This document shows positions 1 to 64,000 of a stretch of DNA of 64,000 bases, piece by piece; the stretch's first letter is position 1; every line of letters starts with the position of its first letter. The stretch is from NCBI GenBank assembly GCA_024704765.1, contig JAKMXF010000362.1, positions 62,001-126,000 of the forward strand. Direction: 5' to 3'. Source of the DNA: Oopsacas minuta (lineage: Eukaryota > Animalia > Porifera). The notes below the pieces were generated by a model. It was not told the origin of the DNA. It did no database searches and saw nothing but the letters and a program-made list of their open reading frames with translations. The translations under genes were made by a program, and so were the position numbers.

Positions 1-578
1 CATCTCGAATAGAAGTGGATACAATTCGTACTTCGGTCTAATACTATAATACAATCAGGAGTAACCTTTACATCTCCAGTATAAAATAGCTCACCAGCAC
101 CGAAGCATTTCAGGAATTGGAGGGACTCTGAAAATATGCAGACTCTATTATTGAGACAATCAGCTACATACACATCACCGTTATAATCTACACAGACTCC
201 ATGTGGATTGGCTAGCTTTCCCTCTTCTTTTACTCTCAATAGCTTGTAATCGCTGAACCGATACAAATTGCTGGGAATTATGTCAGTAACGTAGATATAA
301 TATTTTGTTACTGCTATACCCCATGGATCACTAAGTATTCCTTGTCCAAAGTTAGTTATGAATATTCCCTCAAAATTTATCACCTGAATACGTCTGTTTC
401 CCCTATCAACTACATAAATGAACTCATTGAGTTCATCTATAGATATACCTCTAGCATCATATATTTCATTGATAGCTTTACCATGCTTACCGAAATGTAA
501 CATAGACTGCTCTTTGAGAGCGTATTTTAGTTCACATACTTTCATATTTGCACATTTACGAGGAACTCCTCCTTCCAT
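1..578 (-). CDS. NHL-repeat (beta-propeller) protein, partial; runs off the left edge of the window
   Basis: Hand translation from ATG 578 gives MEGGVPRKCANMKVCELK...ARGISIDELNEFIYVVDRGNRRIQV...DPWGIAVT...NPHGVCVDYNGDVYVADCLNNRVCIF, with no stop before base 1. It is absent from the ORF track because its stop lies outside the window. Near-identical inverted copy at 27565-28159. The true start may lie further upstream across a frameshift. Confidence 0.75.
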   Translation of the reverse strand, partial: MEGGVPRKCANMKVCELKYALKEQSMLHFGKHGKAINEIYDARGISIDELNEFIYVVDRGNRRIQVINFEGIFITNFGQGILSDPWGIAVTKYYIYVTDIIPSNLYRFSDYKLLRVKEEGKLANPHGVCVDYNGDVYVADCLNNRVCIFSESLQFLKCFGAGELFYTGDVKVTPDCIIVLDRSTNCIHFYSR

Positions 579-1059
579 AAGCAGATTAGTTTCTTATTTG
601 CACTGTTTAACCTGGTTGATAATACTTCGTCAATATGATATATTCTATTATATATTATTGTAACTTGACCTTGAGAATGCTAACGTACGCCTATGGTTGC
701 TATCGTAAATAACTCTTGATACAGATATTTCATGCATTATTAAATCTATTTTTAGCCCAACGATTGCTCCCGTGTCTTTTCGAATGTTGAACATATACAA
801 ATATAATTTAGAAAAATTAAAATTTATCGATTTCCCTGATTTCACAATATACGTATGAGTTCAAGAATCACAAAGAATAATATAGAACAAGCAACATGTT
901 GAATGGTGGGATACATATCACGATCCCCTCCATCTTATAGTATTGATAGTAACCTATCCTAATGTCAAAATTCTGACTCTTATGCAATTCATCATGTGAG
1001 TATTACGTCATCACGAATATACTATACATAGATGGCAAACTGGCGTCCAAAGGATTAAA

Positions 1060-1415
1060 GGAACCCGCTCCATTTATGAGGGACTGCACTCATATTTAAT
1101 TGCAAACAAATTACAAATTTCATCGTTATTCTGCATAAAATTCAGTTTTCTCGCTATTTAAAGTGGATGCTGGGACACTCTTGTATAATTAACAATTTAA
1201 CGAATGGCTTGAGGTTGCACATTTAACTGAATTTACAATGGTTAAATTCAATCCTGATTACTTAAATACGAATCTAATGTATATCTGAAATAATGAAAAG
1301 AAGCGCGATTGGAGTGCGGTCCATTTTTCCTGGGAGCAGGAGCCGGGGTCCACTCCTTTTCTTGAGTTAGGGGTGTAGGTACGTGGGACTCGGAGCGAGA
1401 GCGCGCTCCAAAATT
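1060..1415. repeat. Dispersed MITE-like repeat, copy 1
   Basis: Shares long colinear blocks with 43921-44292, for example tttaattgcaaacaa...ttattctgcataaaatt and tggttaaattcaatcctgattacttaaatac. Boundaries are approximate. Confidence 0.75.
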
Positions 1416-1571
1416 GAGGGCCGCTTTAAATGCTCTGCTGGCGTCTCACCAAGTCGTTTGGCAGTCACATTATTGTACTTTCGAAATAATGAGTTTGAAC
1501 GTGATTTAGAGTCTTGCAAGGAAACTTATTGGAAACACTCCAAAAGGTTGTCAAAATACTTATCTCGCATT

Positions 1572-2852
1572 ATGGATAGACAGTCACTGAATAGATCCAC
1601 ACAAACTATCGACCTACCAGAAGAGCTAATATTTGTCAAATATAAGTATAGAAGAGGTCCTTATCTGGTCAGTTATAGAGGGTATGAGTATTCGTTACTT
1701 CGTAAGGAACTTAATGTAAGAGAGAAGCGATTGTTATTGTGCTATATTTGTAAAGGAGTAATGTTTGAAGCTAGTATGAATAAAGAAAGTAGGTTTGTGT
1801 GTAGTTCGTGTGCAACTGATGGAGGTAGCGCTTCACCAGTAGAGCCAATTAGAGAGGCTATCTCTGAACTCAGTGCTCGTTGTCCATTAAATATTCGTGG
1901 TTGTGAGTGGGTAGGTACTATAGCTATATTGAAGACTCATATCGAGAAGTGTGATTATCTGTTTACAGAATGTCCTTTAGAATGTGGTAATTCAATGTTA
2001 CTTAAATTTATGTCAGAACACACTGAAAGTAGTTGTGAAGAAAGAATCATTTCTTGTGACTTATGTCCTATTTCAATCAAAGCAAAATGGCTCTCTCAGC
2101 ATTTAGGTGAATGTCCTAACTATTTAATAAATTGCAATAAATGTCAAGAGATATTACACAGGCATTATCTTCATCATCACAAATCTGCTTCATGTCAGTT
2201 TAGATTTGTTGAGTGTCCTTATGCTAAATATGGTTGTGCAGATAAATTATTATTTTGTGAACTCGACAAACATGTTCAAGATAATAAAGACCAACATCTC
2301 AGAATCTTAGAATCTTCTCATAAACAACTGGAACAGAATTACAGTAAAGAAATTACCCAATTAAATTTAAAATGTCAAAAAATGATAAGTTTCATGTATT
2401 CTGAACAAGTTCAGATTAGCTTTCCTTGCAATCTTACCGATATAAATCACCTGCGTGTACGACACAGTAACATATCTGCTCAAAATGTTAAGTTTGAATA
2501 CAACAACGAAATTTTACACCTCCACATTATCCGAAAACAAAACAGATTATATTTTGCTATACTCTTTCCCTCTATTCGTGAGGGCAGTGTTACGACACTC
2601 CTCATCAATCAAGATAACATAAACAAATCGGTTTTGTTTCAAAATGTGAAACTAGGCTACTGTTGGCTATTTAATGTATTAACAAAAGATTATTCTAATG
2701 TTGTCCCCAAAGAGGAACAAAAGGTTATACCTTTCTGCTCAGTTATAACAACTGGTTTGGAAACAAGCCTCTTGCAACCTCCTTATCTAAAAGGAGACAA
2801 TTTCAAGCTACGAATTGTTTTTTTCGATGTAATTGACTTTAGAAATCTTTGA
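1572..2852 (+). CDS. TRAF-like protein: degenerate RING, TRAF zinc fingers, coiled coil, diverged MATH-like C-terminus
   Basis: CxxC...CxxC (CYIC, CSSC), then CPLNIRGCEW-type and CPYAKYGC zinc fingers ending in H-x3/4-C, and a C-terminal PYLKGDNFKLRIV. First ATG is at 1572; the GTG extension from 1383 starts inside a repeat. Confidence 0.8.
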   Translation: MDRQSLNRSTQTIDLPEELIFVKYKYRRGPYLVSYRGYEYSLLRKELNVREKRLLLCYICKGVMFEASMNKESRFVCSSCATDGGSASPVEPIREAISELSARCPLNIRGCEWVGTIAILKTHIEKCDYLFTECPLECGNSMLLKFMSEHTESSCEERIISCDLCPISIKAKWLSQHLGECPNYLINCNKCQEILHRHYLHHHKSASCQFRFVECPYAKYGCADKLLFCELDKHVQDNKDQHLRILESSHKQLEQNYSKEITQLNLKCQKMISFMYSEQVQISFPCNLTDINHLRVRHSNISAQNVKFEYNNEILHLHIIRKQNRLYFAILFPSIREGSVTTLLINQDNINKSVLFQNVKLGYCWLFNVLTKDYSNVVPKEEQKVIPFCSVITTGLETSLLQPPYLKGDNFKLRIVFFDVIDFRNL

Positions 2853-3473
2853 TTATAAATTTGTACTCACCATTTTCCAATAGTCCACACTGTAGTCACT
2901 GTTATGTTACAAATTTGGAGTTTGTGAAATTTAATATAGATTTTGACAAAGGCGAGTTTTTTTCGTACATTATTATATAGACTTCACAAAATTCTGTTTT
3001 CATTTTTCTGAAGTAATCTTGTATTAATTGTCTGAATAAGAAGGGACCCTCAGAGGCCATTTTTGCCGATTTACGTACATTTGTGGTATTTGTTCAAAGA
3101 TATATTCCAAAATATACCTTGTATGTATACTCTTTCATGTCCATTTTTTGTGAAGGGCATTTTGTAACCCTGAGCTAAATGCTGGCTTGACCAGCATTTG
3201 GTTGTCTCATCCAGCGGACCAGCCATGTCACACTAAAACCAGAATTTCAAAAAAGTATAAATTCGTTATGGCTGATCAGCAGCAGCTTGGATTATTATCA
3301 TATCAGGAGACAATCTCAGCAAATATATAAGAGCTAAAAATTAGATAAACTTGACCAGCCCACTCGTTTTATGAATATATACAAGATGCTCTGCCCATTT
3401 TCACCAATTTATGCAAAGGTGTATACGACCTGTCGTACTTTGTAATTAATCTCATTAAATAAACACATTAGCT

Positions 3474-6400
3474 ATGTCTACCTCAGCAAAGCTTCACTCA
3501 GGAGCTGAGATGCCTCTAGTAGGACTAGGAACATGGAAGTCACAACCTGGTCAAGTAACAAATGCTGTTAGGATTGCTATTGATGCTGGGTACAGACATA
3601 TTGATGGTGCTGCTGCTTACGAGAACGAGAAAGAGGTAAGTACTTACTAATAGCTGAATAAGTGCCAGTTATGTAGGTATTTTATTTCTTGCTAGTTTAT
3701 TCTTATATTGATTCTAAGTCCACAAATAACAGTCCTCGTTTTTTAAGCTAAGAAATTGCTATCTGTACTTTCTTTGGGTCCTTATGACTATATTGTTGGA
3801 GAATTATTTTTCCAAATAAGGTAGTATATGAATATTTTCATTTAATACTCGTACGTTCGTAATTTTGAACAAATTTTGATTTCCCGGGGGGGTTCGAGTT
3901 TCCTGATGTTAACTGTATTATTATTATTGCATGTTTGTTGTAGGTGGGAATAGCTCTGAAGGAAAAGATAGGTACAGTGTGTGAAAGAAAGGATCTGTTC
4001 ATAACATCAAAGTTATGGAACACTAAGCATAGTCCAGAAGATGTACTCCCCGCCATCAAGCGTACCCTCTCAGATCTACAGCTGGATTATTTAGATCTAT
4101 ACCTTATACATTGGCCTACTGGGTTTGCTAAGAGTGAGATGCTAATGCCAAAGAAGGAAGACGGATCGATTATCTATTCAGACATACACTACGTGGAAAC
4201 ATGGAAGGCTATGGAAGAGTGTGTTAATCAGGGATTAGCTAAACACATAGGGATATCTAACTTCAATGCAAAGCAAGTAGAGGAGGTGAGTTACATATTT
4301 CATTATATTTTATTCAATTGTATAGTGAATATATATCTAGTTGCTTTCAAGAGTACATATCCTAATCCGGATACGGGGTACCTATATTTCGTTCCTTACA
4401 TATATGTTGAATCAATTATTTTAGAGACGCTACTCTAGTTGTTGGAGTAGGGATTACCTAAGATTAGTGGTATACCGTGTGAGTAAATTCGGAATTCCGC
4501 TCTGAGTCTTGCCTCCAGGATGCTTAGAGAAAATTAGCTTTATAATTCTCCAAATATCCCTGATTTTACTTTCTGAGTTACTCAAAATATTTCAGGCCCG
4601 CGCTGGCAGCACGTCTCATGCCCTGTTATACAGAAAATCTAAAAATTAATATGCGGGGCCGGAAAAAGCGAGGGGGCGCTTATTCGGACCCCTAGAGTAG
4701 ATAGAAACTTGAGTTACATTACACTCTTAGCATATTATCGATATACAGCTGTATCCCCTCAATAATATTACTCCAGTATTGATGTATTCTATCTATACTG
4801 GAGTATGTAACTTTATCTGTAACAATATACTATGATGTACTATTTAATAGGATCAGTACAGTACTGTATTAGTAATGGCTTGCTTAGGAAATTGTTCATC
4901 TCAGGTATTTAACCCTCTCCAACTCCTGTACGAGGATACTGTAGCTCTTATAGACTCTACCACCAGTTCTCTAACTCTATCTTTGTATACTTCTAAGATA
5001 ACATTAACTAATAAGAGAACTCAGTCAATAACAGAGACAATATATCTTGATGACGTAGTTGGTGTTAAGCTAGATCATACTACAGCTGTTAATAACAGTT
5101 ATATAATTATCATAATATCCTACCCCGTAGTGTCTGGTATTAGACTACCTGGACAGCCTCATCGAAGTAGGAATGAGTGCCGTATACGGTGTGATAAGGA
5201 GACAGGTGACCAGTGGAGATATCGTATACTATCTGCTCTACAGAGCTATTTACTGGGTACATATGAGTATTATGACTGTACTAATCCCTGTGATGAATTA
5301 TTCTTAGATAAGCGTACTCTGTTAGTAATTATAAACCCAGTTGCTGATAGAGGTACTGCTCCTCGTGTGTATCGTGATGAAGTAGCGCCTATACTCAGTG
5401 ATGCTGGTATCAATACTCTGTGTGTACAGACACGATACCAAGGACACGCTAGAGAACTGATACGATCATATAATCTATCCAAAATACATGGTATATTGTG
5501 CGTGGGAGGAGACGGTACAGTGCATGAGGTTATGAATGGACTCATGAAGCGTACAGACTGGGAGATAGCTACACGTATGCCTGTATGTCCTATACCCTGT
5601 GGAGCAGGTAACGCACTATGTAAGACAGTGCTAGAGGAGTCCAATGAACCATTCAGTGTTATAGGCGCCACATTGCTAGCTGTGCATGGAGCTTATATTC
5701 CAATGGATCTAGCAACGGGTCAGTTCACTAACTACACTGTATACTTCTTCTTGAGTTTCTCATGGGGGATTATAGCTGATACAGATATAGAGTCTGAGAG
5801 ATGGAAGAGTTTAGGGAATTCTAGATTCAAACTAGCTGCTGTTAAGTGTATAGTTGTTAATAAGGTGTATGAAGGACGGATACATTATCTAGAATTGTCT
5901 GCGGAGTACAAGGTTCTCAGGGAGAGGGAGTCTATACCTTTAAGTTCATCTTTATTCACGGGTTCAATTGATAGGAGTATCATACAGCCCTCTAATGGTC
6001 CCTTATTCCCGCAGAACACTATTGCCCCTCCTCTCCCACCGTATCAGACAGAGCACTGTCCTCTTAACCCCTCCACCATGATGCTACCTCCTCTAGACAG
6101 GAGGATTGACTCCCTGGGGTGGAGATCTACAGAAGGAAGTTTTGTAGTACTCACTACCATGTTACTGCCTTACCTCACTAAGAATATACTGTTTTCCCCC
6201 GCTCAAAGAATAGGATTCGGATCTTTCCAGCTATGTACACTCCAAGACAGGAGATCCCGCCTACAGCTGATCCGTGGATTGTCTGCTATTGACAATGGTA
6301 GACACCAGGAGGATATGAAGCTTACTCGTGTGGAAGCATTCAGACTAGATCCAGCTGTAAGAGAGGGGATATACTCTATAGACGGAGAGAGATTCTCTGT

Positions 6401-7272
6401 AGAACCATTCCAGGCTCAGGTGTTGAAACAGGTTGCTAGAGTCATGTGCCGTAGGAATAAGAGTAGAGCTACACAAGCACAGATATGCAACTCTAACTGA
6501 TTCTTAGTGATTTATACTTAATCATTGACGTAGTAGTAATATTTGCACTTCTCAAAATTAATTTTAATTATGAATGCTTAATAACTCCCGCTATATCGAA
6601 CCTAAGGAACTCGCTAATTTCTAAGTAACTTAGATATAAACGGAATTCTACAATTTATTTATTGTCAGTATTGGCAATAATACTACAGTTTTAGACTTCG
6701 ATATATAAGCGGGTATTTCCAGATATCCGTGTTCGATTACCGATATGACAGGAGTTGACTGCTGTATTATTTGCTTATTGATTTAATTATTTACCGTATC
6801 ACCAATTCAGGTGTACAACAATGCTAAGATAAAGCCTGCGGTGAATCAGATAGAACTCCATCCGTACCTGACACAGCCAGAACTCATCAAGTTCTGTCAG
6901 GAGAGGGATATTATCGTAACAGCATATAGTCCCCTTGGGTCTCCAGACAGACCCTGGGCTAAGACGGGAGATCCTAGTCTGCTGGAGGAGCCGAAGGTGA
7001 AAGAAATAGCAGAGAAGCTCGGCAAGACTCCTGCTCAAGTGCTGATCAGATTCCATATCGAGAAGAAATGTGTTGTACTCCCAAAGAGTGTCACTAAAGA
7101 GAGAATAATAAGTAATTTCGATGTGTTTAGTTTCCAGCTGTCTCCCGATCAAATGCAGGTTCTAGAGGGCCTCAACAGGAAATGGAGAGCTTGTCTGCCT
7201 ACTGTAGTGGTAGATGGTAAGGAGGTACCCCGTGATAGAGAACATCCATTCTATCCATTCGTACCTTATTAA
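3474..7272 (+). CDS. Aldo-keto reductase (AKR1-like), 3 exons: 3474-3635, 3944-4285, 6811-7272; 321 aa
   Basis: Motifs [80 protein letters not shown]. Both introns are phase 0, with GTAAGT...TAG and GTGAGT...CAG boundaries. Confidence 0.92.
4875..6500 (+). CDS. SPHK: Sphingosine kinase-like protein (N-terminal PH-like region plus DAGK-type catalytic domain), nested in AKR intron 2
   Basis: 541-aa uninterrupted ORF with [48 protein letters not shown]-x4-LGNSRF, EAFRL and IDGE. Confidence 0.85.
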   Translation: MACLGNCSSQVFNPLQLLYEDTVALIDSTTSSLTLSLYTSKITLTNKRTQSITETIYLDDVVGVKLDHTTAVNNSYIIIIISYPVVSGIRLPGQPHRSRNECRIRCDKETGDQWRYRILSALQSYLLGTYEYYDCTNPCDELFLDKRTLLVIINPVADRGTAPRVYRDEVAPILSDAGINTLCVQTRYQGHARELIRSYNLSKIHGILCVGGDGTVHEVMNGLMKRTDWEIATRMPVCPIPCGAGNALCKTVLEESNEPFSVIGATLLAVHGAYIPMDLATGQFTNYTVYFFLSFSWGIIADTDIESERWKSLGNSRFKLAAVKCIVVNKVYEGRIHYLELSAEYKVLRERESIPLSSSLFTGSIDRSIIQPSNGPLFPQNTIAPPLPPYQTEHCPLNPSTMMLPPLDRRIDSLGWRSTEGSFVVLTTMLLPYLTKNILFSPAQRIGFGSFQLCTLQDRRSRLQLIRGLSAIDNGRHQEDMKLTRVEAFRLDPAVREGIYSIDGERFSVEPFQAQVLKQVARVMCRRNKSRATQAQICNSN

Positions 7273-8381
7273 CGATAGATTTCTAGTGATTTATTCTGAT
7301 TAGAATTCAGTTACTTTTAGTTATTTTTAGATTTCTATTCACTTAGTTTAACTTTATATTCTAAATTTAGTTTCTTGTATTATTCCTTTATTATGATTTT
7401 CTTATATTTCTAATGGGTATTGATGAAGAACTCGACCAGTGGCGGATCCAAGAGGGGATGGGGAGATTTATCGGCTGTACCATGGGCTATTCTACCTACC
7501 GTTTTGTCTCCGAGAATGCCAGTTTTAACATTCTCATTTGGGGAGAACTAAACCTCTTATTCATTGCGATTTGACTTTCTTGGGTTTCCTGTATGAAGAA
7601 CCAGCATCTACCGACACCACTATAATCCGACTATGTTTCTGATCTGAAATAGCTTCCGACGATACAAATTCGCCTGCCATAATTCGATAATTTGCTAAAC
7701 AGACAAAGTTTTCATGTCTCAACTGGTGTTGGACCATCTTTCATTTTATTTAGGCGTAATTTAAACTATAGGAAAGTCCAATATGCAATGAATAAGGAAG
7801 CTCAGTTTTTCAATTTATATGTGCTGTTTTACATAAGTAACACATACGTACAGACACAGTAAATCCTCGCTAAACCAAACATCCCAGTACTTATGTCGTT
7901 CAGATTGGTGAATAGTAGAGAATCAATACTATAGGATCTAGGTGTATATATTTTCGAATCTTATCAAGGCAATTATGAAAAGGTTGCCAATATGTTTTAT
8001 ATGAAATTATAATAATCCTCAGAAGAATTTGAATACGAACGTTTAAAACCAAGGATAGTATCAGCTATCTGCCTTGATGGGATTTACGAGGGGTTTATTT
8101 GACATATACTCTACACTTCAGCTACTGTTTTCAATAAATGTATTACATGTATTACAACATACACAATAATAATATAATCAATTCTTATTACACATAAACT
8201 GATCCTAAGTACATGAAGTGTATGATCCTTTATGATAATTAATAAATTGGTAATCTACCTAGAAATAATAGCATCAGAATTATCCGGTCTAATTCTTAAT
8301 AGCCATAACAAGCTATGTAATGAGTATTAATAAGATACATAAATATGTGTCAGTATAGGTTGTTATTAGTTGTACTGAGCA

Positions 8382-9896
8382 ATGCCTAAGTTCAGTGTGA
8401 CCGTGAAATGGGGTAAGACCCGGTTCACAGATCTTGAGCTGAACACAGACGAGAGTCCTCAGGTGTTTAAAGCTCAATTGTTCGCTCTGACGAGTGTACC
8501 CCCTGAAAGACAACGTGTCCTCTACAAAGCCATGACCCTATCAGAGACAGAATGGTCCGCATTCTCCCCTCACCTCAGAGACGGTATCACACTGATGCTC
8601 CTAGGGACAGCAGCTGAGATACCAAAGAGACCAGAAGCGACTCCAGAAATGGCAGAAGCTATGGAACTAGAGCAGAGTGGTTCAATGGCGATACCTCGTG
8701 GTATTGTCAACTTAGGCAATACCTGCTATATGAACGCTACTGTACAGTGTCTTCGGACTATTCCTGAGCTCAAAGAGGCACTCAGAAACTTCTCTCCACC
8801 CACAGACCCCTCTCTAGCTCCACACGATCCTACCGCACAGTCTCTTACCGTATCATTACGTAACCTATTCTCATTCCTCGATAAGACAGGAGACCCGTTA
8901 CAGCCTCTTCTGTTCCTACAGTCTCTACATGCTGTGGTGCCTACATTCGCACAGAAGGGTCCAAGAGGAGGTCTGCAACAACAGGACGCTCAGGAGTGCT
9001 GGATAGAGATATTGAGAGTTATAGGAGGATTCCTTCCTTCTAACAAACCAGCTATAGACTCCAATCCTCTGGGCAGGAGAGAGGGAGCTACTGCTACAGA
9101 TTGTCAGAGTAATATGATAGAGCAGTACTTCTCAGGACTACTGAAGTGTAGTTACACCTGTAAGGAAGCTGATGAGCCTGTCACCAGCTCCGTAGAGAAG
9201 TTCATGTCTCTACAGTGTTACATAGAGCATGACGTCAGATACATAGAATCTGGTATAAGGTTTGGTTTGAAGGGTGAGGTAGACAAGCCTAGTGCTAGTC
9301 TAGGTAGGAACTGTGTGTATACACGTAGCTCTCTAGTGGGTAGGTTGCCTGGGTATCTGACCGTGCAGGTTATGAGGTTTGATTTCGGTAAGTACACTTC
9401 TGCGGTCGCAGGAGATGAGATGGTGTCACGGAAAATACTCAAAGATATAAAGTTTACTTTCAATTTGGATATGTTCCCTTTCTGCACCCCAGAGCTACAA
9501 GCTAGACTAGCCCCTATGCGGGGGAGATTCAAACAGCTGGAGGACTCTAGAGATGAGAAGAAGGCCGGAGAGATTGAGACCGAGAAGGGAGCGGAGGTAC
9601 CAGAGCTCCCTCTACCTCCTGAGGACCCAGGTTCCAATAACTCAGGGTACTACGAGCTGATAGCAGTCCTTACACACCAGGGACGATCTATTAACTCAGG
9701 ACACTACGTAGCCTGGGTGAGACAGGAGGAGGAGGACTGGATCAAGTTAGATGACGACAAAATTGATCAAGTAGATCCTGCTACCGTTCTCAAACTGAGC
9801 GGGGGAGGAGATAATCACATAGCATACCTGCTATTATACGGGTCACGTAGTTACGAGCTAGCTGCTGCAGCTCCTAGGAAAAAGAAGAAGAAATGA
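8382..9896 (+). CDS. USP14: Ubiquitin carboxyl-terminal hydrolase 14 (USP14/Ubp6)
   Basis: N-terminal UBL domain (V-x-VKWGK...FKAQLFALTSVPPERQ), Cys box NLGNTCYMNATVQCL, QQQDAQE, His box HQGRSINSGHYVAW, WIKLDDDK, LSGGGDNHIAYLLLY. Intronless. Confidence 0.93.
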   Translation: MPKFSVTVKWGKTRFTDLELNTDESPQVFKAQLFALTSVPPERQRVLYKAMTLSETEWSAFSPHLRDGITLMLLGTAAEIPKRPEATPEMAEAMELEQSGSMAIPRGIVNLGNTCYMNATVQCLRTIPELKEALRNFSPPTDPSLAPHDPTAQSLTVSLRNLFSFLDKTGDPLQPLLFLQSLHAVVPTFAQKGPRGGLQQQDAQECWIEILRVIGGFLPSNKPAIDSNPLGRREGATATDCQSNMIEQYFSGLLKCSYTCKEADEPVTSSVEKFMSLQCYIEHDVRYIESGIRFGLKGEVDKPSASLGRNCVYTRSSLVGRLPGYLTVQVMRFDFGKYTSAVAGDEMVSRKILKDIKFTFNLDMFPFCTPELQARLAPMRGRFKQLEDSRDEKKAGEIETEKGAEVPELPLPPEDPGSNNSGYYELIAVLTHQGRSINSGHYVAWVRQEEEDWIKLDDDKIDQVDPATVLKLSGGGDNHIAYLLLYGSRSYELAAAAPRKKKKK

Positions 9897-10099
9897 GCTA
9901 TAGAGAAGAGAGTAGGTATGTACGTGTATGTATTTATTCATTAGTGCAAATTGTTGATACTTAGCAACTAAGGTAAATACAGATTTTAATGCATATACAA
10001 TATAGTAGGAAATACATACACTAAACTATAAATGACAGTTCATTACTCGTTTTATTTATGTAAGGAACTGCTAGAGCAGAGAATCCAGTACAGCAGATA

Positions 10100-10250
10100 C
10101 AGCAACTTCCGTTATATCGAACACATATATTGCAGTCTGAATTAATAAATATGGTCCCAATTTCCAGACCGAAAAGTAGCATACATTATCCCGGTTATAT
10201 CGGAGCAATTATCGCGGTCCCTTGAGCTTCGATTTAACTGGAGTTTACTG
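10100..10250. mobile_element. Degenerate Tigger/pogo-type MITE
   Basis: Left end TA|CAGCAACTTCCGTTATATCGAA; right end TTCGATTTAACTGGAGTTTACTG. The TIRs are imperfect and the right TA is lost. Confidence 0.5.
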
Positions 10251-10749
10251 TGCGTTATTTCAGTACCGTTTTCTGATCGCTCGGAACTCTAACCTAAGAA
10301 TTCAATATTTAGGTGTTGTATTAAGCAGTGTTGCCAAATGATCTGTTCAACTGCCTCAGTATATCCATGAGAACTTCATGGCGAAATCCAGGCTTGTGTA
10401 ATGTAAATATTTTGCTAATTTTAAATGTTTATATCATTTTATTTTCATAAAATTCAAATTTCTTGGCATGTTATTTAATAATTTATTCATGAATTAAAGA
10501 GAACTTAAACTAAGGTATCCCTGGTAGGACACTTAGAATGGATATAGCTTTAGTTAGATATATTTGTATTACAGTAATTATTCAATAACGGATGGGACAC
10601 GAAACACTTAAGATACACTTTTATAACGAGACTAGTCCGAATTATAAATCTTCTGTCATTACGTATACTACTCCTGAATATTAATTCGTAGCATAAAATA
10701 GCTGAAACACGAATACAGTGTAATCTCTGAATACTGAAATTATTTGGAG

Positions 10750-11599
10750 AAGTGGCGGATCTCTCTTAAATTCTTGAGGGGGAAAGTTTGTTAGGTTCTC
10801 CTTGTTTATTGTATTCATTTCTCTAATATTTGTTTCAGCTCCACCACCCGCATACTAATAGAATTTCTTATTGATTTAGGGTAGTGCTAGATAGGTTTAG
10901 ATATTTGAGGTTCTAAGTATGTCACTAAATTCAAACTTGACTAAGTATATTCAATATAACATTTTAGGGAGATTTCAAAAGGGTAAATAGGTTTCTCTGG
11001 GAATATGGCAGATGTGTAAAGTAAACGCATTGTCAGTGCGGCAATAATGATTAAGATGTAGTTTAATATCTTTGACCCCGACTTTGGGTTGCCTCAATTC
11101 TGCATTTTAGGGGTGATAACCCATACCCAAATAATACATTCCACATAGCCAAGAGGCCTAAAATACCTATATGAAGACAATCTCCATTCTGGGTAGTTTC
11201 TATTTCAAATCTGAATTTAGACTATGGCTATTATTTCGAATTTAATTAGCGGTAGTTACCATAGTCCATAGTTACTGGAAAATATGTATAGCTGACAAAG
11301 GGAAAGTGTTACCAAATGCAGAGGATTCTAGCTACCCACTCGAAATTTCGGTATAATGTTATATAACTTATATTGAGTTATATATTTCTCTCCAAGGTTG
11401 AAGTTGGTGACATACCTAGAACATGTCGAACGACAAGGTTTACCTAGAACCATCTTATATGTTTTTGATGAATGTTTCATCCATTATAAATATAATTGGA
11501 TTAGCACTCATTTTATCTAAAAATTTTATTCATGATGGAGGAAATATTATTTGGGGGGTGGCAATTACCCCTGCCTCCCCTCCGCGATATCCGCCACTT
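10750..11599. mobile_element. Non-autonomous hAT-like element, 850 bp
   Basis: 11-bp TIR AAGTGGCGGAT / ATCCGCCACTT, flanked by ATTTGGAG and ATTTGGAA (8-bp TSD, 7 of 8 match). Confidence 0.7.
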
Positions 11600-12105
11600 A
11601 TTTGGAAGTATAGTTGCATGTTGTCGACTTCTTTGTTGCTTACTTAACATGTGTATATGGTGAATTACAACATCCATGACAGGATGCTTGTCCGTTCTAC
11701 AGGGGGGTTTGGCTAACCGAATTAAGGAGGCGGTTAAAACCTTTTCGATAATAGCCGGTTAACCGCTGCAATTATTCTTAATACTATCAATGATGTTTTG
11801 TGATTAATAGAAATATCAATACATAGCTATTATATATGCAATCGTTATGCGATGTTATCTTTCTAAACTATTGAATATTCGAGAAGACCTAATATGTAAC
11901 ATCTCATAAATACCGAACTAGCAGAATTTGTGTATTTATAATTTCGTGTCTCTCAAATCCGTAGGTATATATTTCCTTAAATTCGTCTACCGCCCCGCAC
12001 ATACGTCTGGATAATACCCTGGATAACCTACCACATATACCTGTATCATGACTTGTTAAGTTCTAATTTGTAACTTTCATATTTACTATTGTCTATTTCA
12101 GAATT

Positions 12106-15042
12106 ATGTTAGATAAGATATTTAAGATATTTCTTCTAATACTAACATCCTACATAGTACAAGAATCTACTGCTACAGACTGCGGTACCGTTGCACCAGA
12201 TAATACAGTATTGATATTAAACTCTCGTACATATCATACTCCAGGAAATCAAATACGACCTTTTGCTATTCCTGGTTGGGATATTATTGATAAAGATAAT
12301 ATTAGTTATGTGGTTATTGGCAATGTTATCCCATTTGGATGGGAATTGCTTGATAATCCTGGGGATTGCAGTCCTCATTACAGTGCATGCCCAAAGGGTC
12401 CTATATCACCAGATCCTTTAGAAATGAACTGGTTAGTCACTAGGTATTACGTAACAGAAGCTTCTAACATCGTATTGAGAATACGCTGTACTTCTGTTAT
12501 AGAACCTATCATAGATTGCCGTACTGCTATCACAGCTCATTACTATGAGTCAAACCAGAACCTGACAAATGTCAGTTCTCTATTGGACCAATTTAAACCT
12601 ACTCAGCTGTCTATCAATAATTTAACAAATGATGGTTACATGTACTTCTCATTCTCTAAGACACAATCTGGATTCTTCATAGGATTCTTAAACAAAATTC
12701 CTTGTGTAAATGTAGAAAGTTTCTATTTCTATTATTTTGAGTGTCCAGCTGTTACAACAGCAAAATACTCTATCAATGCTACTCTTGCGCCTAGCTTAAC
12801 TAATCAGCCTCTAGTAATACCTCACACTCCCACTTCCACTTGTCCTGACAGATCCCAGCCTGTAGCAACACCTGTATCATTTCAATGCTATGCTAACGGG
12901 ACCTGGATTTTACCTGAGGATCTGTGTGTATGTGTAGCAGGAGCAGAGTATGTTAACATGTCATGTTCTTATTGTTCTCTCAATAGCTACAAGATAGAAT
13001 CAGGTGATCATTTGTGTACTGACTGTCCATTGAATAGCAGTACTGGTGGTAACACATCAGCTACTGAGTGTATCTGTGACGTAGGTTGGTATAGAGGTGT
13101 TGGCGAGGGTGTTATGCTATCCTGCGGTATGAGTCCCTCCGCTGTACGGAATCTACGGATTAATAGAACTGAGTCTGAACTTGTAGCTGAGTGGGATGTA
13201 CCTACCAATTTTGGGAATAGAAAAAAAATTTCATACCGTATGGATTTATATGAAACTATTACAGGTAATATCGTTATAACAGAATTCGTTTTTCCAGAGA
13301 CTGAGTACGATCTTGTCAGTATGGTTAGTGGTAGCACTGAGTATAGGATTATGGTGACGTCACAGAATTCTATTAGCGCTGTATCAAATGTATACAACAG
13401 TGTATCTCTAACTTTTCTATCTTCTTTCCCTACACAATCTACGCTAACATATTCAGATAACAATCTTACCTGGACATACACACTATATGCTGTATCCGAG
13501 TATCAGTTTAAGCTCAGCTATAACCAGATGGTAACAGGTAATATAGTTGTATTGAATGTTAACTCATCTACTTGTCAGGATATGGGAGACTCTGTCAGGA
13601 TATGTCAGATTCTAATTTCTGATTTAAATATCTCTACTGAGGTTATGCTATCATTATTGAACTCATCAGGTCCAAATTCTGATATCATATCCCAATCATT
13701 TACGGTGGTATTACCTACATTACCTATACCAGCAGCATTCGATATAATGGAGATCATATACTACTTCGTTATTCCTATTGCTGGGTGTCTCGTTATCACT
13801 CTATTGCTGTTGATATTAATATCTTGCTGTGTGATATGCTGCTGTAGACGTAGTAGAAATTATTCAATTAAACCTAAAGACAATGAGATGATTCCTCTCC
13901 AGTCACAACTCTATCAAGATCCTAGTCTATACGAAGATCTCAATAAGGCTGTCAGGGCCCTGGCTAAGGAAATACACCCAGATGAAATAGAGAAGGAATC
14001 TATTATTGGGGTAGGAGAATTTGGTGATGTCTGGAAAGGTTATCTTACTCGTAACAACCAGAAAATGCCTGTTGCTCTTAAGATCTTAAAACCTGCATCT
14101 ACTGAGAAGAGTAAAGATGATTTCTTTAAAGAGGCATCAGTCATGGGACAGTTCAGCCATCCTAACGTTATTTTCTTGTACGGAGTTACACTTAAGAAAC
14201 CGATAATGATAGTAACTCCATTCATGGAGAATGGATCTCTTGACAATTATTTGGTAACTAATATGAATAACATTCCATTCAAAGAGCTGGTTGCTATATG
14301 CTACGGGGTGTCACGGGGTATGGTTTATCTGTCTCTACTTGGCTATGTACACAGAGATTTAGCTGCTAGGAATATTCTCGTAGACACGGATTTAACTCCT
14401 AAAATTACAGATTTCGGTTTGTCCCGAGAGACTGAGGAGAACTACTATCGGGTACAGACAGGTGGTAAGATCCCGGTCCGTTGGACAGCTCCAGAAGCTA
14501 TTCTCTACAGGAAGTTTAATACAACAAGTGATATGTGGAGCTTCGGGGTGCTCATGTGGGAGGTGATGTCATTTGGACAAGTCCCCTACGGAGATACAGA
14601 AAACTTAACTATCATGGAGGAGCTACAGAAAGGATACCGTCTGCCAGTTCCTGACCGCTGTCCTTCTGTCATATACAACTTAATGCTTAACTGCTGGAAT
14701 GATAATCCTAATCATAGACCTAGCTTTACAAACATACAACAGTCTCTGCTTCAGATAATAGAGGCTAATAAAACTCGTCCTAATTCTGCTATAGTTAAAC
14801 TTAATACACAGAATCCGCTTAATCATACCACGCTAGACTCATGGCTAACTTCTCTAAAGCTAGAGAAATATGCTCTCAATTTCCGTGAGAATGGATACTC
14901 ACAGATTTCCTCTGCCTGGCATATGTCTGATGCTGAGCTATTCAAGATAGGCATTATCCCAGCTGGACACAGGAATAAGATAATGTCGAGCATTCACAGG
15001 GCTAATAGTCAGCTCTGCTTTACATATTCTGTTCCTCTATAG
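12106..15042 (+). CDS. Eph-family receptor tyrosine kinase, intronless
   Basis: Signal peptide, Cys-rich region (C-x-C, CSYCSLNSYK, CTDCP), FN3 (PSAVRNLRI...EWDVP...YRIMVTSQN), TM segment, juxtamembrane YQDPSLYED-x3-AV-x3-AKEI, kinase (GVGEFG, VALK, HRDLAARN, DFG, KIPVRWTAPEA) and a C-terminal SAM domain. Confidence 0.92.
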   Translation: MLDKIFKIFLLILTSYIVQESTATDCGTVAPDNTVLILNSRTYHTPGNQIRPFAIPGWDIIDKDNISYVVIGNVIPFGWELLDNPGDCSPHYSACPKGPISPDPLEMNWLVTRYYVTEASNIVLRIRCTSVIEPIIDCRTAITAHYYESNQNLTNVSSLLDQFKPTQLSINNLTNDGYMYFSFSKTQSGFFIGFLNKIPCVNVESFYFYYFECPAVTTAKYSINATLAPSLTNQPLVIPHTPTSTCPDRSQPVATPVSFQCYANGTWILPEDLCVCVAGAEYVNMSCSYCSLNSYKIESGDHLCTDCPLNSSTGGNTSATECICDVGWYRGVGEGVMLSCGMSPSAVRNLRINRTESELVAEWDVPTNFGNRKKISYRMDLYETITGNIVITEFVFPETEYDLVSMVSGSTEYRIMVTSQNSISAVSNVYNSVSLTFLSSFPTQSTLTYSDNNLTWTYTLYAVSEYQFKLSYNQMVTGNIVVLNVNSSTCQDMGDSVRICQILISDLNISTEVMLSLLNSSGPNSDIISQSFTVVLPTLPIPAAFDIMEIIYYFVIPIAGCLVITLLLLILISCCVICCCRRSRNYSIKPKDNEMIPLQSQLYQDPSLYEDLNKAVRALAKEIHPDEIEKESIIGVGEFGDVWKGYLTRNNQKMPVALKILKPASTEKSKDDFFKEASVMGQFSHPNVIFLYGVTLKKPIMIVTPFMENGSLDNYLVTNMNNIPFKELVAICYGVSRGMVYLSLLGYVHRDLAARNILVDTDLTPKITDFGLSRETEENYYRVQTGGKIPVRWTAPEAILYRKFNTTSDMWSFGVLMWEVMSFGQVPYGDTENLTIMEELQKGYRLPVPDRCPSVIYNLMLNCWNDNPNHRPSFTNIQQSLLQIIEANKTRPNSAIVKLNTQNPLNHTTLDSWLTSLKLEKYALNFRENGYSQISSAWHMSDAELFKIGIIPAGHRNKIMSSIHRANSQLCFTYSVPL

Positions 15043-15593
15043 TTGTGTGTATTTGTTTTAGAAACTAAGTTAATATTGAACTTTTGAATATTTTTACTGT
15101 ATATATTTGTTAATGCTGTTTTATCTTGTGAATACATAAACTGTTATGCTTCTTGCTTCTAATATGCTATCTAATCAATTTGCAGGGAATGATCCAGTGG
15201 ATTGGATGTCTAACCAGTAACCACCCTATTTTAGGCCTAGCTATGGTAAAAATATGCTACTTGGAAAATTACTGGCGAAATGGGATCAGACCCATTACCA
15301 ATAGAATGGAAATGCTATGTAACTACGTATATTTAGCTCATTCATAGCAAAGTAATATTGTTTAATGGGAAACAGAGTTTGACTTTTATTTGGATTAAAT
15401 CAATTGAAACTTTACATCTGTCCCTCTCCATTTGAGTTTATTTTATAATGAATCACAGAGGTTTGTTGAGTTTTTTGGTTTTTAGATAGCTGTAGCATGA
15501 TTGATTGGCCAATATTCCAGACATGGAGTTTGTATTATGTGTAATAAAATTCCCTAATTTTTATTACATAGTTGTGAAGTAATTGTACGTATA

Positions 15594-15756
15594 GGGGTCG
15601 TTCAAACGGTACAGAACGCAAGTTTCCATAAATTTTACCCCCTCCCCTCCTGCGTTCCGTTTTTGACCAATTTGTAACACAATAAGAATAGGGACGTCAC
15701 ACTTTGCATATCACCCTCCTCCCCTTGGTAGTGTTACGTAATGTTTGAACAGCCCC
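15594..15756. mobile_element. PIF/Harbinger-like MITE
   Basis: Ends GGGGTCGTTCAAAC / GTTTGAACAGCCCC (imperfect TIR), with flanks ATA and TTA resembling a 3-bp TWA TSD. Confidence 0.5.
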
Positions 15757-15933
15757 TTACAGTAGAACATCATTATAACGAAGTCAGGTAACACGTAACT
15801 ATGAATAATAAGCATTTAGTGTATATGATAACAATCTTATTATGCTCCAATATTATTCATATATAGTAAACAGGCACTGAGCTCCGAATAAGGAGTATGA
15901 ATTTCTACGGTTTCGTATTTCTCTTTCCATGTA

Positions 15934-18013
15934 CAGTCAAACCTCCAATAGTGAACACCTCTCATTAGTGAACACCTCCAAATAGTGAACACTATATTCT
16001 GGTCCCAAATATTTCCCTATCAAATAATATTTATAAGAACCTCTCTTTAATGAACACCTCTATACTGTGAATAGTGAACACCTTATTTGAACATTTCATA
16101 AGTAAGATCTCAATTAGAATGAACCTCCAATTAGTGAACATGGGTCAGGTTTCTGAATACAAAATAAACAGTGTTATATGAAAAGCGTGAAAAGATAATG
16201 TCACATATGCATATACTACTAATAAGTTATCAATTGCCAACGTATAACGTACTAATACGTAGTTTAGAATTACTCTACCAACTCAGGTTATTTTAGCCAT
16301 CTATCCGTGATGTCACTAAAAAGGAAAAATCTTACAATATCCGAAAAGCTCAATGTAATAGAATTTGCCTCAACGCACAGCCAGCGTGATGTAGCTGATC
16401 GATTTGGTATATCTGTGGGAGCCGTAAATAACATTCTTAAGAAGAAACAGGAAATCCAAATGGCTTGCGAAGAAAACTGTAACCCACAAATGAAGCGAGT
16501 TAGATTGTCTAGTCATTGTGAAGTTAATGATCTTATTTGGCAGTGGTTTGTAACAGCTAGATCAAAGAATATACCAATTTCAGGACCTATCTTACAAGCA
16601 AAGGGCATAGATTTTGCCGAACAACTAGGTATACCATTCAAAGCCTCTAATGGCTGGTTGGAAAAGTTCAGGTCAAGGTACAATATAGCATTCAAGACAC
16701 TATGCGGTGAAAGTGCCAGTGTTGATTCGGGGACTGTTGATACATGGAAGCAACAATTACATACGATAATAGGTGGTTACAGCCCTGAAGATATTTTCAA
16801 TTGTGATGAAACAGGTCTCTACTATAAGGTTTTGCCAACTAAGTCTCTTGTAGAGAAAAACAAAATTTGCAACGGAACAAAGACGTCAAAGGATAGGTTG
16901 ACAATTCTTTTGTGTGCGAATATGTCGGGTACGGAAAAATTGAAACTATTGATGATAGGGAAAAGTCAGAATCCTAGGTGCTTCAAACACATGGACTTTA
17001 GTCAAATGCCGGTGCAATGGAAAGCAAACAAAAAGGCTTGGATGGATAGTAGTATATTTGGAGAATGGTTGAAGGATATCAACAATAAAATGAAGCGACA
17101 AAAGAGAAAGATTCTTGTATTCATTGATAATGCTACAAGTCATCCTCATTCAGTATTTAGTAATATTGAGTTAAAGTTTTTTCCTGCAAATTGTACATCC
17201 CAATTACAGCCAATGGATCAAGGAATTATACAGTCTATGAAACTTTCTTATAGGAAGATCCTCTTAATGGATGTACTAAGCAGAGTTGAATCTTGTGATT
17301 CTGGGCAAGGACTAATTAAATCGATCACAGTTAAGCATGCGTTGTATTGGGCAGCCCAAGCTTGGGAAAATGTCAAATCTGAAACTATTCAGAAATGTTT
17401 CGCAGATGCTGGATTTGGTTTCTATGAACACGCAAATCTTGACCATGAAGAAAATATCCAAAATATGATTGATGATTTGTCTTCCAGTCTTGGAATCGAA
17501 TGTTGTTCAGGAATTAACTTCATGAATATCGATGAAGAGGAACAATTACTGCATGCATATACTGATGATGATTGGGAAACACAGCTAATAGAAAATTATT
17601 TATCACCAGCAGACAATGAAACATTAGAATTGGATGAAGAAAGCGACTCAGATATTCCAATCTCAAAAGCTCCAACAGTAAAAGAAGTACTGTATTCATT
17701 GGATGTAATAAAGACATTCAGCAATAACGACAGTAAGGTGTTTGGAGCTGTAATGAAAGCTGAATCAGCAATCAAAGAGCTAATATCAGAAGGAACATGT
17801 CAAAGGCAGTCAAAACTTACTGATTATTTGGAGAAAATTAATTAATAGCTAAAAACACATTAACATTGCATACTTAAATCATAATACATTTCATATAGCT
17901 TATTAAAATTTCATTGTTATACTATTTCAATGTAACCTCTCATTAATGAACACCTCGCTATAATGAACAAAAAAATCTGTCCCGAGGGTGTTCACTATGG
18001 AGAGGTTTGACTG
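15934..18013 (+). mobile_element. Full-length pogo/Tigger DNA transposon, 2080 bp
   Basis: TA|CAGTCAAACCTC...GAGGTTTGACTG|TA. 12 bp of the TIR is perfect and about 27 bp imperfect. Several subterminal (A/G)TGAACACC repeats. Contains an intact transposase. Confidence 0.93.
16310..17845 (+). CDS. pogo/Tigger transposase (HTH-psq, CENP-B HTH, DDE_1)
   Basis: KRKNLTISEK N-terminus, FKASNGWLEKF, FNCDETGL, KDRLTILLCAN, DNATSH...QPMDQG with 29 residues between D2 and D3 (DD29D). C-terminal QSKLTDYL. Confidence 0.92.
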   Translation: MSLKRKNLTISEKLNVIEFASTHSQRDVADRFGISVGAVNNILKKKQEIQMACEENCNPQMKRVRLSSHCEVNDLIWQWFVTARSKNIPISGPILQAKGIDFAEQLGIPFKASNGWLEKFRSRYNIAFKTLCGESASVDSGTVDTWKQQLHTIIGGYSPEDIFNCDETGLYYKVLPTKSLVEKNKICNGTKTSKDRLTILLCANMSGTEKLKLLMIGKSQNPRCFKHMDFSQMPVQWKANKKAWMDSSIFGEWLKDINNKMKRQKRKILVFIDNATSHPHSVFSNIELKFFPANCTSQLQPMDQGIIQSMKLSYRKILLMDVLSRVESCDSGQGLIKSITVKHALYWAAQAWENVKSETIQKCFADAGFGFYEHANLDHEENIQNMIDDLSSSLGIECCSGINFMNIDEEEQLLHAYTDDDWETQLIENYLSPADNETLELDEESDSDIPISKAPTVKEVLYSLDVIKTFSNNDSKVFGAVMKAESAIKELISEGTCQRQSKLTDYLEKIN

Positions 18014-19073
18014 TATACGAAATCTTAGAATTATCCTACATCTTAATATTGTAGAAATTACATGCAATTTCTATATTAAAGCTAAGCATATTTTAATCAG
18101 GATTAACCGGGTTATGTTGTAACACGATCAAATTTATATATTATCCGAATTCATCCGAATTGCATTTAATATTCCTATATATCAATAACAGGTAGAACCA
18201 ACAGGTTAATTGTAATCTGATGTACGTACTGTAATATATTTTAATTATAATTCAATTGTATATCTGTAATTACCTTGACCGCTACACCCATTGAGAATAA
18301 GTTATATATTTCTGGGGCGTAACTAGAGATCCCAGAGCGAGGAGGCAAAGATGGTTTTCTTCAATATAATGGTGATTACAATAGGGAGATGAGGCAACGC
18401 CCTGAACTTCCTCTGCCTCAATGGTAGTTACGCCTTAGTATTTATTTATGCATTCTTGTCAACCGTCCAGAATTTCCTATACAGTCCACCGATTTGCTAG
18501 TCTAGGGTTCCATGGATTCATCAAACTTGTCCAGGGATTTACAATGCATTGATTAATAATTATTGAATGAGCTCTACGCTCTAGGTCCCAAATACACCAG
18601 AATTTTTGTGCGTTTAGGGAGTAGCAGGACTAGCAACTTTTCATCTAGAATATTATAAACGTATAGTATTATACTTTATTAATTTATTATAATTTTAATT
18701 TCGAAGCGATTTAAGCCAAACATTTTGATTCATAAGTAGCACAGTAAATTGAGTTGACAAAGGTTAACAAGTATATTATGGTCAGTAATATATTTTCTAC
18801 ATACTACATACACAGTATATCATATCTGTACAGCGTGAATATCTGATTCAGCATATGCGAATTACAGTAGAATCCCGTTTTTATGAACACCAACGGACGT
18901 TCAAATTTTGTTCGGTTTATTCGATTTCATATTACCGACCGTGTACTGTATTTAATTTGATTTAATAGAATGTATTATCAGTCCCTAATGGTATTATTCA
19001 TACAAATACTACTTTCCAAACAGGACAAGTCATGTGTCCTTTACTTTTGAATATAATTCTGAACATTTCTTGC

Positions 19074-20204
19074 CTACAAGAGTGATTCTCTTAGAGAATA
19101 ACAGTATGCAGTACGTCTCTCTTCGATCTTTGTCTTGACAATGAGTGTAATTGTCATTATGATATAAGGCCCTGCAAACATTAATGTACCAGCTGTAATA
19201 AGAGTTTTCTCAATGATAGCAAATATCAGAAGGAAAATCTCAAAAGTGGGGAGTTGATCTTGTCTGAGCGGGGATTGATAATATACATTGTATAGATAGG
19301 GGAAGAGACACTGTCCGTAATAGAGGAATAGTCCTATTATGATTTCTATAAACTCTATCACTTCTGCAAGGTAAAATAATAGAACTCCGATTGCAAGAGT
19401 AATTATTGAAAAGTTGAAATATTCGTTCTGTTTCTTATGTAACTTCAGTAATAGCAGCTCGTTGTTATGGTACAAATCCTGACTCCTCCATTTCAATACT
19501 CTACTGAAGAATTTCGCATGTTTACAAGTCTGTATGAATAGGGTAAGGAATATTATCAGTGCCAAGAGACGACCGAATACTATGAATTGTGGGATAACTC
19601 CTAATATGAATATTATAACCGAGAACACTACTGTGTATTTGATTGGACGATATATCTTCTCGTATTTCCAAATCTTAGTGACGTATGTATTGGAAATGAA
19701 TTTGAATAAACACACTACTACACCCAGTATTAGAATGCTATTAGTTCTAGCAAAACAAAGAAATATGAAAGTAGGTGGATATCTCAGTTCATGAACCCAG
19801 GCTCTCTTGCTGTAAACTATTGATATACAGGTGGAGTTATAAGGTAGAGATAAGTTTTTTAAGAAAGGAGAAATACTGGTCAACTCAGGGTAGAGAAATC
19901 CTAACCAGTAAGAAATGAATGAGATAAACTCTAGAGTAAGGAGAGTGAATAGGAATTTTCCTTGTGTTATCCTATTCTCACATTCTATTAATTCTATTCT
20001 TGTATGCTGATCCTTCTGTTGTATATTCTTAATACGTCTCATTTTCTGGTAAGCTAACCTTATCTTCATTATAACATGGATACTCCATCCCACTTGTAAT
20101 ACAAGCCCGATACTCCCTGTAGTTATTAATAATGCCGCTTCTGTTATTGATACATACTCATTCAGCTGTTTAATAGCTTGTAAATACTTCAAGTTATCCT
20201 CCAT
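19074..20204 (-). CDS. Orphan multipass membrane protein (about 7 TM), GPCR-like topology unproven
   Basis: 376-aa intact ORF with about seven hydrophobic segments. No DRY or NPxxY motif was recognised. Confidence 0.65.
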   Translation of the reverse strand: MEDNLKYLQAIKQLNEYVSITEAALLITTGSIGLVLQVGWSIHVIMKIRLAYQKMRRIKNIQQKDQHTRIELIECENRITQGKFLFTLLTLEFISFISYWLGFLYPELTSISPFLKNLSLPYNSTCISIVYSKRAWVHELRYPPTFIFLCFARTNSILILGVVVCLFKFISNTYVTKIWKYEKIYRPIKYTVVFSVIIFILGVIPQFIVFGRLLALIIFLTLFIQTCKHAKFFSRVLKWRSQDLYHNNELLLLKLHKKQNEYFNFSIITLAIGVLLFYLAEVIEFIEIIIGLFLYYGQCLFPYLYNVYYQSPLRQDQLPTFEIFLLIFAIIEKTLITAGTLMFAGPYIIMTITLIVKTKIEERRTAYCYSLRESLL

Positions 20205-21923
20205 AAAATGGAAATTTCTGCATATTAATTATTAAATCTATTTTATAGTTGATTTCGTTGTTGGAATTCCAATTTATTGCTTATCTGATAAACTTTATCA
20301 TACTTTCAATTTTATTTTACGAATTGATTTGTGATTTATTAGAAATAGAATGAAACCGCCGCCGTATACACAATAATAATATTATGTCATGTGTTATTCT
20401 AATATGATTTGTTTATAGGAAATTTATCGAGTAAGCTAGGTTGTTTGCTCTTTCAGTATTTACATTATATACTTAATTAAATGATGTATTCATATTCCTA
20501 AGAATTACTCGTTGTTTTGGTTATGTTACTTACTTCTTCGTGCTTTGATTTACAATTAATTATTAAATATACAAATCAGGGATAAATACAAATAAAGGAA
20601 TTTATAACTCCTTATTTGGTCATACTCGTGTATTTACCCTACCTGATTGTTTTCTACAGTTTTATTTATAAAGTAATTATGTTTTATAGATATACTCCTT
20701 CTAAATCAAATTTGGAAATATTTTCCTGATTTAGATCGGTCAAATGCAGTTTCAGGTTCGGGTCGCTACGGCTAGATTCCAACTCTTATCTAAATGAGAT
20801 ACTGAAGTAGCATTTGTGTGTGTGATGGTAGAATTTAGTAGGAAGATTATACTAGCATTCTAAACGAATACTCGAATCTATTATATCATTTGTCGATAAG
20901 GTTTTTAGTGCAGCTCCTATAGAGATATGTCCTAATGGCATGGACGACGGATCCGGACGTCCGTCCGCGCGGTCGTGCTAAATCTAACAGTCAAATGAAC
21001 ATGAAAATTGGGATACATTTACATTTTGGGTCGGATATTTGCACCTCGGGTATAAATTTTTCTAAAGTGAATATTTCACACCTTTTTGGTGATTAATCAT
21101 ATTTTCACACCTTTCTATGTAAAATACGAAGCAAGCTAGGGATTAGGTTTCAACATGTTATCAGGAGTAATTGGGTGCATAGAGTCCGATTTTGACATTT
21201 TCAAATCTATATCTAAATGATCTATCATATGATTATCATATTTTCACACCTTCTAAATCATGCTAGAGATCTCGTTTAACTGCTAGTAAGATAAAATATA
21301 ATTCTAGTGAAATATGGTTAGTCAAATTAGAATCTACTTGCTCGATTGCCCCTTAGCTAGACGAAACTGATGCCTTATAATTATGTTTGAAGATCATTTA
21401 GAGGATCGATATGCTTGTAACTAGACTCAGTTCGTCTAGCGGTGTCGAACAAGGGGTCGTTATTAGACTAAAAGATAATTATAATATATTAATGATCAGA
21501 CAATGTTTATTGTGTAAAATAATGTTAAAAATAGTGAATATTTTATTGCATTTTTAGAGATATTCTGTATTATAATCATTTATAAATGTATCAACTTAAA
21601 ACTGTGTTTGCATTTTTAAGCTCCTTAATAAGAGGTTCTATATTAGACTCCACCAATTTCCTCTTTTGGATCACAGTGATGTTAGTTGTTAGATCGCCAT
21701 TTCTAGTCTTGCAGCTGATAAATATTAATTAATTCAATTCTTCTCGATCTGATATTATATTACGTCACTTCGTAATTGATTTTAATAAACCATATTTTGG
21801 TAATTTCATTGATTTAATCAGTAATTATGCGAAATCTAACAATAATCAAACAATTAATTCTGCCTTAGCCGCGCGTATAGTGATGGCCTGCTAGGCTGCT
21901 GTTACTCATATTCAGGATTATTA

Positions 21924-22499
21924 TTACATTATCCTGCAATGATTAATGTTAGCCTCCTTCTCCTTCTCTGCTAGGATGCAGTCCTTTCTAGCTGTGTGCA
22001 GATTAGATATGCATATGTTGTGTGGGTTCAGTACTTTGTCCATGTTAGTCCCTTCTTTCGCGCTTACCTCAATGAAATCTAGTCCCCTGTTTTTCGCGAA
22101 AGATTCCCCCTTACTTCTTGACACTTCTCGTCTTTCCTCCAGATCACATTTTAAACCTATTATCAATTTCCTTTGTACATTAGAAACTTGCTTAAGCCAG
22201 AATTCCAATTCCAAGAAGCTCTTCATACTTGTAATATCATACAATAGACATACAACATCAGCTGTAGAGGTGTATCCCTCATAAACATAGCGGAACTCTT
22301 GACTACACATCTTATCCCAAACCTGTATTTTAAAAGTTACTCCTTTCTCTTTTGTTACTTTCAGTCTGTAGTCCAGCCCGTATACCTTGCTAATGTATTC
22401 TGGAAATAGTCCCTCCGCGTATCTTCTTACAAAACTTGTCATCCCGATACCCCGCTCTCCGACAACAATAACTTTAAAATATTTGTTCTTCTCTGCCAT
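21924..22499 (-). CDS. Rab-like small G protein with degenerate G motifs and a CaaX end
   Basis: Rab-like layout: FKVIVVG, KIQVWD, LLYDIT, SF-x-ELEFWL, KCDLEERREVS, FIEVSAK. G1 is GERGIGMT, G3 is DKMCSQ, G4 is LKCD. The protein ends CRIM. Confidence 0.75.
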   Translation of the reverse strand: MAEKNKYFKVIVVGERGIGMTSFVRRYAEGLFPEYISKVYGLDYRLKVTKEKGVTFKIQVWDKMCSQEFRYVYEGYTSTADVVCLLYDITSMKSFLELEFWLKQVSNVQRKLIIGLKCDLEERREVSRSKGESFAKNRGLDFIEVSAKEGTNMDKVLNPHNICISNLHTARKDCILAEKEKEANINHCRIM

Positions 22500-25320
22500 T
22501 TGTAAACAAAATTTGCTTATCTATGCATCATGGCAATTATCGAATTATAAGTTTGTTAACTCTTATGAACTCAACTCTACTTTATATATATCGAGGGAAA
22601 CTAATTGTTCTTACGATGCTTCATTTATATTATTCGACAAATTTTAACGTCTCTTCAATCAACTGATAGAGGTTTACAGAATTTTGAATGAAGTTGTGAA
22701 AAGGAAATGGTCGATATTGATACTATATTATTCATTTGATCTCAATTAGAGCTTATTTGTGGAGTTTTATCTTGATTTCTCGCGTTTAGATAAGTCTGTG
22801 GCGTAGTAACATATCCTGCCTGACATTTATATTGCCCTCCTATTGTAGTAATTCTTTTCATAGATTTCTTTCTTCAAAGTAAGAATATTCATACTGGAAA
22901 TACACTACTAAATCAAGCTCCAATATCCTCTTACGAAAGTGATATCCTACCATTTTCCAGTAATCCTCTTCTCTACAACTGATTTCTTACTTTTCATATA
23001 CGTAATTCACATAATATATGTGTTTAGCTGATATAATCAATAATTATAATTAATAGCTATTGTATATTAATAATTGATCTAATCAGTGTTATACTTATAC
23101 AGAAGATTAATAGATACTAAAATTATTATATTTGTGGTGTGCGTAACTGTCATCTTTCCGTTTCAATATTCTTAGGTTTTAATATTATTTTCTATAAGCG
23201 AATATTTCAGAATTTAATTTTCAGTCTGACAATATTTGGCTCATATTTCTCTTTTGCTTTTTTGGCAATTTGATAGTTGCATTCTGGATAACCCAATTCT
23301 AACATTTTGTTCGTCCGCCTTTATACTTTTTATGATTTATCTTTTATTTTACATTAGAAATCGTTAGTTTGTCAATATGATTAAATTACCTAAAATGACA
23401 AAATAACTAGTTAGATAAACATACAGACAAAGCTAATACTTATAATATTATACACCAATAGACTAATAACCTGAAGGCCGCATAACTTTGTTATTACTTA
23501 GGGAAAATATTTTTTCATTCTCTGCACTAAGACTAATTATTAGAGTGAGCTATCCTTTGTTGTAACGTAAAATTTATATGTTAGCAGCTTACGCTTAAGG
23601 TCTAATCTCTTTATTATGAACAAGATTATTATTCCATGATTGTCAGAAACTACCCTTACTGAGATTTGTGTATATGTATCATATACAGGCAGCCCTCACC
23701 GTTCACAGGGGTTACGTTCCTGAGAATTGTCGCGAATGGCAAGACGTTAGTTCTATGAGATAGTGGGGCTACGTTACTAGATTACAAAGTGACAAACAAT
23801 AAGTGATACTAAATATGATCGGAATGTGTAATTAAGCAATAATTATGAGTTTTAGAAAGCTAATTGTATTCACCGAGTTTAAATAGTACTTGTGTGAGTA
23901 TAAAAGGGTAAAACTTGTATATTTTAGTAAGAGAACTTTCTGTTTTCACCTGATTAAAATACCATAAAGCACTAGATATGTTGAATTAGATAAATTATTC
24001 AATGTAAGTGGGCTGTTTATCGAGAAAACATACATTTTCGCCAGTGTTGAGCTCTTGAATATGTATTTATTAGCGAATTTGGTATTATGGCTATAAGCGA
24101 AACTTCAGCATGTGATCATATACATGTATGCCTTCTATGCAATGATATATTTATTGTATGGAGCGAGAATCGACATTTTCTCATCTTATATTACATACCA
24201 TTTCTAATATGTGGATAATATTCTGGATGTCATAATTATTTATATTCATATATTTAATCTTAGTAAGGTTAATGCTATTGTAAATTCACAGAATTTTATT
24301 CTAACATGGAAATGAGAGTATTCAATTATTCAGAAATGATTTACATATTTTGCTGCACATATTTTATTTAATTACTTGGGAAATTGGCAGAATTTCCTTT
24401 TAAGAAGTGATACTATGGATGCATTGGATGATAACATTTAGTTTTGTGATTTCATCATATCTCTGACTCTCTGCGTGACGGGAGAATGCTAGGCACTTTG
24501 TGCCTAGCATTTGATCACCATATGTTTATGACAGTAGCCTCATTTCCTTTAAGATAAATTGTAATTTAGAATCAAATTTAATTATTTAATATATCATATG
24601 CTGTTGCGTACTTAACAGATGATTACTTACTTAATTAGTGTTTAATATTACACTTGTTACTATGTTGTGATTGAGGAAGTAGATATCTACAATGATATTT
24701 ATCCATCTACCTGCTCTTGCATTATCTTGCAGGATATTATTAACAATCTATAATACACCTGTAAAAACTTCTTTGGTTAAAATTTATTGTTTCATATTTG
24801 ACAACTTAGAAAGCAATTACAATCACTATCTATCCAGTAGAGTGCAGTTATTGTAATAAAGTAATTTTGAGATCTGGTTTTTGTCATCTAGTTATTTAAT
24901 TTTCGGATATTTATGTCCTTGAAAAACCAAATATATTGTAAAGACTGTAATTATATTTAAGGATTATTTGTATTTTGGATGGTTTTGTCTTCATTCCTAA
25001 TTTCCATGTGTAAAGAAATGTATAAAAACGATTCATTCTCTACTTGTAACAAAGTTTTGGACCCCCAAGCATGGACACGAATCCCGGGGGGACGGGGGAA
25101 ACACATCCCTCAATTTTGAAGAATTTGGGATGATTTTTGGTAATTAAGCAATGATTTTCGTACCGAATAGCCAGAATTTAAGATTGGTATCCCCCACTTT
25201 TTCTGGAACTACGCCTCCCCCAGGCACCAGAATTGGCGCCTATGGCTCTCACTTCTGTTAGATATACTCTACTCTGCTGTATGGTAACTGTTTCCTACTA
25301 GTTATGTAGTATGATTTTAC

Positions 25321-26223
25321 ATGTTCCTTAACAAGTTGAGAATAGGAATTATTCTATCATTTCAAAGAAGTCTTATCCACAACTCTAGCATGGCATTTGC
25401 ATCTGAGAAGATGAACACTCTTTATCGCATGTTTGAAGACTCATCTCATGCTGAGAACTACTCTATGTACAGACTAGGATATCCTGAAGAGCTGAAGCAG
25501 TCAATACTAACCTTCATGGCAGATAATGGCTGTAACCAGTCTGACACCAGGTTATTATTGGATATAGGATGTGGTACTGGTATATCAACACGGTTGTTCT
25601 CAGATAGCTGTACATCTTGCTGGGGGGTTGACATAAGTTATGAGCAATTGAAGCAAGCTATTAGCAGGAAAGGAAGGAACGTATTCTATCTCATGTCTCT
25701 AGCCGAGAGTACTTGCTTTAAAGACAATACATTTGACCTTATTACTGTAGGACAAGCTTGGCATTGGTTTGATGCTGATAGATTCAATGAAGAGGTGAAA
25801 CGGATATTAGCTCCTCACGGGTGTATTGCTGTATACGGTTATTCTTTCCCTACCATTCTCAATCATGATAAAGCACAGGAAATATTATACAAATTCTATA
25901 CAGTGACTCTAGCTCCTTATTGGTCTGAGAGGAGGGAGCTAGTCAGATCACATTACAGCAGTCTGGTACTTCCCTTTAAAACAAAGTTTCGTAACGACAA
26001 CTTAAGTATTAATGTAAAGGTTACACTTAATGGCCTTCTAAATTATATTGACACAACCTCTGCAGCTCATTTAATGAATAAAATAAATCCGGGTAATACA
26101 ATAACGAAAGATTTCAAACAGGAGTTAGCTGTAGCAATCGGAGGTAGTGATGTTAGTAAAGATTTTAATCCTCTCCTGGATATTAGAGCTTCTGTATTTA
26201 TGGAGATTGCTAAGAAAGATTGA
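25321..26223 (+). CDS. Class I SAM-dependent methyltransferase (Methyltransf_11-like)
   Basis: LLLDIGCGTG motif I, GVDISYEQL, FDLITVGQAWHWFD, RILAPHG. Confidence 0.85.
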   Translation: MFLNKLRIGIILSFQRSLIHNSSMAFASEKMNTLYRMFEDSSHAENYSMYRLGYPEELKQSILTFMADNGCNQSDTRLLLDIGCGTGISTRLFSDSCTSCWGVDISYEQLKQAISRKGRNVFYLMSLAESTCFKDNTFDLITVGQAWHWFDADRFNEEVKRILAPHGCIAVYGYSFPTILNHDKAQEILYKFYTVTLAPYWSERRELVRSHYSSLVLPFKTKFRNDNLSINVKVTLNGLLNYIDTTSAAHLMNKINPGNTITKDFKQELAVAIGGSDVSKDFNPLLDIRASVFMEIAKKD

Positions 26224-27564
26224 ATTATTTCAATTTATCATTTGTATTTACTAATAGTTTAGTGTTTCTTATATCACTATTTTACCGATAAACACTTATA
26301 CATTTGATAATAATTAAATACCAAAACATGTCTCATGATAACCTCTTCCCTGAATTAATGTTTGCTAATGAATGACAGATGTTTCGTCGCACGAAATTGT
26401 GATCAATAATAATAATTATTAATTTTGGTCAGTGAACTAAAATGTTCATAGAAAATTGGTCCAACTTTGGAATTTTGATCCCCCTTGTTTTATGTTTATC
26501 TGGTTAGTAAATAAATCATTAGCATCAAATTGATGGAAGACGAGCTTTTGGAGAGTCAAGATCTGATACAAGAGGTATCCGTACCTAAAAATCTTGAGAA
26601 TAAACTAATTAGAGCATCAACAACCAGAGTCATCTCTTAAACACCCAAACAAACAATCAGCAGGTAGTCTGCATCCGGTCAACATCTCCAGGAAGCTTGG
26701 ACGCTAATGTGAGAAAAATCCCTGTGCTATAATTCAAATGGGGTAATACACCGAAATTTGATAGAATTTTGATCCTAGGACCTACACAACCTTAATAATG
26801 ATATACATCTCATATATAATTTCGGGGACGAAACATCCGCGACGAATCATTAATTTACCTTTGCAAATAATATCTTAATTAACAGTGGAACACATCATTT
26901 ATTGCGAACACGAATCTACGGATAAAGCCAACAAATTTGGACCATTAGTAACGAAGTTTCGTAATACGTATATTCAAATACGTGTTTTGTCCGGATCGAT
27001 TGAGTAATAGCCTAGACTACTTTAAAATATAAATAGGAAAGTAACAGAGCAACCAATAAACAAGAGAGGCCCGTTTATAAACCTCACAATAGTTAAATTT
27101 ACCACCAAAGTTTGTGAATTGAACATATTTATGGCGAAAAAATGTAAGGAATCAGTTCATTGAGACAAATCTCAGGAACGGAATCATTTCCATTCAACTT
27201 AATACTAAATATTTTTTGTTAATCGTGACAAACTCTGTTAATAGAGTGAAAATTAGTAACTCAATCAGGACCAAATTTCTCCTTGATTTAGGAAATTCTA
27301 ATAAGCTTGGTACATGTACAAAATTTGGATAAATATAGGCGAAATTTCGTATTAATATGACCAAATCAAATTCTAATTATTAGTGATTGCTATCAACATT
27401 AATTCACGGAAGGCACCAAACGATCAGAAAATTTCAAAGTATATCCCATGTAACATTGTATGGGTAATACTCACCAATAGAGCGTTAACTTGCTTTGGGG
27501 AACTCTGCGACTGAAAAAATAGAAAATTGATGCTCTTTAGTATCATTATTAGAAAATCTCCGGG

Positions 27565-28421
27565 TAAGAAACTAATCTGCTTAGGAAGGAGGAGTTCCTC
27601 GTAAATGTGCAAATATGAAAGTATGTGAACTGAAATACGCTCTCAAAGAGCAGTCTATGTTACATTTCGGTAAGCATGGTAAAGCTATCAATGAAATATA
27701 TGATGCTAGAGGTATATCTATAGATGAACTCAATGAGCTCATATATGTAGTTGATAGGGGAAACAGACGTATTCAGGTGATAAATTTTGAGGGAATATTC
27801 ATAACTAACTTTGGATAAGGGATACTTAGTGATCCATGGGGTATTGCAGTAACAAAATATTATATCTACGTTACTGACATAATTCCCAGCAATTTGTATC
27901 GGTTCAGCGATTACAAGCTATTGAGAGTAAAAGAAGAGGGAAAGCTAGCCAATCCACATGGACTCTGTGTAGATTATAACGGTGATGTGTATGTAGCTGA
28001 TTGTCTCAATAATAGAGTCTGCATATTTTCAGAGTCCCTCCAATTCCTGAAATGCTTCGGTGCTGGTGAGCTATTTTATACTGGAGATGTAAAGGTTACT
28101 CCTGATTGTATTATAGTATTAGACCGAAGTACGAATTGTATCCACTTCTATTCGAGATGTGGAGACTTGATAAACTCGTGTGTTTCTACTGGGAAACATG
28201 GTATCGTTTTTGATACATGGTTCTTCTGTCTGGATCCATTAGGAAATATCCTACTTACTGATAGTATCAATCACGCTGTGAAGATAATCTCTCCATCAGG
28301 ACAACTAACACAAACCATAATGATGGATAAGTATGAAGATGCATGGGGTATTTGTATGTCAGAATTAGGAATTATATTCTTTATAGCTAGAAATGGACAT
28401 TACTGTTTACACTCCTTTTAG
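27565..28421 (+). pseudogene. NHL-repeat pseudogene, inverted duplicate of 1-596
   Basis: ORFs 27615-27818 and 27894-28421 share one frame, split by TAA at 27816-27818 where the left copy has CAA. A 1-bp deletion destroys the ATG that corresponds to 578. Confidence 0.85.
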
Positions 28422-28705
28422 TTGCTTGTTTTCTTACATTTAATAACCTGCGGATTTAGTTAATCTTCTTTATGCTCGGATATAAACTCAAATATTTATT
28501 CAATTTGAACTTTAATTAAATAATTTGTGGCTGACAATTGCTACCTCTAGCAATTATCAGCCATTATGGTATATGTTCTCCTCTGACCCCCAAAATACTT
28601 ATGGTTAATTGCAGGTCCATAAATTGAAAATATGTTCACCGCTGTTACGTAAATTTGTTCTTACGCATTATTTCCTTTGTATACTAGTACTTCTAGCGGC
28701 TCTCA

Positions 28706-30691
28706 ATGGCTAAAGTTCATGTAACTATACAAGTAATATTATGGTTATTATCAACTTCTTATCTCGCTGCATTTCTATCTCTCTTCTTCCAAGTACCAGG
28801 TCTATACGGTCCCAGAGGGATTACTCCTATTCACTCGTCTCTCCCTCTAAACTCACATTCCATCCTCTCTAACTGGTTATCAAGTCCTACACTCCTATGG
28901 CTCTCTAATACAGTAGGTATAGACCCGTCTACTGGCTTGCTAATAATCTGTCTATTAGGCTCTCTCCTGAGTTTCTGTACTATGATATATCCTCTCTGCA
29001 GATCTCCTCTGTATTACTTCATCCTATATCTACTGTACTTGTCTGCTTATCAGGTAGGGGGTGTGTTCCTTTGGTTCCAATGGGATGCTCTATTGTTAGA
29101 ATTTGGAGCTCTAGCAGTTTTCCTGGCTCCAATAGAACCTCTCTTTTTCATATCTTCATGTCCTCGTCCATGGGATACTCTCAAGCTATGGATAATCCGC
29201 TGGTTAGCCTTCAGACTAATGTTCAGTTCAGGTGTGGTTAAACTTAGCGCGGGGTGTCCCACCTGGTGGGGGTTATCTGCCCTTCAGGTACATTTTGAGT
29301 CCCAGTGTATCCCCACACAGCTAAGCTGGTACCTCCACCACATGCCAGTATGGACTCTCCGTCTCTCAGTTGTGATTACATTCTTTTCAGAGATAGCTGC
29401 TCCTCTCCTCTTTCTCCTTCCCTCCAGAACTCTCCGACTGATCGCCTTCTTCTCTCAGGTACATCTCCTGGTCGGTATCAACACAGCTGGTAACTATAAC
29501 TTCTTCGGTATTCTATCACTAGCTGCTGCTATAGCTGTTCTTGATGATGATTGGCTCAGCTCTAAGAAGAAATGTCTGTCTAGATTTCTCAATCGATTAG
29601 ACCTCTGGTTGGTAACCCCTCTAGTACTAGCAGTCTATATCTACTATACTGTATCTCTATTCAATCTCCAAATAATCACTGATCCAATAGAAATATCATC
29701 TTCTATAAACTTCTCTCAGAAAGAATGGGACGTATTTGTAGCCTGGATAGTCCCATGGACGGTATGGTTAGGTGTAGCATGGCTATTGTATGAGATATTA
29801 TCTGCACTGGTAAACTCTCTCATACAGCCTCGTAGCCTTGTTGGTAAACTCATTAGTGTGTTAGCTACTTGTATATACTCGGTACTGGCATTACTCCTGT
29901 TCCTATACTCCCTACCCTCCTACACACACATTGCACCCTCTTATCGATCCTCCCTACCCCCCGCCCTATTCAGATGGGAGAGTACCCTCTCCTCTTATAA
30001 CTTAGCGTCACATTACGGACCTTTCAGACGTATGACAGGGGTAGGTGGGAGACCTGAGGTAATCATAGAGTGGAGCAATCAGCAGGAGGATGGCTGGCAA
30101 GAGTATAACTTTAATTACAAGCCCGGTAACCTCTCACAAGCTCCCTCCTTCATAGCCCCGCATCAACCACGTCTAGACTGGCAGTTATGGTTCGCTGCTC
30201 TCAGCAACTATCATCACACACCATGGATAATTCAACTCATCAATAGACTACTTCAGAACGAAACCTCCGTGCTAGCTCTACTCAGTGAGACACCCCCTCA
30301 GCCCGTGTATGTACGTGCTTCACACTATCTGTACCACTTCAAATATGAAGGGGATGACTGGTGGTCACGTGACAACCTAGAGGAATATGTCCCGGCCCTC
30401 TCTATTGACCATAAGACTGTGTTGGATTTTCTTAAAGAGAAAGGTCTCTGGAGTGAAGCAAACCTTTCTAACACTTCTGTAGACAGACTAGTCCACACAC
30501 TCTACTGGACAGCACACAAGACTGTATCACCGCATGTAGCTATATGGTTCGCATTCCTATTGGCATTTTGTGTTGCTATCCTGAACCACATAATTTATAT
30601 GTATAGCTGGAATGTTCGTACAGTTGCCTCATGTGTAGCTATTTCAACTGGACTTAGTCTATTCTATTTGATAGCTAATAAGAATATGTAA
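28706..30691 (+). CDS. LMF2: Lipase maturation factor 2
   Basis: FLWFQWDALLLE, FRLMFSSGVVKL, HFESQCIPT, YGPFRRMTGVGGRPEVIIE, PHQPRLDWQLWFAAL; multipass N-terminal half. LMF2 is preferred over LMF1 from the RRMTGxGGRPE motif. Confidence 0.88.
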   Translation: MAKVHVTIQVILWLLSTSYLAAFLSLFFQVPGLYGPRGITPIHSSLPLNSHSILSNWLSSPTLLWLSNTVGIDPSTGLLIICLLGSLLSFCTMIYPLCRSPLYYFILYLLYLSAYQVGGVFLWFQWDALLLEFGALAVFLAPIEPLFFISSCPRPWDTLKLWIIRWLAFRLMFSSGVVKLSAGCPTWWGLSALQVHFESQCIPTQLSWYLHHMPVWTLRLSVVITFFSEIAAPLLFLLPSRTLRLIAFFSQVHLLVGINTAGNYNFFGILSLAAAIAVLDDDWLSSKKKCLSRFLNRLDLWLVTPLVLAVYIYYTVSLFNLQIITDPIEISSSINFSQKEWDVFVAWIVPWTVWLGVAWLLYEILSALVNSLIQPRSLVGKLISVLATCIYSVLALLLFLYSLPSYTHIAPSYRSSLPPALFRWESTLSSYNLASHYGPFRRMTGVGGRPEVIIEWSNQQEDGWQEYNFNYKPGNLSQAPSFIAPHQPRLDWQLWFAALSNYHHTPWIIQLINRLLQNETSVLALLSETPPQPVYVRASHYLYHFKYEGDDWWSRDNLEEYVPALSIDHKTVLDFLKEKGLWSEANLSNTSVDRLVHTLYWTAHKTVSPHVAIWFAFLLAFCVAILNHIIYMYSWNVRTVASCVAISTGLSLFYLIANKNM

Positions 30692-31628
30692 TTCTTGCTG
30701 AATATATTATGTTTGAAATTGTTAGCAATTGTAATTCGCATTATTTATTTCAATTAGGTTTTATTAATAACGAATGCAAATTATTTGTTCTGTTTTATAG
30801 AATATCTTTTGTACATGAAGTACACACGATCAGGCGCATAGTTACCATAGAGTATAGGGGACTCGTGCCCCCTAAGGGTGGCATAGGGAGGGTAGAGTAG
30901 CTGGAGGCTGTAGGCTCACCGTTGCAGAATAAATTGGAAGAAAATAATATATCACTCGAATTGCCACCACCAGTCCACCACCCCAAATCAATTACCCATG
31001 CAGATATTTACTATTGCATTATTCATACATTGGCCATAAATCAGTCATGGAAAGATCAGTACAGTTAGTGATGGACCGGGATAACACCCCGCTAGGATTT
31101 TCATGTTTTGTCGGGATTTTAAAAATACATAAACATAAGTAAAGTATTCATTCAATACATTGTGAGATATTGTTGGAGGAAATTAACCGAAATTCTGAGG
31201 TTAGAAATAGCTGATCGTTCTAGGCTGGAATTCAAACTTCTATTGCAAAGAAATATCTGAAAAGTAACGGTGAAGGGTAAAATTAAAACTTTTAACGATA
31301 ATACGCTGTATGAGTTTGAATATTAATAGATTCGGAGTTTCATTATATTAATGTGTGCTAGAATTTCCCAGTTCAACCCCGGGATTCTGGTCGATCCCAC
31401 CGGCCCACCACCATCTCAGTCATTCTTAGACCTCTTAAGATTAATTGTATTGTACAAGTGGAAGTACGCATAGTCTAAGGATAAGGGATATAAGGTTTGT
31501 TAGTGGAAAAGGCCCGTACAGTCGAATATGTTTGGTAGTTTTAATTGTTGATATTTTCGGTTGAAAATGTGAATTTGAGAAATGAATTCTATCAAATCTA
31601 TGACTTAAACAAAATTCATAATTTTCTA

Positions 31629-33395
31629 CTATTCAATACATCCTTCAGTTTCCATTAAATCTCTCAATACACTCAAAGTTGATACTATCTCTGTATACAA
31701 TTGAAATGAAGTTTTGGGACTTCTAGATGTAATAGTAGTAATGAAAATGTATATAGAGTCTGACTTAGGGTGTAATCCAACGAAATGTCCATTGAATAAA
31801 GGATAATTTGCACTGAGAGGAAGTGTGGAGTAGATAGAACTAATAGCTAGTTTAGGTTCAATGAACAATTCAAAATGAGAGTTATGAAACAAATCAACAG
31901 ATAAATTCTCTTTCTCCGCTAAATATCTCAGAGCTTGTAGATGCTTAACAAACACATGACCTCCACTAGTCTCAGATAACAATAGTTTGTATGTGTTGGT
32001 AGCTCTTAACATCAGCCTCCATCTCTCTCTATCAGACTGACTGCTTGTTGTCATAGATTCCACAAATGTCTTCATATCCTCACTGACTGTGATCGGATGC
32101 TCTAGACGTCCTTCTCTGAAGCTTCTCATAGAAACAGTTTGATAGCTAGCTGTCAGCTGATTGTACAGCTTATAGTAAGCTAGCTGGATAGCTAGCTGAA
32201 TGAATCCATGGTAATATACTCCATAATTCTTAAACAGGTCTCTTCCAAATTCAGTAAAATCTCCGTCGAAATAATCATAATCTTTATACCAAATATTTAG
32301 CTTAGATTTAGCTAACTTAATCTGTTTATGAGTTCTAGGCGAAATTTCCCATATCAGCTGTTTCACTTTTACTGCTGATTTGAATTGGAATAATTTGTCT
32401 GTAGTAGATGAATCGATTTTGGGAATAGTGCAATAGAAACCTGTTAGTATTCCATCTATCATTGAATGTTCTGAGAAAAATACTTCTAAACCATCTTTTG
32501 TGAATATTGTCTGTAGACCCAATCCATGCCATCTATTGTAATTCTTACAATCCAGACGAATATCTCCAAACGTAACTCTTTTAACACTGTCCCTATCATC
32601 TCCATTAGTACATTCATCTATGCATAGTCCGAATAGACTAGTTTCAATCTCCCTCAAAGAGCTAGCATTGATAGAAGAATCCTGTATCAGCTGTTCTCTA
32701 GCTGATGACCAGCTGTCTCTGTCTAGAGCTGTCAACAGACTCACAGGTGCATGACTCTGTGTCTCCTCACTACTAGAACTCATCACCTGAGATAGTAACT
32801 GGTACATTTCCTCCACACTCAGAGACTTGTTTCCATCAGCCGGGTTGTACACAGGCATTCTGTATATCCTACCAGCATACATCACTATAATGTGTTTGCT
32901 ATGAGGGGAGAATACCTGAGTATCAATTTTAGGTTTAGGCACTCTGTATCCACCAACCAACCGAATGTACTGACTCATGCTCTGTGGAACTCTACCTATC
33001 ATTTCTTGAGGCAATCTCTCATCACGGATAGTCTCCATCAATCTCACCATACTGAAGAGATGCTGGGATATAGCTAGCAGCATTTCTTTGTGAGTAGACC
33101 ATTTCAGTCTAGTTTTAAGTGTAGTTTTACCGTTAGTAAAGAGGAGAGAGTCTCTGTTGGAGAGATATCTGGTGTCTACCCACACACGTGACGCCCAGTT
33201 GTCCGTCTCCTCTGCGAATGTTAACAATCTATTCTGGAGATACACACCCTCTCTCTTTGAAAAGGAGTTTGTAGACTTGATTAGTTGAGAATGCTGAGTC
33301 TGTGTGGTTAGCGGCTTCATAGCTGTCAGGAATCTGTCCAGAGTGTCAGACAGAGCAGGAACAGGTAGTTTGGGGAGAATCTTATAGCGAGACAT
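31629..33395 (-). CDS. Choline/carnitine O-acyltransferase family, copy A (588 aa)
   Basis: LPKLPVPALSDTLDRFL, LLTALDRDSW, NRWHG, catalytic EHSMIDG, IQLAIQLAYYKLY, SMRSFREGR. Confidence 0.88.
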   Translation of the reverse strand: MSRYKILPKLPVPALSDTLDRFLTAMKPLTTQTQHSQLIKSTNSFSKREGVYLQNRLLTFAEETDNWASRVWVDTRYLSNRDSLLFTNGKTTLKTRLKWSTHKEMLLAISQHLFSMVRLMETIRDERLPQEMIGRVPQSMSQYIRLVGGYRVPKPKIDTQVFSPHSKHIIVMYAGRIYRMPVYNPADGNKSLSVEEMYQLLSQVMSSSSEETQSHAPVSLLTALDRDSWSSAREQLIQDSSINASSLREIETSLFGLCIDECTNGDDRDSVKRVTFGDIRLDCKNYNRWHGLGLQTIFTKDGLEVFFSEHSMIDGILTGFYCTIPKIDSSTTDKLFQFKSAVKVKQLIWEISPRTHKQIKLAKSKLNIWYKDYDYFDGDFTEFGRDLFKNYGVYYHGFIQLAIQLAYYKLYNQLTASYQTVSMRSFREGRLEHPITVSEDMKTFVESMTTSSQSDRERWRLMLRATNTYKLLLSETSGGHVFVKHLQALRYLAEKENLSVDLFHNSHFELFIEPKLAISSIYSTLPLSANYPLFNGHFVGLHPKSDSIYIFITTITSRSPKTSFQLYTEIVSTLSVLRDLMETEGCIE

Positions 33396-34228
33396 TTATC
33401 CTTTCCTCTTCCAATTTGTATATTTATTTGTTTATTTGTGTATTTATCAATATCCTCTTTCTTGTAGACTCATTCTGACAGGTGAAAAGCGTTCTTATAA
33501 TCTACTATCGTGATGATCGAGGTAGTTTGTATATAGTGGAATAGGAACTGGGATCAGGGTACATGTTCGAATAATCGAGGTTAAATTGTACATATTTGTT
33601 GGTACATTTAGCATTTTGGATAAATTGTACAATCGATGAAAGCCAACATGTGCAATGTGCCAATGTGTAATAGTATGTATTCGTCCGCATTAGATTTGAA
33701 TACAATTAGTAGAGCTGAGTATCCTCACTATCTTGCGATCATGATCGTGGTATATTTTTGAGGATCGGAGATGATCGCCGATCTTTGTAAAAACAGTGTT
33801 CGAATGGAAGATCACTCTCATTTTCCCGAAAAAATCATATTTTCGCTTGTTTTAAGTAGACAGAAATTGAAATTTGAGAATGCTAGACATCAAAAAATTG
33901 TATTTACAACCTTTATGGTAATTAGACCTGTAGATTTCGCATGACCGCGCCCGCGGACGGACGCAGATGGAGTATCTCCCTATAGCGCGATCTTTTTACT
34001 GTACTAGAATTAGAACTGAACTAACCATAAGACACCTGTATTACATACGCTATATTGTGTAATAGTATAACATATAACTCTAACCAAGAAAATTCCAAAA
34101 CTTGACAGTAGTTACCTTAGCAACAAGTGACGTACATTGGTATTCTCAAATTACACAAGTATAAAATAGAGTCTGTATAGCTAATTAATTTATATTTCTA
34201 ATACATAAAAATAACTCTAATCAATAAA

Positions 34229-34930
34229 ATAGCAACAAATGAGCCCATAAATGCACCAGTTAACGACTTGACACAATTCAATTTTGTCGCTGCCTCCTAT
34301 TTGAGCAGCTGATCGCAAGGAGGGACTCTCTTCTGGGAACCTCAGAGAAATAAAAGAAGTTTATTTATCAAAAGTGAGCATCCGTAAGGAAACAATGGAG
34401 GAACTGGCAAAAACTTAACATCCTTGGAGGAGCTAAGCTTCAAAGTTAACGAGAACAAAGATCTCCATCAACACGTCACTGACCTCTATCAACAGCGTAT
34501 CAAACAGCTGGAGACACCCACCGAAATTCCTGTAGCCCTGCATATCTCGTACCACATTATACAAACTAAAAACTAAAAACTCAGATATCTGAGTTGGGGG
34601 AAGAGAAAGAATGTCTGGACTACTCTCTGAATAAAGAACCTATCCTAGCTGTTGGGGATGTTGGAATGGTAACCATGAATTAGTTGCTGCAGGTCTATCT
34701 CTAGATGAATCAAATCAGTTAATTTACATAGCTGATTGTTATAACCACCGTATTCAAATCGTATTATTTGAGGCAAGGTTCATAACTAGATTAGGACAAA
34801 GTATCTCATGAGACCACATGGCATAGTTGTGACAGATGATAACGTCTTCATTACGGACAGAGTTCTCCACGCTTTTTTGCAGTTTAACAAGCATGATTAC
34901 AAGTTAGTGAAGAGGACTGGTAACAAATGA
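34229..34930 (+). pseudogene. Coiled-coil/NHL family pseudogene between the acyltransferase copies
   Basis: Fragments read FEQLIARRDSLL and GLSLDESNQLIYIADCYNHRIQIV...MRPHGIVVTDDNVFITD. Several frameshifts and stops; the presumed start codon reads ATA. Confidence 0.7.
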
Positions 34931-35541
34931 GAATAACAGGGCCGGCGCCGCCTATAAAAGCTTGTAGATGTCCATGATAATGGATTCTGGGTGTCCGGAC
35001 ACGCAGAGCACGGTGGCTCCAGCCCTGAATATGTCTACGAATATGATTACGAATACGAATACGAAATAAACAAAACGCACGAAACACTGGTTGATGTCCA
35101 TCTTCCATGGTCTGTACCCTCACTTAGTCTGATCAACTATTTGAGCAATTTGGGACTTGGGTGATGGATACTATACTAGTAACACCTTTAGTTATAGGGG
35201 GATAAGGTTGGTGGGTCTTTCAGTTTATAAGTGGGGGCTGGACCTGTTGGGTGGTCATGTATAAATATATATATATATACAATAAACAGAGCGAGCGCCT
35301 AGGTAACTGTAAAGGTGACAAGGGTAACGTTTGTTACAACAGCGTTTGGCTGAGTAAATTCTACAATGAACTGATTGAACTGATTTGTTGTAAATTGTTT
35401 GTTTATTACATATATGAATTATAATAATATGTGCTACATAGGCCCGAAAAGTAGAGCCTGTTACAATGAAAACCTTCTTGAGTAATCGCTCGCAACACTA
35501 GGGAAATACTCAAATAAATACAATAGATACATGCTAATGAG

Positions 35542-35936
35542 TAGGGCATTAGTATCGTGCGATCTCGATCTGCTATTAACCATCGGAGGATGATCACCGA
35601 TCATTTTATAAACAGTGATCGAGTGTAAGATCGGGATCATTTTCCCGAAAATTTTTGATCTTTTTAAGTAAACAGAATTGAAAATTGCGAATCTAGACCC
35701 AAAATGTATGTAATAATTTCATGGCAATCGGACTGGTAGATTTCGCATGTCCGCCCGGGACACACGGACTCCCGCAGCTAATAGAGCATCTCCCTATATG
35801 AGGTGCTTATAAATTCCAGAAATGTGATCGGACAAATGATCGTGATTGTGATCGTGATCCTTTTTGGTGCAAGGATCAGAATCACGATTTCCGATCAGGA
35901 TCTTGATAATTAATCTGGTGATCGACTAATGCCCTA
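35542..35936. mobile_element. Non-autonomous hAT-like element
   Basis: 12-bp TIR TAGGGCATTAGT / ACTAATGCCCTA, with flanks CTAATGAG and CTTATAAG (6 of 8 match). The interior resembles about 33735-33985. Confidence 0.65.
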
Positions 35937-36001
35937 CTTATAAGTGATTCATAATTATCCGCAAGTACAATATAATTATTCCGACTAACTGCTATTAACT
36001 A

Positions 36002-36084
36002 CAGTAGATTCTCGTTAATATGAACACGGTTAAGGAGTATGAATTTTGGCAGTCCCTGGTGTACGTGTTAACGAGAGTCTACAG
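36002..36084. mobile_element. Miniature Tigger-type MITE (83 bp)
   Basis: TA|CAGTAGATTCTCGTTAA...TTAACGAGAGTCTACAG|TA. Confidence 0.6.
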
Positions 36085-36329
36085 TAAATGAAGTCCCGAG
36101 CATTATATAGGATGTCCAAACGTTATGTAACCAAGGGGGGGGGGGGCGCGGGTAATTGAATAACTGAACTAGACCGACATGACTATCAACTAAGACTTTA
36201 CCACCGATTAATCAGGTCGAATTGTTTAGCCAAAGTGGGCCTATTAAGACTGTAAACACATTTACGCACCTACGTAACAATACAGAAGTTATACTGGATA
36301 ATTTAGTTATCGCAGTAATGTATATAAAA

Positions 36330-38111
36330 TCATAGTTTAGAATCTTCTAAAGCTGTATGAGCTTGAGAGGTTAAAATATCCTTCATTTCAAATAAACTAG
36401 ATACTATTTCTCTACACAGCTGGGTTGAAGTCACACTAGTACGAGATAGTATAGTAGTGAGGGTAAGGATAATGTGGTTAGGAGTTGACGAGTATCCAAT
36501 GAAATGTCCGTTGGTGAGGGGAATTGTTCCAAGAAAAGGGACTGATGTGAAAACAGAACTAATAGCTAGTTTAGGTTCAATGAACAATTCAAAATGAGAG
36601 TTATGAAACAAATCAACAGATAAATTCTCTTTCTCCGCTAAATATCTCAGAGCTTGTAGATGCTTAACAAACACATGACCTCCACTAGTCTCAGATAACA
36701 ATAGTTTGTATGTGTTGGTAGCTCTTAACATCAGCCTCCATCTCTCTCTATCAGACTGACTGCTTGTTGTCATAGATTCCACAAATGTCTTCATATCCTC
36801 ACTGACTGTGATCGGATGCTCTAGACGTCCTTCTCTGAAGCTTCTCATAGAAACAGTTTGATAGCTAGCTGTCAGCTGATTGTACAGCTTATAGTAAGCT
36901 AGCTGGATAGCTAGCTGAATGAAACCATGGAAATATACTCCATAATTCTTAATCAGGTCTCTTCCAAAGCTTTTCACATCAACATTACACACATCATAAT
37001 CACTATACCAATTTATCATTTGTTTCTCAGCATTTTCTAAATTGAGCAAACTCTTTTGAGAAAGTTCCCATTTGATTTGTTCTACATTCAAACTAGAATT
37101 TATACGTTTTGTATCATCGAAAGAAATTCCTGGTTCAGGAAGAGTATCAAAGAAGTACGGTACAACACCATCTAATAAGGCGTGATCAGATATCCAAGTT
37201 TTGTAACCATTTTGGGTAAATACAGTAAGTAAACCCAATCCAAACCAACGATTGTAAAATTTGAAATTCTCTCGTATATCCCCGAATCTCTGCATTTTTG
37301 GTATCTCATTATCATCTCCATTAGTACATTCATCTATGCATAGTCCGAATAGACTAGTTTCAATCTCCCTCAAAGAGCTAGCATTGATAGAAGAATCCTG
37401 TATCAGCTGTTCTCTAGCTGATGACCAGCTGTCTCTGTCTAGAGCTGTCAACAGACTCACAGGTGCATGACTCTGTGTCTCCTCACTACCAGAACTCATC
37501 ACCTGAGATAGTAACTGGTACATTTCTTCCACACTCAGAGACTTGTTTCCATCAGCCGGGTTGTACACAGGCATTCTGTATATCCTACCAGCATACATCA
37601 CTATAATGTGTTTGCTATGAGGGGAGAATACCTGAGTATCGATTTTAGGTTTAGGCACTCTGTATCCACCAACCAACCGAATGTACTGACTCATGCTCTG
37701 TGGAACTCTACCTATCATTTCTTGAGGCAATCTCTCATCACGGATAGTCTCCATCAATCTCACCATACTGAAGAGATGCTGGGATATAGCTAGCAGCATT
37801 TCTTTGTGAGTAGACCATTTCAGTCTAGTTTTAAGTGTAGTTTTACCGTTAGTAAAGAGGAGAGAGTCTCTGTTGGAGAGATATCTGGTGTCTACCCACA
37901 CACGTGACGCCCAGTTGTCCGTCTCTTCTGCGAATGTTAACAATCTATTCTGGAGATACACACCCTCTCTCTTTGAAAAGGAGTTTGTAGACTTGATTAG
38001 TTGAGAATGCTGAGTCTGTGTGGTTAGCGGCTTCATAGCTGTCAGGAATCTGTCCAGAGTGTCAGACAGAGCAGGAACAGGTAGTTTGGGGAGAATCTTA
38101 TAGCGAGACAT
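36330..38111 (-). CDS. Choline/carnitine O-acyltransferase family, copy B (593 aa), C-terminal SKL
   Basis: Same motifs as copy A; the catalytic region reads DHALLDG; the protein ends ...EDSKL. Confidence 0.88.
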   Translation of the reverse strand: MSRYKILPKLPVPALSDTLDRFLTAMKPLTTQTQHSQLIKSTNSFSKREGVYLQNRLLTFAEETDNWASRVWVDTRYLSNRDSLLFTNGKTTLKTRLKWSTHKEMLLAISQHLFSMVRLMETIRDERLPQEMIGRVPQSMSQYIRLVGGYRVPKPKIDTQVFSPHSKHIIVMYAGRIYRMPVYNPADGNKSLSVEEMYQLLSQVMSSGSEETQSHAPVSLLTALDRDSWSSAREQLIQDSSINASSLREIETSLFGLCIDECTNGDDNEIPKMQRFGDIRENFKFYNRWFGLGLLTVFTQNGYKTWISDHALLDGVVPYFFDTLPEPGISFDDTKRINSSLNVEQIKWELSQKSLLNLENAEKQMINWYSDYDVCNVDVKSFGRDLIKNYGVYFHGFIQLAIQLAYYKLYNQLTASYQTVSMRSFREGRLEHPITVSEDMKTFVESMTTSSQSDRERWRLMLRATNTYKLLLSETSGGHVFVKHLQALRYLAEKENLSVDLFHNSHFELFIEPKLAISSVFTSVPFLGTIPLTNGHFIGYSSTPNHIILTLTTILSRTSVTSTQLCREIVSSLFEMKDILTSQAHTALEDSKL

Positions 38112-39941
38112 TTATCCTTTCCTCTTCCAATTTGTTATTACAAACAGTTATCTAAATTTTGAAAGAACTAATTTCAAACCAAAATGAAATGAATATCAAT
38201 CATAGATAGTTGGAAATTGAAATGTAAGAGGGACGAATGGAGTTGGCATAGACTTTGTTCTAGCTAGTACGTGTTGTTATTAGTGCAAATCTTGCTCACA
38301 CTTCAGGGGATATATCGGAATATCGCTTTAGTAATTGAAATATTATTCCAATGCTCTTGACACAAGCAGTGGGCATACCAAGCACCTTTGGTACCCGGGA
38401 CGGAATCTGAAGTTGGTACCCCGTTTTTCTGTATTTTATACAATATATAGCTAAGTATATTGTACATATTCCAGGTGGCCAAAAATACGGGCCCCGTGCA
38501 CTTTCAGGCCAACTTGAAACCATTCGTCAAACAAGGCAATAATAATATATTTATTTCCGTTTTTTTGGCCCGCCCTGTATGTGAGATGGTTATTTTCCAA
38601 CATATGTTTTGAATGTTATATAATGTAGGCATGATGAGTTTATTTTGTTAGATAAACTTATTATAGTTTAGCGGGTATGTATAGGAACGCAGTAACTACA
38701 TCTGGGATCTCAAAAATATAATAATATAATGTATCTCTCTCAGTCAAGGTTGGCACCCCCCTTGGTACGCCACTGGTCACAAGTTCATAGTCACTGCGAA
38801 TATCAGTAGTGAAATATGAGCCACACTTAACGTAATTCGTGAATGAACTGAACTTGCGTCAATTAGAGATGAACTGAATTGCATTCATTCAGTACGTTCG
38901 TAAACCTTTCATTCCCTGTGTCTTTCCTCATGTCTATTTCATATCACGCCTCAACCTGACGCTTTGAGTAATCAAATTCTGGGCTATTGAATACGTTACC
39001 ACATGCGGATATCGCATGCGATAATGAAAATGAATATAGCCAAACATCCATTTTTTATAATCAATTTTTGTCCCGTATTTACAAATTTGTCATGTATATT
39101 CGTATAATTCATCTCTTAGCCGATGTAGATGGCTTTTTAAGTACTAGATGTATGTGCCATTTGTACTGTATGACCCAGTGCAAAAATTCCAAAATACAAT
39201 AATTAGAGCAATGTAATTAACTACGTGATTCGAAAAATATCAAACTCATCAACGAGATGTCGCTTCAAAAGACCCTAGAAAGAACAAAGAGAAATATTAC
39301 TTTAATCTAGCATTAAAACTTTGCTCAATAATAATAATAATAATGAGACAAATTACATTTTACTTACCACCTGTAAATACTATCATTTTGTATATGGTTA
39401 TTAAAACAGAGGAAGTGATGTAAATATTAATGAGCTGTGATATCATGTTGTACATATTCATACAACGAGAGCGATAAGAGTGAGCTGGTAAAAATTTATA
39501 GACTTTTTAGCTCTTATATATTGAAATTGTCTCATGTTATGCTCTTATGGAGATGATAACCCAAGCTGTATTTGCCATGAAGAATTTAGACATTTTTGGA
39601 ATGCTGGTTATAGTGTGACTTGCCTGGCCCGCTGGTTGGGCCAACTTAATGCTGGTCACTTGGTGTCTATGGAATACCTTTTTCACTTGTGAACCTATTA
39701 TTACCTAGTACGTTATACATGGAAATTAATCATTCAATGAACAGAATATTAACATCACAATTGCTAGAATGAAATATCCTATGAAAATTTTGGAATTTAG
39801 CCCTGACCCTTTAAGATATTTTCTGGGATATCATTCCGTCCCATTCCTGAAATATACCCAGTACAGAATTGTCCCATTTCGTATTGGGTATATTATCATC
39901 TATTTCAATACGATATTAGTGTCAATCATTAGATTAGTATA

Positions 39942-41192
39942 ATGACAAATGGTGAATATGAAATACACGATGAACTAGACGTACTATCTCCTGTTCCGAT
40001 AGTCTCCTTCCTCCACTCTAACTCTCCTCTACCTCCTGACGTCATATCAGATCCTAACTCCTCTAGAATGCAATTCTCTATCACTCCTCCTACAGACTCA
40101 TCTGATACAATATTCACTGCTACAACAAGCAATATGACGTATGAAGCTACACCCCTTACTAACCAGATCACTAGCTACTATATAGCTGTTAGAGATAAGA
40201 ACTCAGGTAATATTAGACTCCTCCCTACTCAAATATTCCAACTCTCTCCTAAGATTAAATCCAGACAGCTAACCTCATCACCTACTGAGGAGAAGGAAGA
40301 ACGTACTTACAGACAGAAACAAGCTGAACTAGTACGTGCTTTCGGAAGTTCTAAAGATAAGAGAAAGCTAGCCTCTGCTGAGCGTAGTGCTAATGATCCA
40401 GAGCTATTAGCAGATACTATAGGACAAGCTCTTAGCTCTGTGAAGCAATCAGAGAATGGAGTGATTGAGGATAACACGTCTGAGTCTCTGCTCCTTCCTA
40501 TACACCATCCTGATACCGATCAACCAGCTGACATTTATCTGCTGGAAGAGTTGATACCTGAGACAGTACTAAACTCAGTGTCTAGCTACGCGCGGGAGAT
40601 ACGAACAGCTGATATCCAGCTGTTAAAGGAGTGGAGAAAGGAAGGGAAGTATCAGAGTTATGTATTGTCGTGGTTTAATGAAGAGCGATTGAATCAACTG
40701 AAGGAACACTCAAGATATCATTACAAACCTCTATTGAGAGGATTAGTATGTCTACACTTCTTGCTAGCATTCTATCTCATTCCTATCCGTAAGAAATACA
40801 GCTCTAGTCAGCTGATAGAAGATGTGGATTTCTTTCCTGTAGAACTCAGGGATTTCTGTCTTGCTTCATTCGCTGATAAGAGCGCTGGCATAAGCGAGGG
40901 TAAAGCTTACTCTCTCAGTAAGAAACTCAAAGACAAGCTATTACTATTCATAATTACTATATCTGTAATATTAGAAGATTATAAGATGGATCCTAGTATC
41001 CTTATATCTAATCTTCAAATACAGCCAGATTCAGCAAGGAAATATTTTCTATCTGTTGGGTGTAAATTCGTCTCAAACTTCCCTAAGAAACGGAAAATAG
41101 AAGAAGGAGATTCTAGTGATGTCTCTCTCAAATTATTTCTACCAGCTCCACTCCAGTTACCAAAGAGATCTTTTTTTAGAAAAAAGTTTTGA
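39942..41192 (+). CDS. POLR1E: RNA polymerase I subunit RPA49/PAF53-like
   Basis: L-x-x-AFGSSKDKRKL, P-x-H-x4-QPADIYLLEELIP, KLKDKLLLFI, YFLSVGC and a basic C-terminus match the A49 family as recalled. Confidence 0.75.
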   Translation: MTNGEYEIHDELDVLSPVPIVSFLHSNSPLPPDVISDPNSSRMQFSITPPTDSSDTIFTATTSNMTYEATPLTNQITSYYIAVRDKNSGNIRLLPTQIFQLSPKIKSRQLTSSPTEEKEERTYRQKQAELVRAFGSSKDKRKLASAERSANDPELLADTIGQALSSVKQSENGVIEDNTSESLLLPIHHPDTDQPADIYLLEELIPETVLNSVSSYAREIRTADIQLLKEWRKEGKYQSYVLSWFNEERLNQLKEHSRYHYKPLLRGLVCLHFLLAFYLIPIRKKYSSSQLIEDVDFFPVELRDFCLASFADKSAGISEGKAYSLSKKLKDKLLLFIITISVILEDYKMDPSILISNLQIQPDSARKYFLSVGCKFVSNFPKKRKIEEGDSSDVSLKLFLPAPLQLPKRSFFRKKF

Positions 41193-43094
41193 TTAATTTA
41201 AGATAGTATTGAAAATATTAATTACTGTCTCTTTACCGCTTATCTTCAAATATTGGGTGAATTGCGGTTGTTATTACTAGGAGTTATACTCCCAGCTCCC
41301 GATCCATTTTCACCTCCAAATTGTGTATTTTACTCTCGATTTTTATTCTTACTTTACTATCAAATTACATAACCGCAAATAATGGAAGCATTTTCTAAGT
41401 TACGAGAATTTAATTCTTCTATGTCTCTTCAGAGGTATTAGTGATAATAAAACATTATAAAAATACAGTCAAATGTGAATAGCCTCTCGTATCTCTTCAT
41501 TTTGTATTAAAATGAATTGTAATACTTTTCCGTTTCTAATCAATTTGGTATTTAACACTTCTTAGTTTAATCAAACAAGCTAAATTGTGTAGATATCTTC
41601 TAAGTAGTAGATTCGCATCACTATTGCTTATATAATAGCTATGTATTGATATTTCAATTTTAGTTACAAAACTTCATTGATTATATTAAAGAATACTTAC
41701 AGCAGTTAACAACTTAACTGCTATCGAAAAGGTTTTAACCGCGGCCTTAATTCGTTTAACCAGCCCTAGCCCTGCCAACAGTTATGAGAGGCTGCTTCTT
41801 GAGAGAGTAGTCAGGCTCACATTATTTCAACCCTTACTTATGGGTAGCTTCAGTATTGTTTTTCATTTGTTGCCATTTATTTATCCTTTATGGAGTTGAG
41901 TTTTGTTACGAATAGTATTGAACTAATACGTACATGCCTATTTTAAGTTGTGTAACTTGAGAATACCAATTGACCTCAATGGTTGTTATCGTAATCACTG
42001 TTAATTAAGTTAATTTTATTGGGTATTTATAGTATAAATATATTTACATATTAGCTAGATAGTATGTGAATAAGCTGCATATGTCATATCCATACGACAT
42101 ATAACCACTAATAGAAATTAGTTTATTCCTTCCCCAGCTGATAGGAATAAGTATTTCTGTCTAATATCAGAATCCCCCGCTGAATGCAGCGTCCTCGTGT
42201 ACACACAACTCCTGTTTCTTTACTCACATGTTAATCATCTCGTTCCGTATTGGATTATATCATCTATCGCTCCTTTCATAGTAGTCCACTAAGTAGAAAT
42301 AACAACAACAGGTATGGATTCAGTGTAGAATGGCTTCATTATTTCCTGTATTATAGTGTAATCCATCTGACCACTAACCTCAGTGGGACATTGTACACAA
42401 GCTTCAAACGAATCTTCACAGAAGAATATTATCAATGAATGATGTGTCTCTGTTGGTATGAGGAGGTTTGGTTTTATGGGTTTGAACTTTTTGAGCCAAC
42501 TTCAACGCAGCTAGATTTTCAATGAATAAAAAATGTGTTACAATTTGGAAATGGTCGAATTATCGGACAGATTTGTATGAGATTCATGTAAGAGTTTCAA
42601 GAGAAAATGTCTTAGTTAATTAAAGTAACAAACAAACAAAAACACACAATATTGTTTAAATTCATTTGAATAGGAAAATTGTAACAATTCAAGCTAATTA
42701 ACAACTAACGATTACGCAGCTGAGAGCTAATCATTTCGCTAATTTTGCACACAATTTTTGGTATAAAGAATGATAATCAAAATTGATGGAAAATTTTGAT
42801 AACATTGAGATAGCATACATACTTTTTAAAATAACTTACTGGGGCGTAACTAGAATCCTCAGCGCGAAGAGCTTGTAGACAAGGTTAAATATTGCCTACA
42901 TTAGTATATTTACAGTTAATTATGCGTAATCCTGATATGCACCTAATCCTGATAATTTATAATGTCCCCGTTCAATTAGCTATGTTTTGTATGTTTGTCC
43001 ATGCTCGAAATCTGGATGTGCATAATTCGGTGTAGCAGCCCAGAATATACCCAGTAGTATGATATGAGCTAGACAGAATATACTACATACCTTA

Positions 43095-43307
43095 ATTATG
43101 TCATGTGCAGAAGTGTGGGGCGTCTGGTGTCATCTAATTATTCATAAAGCCCACCATACACAATGCAATTTTTGAATGAAAACACAACATAACATTGTTG
43201 CACCGTGTATATTACTTTGTTGCATGCAACATATTTGCATCATACATGGTGGGCTTTTGAATAATTAGATGACACCAGACACCCCACACTTCTGCACATG
43301 ACATAAT
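43095..43307. repeat. Near-perfect inverted repeat (62/63-bp arms, 88-bp spacer)
   Basis: Arms 43095-43157 and 43246-43307 differ by one substitution and one indel. Confidence 0.9.
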
Positions 43308-43920
43308 ACCGATAGTATAGTATGTCCTATCCCACTTCATACTCTGTATATTCTGAGCTATCCCACTTCATACCCAGGGGTATAATCTGTCAAAGGACAG
43401 GACAAACCTGGGTATGATCTGGACTGATACACAGAAAAACCGGTTATGATTTGGGATTATTCTATTTATGCCAAATTCGGACATACGTGCACGTGTATCA
43501 TTTTCGACTAGTGTACATCGGACTTAGTCCTGTTCAACCTGACCACTATTTTGGAGCTGTTAGTACTGCTGCTATGAATAGTTAGTTTCTAAACCAGACT
43601 ACTAATGTACTTCTAAATCCTTGCTTAATGTCCAGTGACACATTAACATATCGTTTAAGCCATTGAGGCACTAAATGCATTGTACTGCTCACGAAGGTAC
43701 CTTGAGCACCTAATTTACAGGTATACCATCTACATTTCACAACCATAGATGAGTATATAACAAATACTTATTTGCTAAGCCTAATATACACTTTAGATAA
43801 ATTCTGATGGATTCGTGTCATCACTGGACGATTCATCAAATTCTCAATGTATGACAATTCTGGTTACTTTACACACTAGATTGATAGTAGTGCGTTATTC
43901 CGAATGCTTAGTATAATCAG

Positions 43921-44292
43921 AGCATTAAGTAGCGCGGTGCTCATATTTTGAAGAGCGGGACCTGGACCGCACTCCATTTATGATTCAGGAGTGGAATGGG
44001 GAGCAGCGCACACACTGGAGCGCGCTTCTATTTAATTGCAAACAATTTACAAATTTCATTGTTATTCTGCATAAAATTTAGTATTCTTGCTATAAAAAGT
44101 GAATGCTGGGAGGCTTTGCATAATTCACAATTTATTGAAAAGGTTGATGTTGCACATTTAGTAATTTCTCCGATGTATGATGGTTAAATTCAATCCTGAT
44201 TACTTAAATACAAATCTAAAGTAAATCTGAAAGAATGAAAAGTGGGAGCACGGAGCGAGAGCCTGCTCCAAAAGATGAAGAGTGCTTAATGA
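43921..44292. repeat. Dispersed MITE-like repeat, copy 2
   Basis: Homologous to about 1060-1415; imperfect inverted ends CATTAAG...CTTAATG. Confidence 0.75.
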
Positions 44293-44336
44293 TCTGAGCA
44301 TAATATGTATTTGTAAATTAGAATTTCGTGTGCAAA

Positions 44337-44745
44337 ATGGCTCATAGAATTTAAATAGGAGATAACCCATTTCTGTTACAAATAAAAGAGTGAGAACAGA
44401 GCTACAAGAAAACATAGCTCTCGCTCGTGATGTGCTGAATACGAGAGAATCATTATTAATGTCAGAGCTGCATTATCTAGAGGCTAAATACAGGGGTAAT
44501 AAAGTTGCTGAGTAAATTCTAGAATTGTCTCGAACGAAGGAACAAACTGTTTCTACTCTTAGAAACTGTTATAATAGATAATTCTTGGGAGTAGGTGTAG
44601 CTCAGCTAGATACTCGCGTTAGAGAGCTAGAAGCTAGTCTAGCAAAAACTAGAGATAGCATGAGTAGTATAGAAGTGCAATGGGATGGAAATCTGGAGAG
44701 TATATTGAAAGAGACGGGGTCTCTTCAAGTTAAAAGAGCATCTGT
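44337..44745 (+). pseudogene. N-terminal coiled-coil fragment of the NHL family, truncated
   Basis: RVRTELQENIALARDVLNTRESLLMSEL...QLDTRVRELE...IEVQWDGNLESILKETGSL, with internal stops and a frameshift. No NHL repeats follow. Confidence 0.55.
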
Positions 44746-44819
44746 GATTACCAAAATTGTTAACCCTTCTCTACTGATATTACTTCATCCCTCAGTCCCT
44801 CCATTGCAAATTCGCCCTC

Positions 44820-47800
44820 CGTTGATTATTTTGTGAATAACCAAGAGCCTCATGTTGATATTAATCTCTAAACTGAAGCATCTAATAGTTTAATCTACCA
44901 TAATTTTCCTATATTTGCTGAATATGAAACATTTCACAATGTATTAGAGGATAATCTCAATAATACAACTGATTTGGATTCTCTAATTGAAACTCTCCAA
45001 TACACTATTGATGAGAATTCATCAACATATCCTGATCTTAATTCTGCTATTGAAACTTTCCAATTTGCTATAGAGGATAATACATATGTACATCCTAATC
45101 TTCATTCTCTTATTGAGAATATTTGGAATAATATTTCCATATATGCTGATTTCAATACTCAGTCTATTACTCATGATGATCTTGAAATGAATATTCAATA
45201 TGAAAAACTACAACGTATGGAAGATAACACAACCATCCCACATTATTTTGACTATTTCAATCTCAAAGTATCGAGAATTCTATTGAAGAAGACGGGAGGC
45301 TCCATACTGTATTTGATTTGAAAGAACAGCTAATCTATAACAATAGAGGTCTCTGTTCGAATAAAACCTCGAATTCTAAAATTGAATTTCTTAAATCTCC
45401 AATTGAGGATAATGGATTAGGACATGATCCAACCCAATCACTTGATAATCCCGAGGTTACTGTTGACACTATTTCTCGGAGTATAAACGTGGATCCTCTC
45501 TATAATGACCGACCGTATTATCCTCTAACAGATGTAAATGAATTCCGTGATACTCTAACTATAGAAACTACAAGAAATACTCTCATTGAATCTACTTTAC
45601 ACAACTTTATACTTCATTACTATCCACTCTTGATTATACGTTAGCTACACTAGCAGAGGAACCAAGGGAAGATCTGCCTATCTATATATCATCTGATGAG
45701 CCAGAGATTTATGTTGTGCAACCTGACCTATACACTCAGATTGAACTGAATGATAGGAAAGATTTTGAGCTTAATATTTCTATTTCTAATCTTGCCACGA
45801 GACCGAAACATGATCTAGATATTCTAAAATCATTGTCTGACGCGATTCCTAAATGTCAGCTTCCGAACAAAACAATAAAGCTCCGAAAGGATCCTATCAT
45901 GCCATCGGCTTTGAACACAGAATTTGTTTTTCCCGATATCAGTTTCGGAGAACATTATCCTGTGAAGTCAGTAACCAGATCTGAGAGAGAAAAACAAGTT
46001 CATAAACCTGTGATACGTAAGAGAAAAAGGAAATATCGTTATTATGGTGCCAAAAACATCCAAAAAGAAAGGACACTTTTTCGTTAGAAATAAGCTCCAA
46101 AAGGATATGTTAAAGAATAACAAAAATATTTTGACTGCCAAATCACTCCATTGCGGAACTTCACAAGGAAATACGGGCAAGCATACTTCTGATAAAACTC
46201 AAATAAAACCCAACATTACTCAGTAAGAAACAGAGGGATAGTCCTTATATAAAATTTCGTAACATATATATCCCTAAATCATATAGATACTTTACCGATG
46301 CATATAACTCTATGCGATATGTGTCACATAAATAGTACTTAAATTTGAAGAACATTTCAACACGCCTTATTTAAAGAAAATAAAGCTGCCAGAATCCCAG
46401 CCTGATGGGATTATTGTGATGAAAGATTAATGGAAGTAGCTCCTGTACCTACTCACCAGCTCAGGGCTTAAGACTAATGAATATAGAAATCCTCTCTGAA
46501 GTATTCTCTAAACTCGCATGTCCTAGTTTAGTTCGTAAGAGGTTACAACTATTTAAGTGTGCAAACAAGAGAGGACTACAAACAACATTTGTATTGTTCT
46601 GTTCTAGTTGCGGTCATATCGTGACGAGATTCTGCCCATCTACACATTTGCATAAATCCATCCAGCACAGTATAGGGCTTAATGTTAACGATCGAGAGGC
46701 TTCTGAAGTAAATGTACGTGCTTTGCTGGGGTATACACGACCAGTTTAACTTGGAAAGGATTCAGAAAGTTTGGTAAAATTATGGACCTCCCTACTCCCC
46801 AAACTCAGATGTGGTAATCCGAGCAGGACAGGTTTGCAGATATAGTATTAGCAGAGGTTGAAGATTCCATGAAGAAATGGAGTAGGATTATCGCAGAGCG
46901 TGAGGATTCCTTGCCATCCATCCGTCCGAATTGTGCTGAGATAGCAGTTAGTTTTGATGGGTTGTGGAAGCAGAGAGGCCATTATAGCAATGTTGGTTCG
47001 CAGCGGTGATAGAAAGTATATCCAAGAAGGTTGTAGACTATGAGTTACTGAACAGAAACTGTACTTATTGTTCCAAATGGACAGCTAGCATGATAGAAAT
47101 AGCCCAACCGAGCATGACGGATGGCTTGTAGCTTACAAGCCTCAGTGCAGTGCAAATTTCCACGGTACCAGCTTAGACATAGAAGCAGAAGCAGCTATGC
47201 GTCTATGGAACCGGCCTGAAGACCGTGGACTCGTCTACAAGGTATTCATCGGGGATGGAGACGGTAGCGGGTATAAAAGCGCGGTAAGGAGCGGGGTGTA
47301 TAACGGAGAGGTAGAAATACACAAAGAGGAGTGTGTAGGACATTTACAGAAGAGATTAAAGAACCATTTAATGAAAGCTAAAAAGAATACAAAAAAATAA
47401 CAAGTATATACAACATGCCCTGGAGGAGCATAAAGCCGATAGAATAGGTCATCTATTCGCTATCGTGGTTGGACAACATAAAGGGAAGACTCCTGAGGAA
47501 ATGGATAATGGTCTATGGAGACTGTTATCACATATAGTGAGGATCATACGGATTGTCCTCCTGGTAAAAACTCATATTGCGTGTACTAAAAGGCATTATT
47601 TCGTCATCAAAATGACCCGAATCAACCCGCCCCTAAAACACGGAAATGCTATTTCAGTGACATAGACCTTGATAAGATAAAAGAAGAGTTTAAAGTATTT
47701 GCTAGTATTGATGTCTGTAGTCATCTAACCCTAGGTGCTAGTCAGAATATTAACGAGAGCCTACACGCCACTATCTGGGGGAATTGTCTCAAAATTAAAT

Positions 47801-48865
47801 ACACATCTCCCATATGTGTGTCTATATCCGTAGCATTGAGTGTGCTGTGTTTCAATGAAGGGCAATCTGCTCTTGCTGGTGTTCTGCTAGCTCTCGGGGT
47901 AAAACCGTATCTAAACTCAATCAAAGAGTTTGTCGCAGCTGATAGAGAAAGGTGTCGTGTGCGGGAAAGGTCAAGAACCGTGAAAAGTAAGGTTACCAGA
48001 CGTCAGCGTAAACTGGACAGTAAGAATAGAGAAAAGGAGAGACGTAAGAAGGATAGAGATGCTACTCGTATCCCATACCAGTCTGATAGATTTGGTATTG
48101 AAGTTGAAGGAGGCGAAATTACTGAGAAAATGAATAAAACTCATACAAAACAGCAAACGAAATCTAATACTACAGCTACTGATGCTTGTCCTTGTTCTAT
48201 TTCTACCATTACTACTACTGATGCTATCGTTGTTGAGAAAGAGAATATTTCTCAAGAGGTTATCCCGAAGGATAGTGATGATACTAACTGTGTAAAACAA
48301 AAGAGAGTAAAATCTTATAAGAACAAAGAAAAGTAAGACCTTTGAAGAAGCCAAAATTTGTGAAGCGAGCTAGGATTGTGTCTAATGCTTATTCTGATGG
48401 GGAGCTAGTGTTATCTGAGAGAGGAGAGAATGAGTTATTGCCAAAAAAGTTAAATTCTGTCAGGAAAAAGCAAAAGCAAAAACATGAAGAAAATGAAATC
48501 TCAGAAGCGAGCTAGGAATCTGTCAGACTCTGAGAATTCTGATGGAGGTCCGATATTATCTGAGAGAGATAACTCTGAAAGGAGAGAGCATGAGTTATTA
48601 TAGATAAAAGATAAATCCAGTAAAAATCGAGCTAGGAAGGTGTATTTTGAAGAATCTGGTGATGAGTCTGATAGTAACTCTTCGGGAACAGAGTGATGGG
48701 GCATATCAGAACTGTGACAGCAGGCTACCCACCAGACTGCTTGAAGGAGAGTGGCATTGGATTGGCTGCGAAATATGTGAGAATTGGTTCCATGATTCTT
48801 GTCTAGGCATTAATTTGAACGATTATGAACATAGAGACTTTATTTGTAACACATGTACTTCTTAA
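44820..48865 (+). mobile_element. Decayed Mutator-like (CxxH-type DDE) transposon coding region with a C-terminal PHD finger
   Basis: Fragments read FCSSCGH...SEVNVRALLG, IAVSFDGLWKQRGH (D at 46956), FIGDGDG, KEECVGHLQKR, SQNINESLHATIW and WIGCEICENWFHDSC...FICNTC. Many stops and frameshifts. No TIRs were found, so the limits are approximate. Confidence 0.8.
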
Positions 48866-49695
48866 AATTTAGTTATATATTTTTACTACAGTTTGTATTA
48901 TCCTATAATGTATAAGTTATTATAATAGAATACAATTTAAATATCTTCGTATTTAATATTGATTTCATAGACGTAGGTATATCTATATTATTAATTTTCA
49001 ATTTGTGTCTGTCTGTCCACGCTCCCATATAGAAAACATAGGACCAGTTCATAAAGTCCAGAACCAAATATTACACAGCATAACAACAACAAAACAAAAT
49101 TGTACTGAAGTAATCGAGTATGCTGATTCCGAATATGATATTGTGAACAACATATAAATATCAGATTCTCAACAAAACAAGAAAGCCCCGAATTGAACAT
49201 ATTTATAGTAGAATTTGTAATGATAAATGCAATTCTTCATGATCAAAGAAATATAATCAATGGCCTAGAATTATTTTGGCAATTCTTTGCTTAGCTTGCC
49301 GTGCACATAATAGGGCATGAGTCAGTTCAATTGTCATAGTGTATCAGAATACTAGGTGTGCTCTATAGCAAGGGTTCTGAAACTCTCATGGGCTATAGCA
49401 ACACTTTTTAGAAATGTATATTATGACCACGCCCAGGTCGACGTGATTAGTCAAGTTTGGTCATAGCATTTGGTCAAATTGGTTATGGGGCTTTAACCTT
49501 CTTCAACTTGAGTTACTTGATCAAAAGTTCATAAAATATCTCTGTGACCACAGGTTGAGAAAACTGCTCTATATGTAATTGAATAATATATGTTTCTCTT
49601 CTACTATTCTATCTATCTAATTTGATAGCTTCTGTACTTTAGGTAATTACCTTCTCTATACTCATTTAATTAGTATTAAATACACAATCTGGAGT

Positions 49696-50249
49696 ATGGA
49701 TAGTGTAATGGAGGTATGTTATTACTGATTATTGTCAAAACAGCAATTATGTTAATGTTTACAAATTTACTCGTTAACTAAATGGCGCTAATACTGTTGA
49801 ATTTGTTTGGCCTAGACAGGTCTGTTGTGACCGCGGTCTGGTTCGGACCGCCGCAACTCTATTCGTATCAAATTTACATTCACCAAATCTGCAATATTCT
49901 ATCTTTTGATTCACTCTAGGTCTGTGATATTTTGAGGATTATTCTTATAGTTTCTGCTTCAATCACTGGACTACTCCTAATCAGTTGCATTGTGTGTGCC
50001 TGTTCAGTATGTTGCTGTTTGGCAGTACTTGGATTTAGATCAGAAGGTGTGAAAGCGAATAGTTTTGCATCTTGTATTCAATCTCCTGACACTTCATCAG
50101 GTTCACCTTTTGCAATGTCTCAGAGTATGGGAGCTAAAGGTGAATGTAAAATTGTTGGATTAGTAATAGCCATTATGTTTAGTATAATAATCTTACTTGT
50201 TGTAATCGCTATTGTAGGTTGTATTATAAAATATTTTACTTCTTGTTAA
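49696..50249 (+). CDS. Putative small 2-TM Cys-rich protein; proposed exons 49696-49713 and 49920-50249 (115 aa)
   Basis: Two hydrophobic segments and a CIVCACSVCCC cluster. A donor GAG|GTATGT and an acceptor CTAG|GTC join in frame. Confidence 0.4.
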
Positions 50250-50566
50250 GTATTTTGATTTTAACAATTTTGTGAATTGAATAGTTTTTCACTTTTTCAT
50301 ATCTCTTATTTTATTCTATTAAATTATTATATTTTGAAAATATATTATCCTCTTGGAATATTCTTTATCTCAGTTTCTCAAGGCGTATGAAAATTGACTA
50401 TACTGTCATTTAGTAATCCAAAATGTATACTCAATGCAGTGTTCGGAAAAAACCGCCCTTTTTCTGGTGTGACCTTTTCTGACAAACACTGACTCTATGC
50501 TAGTGGCTCCCAAATTTTCAACCGTGGATAGGGTGCACAGTAGACTCTCGTTAATATGACAAACGA

Positions 50567-50710
50567 TTAACTTGTGAAAGAATAAGATTTACGATATAGT
50601 TTATATTTTGATAGTTTGCTGCTAGCGTATCGAGCAAAAAGGTTACAAATCTCCTCTCGTATAGTGCAATTTACTTAAAAATTAATTATATAATCAATAG
50701 CTTATACTTT
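50567..50710. repeat. Direct repeat copy 1 (about 145 bp)
   Basis: Colinear with 52979-53127, roughly 90% identical by eye. Confidence 0.85.
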
Positions 50711-50711
50711 A

Positions 50712-50973
50712 CTATAGGAAATTAACGCGAATGCTCCAATTCGCGTTAATTTCCTGCAATTTATACTATTTAGCAAATTTCTACAATGGATGGGCAAACT
50801 CCCAATTTACATGTTCTCCAATGCGTGACTGGTTTGAGAGGATACCATGTCTATCAAGTGGACTGGATTATTTCTTTTTATGTTTAGAAAATTGAATAAT
50901 TTCTTAATATTTATTCGCATAAAATAGTGTATATACAAATGTTCTCCCTATCAATCGCGTTAATTTCCTATAG
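50712..50973. mobile_element. Tc1/pogo-type MITE with TA TSD
   Basis: TA|CTATAGGAAATTAACGCGA...TCGCGTTAATTTCCTATAG|TA (19-bp perfect TIR), plus an internal 17-bp hairpin at the left end. Confidence 0.85.
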
Positions 50974-50985
50974 TAAGGTACTTTG

Positions 50986-51297
50986 ATGTCTGAGACAATT
51001 GATAAAATTGTTAATTTCTGTATTCGCGATCAGAAACTTGGCTGTCTCGGTGGTTACAATCCTAGTCTCCTAACTCAAGAGCTCTCCCTTATAGAATCAG
51101 AAACATTATCCTGTACTGAATGGGAAGGCATATTACGAGATCCACAACACCTTGGCAACGGTTATAGGTGTAAGGAATGCATGATGGATGGTGAGAAAGG
51201 TAAACTTGACGAGACGAAAAGTAGACTAATCGGGAAATTATCAGCAAAATGTCCGTTTAAAGAAGATGGCTGTGAATGGGAAGGAACCGTGGTCTAA
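50986..51297 (+). pseudogene. Truncated TRAF-like fragment (degenerate RING and first zinc finger only)
   Basis: GGYNPSLLTQEL...LSC-x2-WEGILRDP...CKEC...KCPFKEDGCEWEG, then a stop. No continuation was found. Confidence 0.7.
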
Positions 51298-51349
51298 TTA
51301 AGATAATGAATTTTACTGGCTAGATCTTATTAATATTTCTAGAAAATCA

Positions 51350-52631
51350 TTAATTCAAAATTAATAATATTTCACGAGTTCGTTGACTAAAAATGTGTAA
51401 CCCAAAATTAGTACCTAAAGAACTACAAATAATCTTGTTACTGTTGGTTACTACTATTCCGTTAGGGACAATTCTCTTGTCATCATCTTGTGTATCTCCC
51501 AGTGTGTGAAGTAGATCTCCATCTAGAGAGAATACTTTGATATTTCTATCTATTACGTCTCCGATCTGAATGTTCTGTTTCTCATCGAAACAGAATGTGT
51601 TTGGTCCTTCATCTTGTGCATTACCCTGCTCACTACATGTGATAAAAGAGCGTAGCTTCTCACCAGCTGGAGAGAACACGTGTAGACACGGGTTGTCAGT
51701 ACTACTCAAGACATACAATGAACCCATCAAGTAGTTTAACATCTTGTGGCTCTGTCATGGTGTAATGTGTGATGTAATGTTGGTGTTTTAGGTAAACTTT
51801 CATCACTGCTATCCTGTGGTTATTTTTATCTGCTACGAACACAGATCCATCAGTTGATACAGCGAGGCCATATGGATGATTAAACTCTCCTACACCATTT
51901 CCCTTCTTACCTACTTTAGTTACCAAATAGAAGTCTGGTAACTTAGAATGATATATATATATGGAATCGGACAAGAAATCACTGACGTATACATCCTCCC
52001 CACTCATATCCATGTCTCCTGGAAACATAAACATTCCCTTACACACTGTTTTAATGAATTCTCCTGTAACAGAGAATACACTTATACTACATAGAATATA
52101 ACCATGTAGTAGGTAGATGAGTTGTGTGTTCTCATCGAATACTACTCCAAAAGCATATTTAAGTTCTCCCTCATCTGTTCCTTCCTTCCCGACAGATATG
52201 CTAGGTTGTTGAAGAGCTGAGTAGTTTGGTGTCTGGATGATATCCCTCTCTATCAGCTGACCTAACACAGAGATATTCTTCTCTATCTGTTGTGCATCGT
52301 ACTGAAACAGCACCTCTGTCTCCCTCACAGTAACCTGCAGCTCTCTCATCTTATCGTCCATCTCCTCAATCATCCTCTCTCTCATGGAGTGGAGTATATT
52401 CTCTTCTATCTGGGATTGTAGATTTGCTTTCGATTCCTGGAGCTGACGAATAGTTTGTTCACGTCCACTTGTCGTAGCCCTTCTCCCTTCCCGTTTCTCT
52501 CGGAACTCTCTAATTAGCTCAACCCGTCTTGTGTTGAGACAGAGTACCAGCTGATCAAACAGTTGATTGATACGTGCCTCTGTCGGGTCCATGACTATGG
52601 GAGCTTCAATTTCTGGATAACGTTCAGCCAT
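51350..52631 (-). pseudogene. Coiled-coil/NHL protein interrupted by a 1-bp frameshift (or an assembly error)
   Basis: ORFs 51702-52631 and 51350-51742 join into ...VKLLDGSLYVLSSTDNPCLHVF if one C of CCC at 51723-51725 is removed. NHL motif HPYGLAVSTDGSVFVADKNNHRI. Confidence 0.8.
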
Positions 52632-52978
52632 AGTTGAGTAAATCTCTTGATATTAGTTTATAATTACTTAAACAGATAGAATATCATTACTTATAGGACA
52701 GGACAGCTTATAGCTAGTACAGTCTCTTGTGTAATAGCATTTGTGTCTATTAAGCAGTTTCTAAGAAATATTATCTGTCTTTTGTAACAAAGTTCTCCCG
52801 CGAGATTCAAACTCGTGTTTGTTTGTTGTTAAGTTCATTCATAGAATTTAATATTATTTGTAATAGCTTACCAATTTGTGAATAATTTTAATTATTATTC
52901 CTTCCTCATTTACCTCCTGTCTACCTCGAGGTGTCTTTACATTAATTAATTCGTTACGACAAATTAATTATGAGATAG

Positions 52979-53127
52979 TTAACTTGTGAAAGATTAAGAG
53001 TTTTCTTACGATATCGGTTATATTTTTGATAGTTTGCTGCTAGCGTATCGAGCAAAAGGTTGCAAATCTCCTCTCATATAGTGCGATTTACTTAAAAATT
53101 AATTATATAATCGATAGCTTATACTTT
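52979..53127. repeat. Direct repeat copy 2
   Basis: Matches 50567-50710. Confidence 0.85.
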
Positions 53128-53541
53128 AATACGAACTCCAGATAAAGCGAACAAGTTTTGACCGTCCATTGCACTGTATGTATCTCTAGGTTTCCAATTT
53201 GTAAGCAGTGATAATTTTCCTGATTGTTGGAAGTTGTCACAAGGTTATAGGGGATGGAAACCAAAATATTATTTCACTACAACTTCTTAGAATCATCAAC
53301 TTTCTTAAATACTGTGACTATAGGCGTCGATCCTGATGTGGCCAAACTATCATGGCCCCCTTTCAGGTTTTGGGCCATCAGACGGGGATTATGTTTGTGA
53401 GGGTCGGGGGCAATTATGTCATTCACTGAAATTGTTAATTAAATTTCAGCTAAGCTATAATCTTATTATTTATTTGCAATTATTGTCTGTCTGTTGATTC
53501 GTTGTCAAGGAATGTGGATTTGGAATGTTATTTCGAATGTA

Positions 53542-53676
53542 CAGTAGAACTCGGATAAGACGTACCCCTCGGGAAACAGAAATTAGTACGTCTTATCCGA
53601 ATATGTTTGCATTACAAATAATGATGACTTATATTTTGGGATGTAAGAAATAGTACGTCTTATCCGAGTTCTACTG
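53542..53676. mobile_element. Tigger-type MITE, 135 bp
   Basis: Perfect 24-bp TIR CAGTAGAACTCGGATAAGACGTAC with TA on both sides, and a third internal partial copy. Confidence 0.92.
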
Positions 53677-53928
53677 TATATCCAAAAGCAAGTGAACCCT
53701 TATTAAACTTCCACACAGAGCACTATTGCTTGTATAGGATCTCTACTTTAGGGGAGGAATTACAATATTTTGTAGATTTAACTGTGGAGAGTATTTAGGA
53801 GATTTAATAGCATTTCCTTTTGGAAACTATTTCACTGTCTTTAATAATTAGATACGCCTGATATTTGATAATGCACTATTGCTTGTAAGTTTTGTGATTC
53901 AAAAGAAGGATAGCGCTTGTTGCAGAGA

Positions 53929-54011
53929 AAGCAGAAGCAGGATTCGAACCTACGTGTAATAAATACTATTGTTCTTGAGACAATCACCTTAGACCACTTG
54001 GTTATTCTGAA
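53929..54011 (-). tRNA. tRNA-Leu(CAA)-like gene or pseudogene, 83 nt
   Basis: D stem ACC/GGT with TGG, anticodon stem ATTGT/ACAAT around loop CTCAAGA, long variable arm, T stem GTAGG/CCTGC with TTCGAAT. Only 5 of 7 acceptor pairs form. Confidence 0.7.
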
Positions 54012-54187
54012 GTAGCAACAAGCTAAGCCTCCTTATTTGACTATTCTACACAAAGATTATATATACTGCACTCGATATGCTCTTATAATATTATGGTTGC
54101 TTTTAATGTATTCAATTAATATACATTTTGGTTGAAAATTGATACATTGAATGCCGATTATAAGAACATCGTCGGGAACTGGACATA

Positions 54188-54255
54188 ATGTTCTCGTAAC
54201 CGGTATGTTCTCATAACCGGTATGTTCTTATAACCGGTATGTTCTTATAGCCGGT
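54188..54255. repeat. Tandem repeat, 17 bp x4
   Basis: ATGTTCT(C/T)(G/A)TA(A/G)CCGGT repeated four times; an inverted partial copy ATAAGAACAT lies just upstream. Confidence 0.95.
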
Positions 54256-57003
54256 ATGTAGTATATAGTAGATGTTGGTTATGAAAACACTTCATTTAAA
54301 CACATTTGGGTGTAGAAACCATATTAAAGAAAAAGAAAAAATTCAATGGAGTAGAATACAAAAGATTCAGTAATTCAAGTTGTGGTTCTTATATCCAGCA
54401 CCTACACTTGCATGAAATTGGTTATAATGACTAATTACAAGAGATTAGAATAGTAGGATTGGATTGACGAATTATAATTTGGATGCACCATTACTTGGCA
54501 AATGAATTCAATTATTTTGGCAAACAAAGCAATTAATTTGACAAATGGTTAAAATTATGCGCCCTATATATTGGTATCATTTCTACATTTCCCTTTGTAG
54601 AGTGTGGATTCATATACTCAGACACATCGGGTACTTCACTACATCCACATATCCGTCCTCAGGCGTTGCGCCTTCTCAGCTTTAATCCAGCTATAATTGA
54701 ATTTTTAGTTCAGTTGCCAAAATAATTGAATTCAGTTGGCTAGATAATATTAGATTCATTATAATTTGCCTATATCCCTAGAGTAGAACTCGGACAAAAA
54801 ACATACTATCTGTTCAGAGGTTATCTAGGAAATTCTTGCCTTTTCTTGCAGGGACTCAAATGGGCATATATTAAAAATCCTTATTCGACGCGTCGCTCTA
54901 TTCTCTCTATATTAGTTGCTACCTGCCTGGATGTTGTTTTCGGGCATTTTGAGACGCTAGTCGCATGTTTGGAGGGGAGGATATCTAAACTACCTTAGAA
55001 ATCCATATTCGACTGTAGAATAAGAGTTAGGCAACGCATCGCATAAGGTTTTTTAATGCCTCAAATAGGATGGCACAATTATGAAAGGGTAACATATTGA
55101 TCCTATACTAATTGAGCCTCATGGTGCACTTTGTGTAATTCATAATCCTGGATGCTGAATTGGCACTTTTAGATGCTCGCCAAGCACATCGATAAACCCC
55201 TGACTCTGTTAATAAGTATTTATTCTTTCAAATCAAAAAATTAGTTCTCATTCATTTTATTAATATCTATCTGGACATGGCGGAAACATTGAAATTGCTA
55301 GGCAAGGCCTGATATTGCTGGGCAACTAGATGTACAAATAGACTGTACAATGTATTCCAAGTAGATATTGAAATGAGCTTTTACCCAGGAATTTGGTAGT
55401 CTGTGCCTTATAATACCAGTCCTGCAGCAATCAGAGATAGACTGCGGGACCATCGGACCTAATTAGGTACCAAGTCCGCGAACAGTGAATTTCGGCTGTA
55501 AAAGTACTCGGAGTCTGAGACAGCAAGATTAGAACAAAACAGTGCAGCCCAGAAATTCCTGGATAAGCCTATGTAATCAATATGTTATTATCTAACTTTT
55601 GTTTCCGATATTAATTATCTTATTCTGTGTATATAATATACGTTACAACAGTAAATATAGGATTATGTCTTTCTTCTGTGTTCCTCTTCTTCTGGATATG
55701 AGTTCAATTAGTTGAATTGTTTCTCATAAATTGGAGAGGTAGCGGCTAACAGTATTTTTCGGTATTACATTCCCCACAATCTCTAACATAATATATCTAT
55801 ATTATTAAATCTTAACTGTTGTTTGTTTGTTTGTTTGTCCGTTGTCAAGGAAAGGATTACGGTATGCAATTTTGAAATTGTCGCATCACTATGTATTTAT
55901 CGTGTTTATAAAGGAAGTAAATAGAATTCAATAAAACTTCACTAAATATATCGAATATGATGAATCCGATTTTCACACTTTTGGATTAATCATATGTAAA
56001 TGTATTGTTGTTTTTATGAATATAAAGTAAACAAATAAGCAAAATCTCTCAATTTACGTAGATACTTGCCCTATACGGCTACAAAGGGTGTTGATCTTAC
56101 AAAATAACTCAATAACTTATATGTCATATATCTATTTTATAATACTCAAAGGGGGCCTTCAATTTGGAGAATAATGGATACATCGAGGCGTAATGCGCCG
56201 AGTTCATCGCGAAGCGACGAGCAAAAGGCTCGCATTCTGTAAATCATAATTTAATCTCCAGTTCTCTGTACTACGTGAGCCATGGGATCTACAAGTATAC
56301 TGTTACACGCAATAGATACAACACTCATTAGAATAGTACTATTCTGTTATTATATAGCCTTTGTAACTATTTCATATTGGATTTCATTGAAATTAGTGAA
56401 TAACAAATTTGTGTTAATTATTCACACGTCATTACAATTCAGCCATTGAGGAATAAAATTTGTTATTCATACATGATTTCTTTTGTTAATCTAATTAAAC
56501 GTAAAATGTATCCAAATTCCTTCTTATGAGGACAGATTGTAAATTACACTAAATATTCAATTTACCAAATAGATACTCCAACCTTTAATATTTGTTAAAT
56601 TATATTAACACCTTGTTATGCAATAATTGCCAGTTACCAACTGTTTGAAAATGTTTATATGTAAGACAGGATTGAAGAATATTTGCTAAAAAGCTTTGAG
56701 ATCAGTTTTAAGTGGAACAAACAAGTTAGTGCTTCTCCTAATGTGGATTATAATCAATAAACAAATTGAATTACTGATATTAATCTATCTAACAGTTGCT
56801 GAGTGACGTATGTACGTTACAGTATATATTTAACTAATTCAATTTATTATTGATTATGTTGGAACTGAAACTCCTTTGAATTTTGTAGTAAATGCTCACA
56901 ATTAATTTCTCAAAATTACGTTGTATCATTCCCTCCATCTATGAAAGAGATCATAAATTAGAAATTTATTAAGAATACAAATACTAAATAGAAATATACT
57001 ACA

Positions 57004-57621
57004 ATGTGTGCTTACAACATGAAACAGGCGGGCAATATGATTGACCCTTTATCATTTCAGATAACTCCTCCCAATTATTATCCTCCGAACTACTATGACC
57101 AACTACCTCAGTTAAGCCCTTCCCCTAGCCATCCACCTTCAGTCTTGATATCGCCTCAACCTATTCATACTTCCCCCAATGAGTTATACCTCAAATCATT
57201 CGGTATTGCCATTACACAACATGAAGCTGATACAATGTACCTTTTGAGTAAGTGTCTAGAATCGGAATTAATATTAAATCAAAATTGGAAAATACTCTTT
57301 CTTAAGCGCAGCTTCTTAAAATTTGTTGATAAAGACAAAGTTGCATATGAAATTTCAGGGAAAGAATTAAATAGAATTTTATCATCCAGCTTCTTCACTG
57401 CTAGCGAACAGAAAACAATCAGAAAGATGCGCTACCAAGGCCGAAACAATATGGCTGCAAAACGAATGCGTGATAAGAAAAAGGAGAGTGATGAAGAAGA
57501 TAAATTAGATATTGTGAACATGCAAAGAGAGAAACTAAAGTTGGAAAATGAGAAAGAACAGATGATTAAAGAAATAGAGCAATATAAACAGCTATTTAAT
57601 AATCCACAAAATCAAAACTAA
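57004..57621 (+). CDS. CNC/Maf-like bZIP transcription factor
   Basis: EISGKELNRIL...IRKMRYQGRNNMAAKRMRDKK parallels the CNC pattern [21 protein letters not shown], followed by a heptad zipper. Confidence 0.78.
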   Translation: MCAYNMKQAGNMIDPLSFQITPPNYYPPNYYDQLPQLSPSPSHPPSVLISPQPIHTSPNELYLKSFGIAITQHEADTMYLLSKCLESELILNQNWKILFLKRSFLKFVDKDKVAYEISGKELNRILSSSFFTASEQKTIRKMRYQGRNNMAAKRMRDKKKESDEEDKLDIVNMQREKLKLENEKEQMIKEIEQYKQLFNNPQNQN

Positions 57622-57902
57622 TCTTAAAGTTAAGGAAATGACTTTTAATGTCGATTTTTCCATTTTTATTTATTTTCAATTTAATATAATAAATTCAATA
57701 CAGTGCTTTAATTTATAATTTGTTAATGTTTGTATAATTCAGTCCTTAAAATGAAACTTAGAAGTAGAATCTTTACAAACTTCAAATTATGTTACAACAA
57801 AATATAACTTTTCATTTGTTAAGAAAAAGTTTTACTTTAAGACCATTTAGCTTGAGTGAATTGTATCTTACTAAAACTTCAGCTATTACTTCTTGTTGAA
57901 AC

Positions 57903-58166
57903 ATGTCTGTTAAAGATCCAGCGAGACTAAATTGGGCAAATGATATATCGTGTACAGACAAGAATGTTGTTATCGCTCTTGGTGGTAAACACAGAATTGT
58001 ACTTCTGTCTAGGTCTGAGAAGTACTGTTGGTCTATTCACTATCATTTATTATCTCATCCTCATGGATTGGTACTCCGATATCCCATTACTGGTCAACTG
58101 ATGGTTTCCAACTGGAATAACCATCTTGTTATCACCTTTACTACGGTAAATACAACATTTCTATGA
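57903..58166 (+). pseudogene. NHL-like fragment
   Basis: NDISCTDKNVVIALGGKHRIV...HPHGLV...LMVSNWNNH resembles two NHL blades. Confidence 0.45.
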
Positions 58167-60613
58167 ATATGTTTATTTACCTTCAATAAAACACTTGTGA
58201 AATGATTACAATTGTGCATATCTAGCAGCATCAGCGTTTTTATATTAGTTCATGGTTCTAGAATAATGCATAATTTCATATTATTGCATAGAGTATGTCA
58301 AAACAGTCAAGAATGGCAAAATCGGCAATAAAGTGATGTTCCATAAGTCACGCTAGCTGGGCCACTTAAACTATTTATTGATTCTTTATCTTGGATATTA
58401 CACTATACCGAGACTGCTAATCAAAGAGCTTGATTCGACAATCATAATATAATTTTCACATTAAGAGTGCATTCAGGTGCGTTGAGACGTCAGTAAGTCC
58501 ACTCTAGTCATTGGATGGGTCATTCAACACCCGTAGACGGTAGTTAGAACCTTGGAAATAGGACCTTTTCTTCGTCTAGCATGTTCTTATCTCAAATTTG
58601 ATGGATTATTATTTGTTATGAATCAACTAAATTTGCTTCTGATACGTCACAAAATTATAAGATGATGAGATGCCGCCGCGCCCGCATGATCAGATGGATC
58701 TCGTGCGGAGCTGAAACAAGTTTCTCATTAACAGTGGCCTTAGAAATATTTATTAATTTGTAACTCATGCTTTTTCATTATCTGGAAACTACCCGATATA
58801 TTTGTACATCTCTACGCTGATACTATGCTCTTCGGAAAGTATGACTCCTTCTTAGGAATTAATTTACAAGTATTGCGACCTTCTCAGTGAATATATGCAT
58901 AAATAAACTTTTTTGATCTAACATATTTTAGATAATGTATTAATGACACCACATAACTGACTGATTAGTCTACTATTTCCTTATCTATTTTTATCTTTGC
59001 TTGTTATGTATGTGCACAAAATCAATTTGGGTTTTCACTGTATTATGTAGTATACCATTAACCTTAATTTACTGGTGAATTGTACAATATTTGTCGTAAT
59101 CCTTTTTTGCAACTGTCGATAGATATTTGGCGAATTTACTTGCAACTTCGTGCTTTTTGCATAAGAGCATTAATTCGTCAATATTAATTGCAGTCTTATT
59201 TCTTAGTTATTTCGTATTTTCCTCCGAAAATATTGTTCCTTATGGATTTTCTTACCATTTGCACTCCCACTTTACAATTAACCGTCCCCTATGATTCTAA
59301 CTATACGGGAATTATGGTTATTGTTAGTGAATTACAGCATAGATTGAGGTTAGATTAGATAGATGTCATCAAATTTAGCCTTATTTTTTCATCAGCTGTA
59401 TTTCTTTGATGATCATTATTCATACCCAAAATTGTGCAAAATGTCAAAATCTGAATATATTTGAAATTAACTTATTTCGTTACAGTTTGCCAGTTTGGGG
59501 AGAATCCTCTGTAGTATTTATTAGTTAACTAAAACATAAATCCTGCAAATATATTCTATTGCAATAATAATGAATGAATATTATCTGTAAAGAGCCAATT
59601 ATCATGAAATGCAAGCATAAGAATGTGAATTGTATTTACAAATTTTGATGAATAAGTTTAGGCTGAAGTTTGATGACTTATTTTGATGCATCATAAAGGT
59701 TAACAATATCTGTGATTACTGGTATGCTTATTTTGCGATTTATAATGGAATCTGCTTAACGGTGGCTTGCACATAACGGCCACATAAATATAGTCCTGTG
59801 GGACGATTTTGATTAGCAATCGGCCACTCTATAGCGGCACCCTGTACGGTACAGTATGTTAACTTTTGTTCAATCCCCATCAGTAATTGTTATAGGCAAG
59901 TTTGACAGTACAGTAGAAATCTGATTATTTCGATATCCCTCGCCTTGGCCAGTGCCTAATTACATTTAGCTTACAATTACGCATAAAAGGGTATTTGTTA
60001 AAATATATATTTCATTTAAACTCCTTGAATGACTGTGCTAGACTTAGACGTATCGTATTATTACCCTTCAAATATTTTTCTTACAGATTACATAATTATG
60101 ATTCTTGTTGTTATGCATCATATTTTGTTATCTGCCCTTGACACTACAGTTGTGTGTTTGACGTAAACTTTAAATGAATGATTAAATATGTGTCTGATAA
60201 CATTATTTAATACATCTTGTGTATCTAAGAATTTTCCTTTGATGTTGTACTTATGTCATTAAAATATAATTATTATAAATGAATAATTCCTGAACTTAAT
60301 TACGTTAGGAATTCCATAACCATTTCTGGCTATTAGTTTCCCCCTACACGACATATGCTCATCTTTAATCGAATCTGTCGAAACACTGAATATTCTAAGG
60401 CGATTAATATATCATACATCATATTATTAAAACACAGATATTTGTGTGTGGAATATTGCTCTACATAACGATCATAGACAATTAATAATTTTATAATTTT
60501 GCTTATGACATTCAAGTTTATTCTAGTAGAAGGCCTGGCGGGTTATATTTCAGATTTACTTATAATTATTACTATTTTAATTAGGTAAATAGTTCAGAGT
60601 TGACAATACTGTT

Positions 60614-60688
60614 AATTACAGGCTGTACAATTACAGGCTGTACAATTACAGGCTGTACAATTACAGGCTGTACAATTACAGGCTGTAC
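60614..60688. repeat. Perfect tandem repeat, 15 bp x5
   Basis: AATTACAGGCTGTAC x5. Confidence 0.97.
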
Positions 60689-61545
60689 AAACTGATTTCA
60701 TTCTCTATTTTTGAGTTTACAACCAACATACATTGTATCAAAATAGTAATATCTGCTCAGCTGGTTTATAATGACTATTACGTATATTTACGCTGTATAG
60801 TGAATATGATTTATTTGTATTTAGCGTCTAAGTAGGAAAAAGTACGTATAAATTGTGAAACTTGTTTGACACGATCAGAGTAGTTCTTTGATATTTTGAC
60901 TAATTCAACTCACTAATCGAATTAATCAATGAAATAATTACGTTTAATGGGTTACTAATAATACACTTTATTTATATGTAACAATTCTGCTTCATTTGAA
61001 TAATGAATCTACACAGATTTTGCATTTTTTTCTGTTCTTAATATACGAATTTGTCTTGATAGTAGAAAAATTTGCTTCTCAATGAGGTTGTATGGAGATA
61101 ATCATAGTTTCAAGTTTTTTGCATATTATCTTCTCTGGTTAATAAACGCTAATTGAATTGTATATTTGTAAATCATACAGACAATACTTGTGATAATTTC
61201 AGAGCAGTTTTGTGAATTTACAATTATTCAATTCTGAGTTGCTGAGGTGCTTTTACGTTTTAGCACTGAGCATTTATTTTTGTGCGTGAACACATTATTG
61301 TATTTTCAAACTATTAATTTAATAATATTTGGTGATCAAATAAATTCTCTTAAATTTTCCTTGATACATGCGTATGAAATGCAAAGTGTTAATATGTTAA
61401 TTCAATTAAAATAATATATTTTGTGGATGTGTTGACGCAAAATTATAATTAATTCATTTTCCCCACGATTACACATTTTATCAATTCAATGTTCTCACGA
61501 CGGAATATTACTTTGTATTTTGACTAACTGGGGTACATGGTAGTA

Positions 61546-64000
61546 TACTACGTAACATAATTTTGTTTGGCTTCAATTTTTGATGTCCCCTTATGTTTTT
61601 TGGGTCGCTGAATTAAAAAATCGTGTTAGTTTTTCCATATCATCAATGCTTTTTGACGTATTTATACTTTTTGCTTTTTCCGACCAAGTTGTGTTGTTCA
61701 TTATATGCAAATTTGCCTACAGCTCTTGCAATAGATTTAAACACGTAGTGATGTGTTGATAAGTTTATTTGAACATGAAAATCACTACCAAACAGTACAT
61801 TGCTGTTTACAAGTCCTGAAGAAAACAGAACGCACTCATGTTAAAGCGTTAAAATACTTCAATAATGAACTGCTGAACGAGCTTTTCTTTTGTGACCAGA
61901 AATGTCTTCCCTTATCAAAAACCACATGTAATCGCCCATCATTGCACTGTCCCAGCGGCCCTGATACCGTCTTTCCATTGGCTGAATATCTTGGTGAAAT
62001 CTCTCACCATGTTCCTCCCTGAAATCCCCCAAATTTTCTTGAAAGAAGTCAAGATGAGAGAATAGAAAATGAATTTTCAACGACATGCGACATCCCATCT
62101 TTTGGTAGCTTGTGATCAGAGTTTTCACTATCTCTTCATAATTAGGGTCTTTGTTATTTCCTAGAAAGCCATTAACTACACCTCGAAATGCCTGCCATGC
62201 TTTTCTTTCTGTTTCGATCATTTTATCCTCCAGGGTTCTTGACTTTAACATGGTGGTTAGTTGGGGGCCAACTAATATTCCTCCCTTTAGTTTAGCATCT
62301 GATAATTTTGGAAACATTGCACGGATTTCTTGAAAAGCTTCTCCTTCAAATTCCAAAGCTTTAACAAATTGCTTCACTAAACCTAGTTTTATATGAAAAG
62401 GTGGTAGTAAAACTTTTTCCCGGCTTACAAGTGGCTCTTTGATGACATTGTACTTTCCTGGCATTAATTCTTTTCTTGGCGGCCATTGAATCTTCTTGTA
62501 GTGCTCTCCATCAGCTCTGCTGTTCCACAAAGAAAGAAAGCATGAGTATTTGGTGTAACCACCCTGCAGTCCCAACAAAACCCCAACATCTTAAAATCAC
62601 CACAAACATGCCAGTTAAATTCAGCATATTTTATTTTAAGCAGTAGTTGCTTGACAATTTCATAGTCTTCTTTCATTTGTATTGAATAAGCAAGTAGAAT
62701 TGACGGATATTTGTTCCCATTATGAGGTAAAACTCCTTTAAGACTTTTGGTCGAACTGTCAATAAAAAATCGCCACTGAGAAGGGTCATGTTCTATTCCA
62801 ACAGCATCAAACAAACCATTCACATCTTTGTAATAGCACAGACCCTGTATTACATCAAAGTAAACAGAATAGTCCAAGTGCCTCTTCCTGTAAGCAGTTA
62901 TTTTGCAATCATCACGCAGCAAATTCCACTCGCTTAATCTTGACGTCAATAGCTCTGCTGCAAATTTTGTTAGTTGCAGATCTCGTATTAAGTCATCTAA
63001 TTCTCTCTTAGGAGGATAATGACGATTTGCACTTGTTGATTGGGGATACTCCTCCTCAGCATCCGAAGTTTCACTTGATATCAAGTCTTCACATTCAGCA
63101 TTAAACTCCAACTAAAATGACAAGAATAAAACATAAGATGCAGATTGTGGGTCACCCTTACAGCATATAAGCTAGCGTAGCCTAATATTACAAAACATAA
63201 AACTACTTACATTTGCTGGTGGTTTTGGAACTGGTAAAGTTTCACTGAGGAACAGGTGCAATGGATGAAGGTATACTTGGATAAGTCAGTGCTCTTCTTT
63301 CTTTAACCTTGCGGTACTTAGCAGTATTTATCATACAAAAGTAACAATCATCATGATGGTTTTGTAGCTCTCTCCAAACTCTTGGAATAGCAAATGGCAT
63401 AACTCTAGCGGAACCCCTCAACCAACCTTCAAGATTAGATCGACAGCTGCCACAAATTACATGTGGGGCCCAGGCCTTTTGCTGACCCCAATGGGCATCC
63501 CAAAATACAGTCTATACGCTTCCCAATACATAGCTTCTTTTGATATTTTATTTGAAACATGTTTGCCGCCAACCTAATATCCACAAACATAGCATAATGA
63601 GTCAGGTGAATTCTTGCATTGTCTACTTAGCCATTGCAATTTCTAAATTTGAAAAACACTAACTTAACGTAAGAACAACCAGCAAGTTGTTTCTGCCTTC
63701 TCTGCTAAAGGCAGTTATACTGATGCTTATACTAGCTGCTGGTAGCTTATACTATTGATGTAAGTAAATACTTTCCAAGTGAAGGTACTGGATAGCAAAT
63801 AAACTATACACAAGAACGAAATCTCTAAGTTTTGCAATCCTACCCCAGCCTGAAAATCTGATGCTGTTTAAGCTGTGCATTCGCAGACACTTTAAGTGTG
63901 TCCCAGAGCTTAAAAAGACAAGAGACAGTGAAGGGAGTGGAAAATGTTTATCTTTATTGTTATAGCACAAAAGATTTTGATTGTGACGTAAATTTTGTTG
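61546..64000 (-). mobile_element. Decayed Chapaev3-like (CMC) DNA transposon, truncated by the window edge
   Basis: From ATG 63634: (fs)SRQCKNSPDSLCYVCG, MPFAIPRVWRE-x2-NHHDDCYFC, YPSIPSSIAPVPH; phase-0 intron 63112-63210; then FIDSS-x2-SLKGVL-x-HNGN, CGDFK, GLQGGYTKY, EHGERFHQDI, RYQG to the stop at 61859. Multiple frameshifts. Terminus-like TACTACGTAACATAATTT at 61546. Confidence 0.85.

Follow-up and report, generated by a model that had tools for sequence, protein, structure and literature searches.

Same-strand nesting of a sphingosine kinase gene within an aldo-keto reductase intron of the glass sponge Oopsacas minuta

Among human nested genes, about 63% lie on the strand opposite to their host and about 37% on the same strand (PMC3192792). 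The initial annotation of the locus described here called same-strand nesting much less usual than antisense nesting, which is overstated, given that roughly a third of human nested genes are of the same-strand kind. The excerpted text of PMC10282587 describes nested genes in glass sponges as abundant, conserved and under-called in O. minuta: about 12% of genes are nested in Aphrocallistes vastus, the low O. minuta count of 83 likely reflects the annotation method, and at the glassin locus a gene that is nested in A. vastus has an O. minuta orthologue annotated as an exon of another gene. These excerpts contain no mention that we could find of a pair formed by an AKR1-type host and a sphingosine kinase (SphK) guest.

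The layout reported here is a further case of this gene-in-gene arrangement, for which glass sponges are already known, and reveals no new mechanism. As with the A. vastus nested genes in the excerpted account, a single-exon guest lies in the intron of a spliced host, the pair is conserved among hexactinellids and it was mis-merged in O. minuta; here, however, the orientation of the guest varies by lineage while the host intron is constant. In same-strand nests of human and Drosophila (PMC3192792), the host is likewise read through the 3' end of the guest and spliced over it, with transcriptional interference and cryptic polyadenylation as the expected costs. The present nest is of much smaller scale than those: the guest ORF fills two-thirds of a 2.5-kb intron, the genome measures 61 Mb, and the host appears far more abundant than the guest in cDNA contigs.

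The host is a three-exon AKR1-type reductase of 321 aa on the forward strand of the window (the whole 64,000-nucleotide stretch of DNA that was analysed), with all exon borders in phase 0. Host and guest are laid out as follows:

3474–3635, + strand: reductase exon 1, 54 codons, with the predicted catalytic Asp and Tyr (IDGAAAY)
3636–3943, + strand: reductase intron 1, 308 nt, GT..AG, empty in Oopsacas
3944–4285, + strand: reductase exon 2, 114 codons, with the predicted catalytic Lys (TSKLW) and His (IHWP)
4286–6810, + strand: reductase intron 2, 2525 nt, GT..AG, hosting the kinase gene
4875–6500, + strand: predicted sphingosine kinase ORF, single exon, 541 aa, same strand as the reductase
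6811–7272, + strand: reductase exon 3, 153 codons and stop, predicted C-terminal half-barrel and NADPH-binding segment

Searched separately rather than as a joined protein, exons 1, 2 and 3 matched positions 3–51, 52–148 and 152–290 of Pfam Aldo_ket_red (PF00248, 291 positions), and residues of about 4–54, 55–169 and 175–321 of AKR1A1/AKR1B1 structures. From these matches, the three exons together appear to make up a single AKR1 fold, with neither gaps nor overlaps between them, and a complete (alpha/beta)8 AKR domain is the predicted product. The core aligns over its full length with human AKR1A1/AKR1B1 (PDB 2alr, 4gac, 1ads) and keeps the motif residues: IDGAAAY aligns with IDCAHVY of an AKR1 structure, TSKLW and IHWP with identical segments of 4gac, and the NADPH-binding segment of exon 3 with IPKSVTPARIHEN of an AKR1 structure. 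The residues of the Asp-Tyr-Lys-His tetrad presumably have the roles established for AKR1B1. We assign the host, on the strength of these alignments, as an AKR1A/AKR1B-type NADPH aldo-keto reductase with catalytic motifs that appear intact. In the search for non-coding RNA or tRNA genes in the intron, ARAGORN returned zero hits and Rfam just a sub-threshold U6 match, which lies within exon 3.

The guest ORF comprises an N-terminal extension of ~148 aa followed by a SphK1-like, two-lobe catalytic core. It matches Pfam family DAGK_cat (PF00781, E 2.2e-24) and, more strongly, human SphK1 structures (E 3.7e-47), in two stretches (residues 149–341 and 399–516) that cover both lobes; acylglycerol kinase is a weaker match (E 6e-23). 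Against 3vzb, the nucleotide- and lipid-binding motifs are in register (GDG, GxGN, the Asp of WGxxADxDxxSE, and DGE as IDGER). The catalytic core aligns over its full length with human SphK1 (PDB 3vzb, 4v24) and keeps the motif residues, whereas the ~148 aa N-terminal region and a Pro-rich linker of ~60 aa are additions of the sponge protein without match. Homology thus assigns the guest to the sphingosine kinases of SphK1/2 type, within the DAGK_cat superfamily.

Comparison with organism B, a 96%-identical relative, gives a kinase dN/dS of about 0.25, the listed differences being 22 synonymous changes and 16 non-synonymous codons over about 273 synonymous and 831 non-synonymous sites; the non-synonymous changes fall mostly in the variable linker (residues 343–394). 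The kinase is intact and under purifying selection. More broadly, intact ORFs, catalytic motifs and conservation in relatives indicate that guest and host are both functional genes.

The RNA evidence comes from run X4, which, no run being recorded as RNA, was classed as cDNA from its behaviour (it carries splice joints) and consists of assembled contigs from a single run that give neither strand, true 5' or 3' ends nor reliable levels. X4 contains the joints 3635>3944 (skipping 308 nt) and 4285>6811 (skipping 2525 nt), both GT..AG, the latter in three contigs. The reductase splice joints were limited to X4 and absent from X1 and X2, DNA runs of that sample. A colinear X1 DNA contig spans 3300–7457 with zero mismatches, and the locus is therefore free of an assembly break. 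Reductase intron 2 thus contains a complete kinase gene in the orientation of its host, and the reductase is spliced across it. The initial annotation had placed the whole 541-aa SphK ORF, in the same orientation, in an AKR intron 2 at 4286–6810 (2525 bp), and these coordinates proved exact; its view that the spliceosome skips the kinase in making the reductase is borne out by the 4285>6811 joint. Neither of the findings that it had named as telling against the nest, the lack of a transcript joining 4285 to 6811 or an assembly break, was encountered: the joint is present in X4, and the X1 contig is colinear throughout.

The kinase region is itself represented in X4:

4385–6657, strand not given by the contigs: X4 coverage of the kinase region in two colinear contigs, 4385–5335 and 5306–6657, which include the whole kinase ORF

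The upstream contig begins 490 nt 5' of the kinase ATG, amid several upstream ATGs, and coverage ends ~157 nt past the kinase stop, with zero coverage in 6658–6683. The reductase is the deepest feature in the run: summed X4 depth, which is not a reliable measure of level, is of order 1e5 for the majority of the reductase-exon bins, against 60–158 over 4385–6657 and about 4 for intron 1, placing the kinase region at 15–40 times intron 1 and at about a thousandth of the host exons. Part of the signal over the kinase region could be unspliced host RNA.

The public annotation merges both genes into one 848-aa 'alcohol dehydrogenase' (P0001), composed of reductase exons 1–2, eight codons, kinase residues 1–519 and reductase exon 3. 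An exact look-up of the 541-aa kinase protein returned no record, since only the fusion was deposited as a public model. The fusion depends on the following feature:

4851–6431, + strand: 'internal exon' of P0001, unsupported by RNA joints

A real chimeric AKR-SphK-AKR enzyme with this internal exon, or a variant with an alternative terminal exon, is very improbable. The acceptor at 4850/4851 would join exon 2 and the kinase ATG in one reading frame, the CAG/GT at 6431/6432 is in frame with exon 3, and the model was the choice of a gene predictor; yet neither 4285>4851 nor 6431>6811 is among the listed X4 joints, and the only joint leaving 4285 leads to 6811. The chimera would carry 527 residues inserted at residue 168/169, where they would split the AKR barrel, and it would lack the 22 C-terminal kinase residues that P0001 drops, although these are conserved in all lineages. 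Its reading frame also fails in relatives: the conserved AG and the ATG are separated by 24 nt in Oopsacas, but by 28 nt in L001 and, in L007, by 25 nt that include an in-frame stop. L001 has GC instead of GT at the model's donor, and in L004, where the kinase is antisense, the arrangement is impossible. The 848-aa AKR/SphK fusion is a gene-prediction artefact. Correcting the public record means replacing one 'alcohol dehydrogenase' by two enzymes, and matters for comparisons of early-animal gene content and sphingolipid pathways, in that what is apparently the only close SphK of the species is hidden in the 848-aa record. The locus is also a clean, RNA-backed example of the under-calling of nested genes in the O. 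minuta annotation.

Synteny in related sponges, which had been suggested for dating the insertion, showed in independent assemblies that the exon borders recur and that the kinase again occupies the intron. The reductase exon borders are identical across relatives, with GT/AG throughout. Three related assemblies have the kinase on the same strand, in or adjoining the same reductase intron: L001 and L003 share the order exon 1, exon 2, kinase, exon 3 and USP14 on one strand, and in L007 the kinase is followed by reductase exon 3 at a distance of 201 nt. The homologue of intron 1 in L001 and L003 holds an antisense NHL-repeat ORF. In L004 the kinase is antisense between reductase exons 2 and 3, within that intron. 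In one assembly it is antisense beside reductase exons 1–2, with exon 3 not found; in the L002 species, exon 3 was not found within about 24 kb, and the reductase gene there must be disrupted or else contain an intron of great length. One assembly has the kinase without a nearby reductase.

The kinase orthologues in related lineages are 67–73% identical, and in the kinase tree the other same-strand loci (L001, L007 and L003) group together (98/99), loci with an antisense or un-nested kinase form a second group (94/100), and Oopsacas branches separately. Orientation tracks the kinase tree and differs between two clades. Since the nest is common to lineages whose kinases are only 67–73% identical, it is not recent; the nest is old, and the host exon borders are common to related sponge lineages. 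That one host intron kept the same guest across divergent glass-sponge lineages while orientation changed points to inertia, and not co-regulation, as the reason for the persistence of such nests. The initial annotation had considered a metabolic coupling of the two enzymes through lipids and aldehydes conceivable, for which we find no support: the kinase is inverted in one lineage and without a nearby reductase in another, and co-transcription is therefore not a conserved requirement.

These comparisons also bear on whether the guest is a recent retrogene or silent passenger, that is, a processed kinase copy in the intron whose RNA is retained host intron. The kinase ORF does lack introns, as the initial annotation stated, and its depth of ~1/1000 of the host exons is within the range of unspliced precursor. 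The single-exon ORF is not in itself remarkable, however, as single-exon genes are the majority in O. minuta (9872 of 16340 gene models in the excerpted PMC10282587). No A-tract follows 6500, and around the ORF no target-site duplications, inverted repeats or A-tail were found beyond chance-level short repeats, the flanking repeats being just 12–13-mers; retroposition signatures are in any case a moot test because the nest is old. No second close Oopsacas SphK was found as a possible source. A passenger is further opposed by the dN/dS, by the excess of kinase depth over intron 1 and by coverage that stops 150 nt short of the intron end. With the nest shared by such diverged lineages, we regard this origin as hardly tenable.

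We propose that the locus is, very probably, an ordinary and ancient glass-sponge nested pair, in which a three-exon reductase hosts an autonomous single-exon kinase gene. Two elements within intron 2 are of interest for its expression:

4816–4874, + strand: block 5' of the kinase ATG, conserved in same-strand relatives
6635–6640, + strand: TATAAA hexamer, with cDNA coverage ending 17 nt further on

The upstream block contains TGTAACAA (4818–4825), a TAATAG/GATC stretch with an AG at 4849–4850, and a TAG at 4870–4872, separated from the ATG by two bases; the block may serve as a 5' UTR, as a core promoter or as a splice-acceptor region. The TATAAA hexamer is, from its sequence and its position near the end of coverage, a candidate weak polyadenylation signal of the kinase, and neither AATAAA nor ATTAAA occurs in 6501–6810. 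For the autonomous pair, the 589 nt that separate exon 2 from the ATG would contain a promoter of the kinase itself, driving low-level transcription, which we infer because the antisense lineage must use one and the sequence upstream of the ATG is conserved. Its transcript would end at the weak, non-canonical TATAAA. Host polymerases would mostly pass this signal, and the host pre-mRNA is spliced 4285>6811; such read-through is expected because the poly(A) site is weak and the strong consensus donor GAG/gtgagt commits the intron to splicing.

Operons resolved by spliced leaders (SL) occur in nematodes, tunicates and ctenophores. The present locus resembles them in that a longer primary transcript includes a same-strand downstream ORF whose ATG has an acceptor nearby, and in belonging to a group with a reported spliced leader; it differs in that the kinase lies within an intron and not 3' of the upstream gene, in that no leader is found among the loose ends listed here, and in that the antisense arrangement works in a related lineage. 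By analogy, some or all kinase mRNA could be cut from the host pre-mRNA, trans-spliced to a leader at the TAG (4870–4872) or the AG (4849–4850) and polyadenylated near 6657, each host transcript then giving either reductase or kinase mRNA. For A. vastus, the excerpted text of PMC10282587 reports trans-splicing of a leader of about 37 nt, and an acceptor-like TAG lies two bases 5' of both the reductase and the kinase ATG. An AG about 24–28 nt 5' of the kinase ATG is kept in all same-strand species, and the X4 contig continues into intron sequence 5' of the ATG, in the manner of an outron. That contig is nevertheless colinear across both candidate acceptors, no leader-bearing loose end occurs at 4851 or 4873 among the 24 of 219 X4 loose ends listed, and the antisense lineage proves the gene capable of expression from a promoter of its own. 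An acceptor beside the ATG was uninformative as a spliced-leader footprint: an AG within 6 nt of the ATG is found in 6 of the 12 long ORFs of the window, against a background of 38% (all ATGs with AG in the same 8-nt upstream window), with no clear enrichment. Operon-like processing is accordingly rated unlikely.

A more specific version, in which the host pre-mRNA of the same-strand nests is a shared precursor that gives reductase by cis-splicing and kinase by SL trans-splicing and polyadenylation, is quite unlikely. If it held, the very active reductase promoter would additionally supply kinase transcripts as a low, fixed fraction, the locus would be an intron-embedded operon, and the flip in the sister clade would be a switch between dependent and autonomous expression. 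The locus and its relatives offer a natural paired comparison of same-strand and antisense nesting for transcriptional interference and possible spliced-leader use.

Two minor sequence elements were noted. The 11-mer TAGTGATTTAT has exactly two copies in the window, one shortly after the stop codon of each gene; it was set aside, since it is not conserved in relatives. The 3' part of intron 2 also contains a repeat:

6697–6759, strand not assigned: short dispersed repeat, with multiple copies in the organism A and organism B genomes

It is single-copy in the window. Its region 6702–6737 has a depth spike and many loose ends in all four runs, and the repeat has a 34-nt reverse-strand match in the corresponding intron of L001.

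Intron 2 of an AKR1-type aldo-keto reductase gene contains, on the same strand, a complete sphingosine kinase (SphK) ORF, exactly as the initial annotation had placed it at 3474–7272. Listing the ORFs and reading the sequence directly gave the exons and the nested ORF of the following arrangement:

1383–2852: TRAF-type zinc-finger ORF flanking the nest
3474–3635, + strand: reductase exon 1, 54 codons, phase 0
3636–3943, + strand: reductase intron 1, consensus donor GAG/gtaagt, AG acceptor
3944–4285, + strand: reductase exon 2, 114 codons, phase 0
4286–6810, + strand: reductase intron 2, 2525 nt, consensus donor GAG/gtgagt, AG acceptor
4875–6500, + strand: kinase ORF, 541 aa, uninterrupted, within intron 2
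6811–7272 including the stop, + strand: reductase exon 3, 153 codons, phase 0
8382–9896: single-exon USP14-type deubiquitinase flanking the nest

Both genes are intact and conserved. The reductase comprises 321 codons (54 + 114 + 153), and its exons, searched individually, tile a single Aldo_ket_red domain (PF00248; positions 3–51, 52–148 and 152–290 of 291) and one AKR1 structure, an aldose or aldehyde reductase (residues ~4–54, 55–169 and 175–321). In the exon-versus-structure alignments, the catalytic Asp-Tyr, Lys and His segments are all in register, and so is the cofactor segment at the C-terminus. The domain search placed a DAGK_cat domain (PF00781) in the kinase, whose top structural relative is human sphingosine kinase 1 (E 3.7e-47), with two matched stretches spanning both lobes and an aligned IDGER motif; acylglycerol kinase and bacterial lipid kinases scored much lower. 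Comparison with a contig over 5139–6578 from a ~96% identical organism (organism B, run X5), for which 39 of 54 differences were listed, gave 38 codons with 22 synonymous and 16 non-synonymous changes over ~273 and ~831 sites, respectively, and from these a dN/dS of ~0.25; most of the listed replacements fall in a variable linker (residues 343–394). None of the X5 contigs is long enough to reveal the nest in organism B.

The host is spliced across the kinase, and RNA covers the kinase itself. Run X4, which shares its sample with the DNA runs X1 and X2, was classed as cDNA by its behavior, none of the runs being recorded as RNA; its evidence consists of contigs from one library, with strand and true ends not given and depth only a rough guide. 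X4 contigs carry the joints 3635>3944 and 4285>6811, the latter being the host transcript envisaged in the initial annotation; both skipped stretches are GT..AG, the second exactly 2525 nt long, and neither joint was seen in X1 or X2. A DNA contig of X1 follows 3300–7457 colinearly with zero mismatches, and so there is no assembly break at the locus. More than 1000 X4 contigs lie over 3441–7247, with summed depth of ~1e5 in most reductase-exon bins, ~4 in intron 1 and 60–158 over the kinase contigs, which suggests that the reductase transcript ranks among the most abundant in the library, contig depth being a poor measure of expression. Two colinear contigs, 4385–5335 and 5306–6657, cover the whole kinase ORF. 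They overlap by 30 nt (5306–5335) at depths of 60.6 versus 158.3, and the break falls where the N-terminal extension meets the catalytic domain; it may stem from an internal start, from a minor variant or from 3' bias.

A public 848-aa NCBI protein, "alcohol dehydrogenase [Oopsacas minuta]" (P0001), which bears both PF00248 and PF00781, matches the kinase ORF at 100% identity over part of its length. This model consists of reductase exons 1 and 2, eight extra codons following an in-frame AG at 4850/4851, kinase residues 1–519 up to CAG/GT at 6431/6432, and reductase exon 3. A genuine reductase–kinase fusion is not supported: neither junction (4851, 6431) is among the joints listed for X4, whose contigs are colinear across both, and the fusion would place 527 residues in the middle of the AKR barrel. 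In related sponge loci, the AG homologous to the acceptor lies 28 nt from the kinase ATG in L001 and 25 nt from it, with an in-frame stop, in L007; the donor has GC in place of GT in L001; and the 22 C-terminal kinase residues that P0001 drops are kept in every lineage compared. We read P0001 as a gene-predictor artefact. What is apparently the only close SphK of O. minuta is hidden within it.

Six kinase orthologues (67–73% identity) were found in sponge-like assemblies, and their loci were searched with translations of the window's exons. The reductase exons identified there all have the same borders, with GT/AG throughout. L001 and L003 share the window's layout, with exons 1 and 2, the kinase, exon 3 and a USP14-type gene in this order on a single strand, and in L007 exon 3 comes 201 nt after the kinase. 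In L004 the reductase is intact, and the kinase lies antisense between its exons 2 and 3. In L002 (extended by L006 and L008), exons 1 and 2 are followed by an antisense kinase and then an NHL cluster, which sits where exon 3 is expected; exon 3 was not found within ~24 kb. No reductase lies within 8 kb of the L005 kinase (7712–9329); near residues 143–165 this copy has either a frame break or a small intron, its branch is the longest in the tree, and it may be decaying or have gained an intron. In the kinase tree, the other same-strand loci cluster together (98/99), as do those with an antisense or un-nested kinase (94/100), and Oopsacas stands as a third group. From these groups and the shared nest it follows that the nest is older than the split of these lineages. 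A single inversion of the guest inside the intron, which on this tree may have run in either direction, suffices to account for both orientations.

One study (PMC10282587) puts nested genes at ~12% of A. vastus genes and describes them as conserved among glass sponges; it counts 83 in O. minuta, where 9872 of 16340 gene models are single-exon, and notes that annotation method strongly affects such counts, which is the likely reason for the low figure. The O. minuta pair is therefore a further real, well-documented case of a known layout; what it adds is the correction of the fused public protein and the flip of guest orientation inside a conserved host intron. Same-strand nesting had been considered much less usual than antisense nesting, a view that fits poorly with human nested genes, ~63% of which are on opposite strands, with the remaining third or so sharing the host's strand (PMC3192792). 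Nor does the arrangement support the suggested metabolic coupling of reductase and kinase, because lineages differ in orientation and even in nesting.

Since the antisense lineage must use a promoter of its own, the kinase would probably have one within the 589 nt separating exon 2 from its ATG. A block just 5' of the ATG (TGTAACAA ... TAATAG/GATC), conserved among same-strand species, supports this; a motif ATGACACYGT is common to L001, L003 and the antisense clade and absent from Oopsacas. Alternatively, though with low probability, a leader could be trans-spliced to an acceptor beside the kinase ATG, freeing its mRNA from the host precursor. A spliced leader is reported for A. vastus (PMC10282587), and potential acceptors can be read two bases ahead of both ATGs (TAG at 3469–3471 and 4870–4872; ATTAG-NN-ATG), with a TAG or CAG kept 2–4 nt before the ATG in reductase orthologues. 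However, AG near the ATG is no richer in the long ORFs of the window than at all ATGs, and the X4 loose ends listed include no leader at the nest locus. The kinase transcript would end at a weak poly(A) site: X4 coverage ends at 6657 (bin means), 157 nt past the kinase stop and 150 nt before the end of intron 2, and ahead of this end the flank lacks both AATAAA and ATTAAA and carries only a TATAAA, 17 nt away. With this site behind a consensus host donor, most host polymerases would continue to exon 3, which fits a guest-region depth ~1/1000 that of the host exons.

In each of the four same-strand species, an ACGT-core, CRE-like motif lies 20–30 nt past the stop codon of the kinase: TGACGTA in Oopsacas (6525–6535), TACGTCAC in L001 (9670–9685) and L007, and TACGTCGC in L003, each followed by AGAC. 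The 11-mer TAGTGATTTAT has exactly two copies in the 64-kb window, 5 nt past the kinase stop (6505–6515) and 12 nt past the reductase stop (7284–7294), and is not conserved in related loci. Positions 6697–6759 are a short dispersed repeat, a candidate MITE or regulatory motif, with depth raised several-fold to >10-fold in each of the four runs, that of organism B among them, and many contigs diverging on both sides; no second copy was found within the window, and the corresponding reductase intron of L001 contains a 34-nt match on the reverse strand (7702–7735). Reductase intron 1 spans 2.2–2.9 kb in L001 and L003, with an antisense NHL-repeat ORF (5137–6125 and 4810–5103, respectively, − strand), versus an empty 308 nt in Oopsacas. 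In L001 and L003, too, USP14 is the next gene downstream of the reductase, and in L004 a TRAF-like ORF adjoins reductase exon 3.

Follow-up and report, generated by a model that had tools for sequence, protein, structure and literature searches.

What keeps two neighboring acyltransferase genes nearly identical over some stretches and strongly diverged over others? The question is raised by a 64,000-nucleotide window of DNA from Oopsacas minuta, a glass sponge (assembly GCA_024704765.1, contig JAKMXF010000362.1, positions 62,001 to 126,000; coordinates below count from the first letter of this window), in which two intronless open reading frames lie on the reverse strand as direct tandem repeats, 2.9 kb apart and 4.7 kb from start to start. 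Copy A (31629–33395) encodes 588 residues ending in -CIE, and copy B (36330–38111) encodes 593 residues ending in -SKL, a PTS1 tag. Both match the carnitine/choline O-acyltransferase profile PF00755 over its full length (profile positions 1–565 and 1–569 of 574), with scores of 382.5 bits for A and 378.8 bits for B at a gathering cut-off of 22.3. An AlphaFold2 model of copy A (pLDDT 78, pTM 0.81) has the two-domain CrAT/ChAT fold, with Foldseek TMq values of 0.83–0.85 against CrAT and 0.86–0.88 against ChAT. By profile and catalytic histidine motif, and for A also by predicted fold, both copies are members of the choline/carnitine O-acyltransferase family. In the spacer between them (33396–36329), a dispersed 250-bp repeat occurs twice; a search for open reading frames of at least 80 residues in it found none, and no alignment links it to the flanks of the other copy.

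Alignment of the two copies divides them into four blocks, all on the reverse strand. Block I (32594–33419 in A, 37310–38135 in B) comprises 24 bp of 5′ flank and codons 1–267, and the copies differ there at 4 of 826 bp: open reading frame nucleotides 186, 471, and 585 are synonymous differences, and nucleotide 622 changes Ser208 to Gly. Homogenization stops at its outer edge, with 19 differences in the next 31 bp upstream, and the flanks of A and B do not align at all. Block III (31836–32204 in A, 36555–36923 in B; codons 398–520) is identical over all 369 bp. Between and after these lie two diverged islands: block II (32205–32593 in A, 36924–37309 in B; codons ~268–397) and block IV, which spans codons 521–588 plus the stop in A (31629–31835) and codons 521–593 plus the stop in B (36330–36554). 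The islands, termed A-type and B-type by copy, are 40–65% identical overall and roughly 50–75% identical in 60-column windows. A first-pass annotation of the window had proposed much of this layout, matching 32595–33419 to 37311–38135 with about four differences and the 24-bp flank, and 31836–32204 to 36555–36923 with none; it had also placed strong divergence between and after these matches and the catalytic histidine segment in the first divergent block (EHSMIDG versus DHALLDG). Each of these points holds, with block I extending to 826 bp. Over the whole gene, 263 of 1761 aligned sites differ and the longest identical run is 369; shuffling the variable sites produced no run of this length in 10,000 trials (longest, 96). 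Identical tracts exceed chance expectation in each of the four taxa that we compared (0 of 10,000 permutations in every case).

These taxa are O. minuta and three related sponges, represented by assemblies ERZ25071281, ERZ25069837, and ERZ26869290 (Sp1, Sp2, and Sp3), and they bear directly on whether the mosaic exists in the animal or only in the assembly. The O. minuta assembly is a SPAdes hybrid of Illumina and corrected PacBio reads (PMC10280926), and a hybrid of this type, with k up to 99, can merge near-identical repeats, so that real copies differing throughout might appear as a collapsed or cross-polished mosaic. An A-type/B-type pair is present in all three relatives, however, with block borders within about 15 codons of those in O. 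minuta, and in Sp1 and Sp2 both genes reside on a single, well-covered contig (698 kb at 279x and 166 kb at 81x, coverage being taken from the contig names). Isolated single differences persist inside the shared blocks of every species, and sequences of 55% identity could not be brought to 100% by such an error. The Sp3 locus is less clean and contains an obviously mixed A/B consensus fragment, which speaks for the artefact reading. A broken copy adjoins the genes there, its block II being a patchwork of 10–40-bp pieces that alternate between the types and include the indels of each; we considered this copy as evidence that conversion can enter the islands and rejected it as a mixed-read consensus artefact, which makes Sp3 the weaker support. 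Since independent assemblies agree, an artefactual origin of the mosaic is very unlikely. Graph simplification could have dropped a small number of real differences, in which case 100% slightly overstates the identity.

Conservation of the gene order methyltransferase–LMF1–A ... B–RPA49 identifies the loci as orthologous across species. The arrangement of the pair itself has changed: in Sp1–3 the genes are head to head, with gaps of 8.5 kb in Sp1 and 36 kb in Sp2. Within each of the four species, A and B are 95–100% identical in blocks I and III and 30–66% identical in blocks II and IV, and the same blocks I and III are only 64–97% identical between species. Maximum likelihood trees accordingly depend on the block. 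For blocks I and III, A pairs with B in every species (support 87–100), and AU tests reject type clades (p 1e-67, 1e-60); for blocks II and IV, A-types and B-types form separate clades across the four taxa (support 96/99 and 97/98), and species pairs are rejected (p 3e-4, 4e-53). The gene conversion proposed in the first-pass annotation is thus upheld by a mosaic that recurs in three other assemblies, grouping by species in one pair of blocks and by type in the other.

Synonymous sites follow the same division. In blocks I and III, dS between A and B within the four species is 0.012, 0.057, 0.055, and 0.040, compared with 0.25–0.92 between species; in blocks II and IV it reaches 1.4–2.4, and at flanking single-copy genes dS between O. 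minuta and Sp1–3 is 1.4–1.5. One may ask whether conversion is needed at all, if blocks I and III were held by extreme purifying selection and blocks II and IV drifted freely. Between species, dN/dS is indeed lower in blocks I and III (0.13–0.17, against 0.20–0.47 within each type in the islands), which points in that direction, but constraint on the protein does not account for homogenized synonymous sites, for a tree that sorts by species, or for an identical 24-bp non-coding leader, and we regard this as the least probable of all the explanations considered, with next to no chance of being correct. The islands are under purifying selection in each type.

A further rival is a separate, recent duplication in every species, after which blocks II and IV diverged very rapidly through positive selection or local hypermutation. 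The branch of the B-type islands is indeed long (0.27), and these islands resemble single-copy outgroup genes less than the A-type islands do (40–44% versus 51–61% amino acid identity). Yet each island type is monophyletic over the four taxa, joining A with B within species is rejected for blocks II and IV, and the islands combine saturated dS between types (at least 1.4) with dN/dS below 0.5 within types, leaving such repeated duplication extremely improbable.

We propose instead, with high confidence, an old duplication after which interlocus gene conversion recurred in two segments only. A and B arose before O. minuta diverged from the lineages of at least three related glass sponges, and in this model non-allelic conversion would repeatedly overwrite codons 1–267, together with a few bases of the 5′ leader, and codons ~398–520. 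Operating separately in each lineage, it would cause these segments to evolve in concert. Tracts would halt at the start of the open reading frame and at the islands (codons ~268–397 and 521 to the end), which may be too diverged to pair and which bear the catalytic histidine loop, the acyl-pocket strand, and the C-terminal targeting signal. The likely outcome is a pair of isozymes on a common scaffold, with A islands that are ancestral-like and B islands that evolved fast. The mosaic is old and has been renewed recurrently. A small third island at codons 92–98 is type-specific in Sp1 and Sp2 and erased in O. minuta and Sp3, and its retention in one pair of lineages and loss in the other indicates that the tract histories are independent. 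To call the conversion ongoing, as the first-pass annotation did, is to read low dS as a sign of recent events.

Could crossing-over rather than conversion have homogenized the copies? Unequal exchange is conceivable in O. minuta, where direct repeats start 4.7 kb apart, but single crossovers do not yield two internal homogenized blocks on either side of a diverged one. Homogenization in inverted orientation, as in Sp1–3, likewise argues for conversion, and we consider unequal crossing-over very improbable, if slightly less so than an assembly artefact. We infer repair-associated conversion without crossover as the mechanism.

What do the islands contain? Mapped onto CrAT, they hold the catalytic histidine loop, the position aligned with Met564, and the PTS1 tag. 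In block II, His310 (codon 32466–32468 in A, 37182–37184 in B) aligns with EHAAAEG of structures 1nm8 and 1t7n, that is, with CrAT His343, whose catalytic role has been described (PMC11852590). The motif (E/D)-H-x-x-x-D/E-G is present in both copies; the surrounding segment of A reads FFSEHSMIDG, and that of B reads WISDHALLDG. The homogenized block III contributes Y418, T420, L431, and K484 in both copies, at the positions of CrAT Tyr452, Ser454, Thr465, and Arg518, the residues that Jogl and Tong reportedly described in 2003 as binding the carnitine carboxylate. Of that set just the tyrosine is kept, threonine for serine being a conservative change, and the acceptor of A and B is therefore uncertain.

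The second island bears on the acyl pocket. In CrAT the pocket is closed by a bulky residue, Met564, and its counterpart at the acyl gate of CrOT is Gly553. The aligned residue is alanine in A-types (Ala529, codon 31809–31811) and glycine in B-types (Gly528, codon 36528–36530) in all four taxa. M564G mutant CrAT structures bind longer acyl groups (1t7n and 2h3w, according to their PDB titles), and alanine or glycine at the gate would resemble medium- or long-chain enzymes. At this position, as among the carnitine carboxylate binders, A and B depart from carnitine acetyltransferase proper (CrAT, EC 2.3.1.7). The end of block IV separates the types further: -SKL (codons 36333–36341 in O. minuta) terminates every B-type and no A-type in the four taxa. 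B-type proteins, with -SKL kept, are thus probably peroxisomal, and A-type proteins, with PTS1 lost, probably are not. A hidden PTS1 in A, reached by stop-codon read-through, was considered and rejected, as the sequence beyond the stop offers no in-frame ending resembling SKL in any of the four taxa. Strictly type-fixed residues number only 13.

Judged from sequence, these features make the islands candidate determinants of acyl specificity and localization, and functional importance of the protected blocks fits the data. Selection would then keep the islands apart. A competing reading takes the conversion as real and attributes the islands to a homology barrier, selection for specificity playing no part: identity of 40–60% cannot support heteroduplex formation, which makes a mechanical barrier possible. 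Tracts indeed end where identity falls to about 50% and at the start of the open reading frame, where flanks are unalignable, and two of the four lineages have had their 7-codon island overwritten, which fits a barrier formed by long diverged stretches only. Against this, the long islands first had to diverge even though conversion was acting to either side of them. Purifying selection operates on both types within these islands, whose positions match those of the catalytic loop, the strand equivalent to that of Met564, and PTS1. We judge a purely mechanical origin unlikely, although it is the strongest of the alternatives. It addresses the cause of the islands, not conversion itself.

Selection may also act on the opposite partition, keeping the identical blocks uniform, for example for a shared partner or regulator, as a constant scaffold that carries a variable cassette. 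We think this improbable, more so than a mechanical barrier. Were it true, both isozymes must share the N-terminal domain and the acceptor/CoA-binding segment, and the islands (the first beta strand, the catalytic loop to helix, the last strands, and the tail) would be a natural specificity-and-targeting cassette, a design that outlasted the inversion of one gene, a twelve-fold change in spacing, and a flanking dS of ~1.4.

How does the preferred reading, an old duplication under segmental conversion, compare with known systems? The process is of a known kind, and the sponge pair is a new, unusually clean example of it. Mammalian BMP8A/B, DDX19A/B, and TUBG1/2 show long-lasting segmental concerted evolution (Carson and Scherer 2009, PMC2720389); there, too, an old duplication has left exactly two paralogs in many lineages, with segments homogenized by continuing conversion and paralogs within a species closer than orthologues. 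Unlike the mammalian pairs, the sponge genes are intronless, homogenized and protected segments alternating inside one exon, and their borders are conserved across lineages despite changed orientation and spacing. Converted and unconverted stretches also form mosaics in the GOT1 paralogs of the copepod Tigriopus californicus, where divergence islands persist under gene conversion (PMC3728101), and in tandem HMA4 copies of Arabidopsis halleri (bioRxiv 10.1101/2025.10.29.685298); as in the sponges, the islands are candidate regions under selection for different function. Those examples are either young or confined to a single species or genus, whereas the sponge islands are common to taxa separated by that flanking divergence and map to a catalytic loop, an acyl pocket, and a targeting signal.

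The vertebrate enzymes CrAT and CrOT (PDB 1nm8, 1ndb, 1t7n, 2h3w, 1xl7) share with the sponge proteins PF00755, the fold, and the catalytic histidine. Like CrAT and CrOT, A and B differ, by sequence, at the acyl-gate position and in peroxisomal targeting, but neither has the methionine of CrAT, and the vertebrate enzymes are anciently separate genes without conversion between them. The sponge locus offers, in an early-branching animal, a textbook-quality natural case of segmental concerted evolution: blocks alternate within one exon, and their borders have been conserved between deep lineages and through a gene inversion. It would mark, without experiment, which parts of a carnitine-acyltransferase-like enzyme must remain distinct between two isozymes. 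It also calls for caution in dating these sponge paralogs or placing them in trees, since whole-gene identity (80%) is meaningless here, and it joins other signs of active copy-correction in the compact O. minuta genome.

Other members of the family in O. minuta provide a point of comparison. A third paralog, C, on a different contig, is B-type; its identity to B is ~75% throughout, uninterrupted by any tract, and nothing past its open reading frame aligns. GC3 in the converted blocks of O. minuta is 0.45 and 0.38, against 0.36 and 0.33 in unconverted C, and this weak rise, with outgroup single-copy genes varying similarly by block, gives no clear signature of GC-biased conversion. The exact copy A protein is on record in no other public assembly, an absence that is uninformative. 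Two further origins of the islands were considered and set aside. Another donor of the A-specific blocks was sought by a whole-genome DNA search with 31500–32620, which matched only A, B, and C. Derivation of the B-type islands from a more distant paralog was rejected by BLASTP of the island peptides against the full set of ten O. minuta paralogs and the sequences of the relatives, where identity outside the A/B/C group was only 24–39%.

The neighbouring acyltransferase genes of the glass sponge O. minuta (assembly of 61.5 Mb in 365 contigs; window G000:C362:62001-126000) lie in DNA of about 35% G+C with sparse long open reading frames (ORFs), where the animal genes include an ephrin-receptor-like kinase, lipase maturation factor (LMF1) and the RNA polymerase I A49 subunit (RPA49). 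Copy A (31629-33395, 588 aa) and copy B (36330-38111, 593 aa) are intronless ORFs on the minus strand, flanked by LMF1 and, on the opposite side, by RPA49. Both are full-length PF00755 (choline/carnitine O-acyltransferase) proteins, scoring 382 and 379 bits, with carnitine acetyltransferase (CrAT) and ChAT as the nearest solved structures; the structure that AlphaFold2 predicts for A (pLDDT 78, pTM 0.81) superposes on CrAT/ChAT with TM scores of 0.83-0.88. A dispersed repeat about 250 bp long occurs twice in the 2.9-kb spacer between them (33729-33984 and 35553-35798; 72% alike); the genome has at least 39 scattered copies at 67-86% identity, suggesting a SINE- or MITE-like element.

A DNA alignment of both loci with their flanks resolved four sharply bordered blocks, and all the coordinates, difference counts and motifs (EHSMIDG and DHALLDG) reported by the first-pass annotation proved correct. 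Block I, a 24-bp leader plus codons 1-267 of A, carries 4 differences in 826 bp (3 synonymous, 1 Ser/Gly), and block III (codons 398-520; 31836-32204 in A, 36555-36923 in B) has none in 369 bp; shuffling the 263 variable sites gave a longest identical run of 96 bp in 10000 trials. Blocks II (codons about 268-397) and IV (codon 521 to the stop) are only 40-65% identical to B, and outside the ORF regions no alignable sequence was found.

A protein search found eleven close relatives in ENA assemblies, and comparison of their contigs showed that three of these assemblies, Sp1 (ERZ25071281), Sp2 (ERZ25069837) and Sp3 (ERZ26869290), hold the same pair: an A-type gene of 588-590 aa without a terminal SKL and a B-type gene of 592-593 aa ending in SKL. 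The gene order of the window, from a methyltransferase through LMF1, A and B to RPA49, is shared by Sp1. In Sp1-Sp3 (L021, L022, L023), B shares its orientation with RPA49, at a distance of 0.4-0.9 kb, and is head to head with A (distance 8.5 kb in Sp1, 36 kb in Sp2); in O. minuta (36330-41192), B points away from RPA49 in tandem with A and is thus inverted relative to its orthologues. Three outgroup assemblies (ERZ25072730, ERZ25072740, ERZ25766962) have one gene each, at a different locus, with A-like islands and a -SKL C-terminus. Two Sp2 contigs (L025 and L026; 711 kb and 166 kb) carry the A-type gene with its flanks and encode an identical protein, either a haplotig pair or a recent segmental duplication. 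In Sp3 the A gene shows a palindrome-like duplication: contig L027 (7442 bp) carries two intact A-type genes on inverted 3.37-kb arms (97% identity) with about 0.7 kb of spacer between them.

The mosaic is present in all four taxa with a pair: in a codon alignment, within-species A-B identity is 95-100% in blocks I and III and 30-66% in II and IV, and the borders (nt -25 to -1, 784-802, 1177-1192 and 1555-1560) agree within about 15 codons. Maximum-likelihood trees of the two block sets give opposite groupings. In I+III, A joins B in each species (support 87-100) and type clades are rejected by AU tests (p 1e-67 and 1e-60); in II+IV, the A clade (96/99) and the B clade (97/98) are recovered and within-species pairs are rejected (p 3e-4 and 4e-53). 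Constraint alone is contradicted by synonymous sites: dS between A and B in I+III is 0.012-0.057 (0.012 in O. minuta, 0.040-0.057 in Sp1-Sp3), against 0.25-0.92 between species in the same blocks and 1.4-2.4 between A and B in II+IV. For the flanking LMF1 and RPA49, dS is 1.4-1.5 between O. minuta and Sp1-Sp3, and for RPA49 it is 0.37 between Sp2 and Sp3. From the contrasts in dS and trees between blocks, the A/B duplication is old, and the alternative of independent recent duplications in each species is contradicted by the same trees. Blocks I and III have been homogenised repeatedly and separately in each lineage, synonymous sites included. A small third island (codons 92-98), which coincides with beta strand 1 of the A model (E90-96), is type-specific in Sp1 and Sp2, but O. 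minuta and Sp3 have lost it to overwriting, which shows that short islands can disappear and that the tracts have had independent histories.

The pattern is interlocus gene conversion, as the first-pass annotation had read it, a reading that the trees, AU tests, dS and recurrence in Sp1-Sp3 bear out. Unequal crossing-over between A and B is contradicted, because two separate internal tracts are beyond the reach of single crossovers and the inverted pairs of Sp1-Sp3 are equally homogenised. Such equal homogenisation, inverted (Sp1-Sp3) or tandem (O. minuta), points to conversion without crossover. Tracts end where homology ends, on reaching the ORF start or an island of about 50% identity. [quoted passage not shown] Among these assemblies Sp3 gives the weakest support; its B gene is adjacent to a broken copy (L023:1364-3055, minus strand, ERZ26869290), A-like in blocks I and III, 100% B in block IV, and in block II a patchwork in which A and B sequence alternates every 10-40 bp and both indel sets are present, most likely a mixed-read consensus artefact. 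Persistence of the islands fits both selection against homogenisation and a plain homology barrier, and probably both act.

The A/B pair is an unusually clean new case of an already known phenomenon. It resembles mammalian BMP8A/B, DDX19A/B and TUBG1/2, in which segmental concerted evolution has lasted across deep splits (PMC2720389), the GOT1 paralogs of Tigriopus, with islands of divergence under conversion (PMC3728101), and the HMA4 copies of Arabidopsis halleri, with mosaic divergence (bioRxiv 10.1101/2025.10.29.685298). A literature search found no segmental conversion of this kind for hexactinellids or carnitine acyltransferases.

What do the islands encode? Mapping of the blocks onto CrAT by alignment (1nm8 chain index + 21 = standard numbering) places the catalytic His and the Met564 position within them. 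Block II includes the catalytic His (CrAT His343, His310 here) and the segment after it; block IV begins immediately past the STS-motif strand and includes the Met564 position, which is Ala in A-types and Gly in B-types in 4/4 taxa. According to PDB titles, M564G mutant CrAT structures bind longer acyl groups. At the positions of CrAT Tyr452, Ser454, Thr465 and Arg518, the carnitine carboxylate binders, block III has Tyr, Thr, Leu and Lys in A and B alike. Neither protein has the residues expected of a true carnitine acetyltransferase, and the acceptor may be neither carnitine nor choline in the usual sense. Within each type, island dN/dS is 0.20-0.47, so both versions are maintained. The -SKL end, a peroxisomal targeting tag (PTS1), is found on every B-type and outgroup gene and has been lost from all A-types; no hidden read-through PTS1 was found downstream of the A-type stop. 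Copy A itself ends in consecutive stop codons, TAG TAG (31611-31631), and a +1-frame reading over them gives ...SRKL and a stop, which is no canonical PTS1, is lacking in the other taxa and is probably coincidence. We propose from these sequence features that A and B are two isozymes on one scaffold, differing in acyl-pocket lining and peroxisomal targeting, and that selection may protect specificity regions, the functional half of the original reading. A-type islands are closer to the single-copy outgroup genes (51-61% aa) than B-type islands (40-44%); the B-type is thus either faster-evolving or the older branch.

At least 10 full-length PF00755 paralogs occur in the ~61-Mb genome, one of which, on another contig, is named 'carnitine O-acetyltransferase-like' by NCBI. 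The sole close relative of A and B among them is C (G000:C1:67529-69317, L003, minus strand), a B-type protein of 593 aa ending in -SKL. Identity between C and B is about 75%, uniform over the entire ORF, with a match limited to 5 bp upstream of the ATG through 2 bp past the stop; between C and A it is about 77% in blocks I and III and only about 50% in II and IV. By these profiles, B and C belong to one type from end to end, and in II and IV A represents a separate lineage that is older. Neither synteny with the A/B locus nor a conversion tract was found at the C locus; C is thus an older copy that was dispersed and has not been homogenised. A whole-genome search gave no candidate donor for the A-specific blocks elsewhere in O. 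minuta, and B-type islands are no more similar to distant paralogs than A-type islands are, which argues against acquisition from such a source. PTS1-like ends (SKL, AKL, SRL) occur on 7/10 of the PF00755 paralogs, and the set suggests an expanded group of putative peroxisomal acyltransferases.
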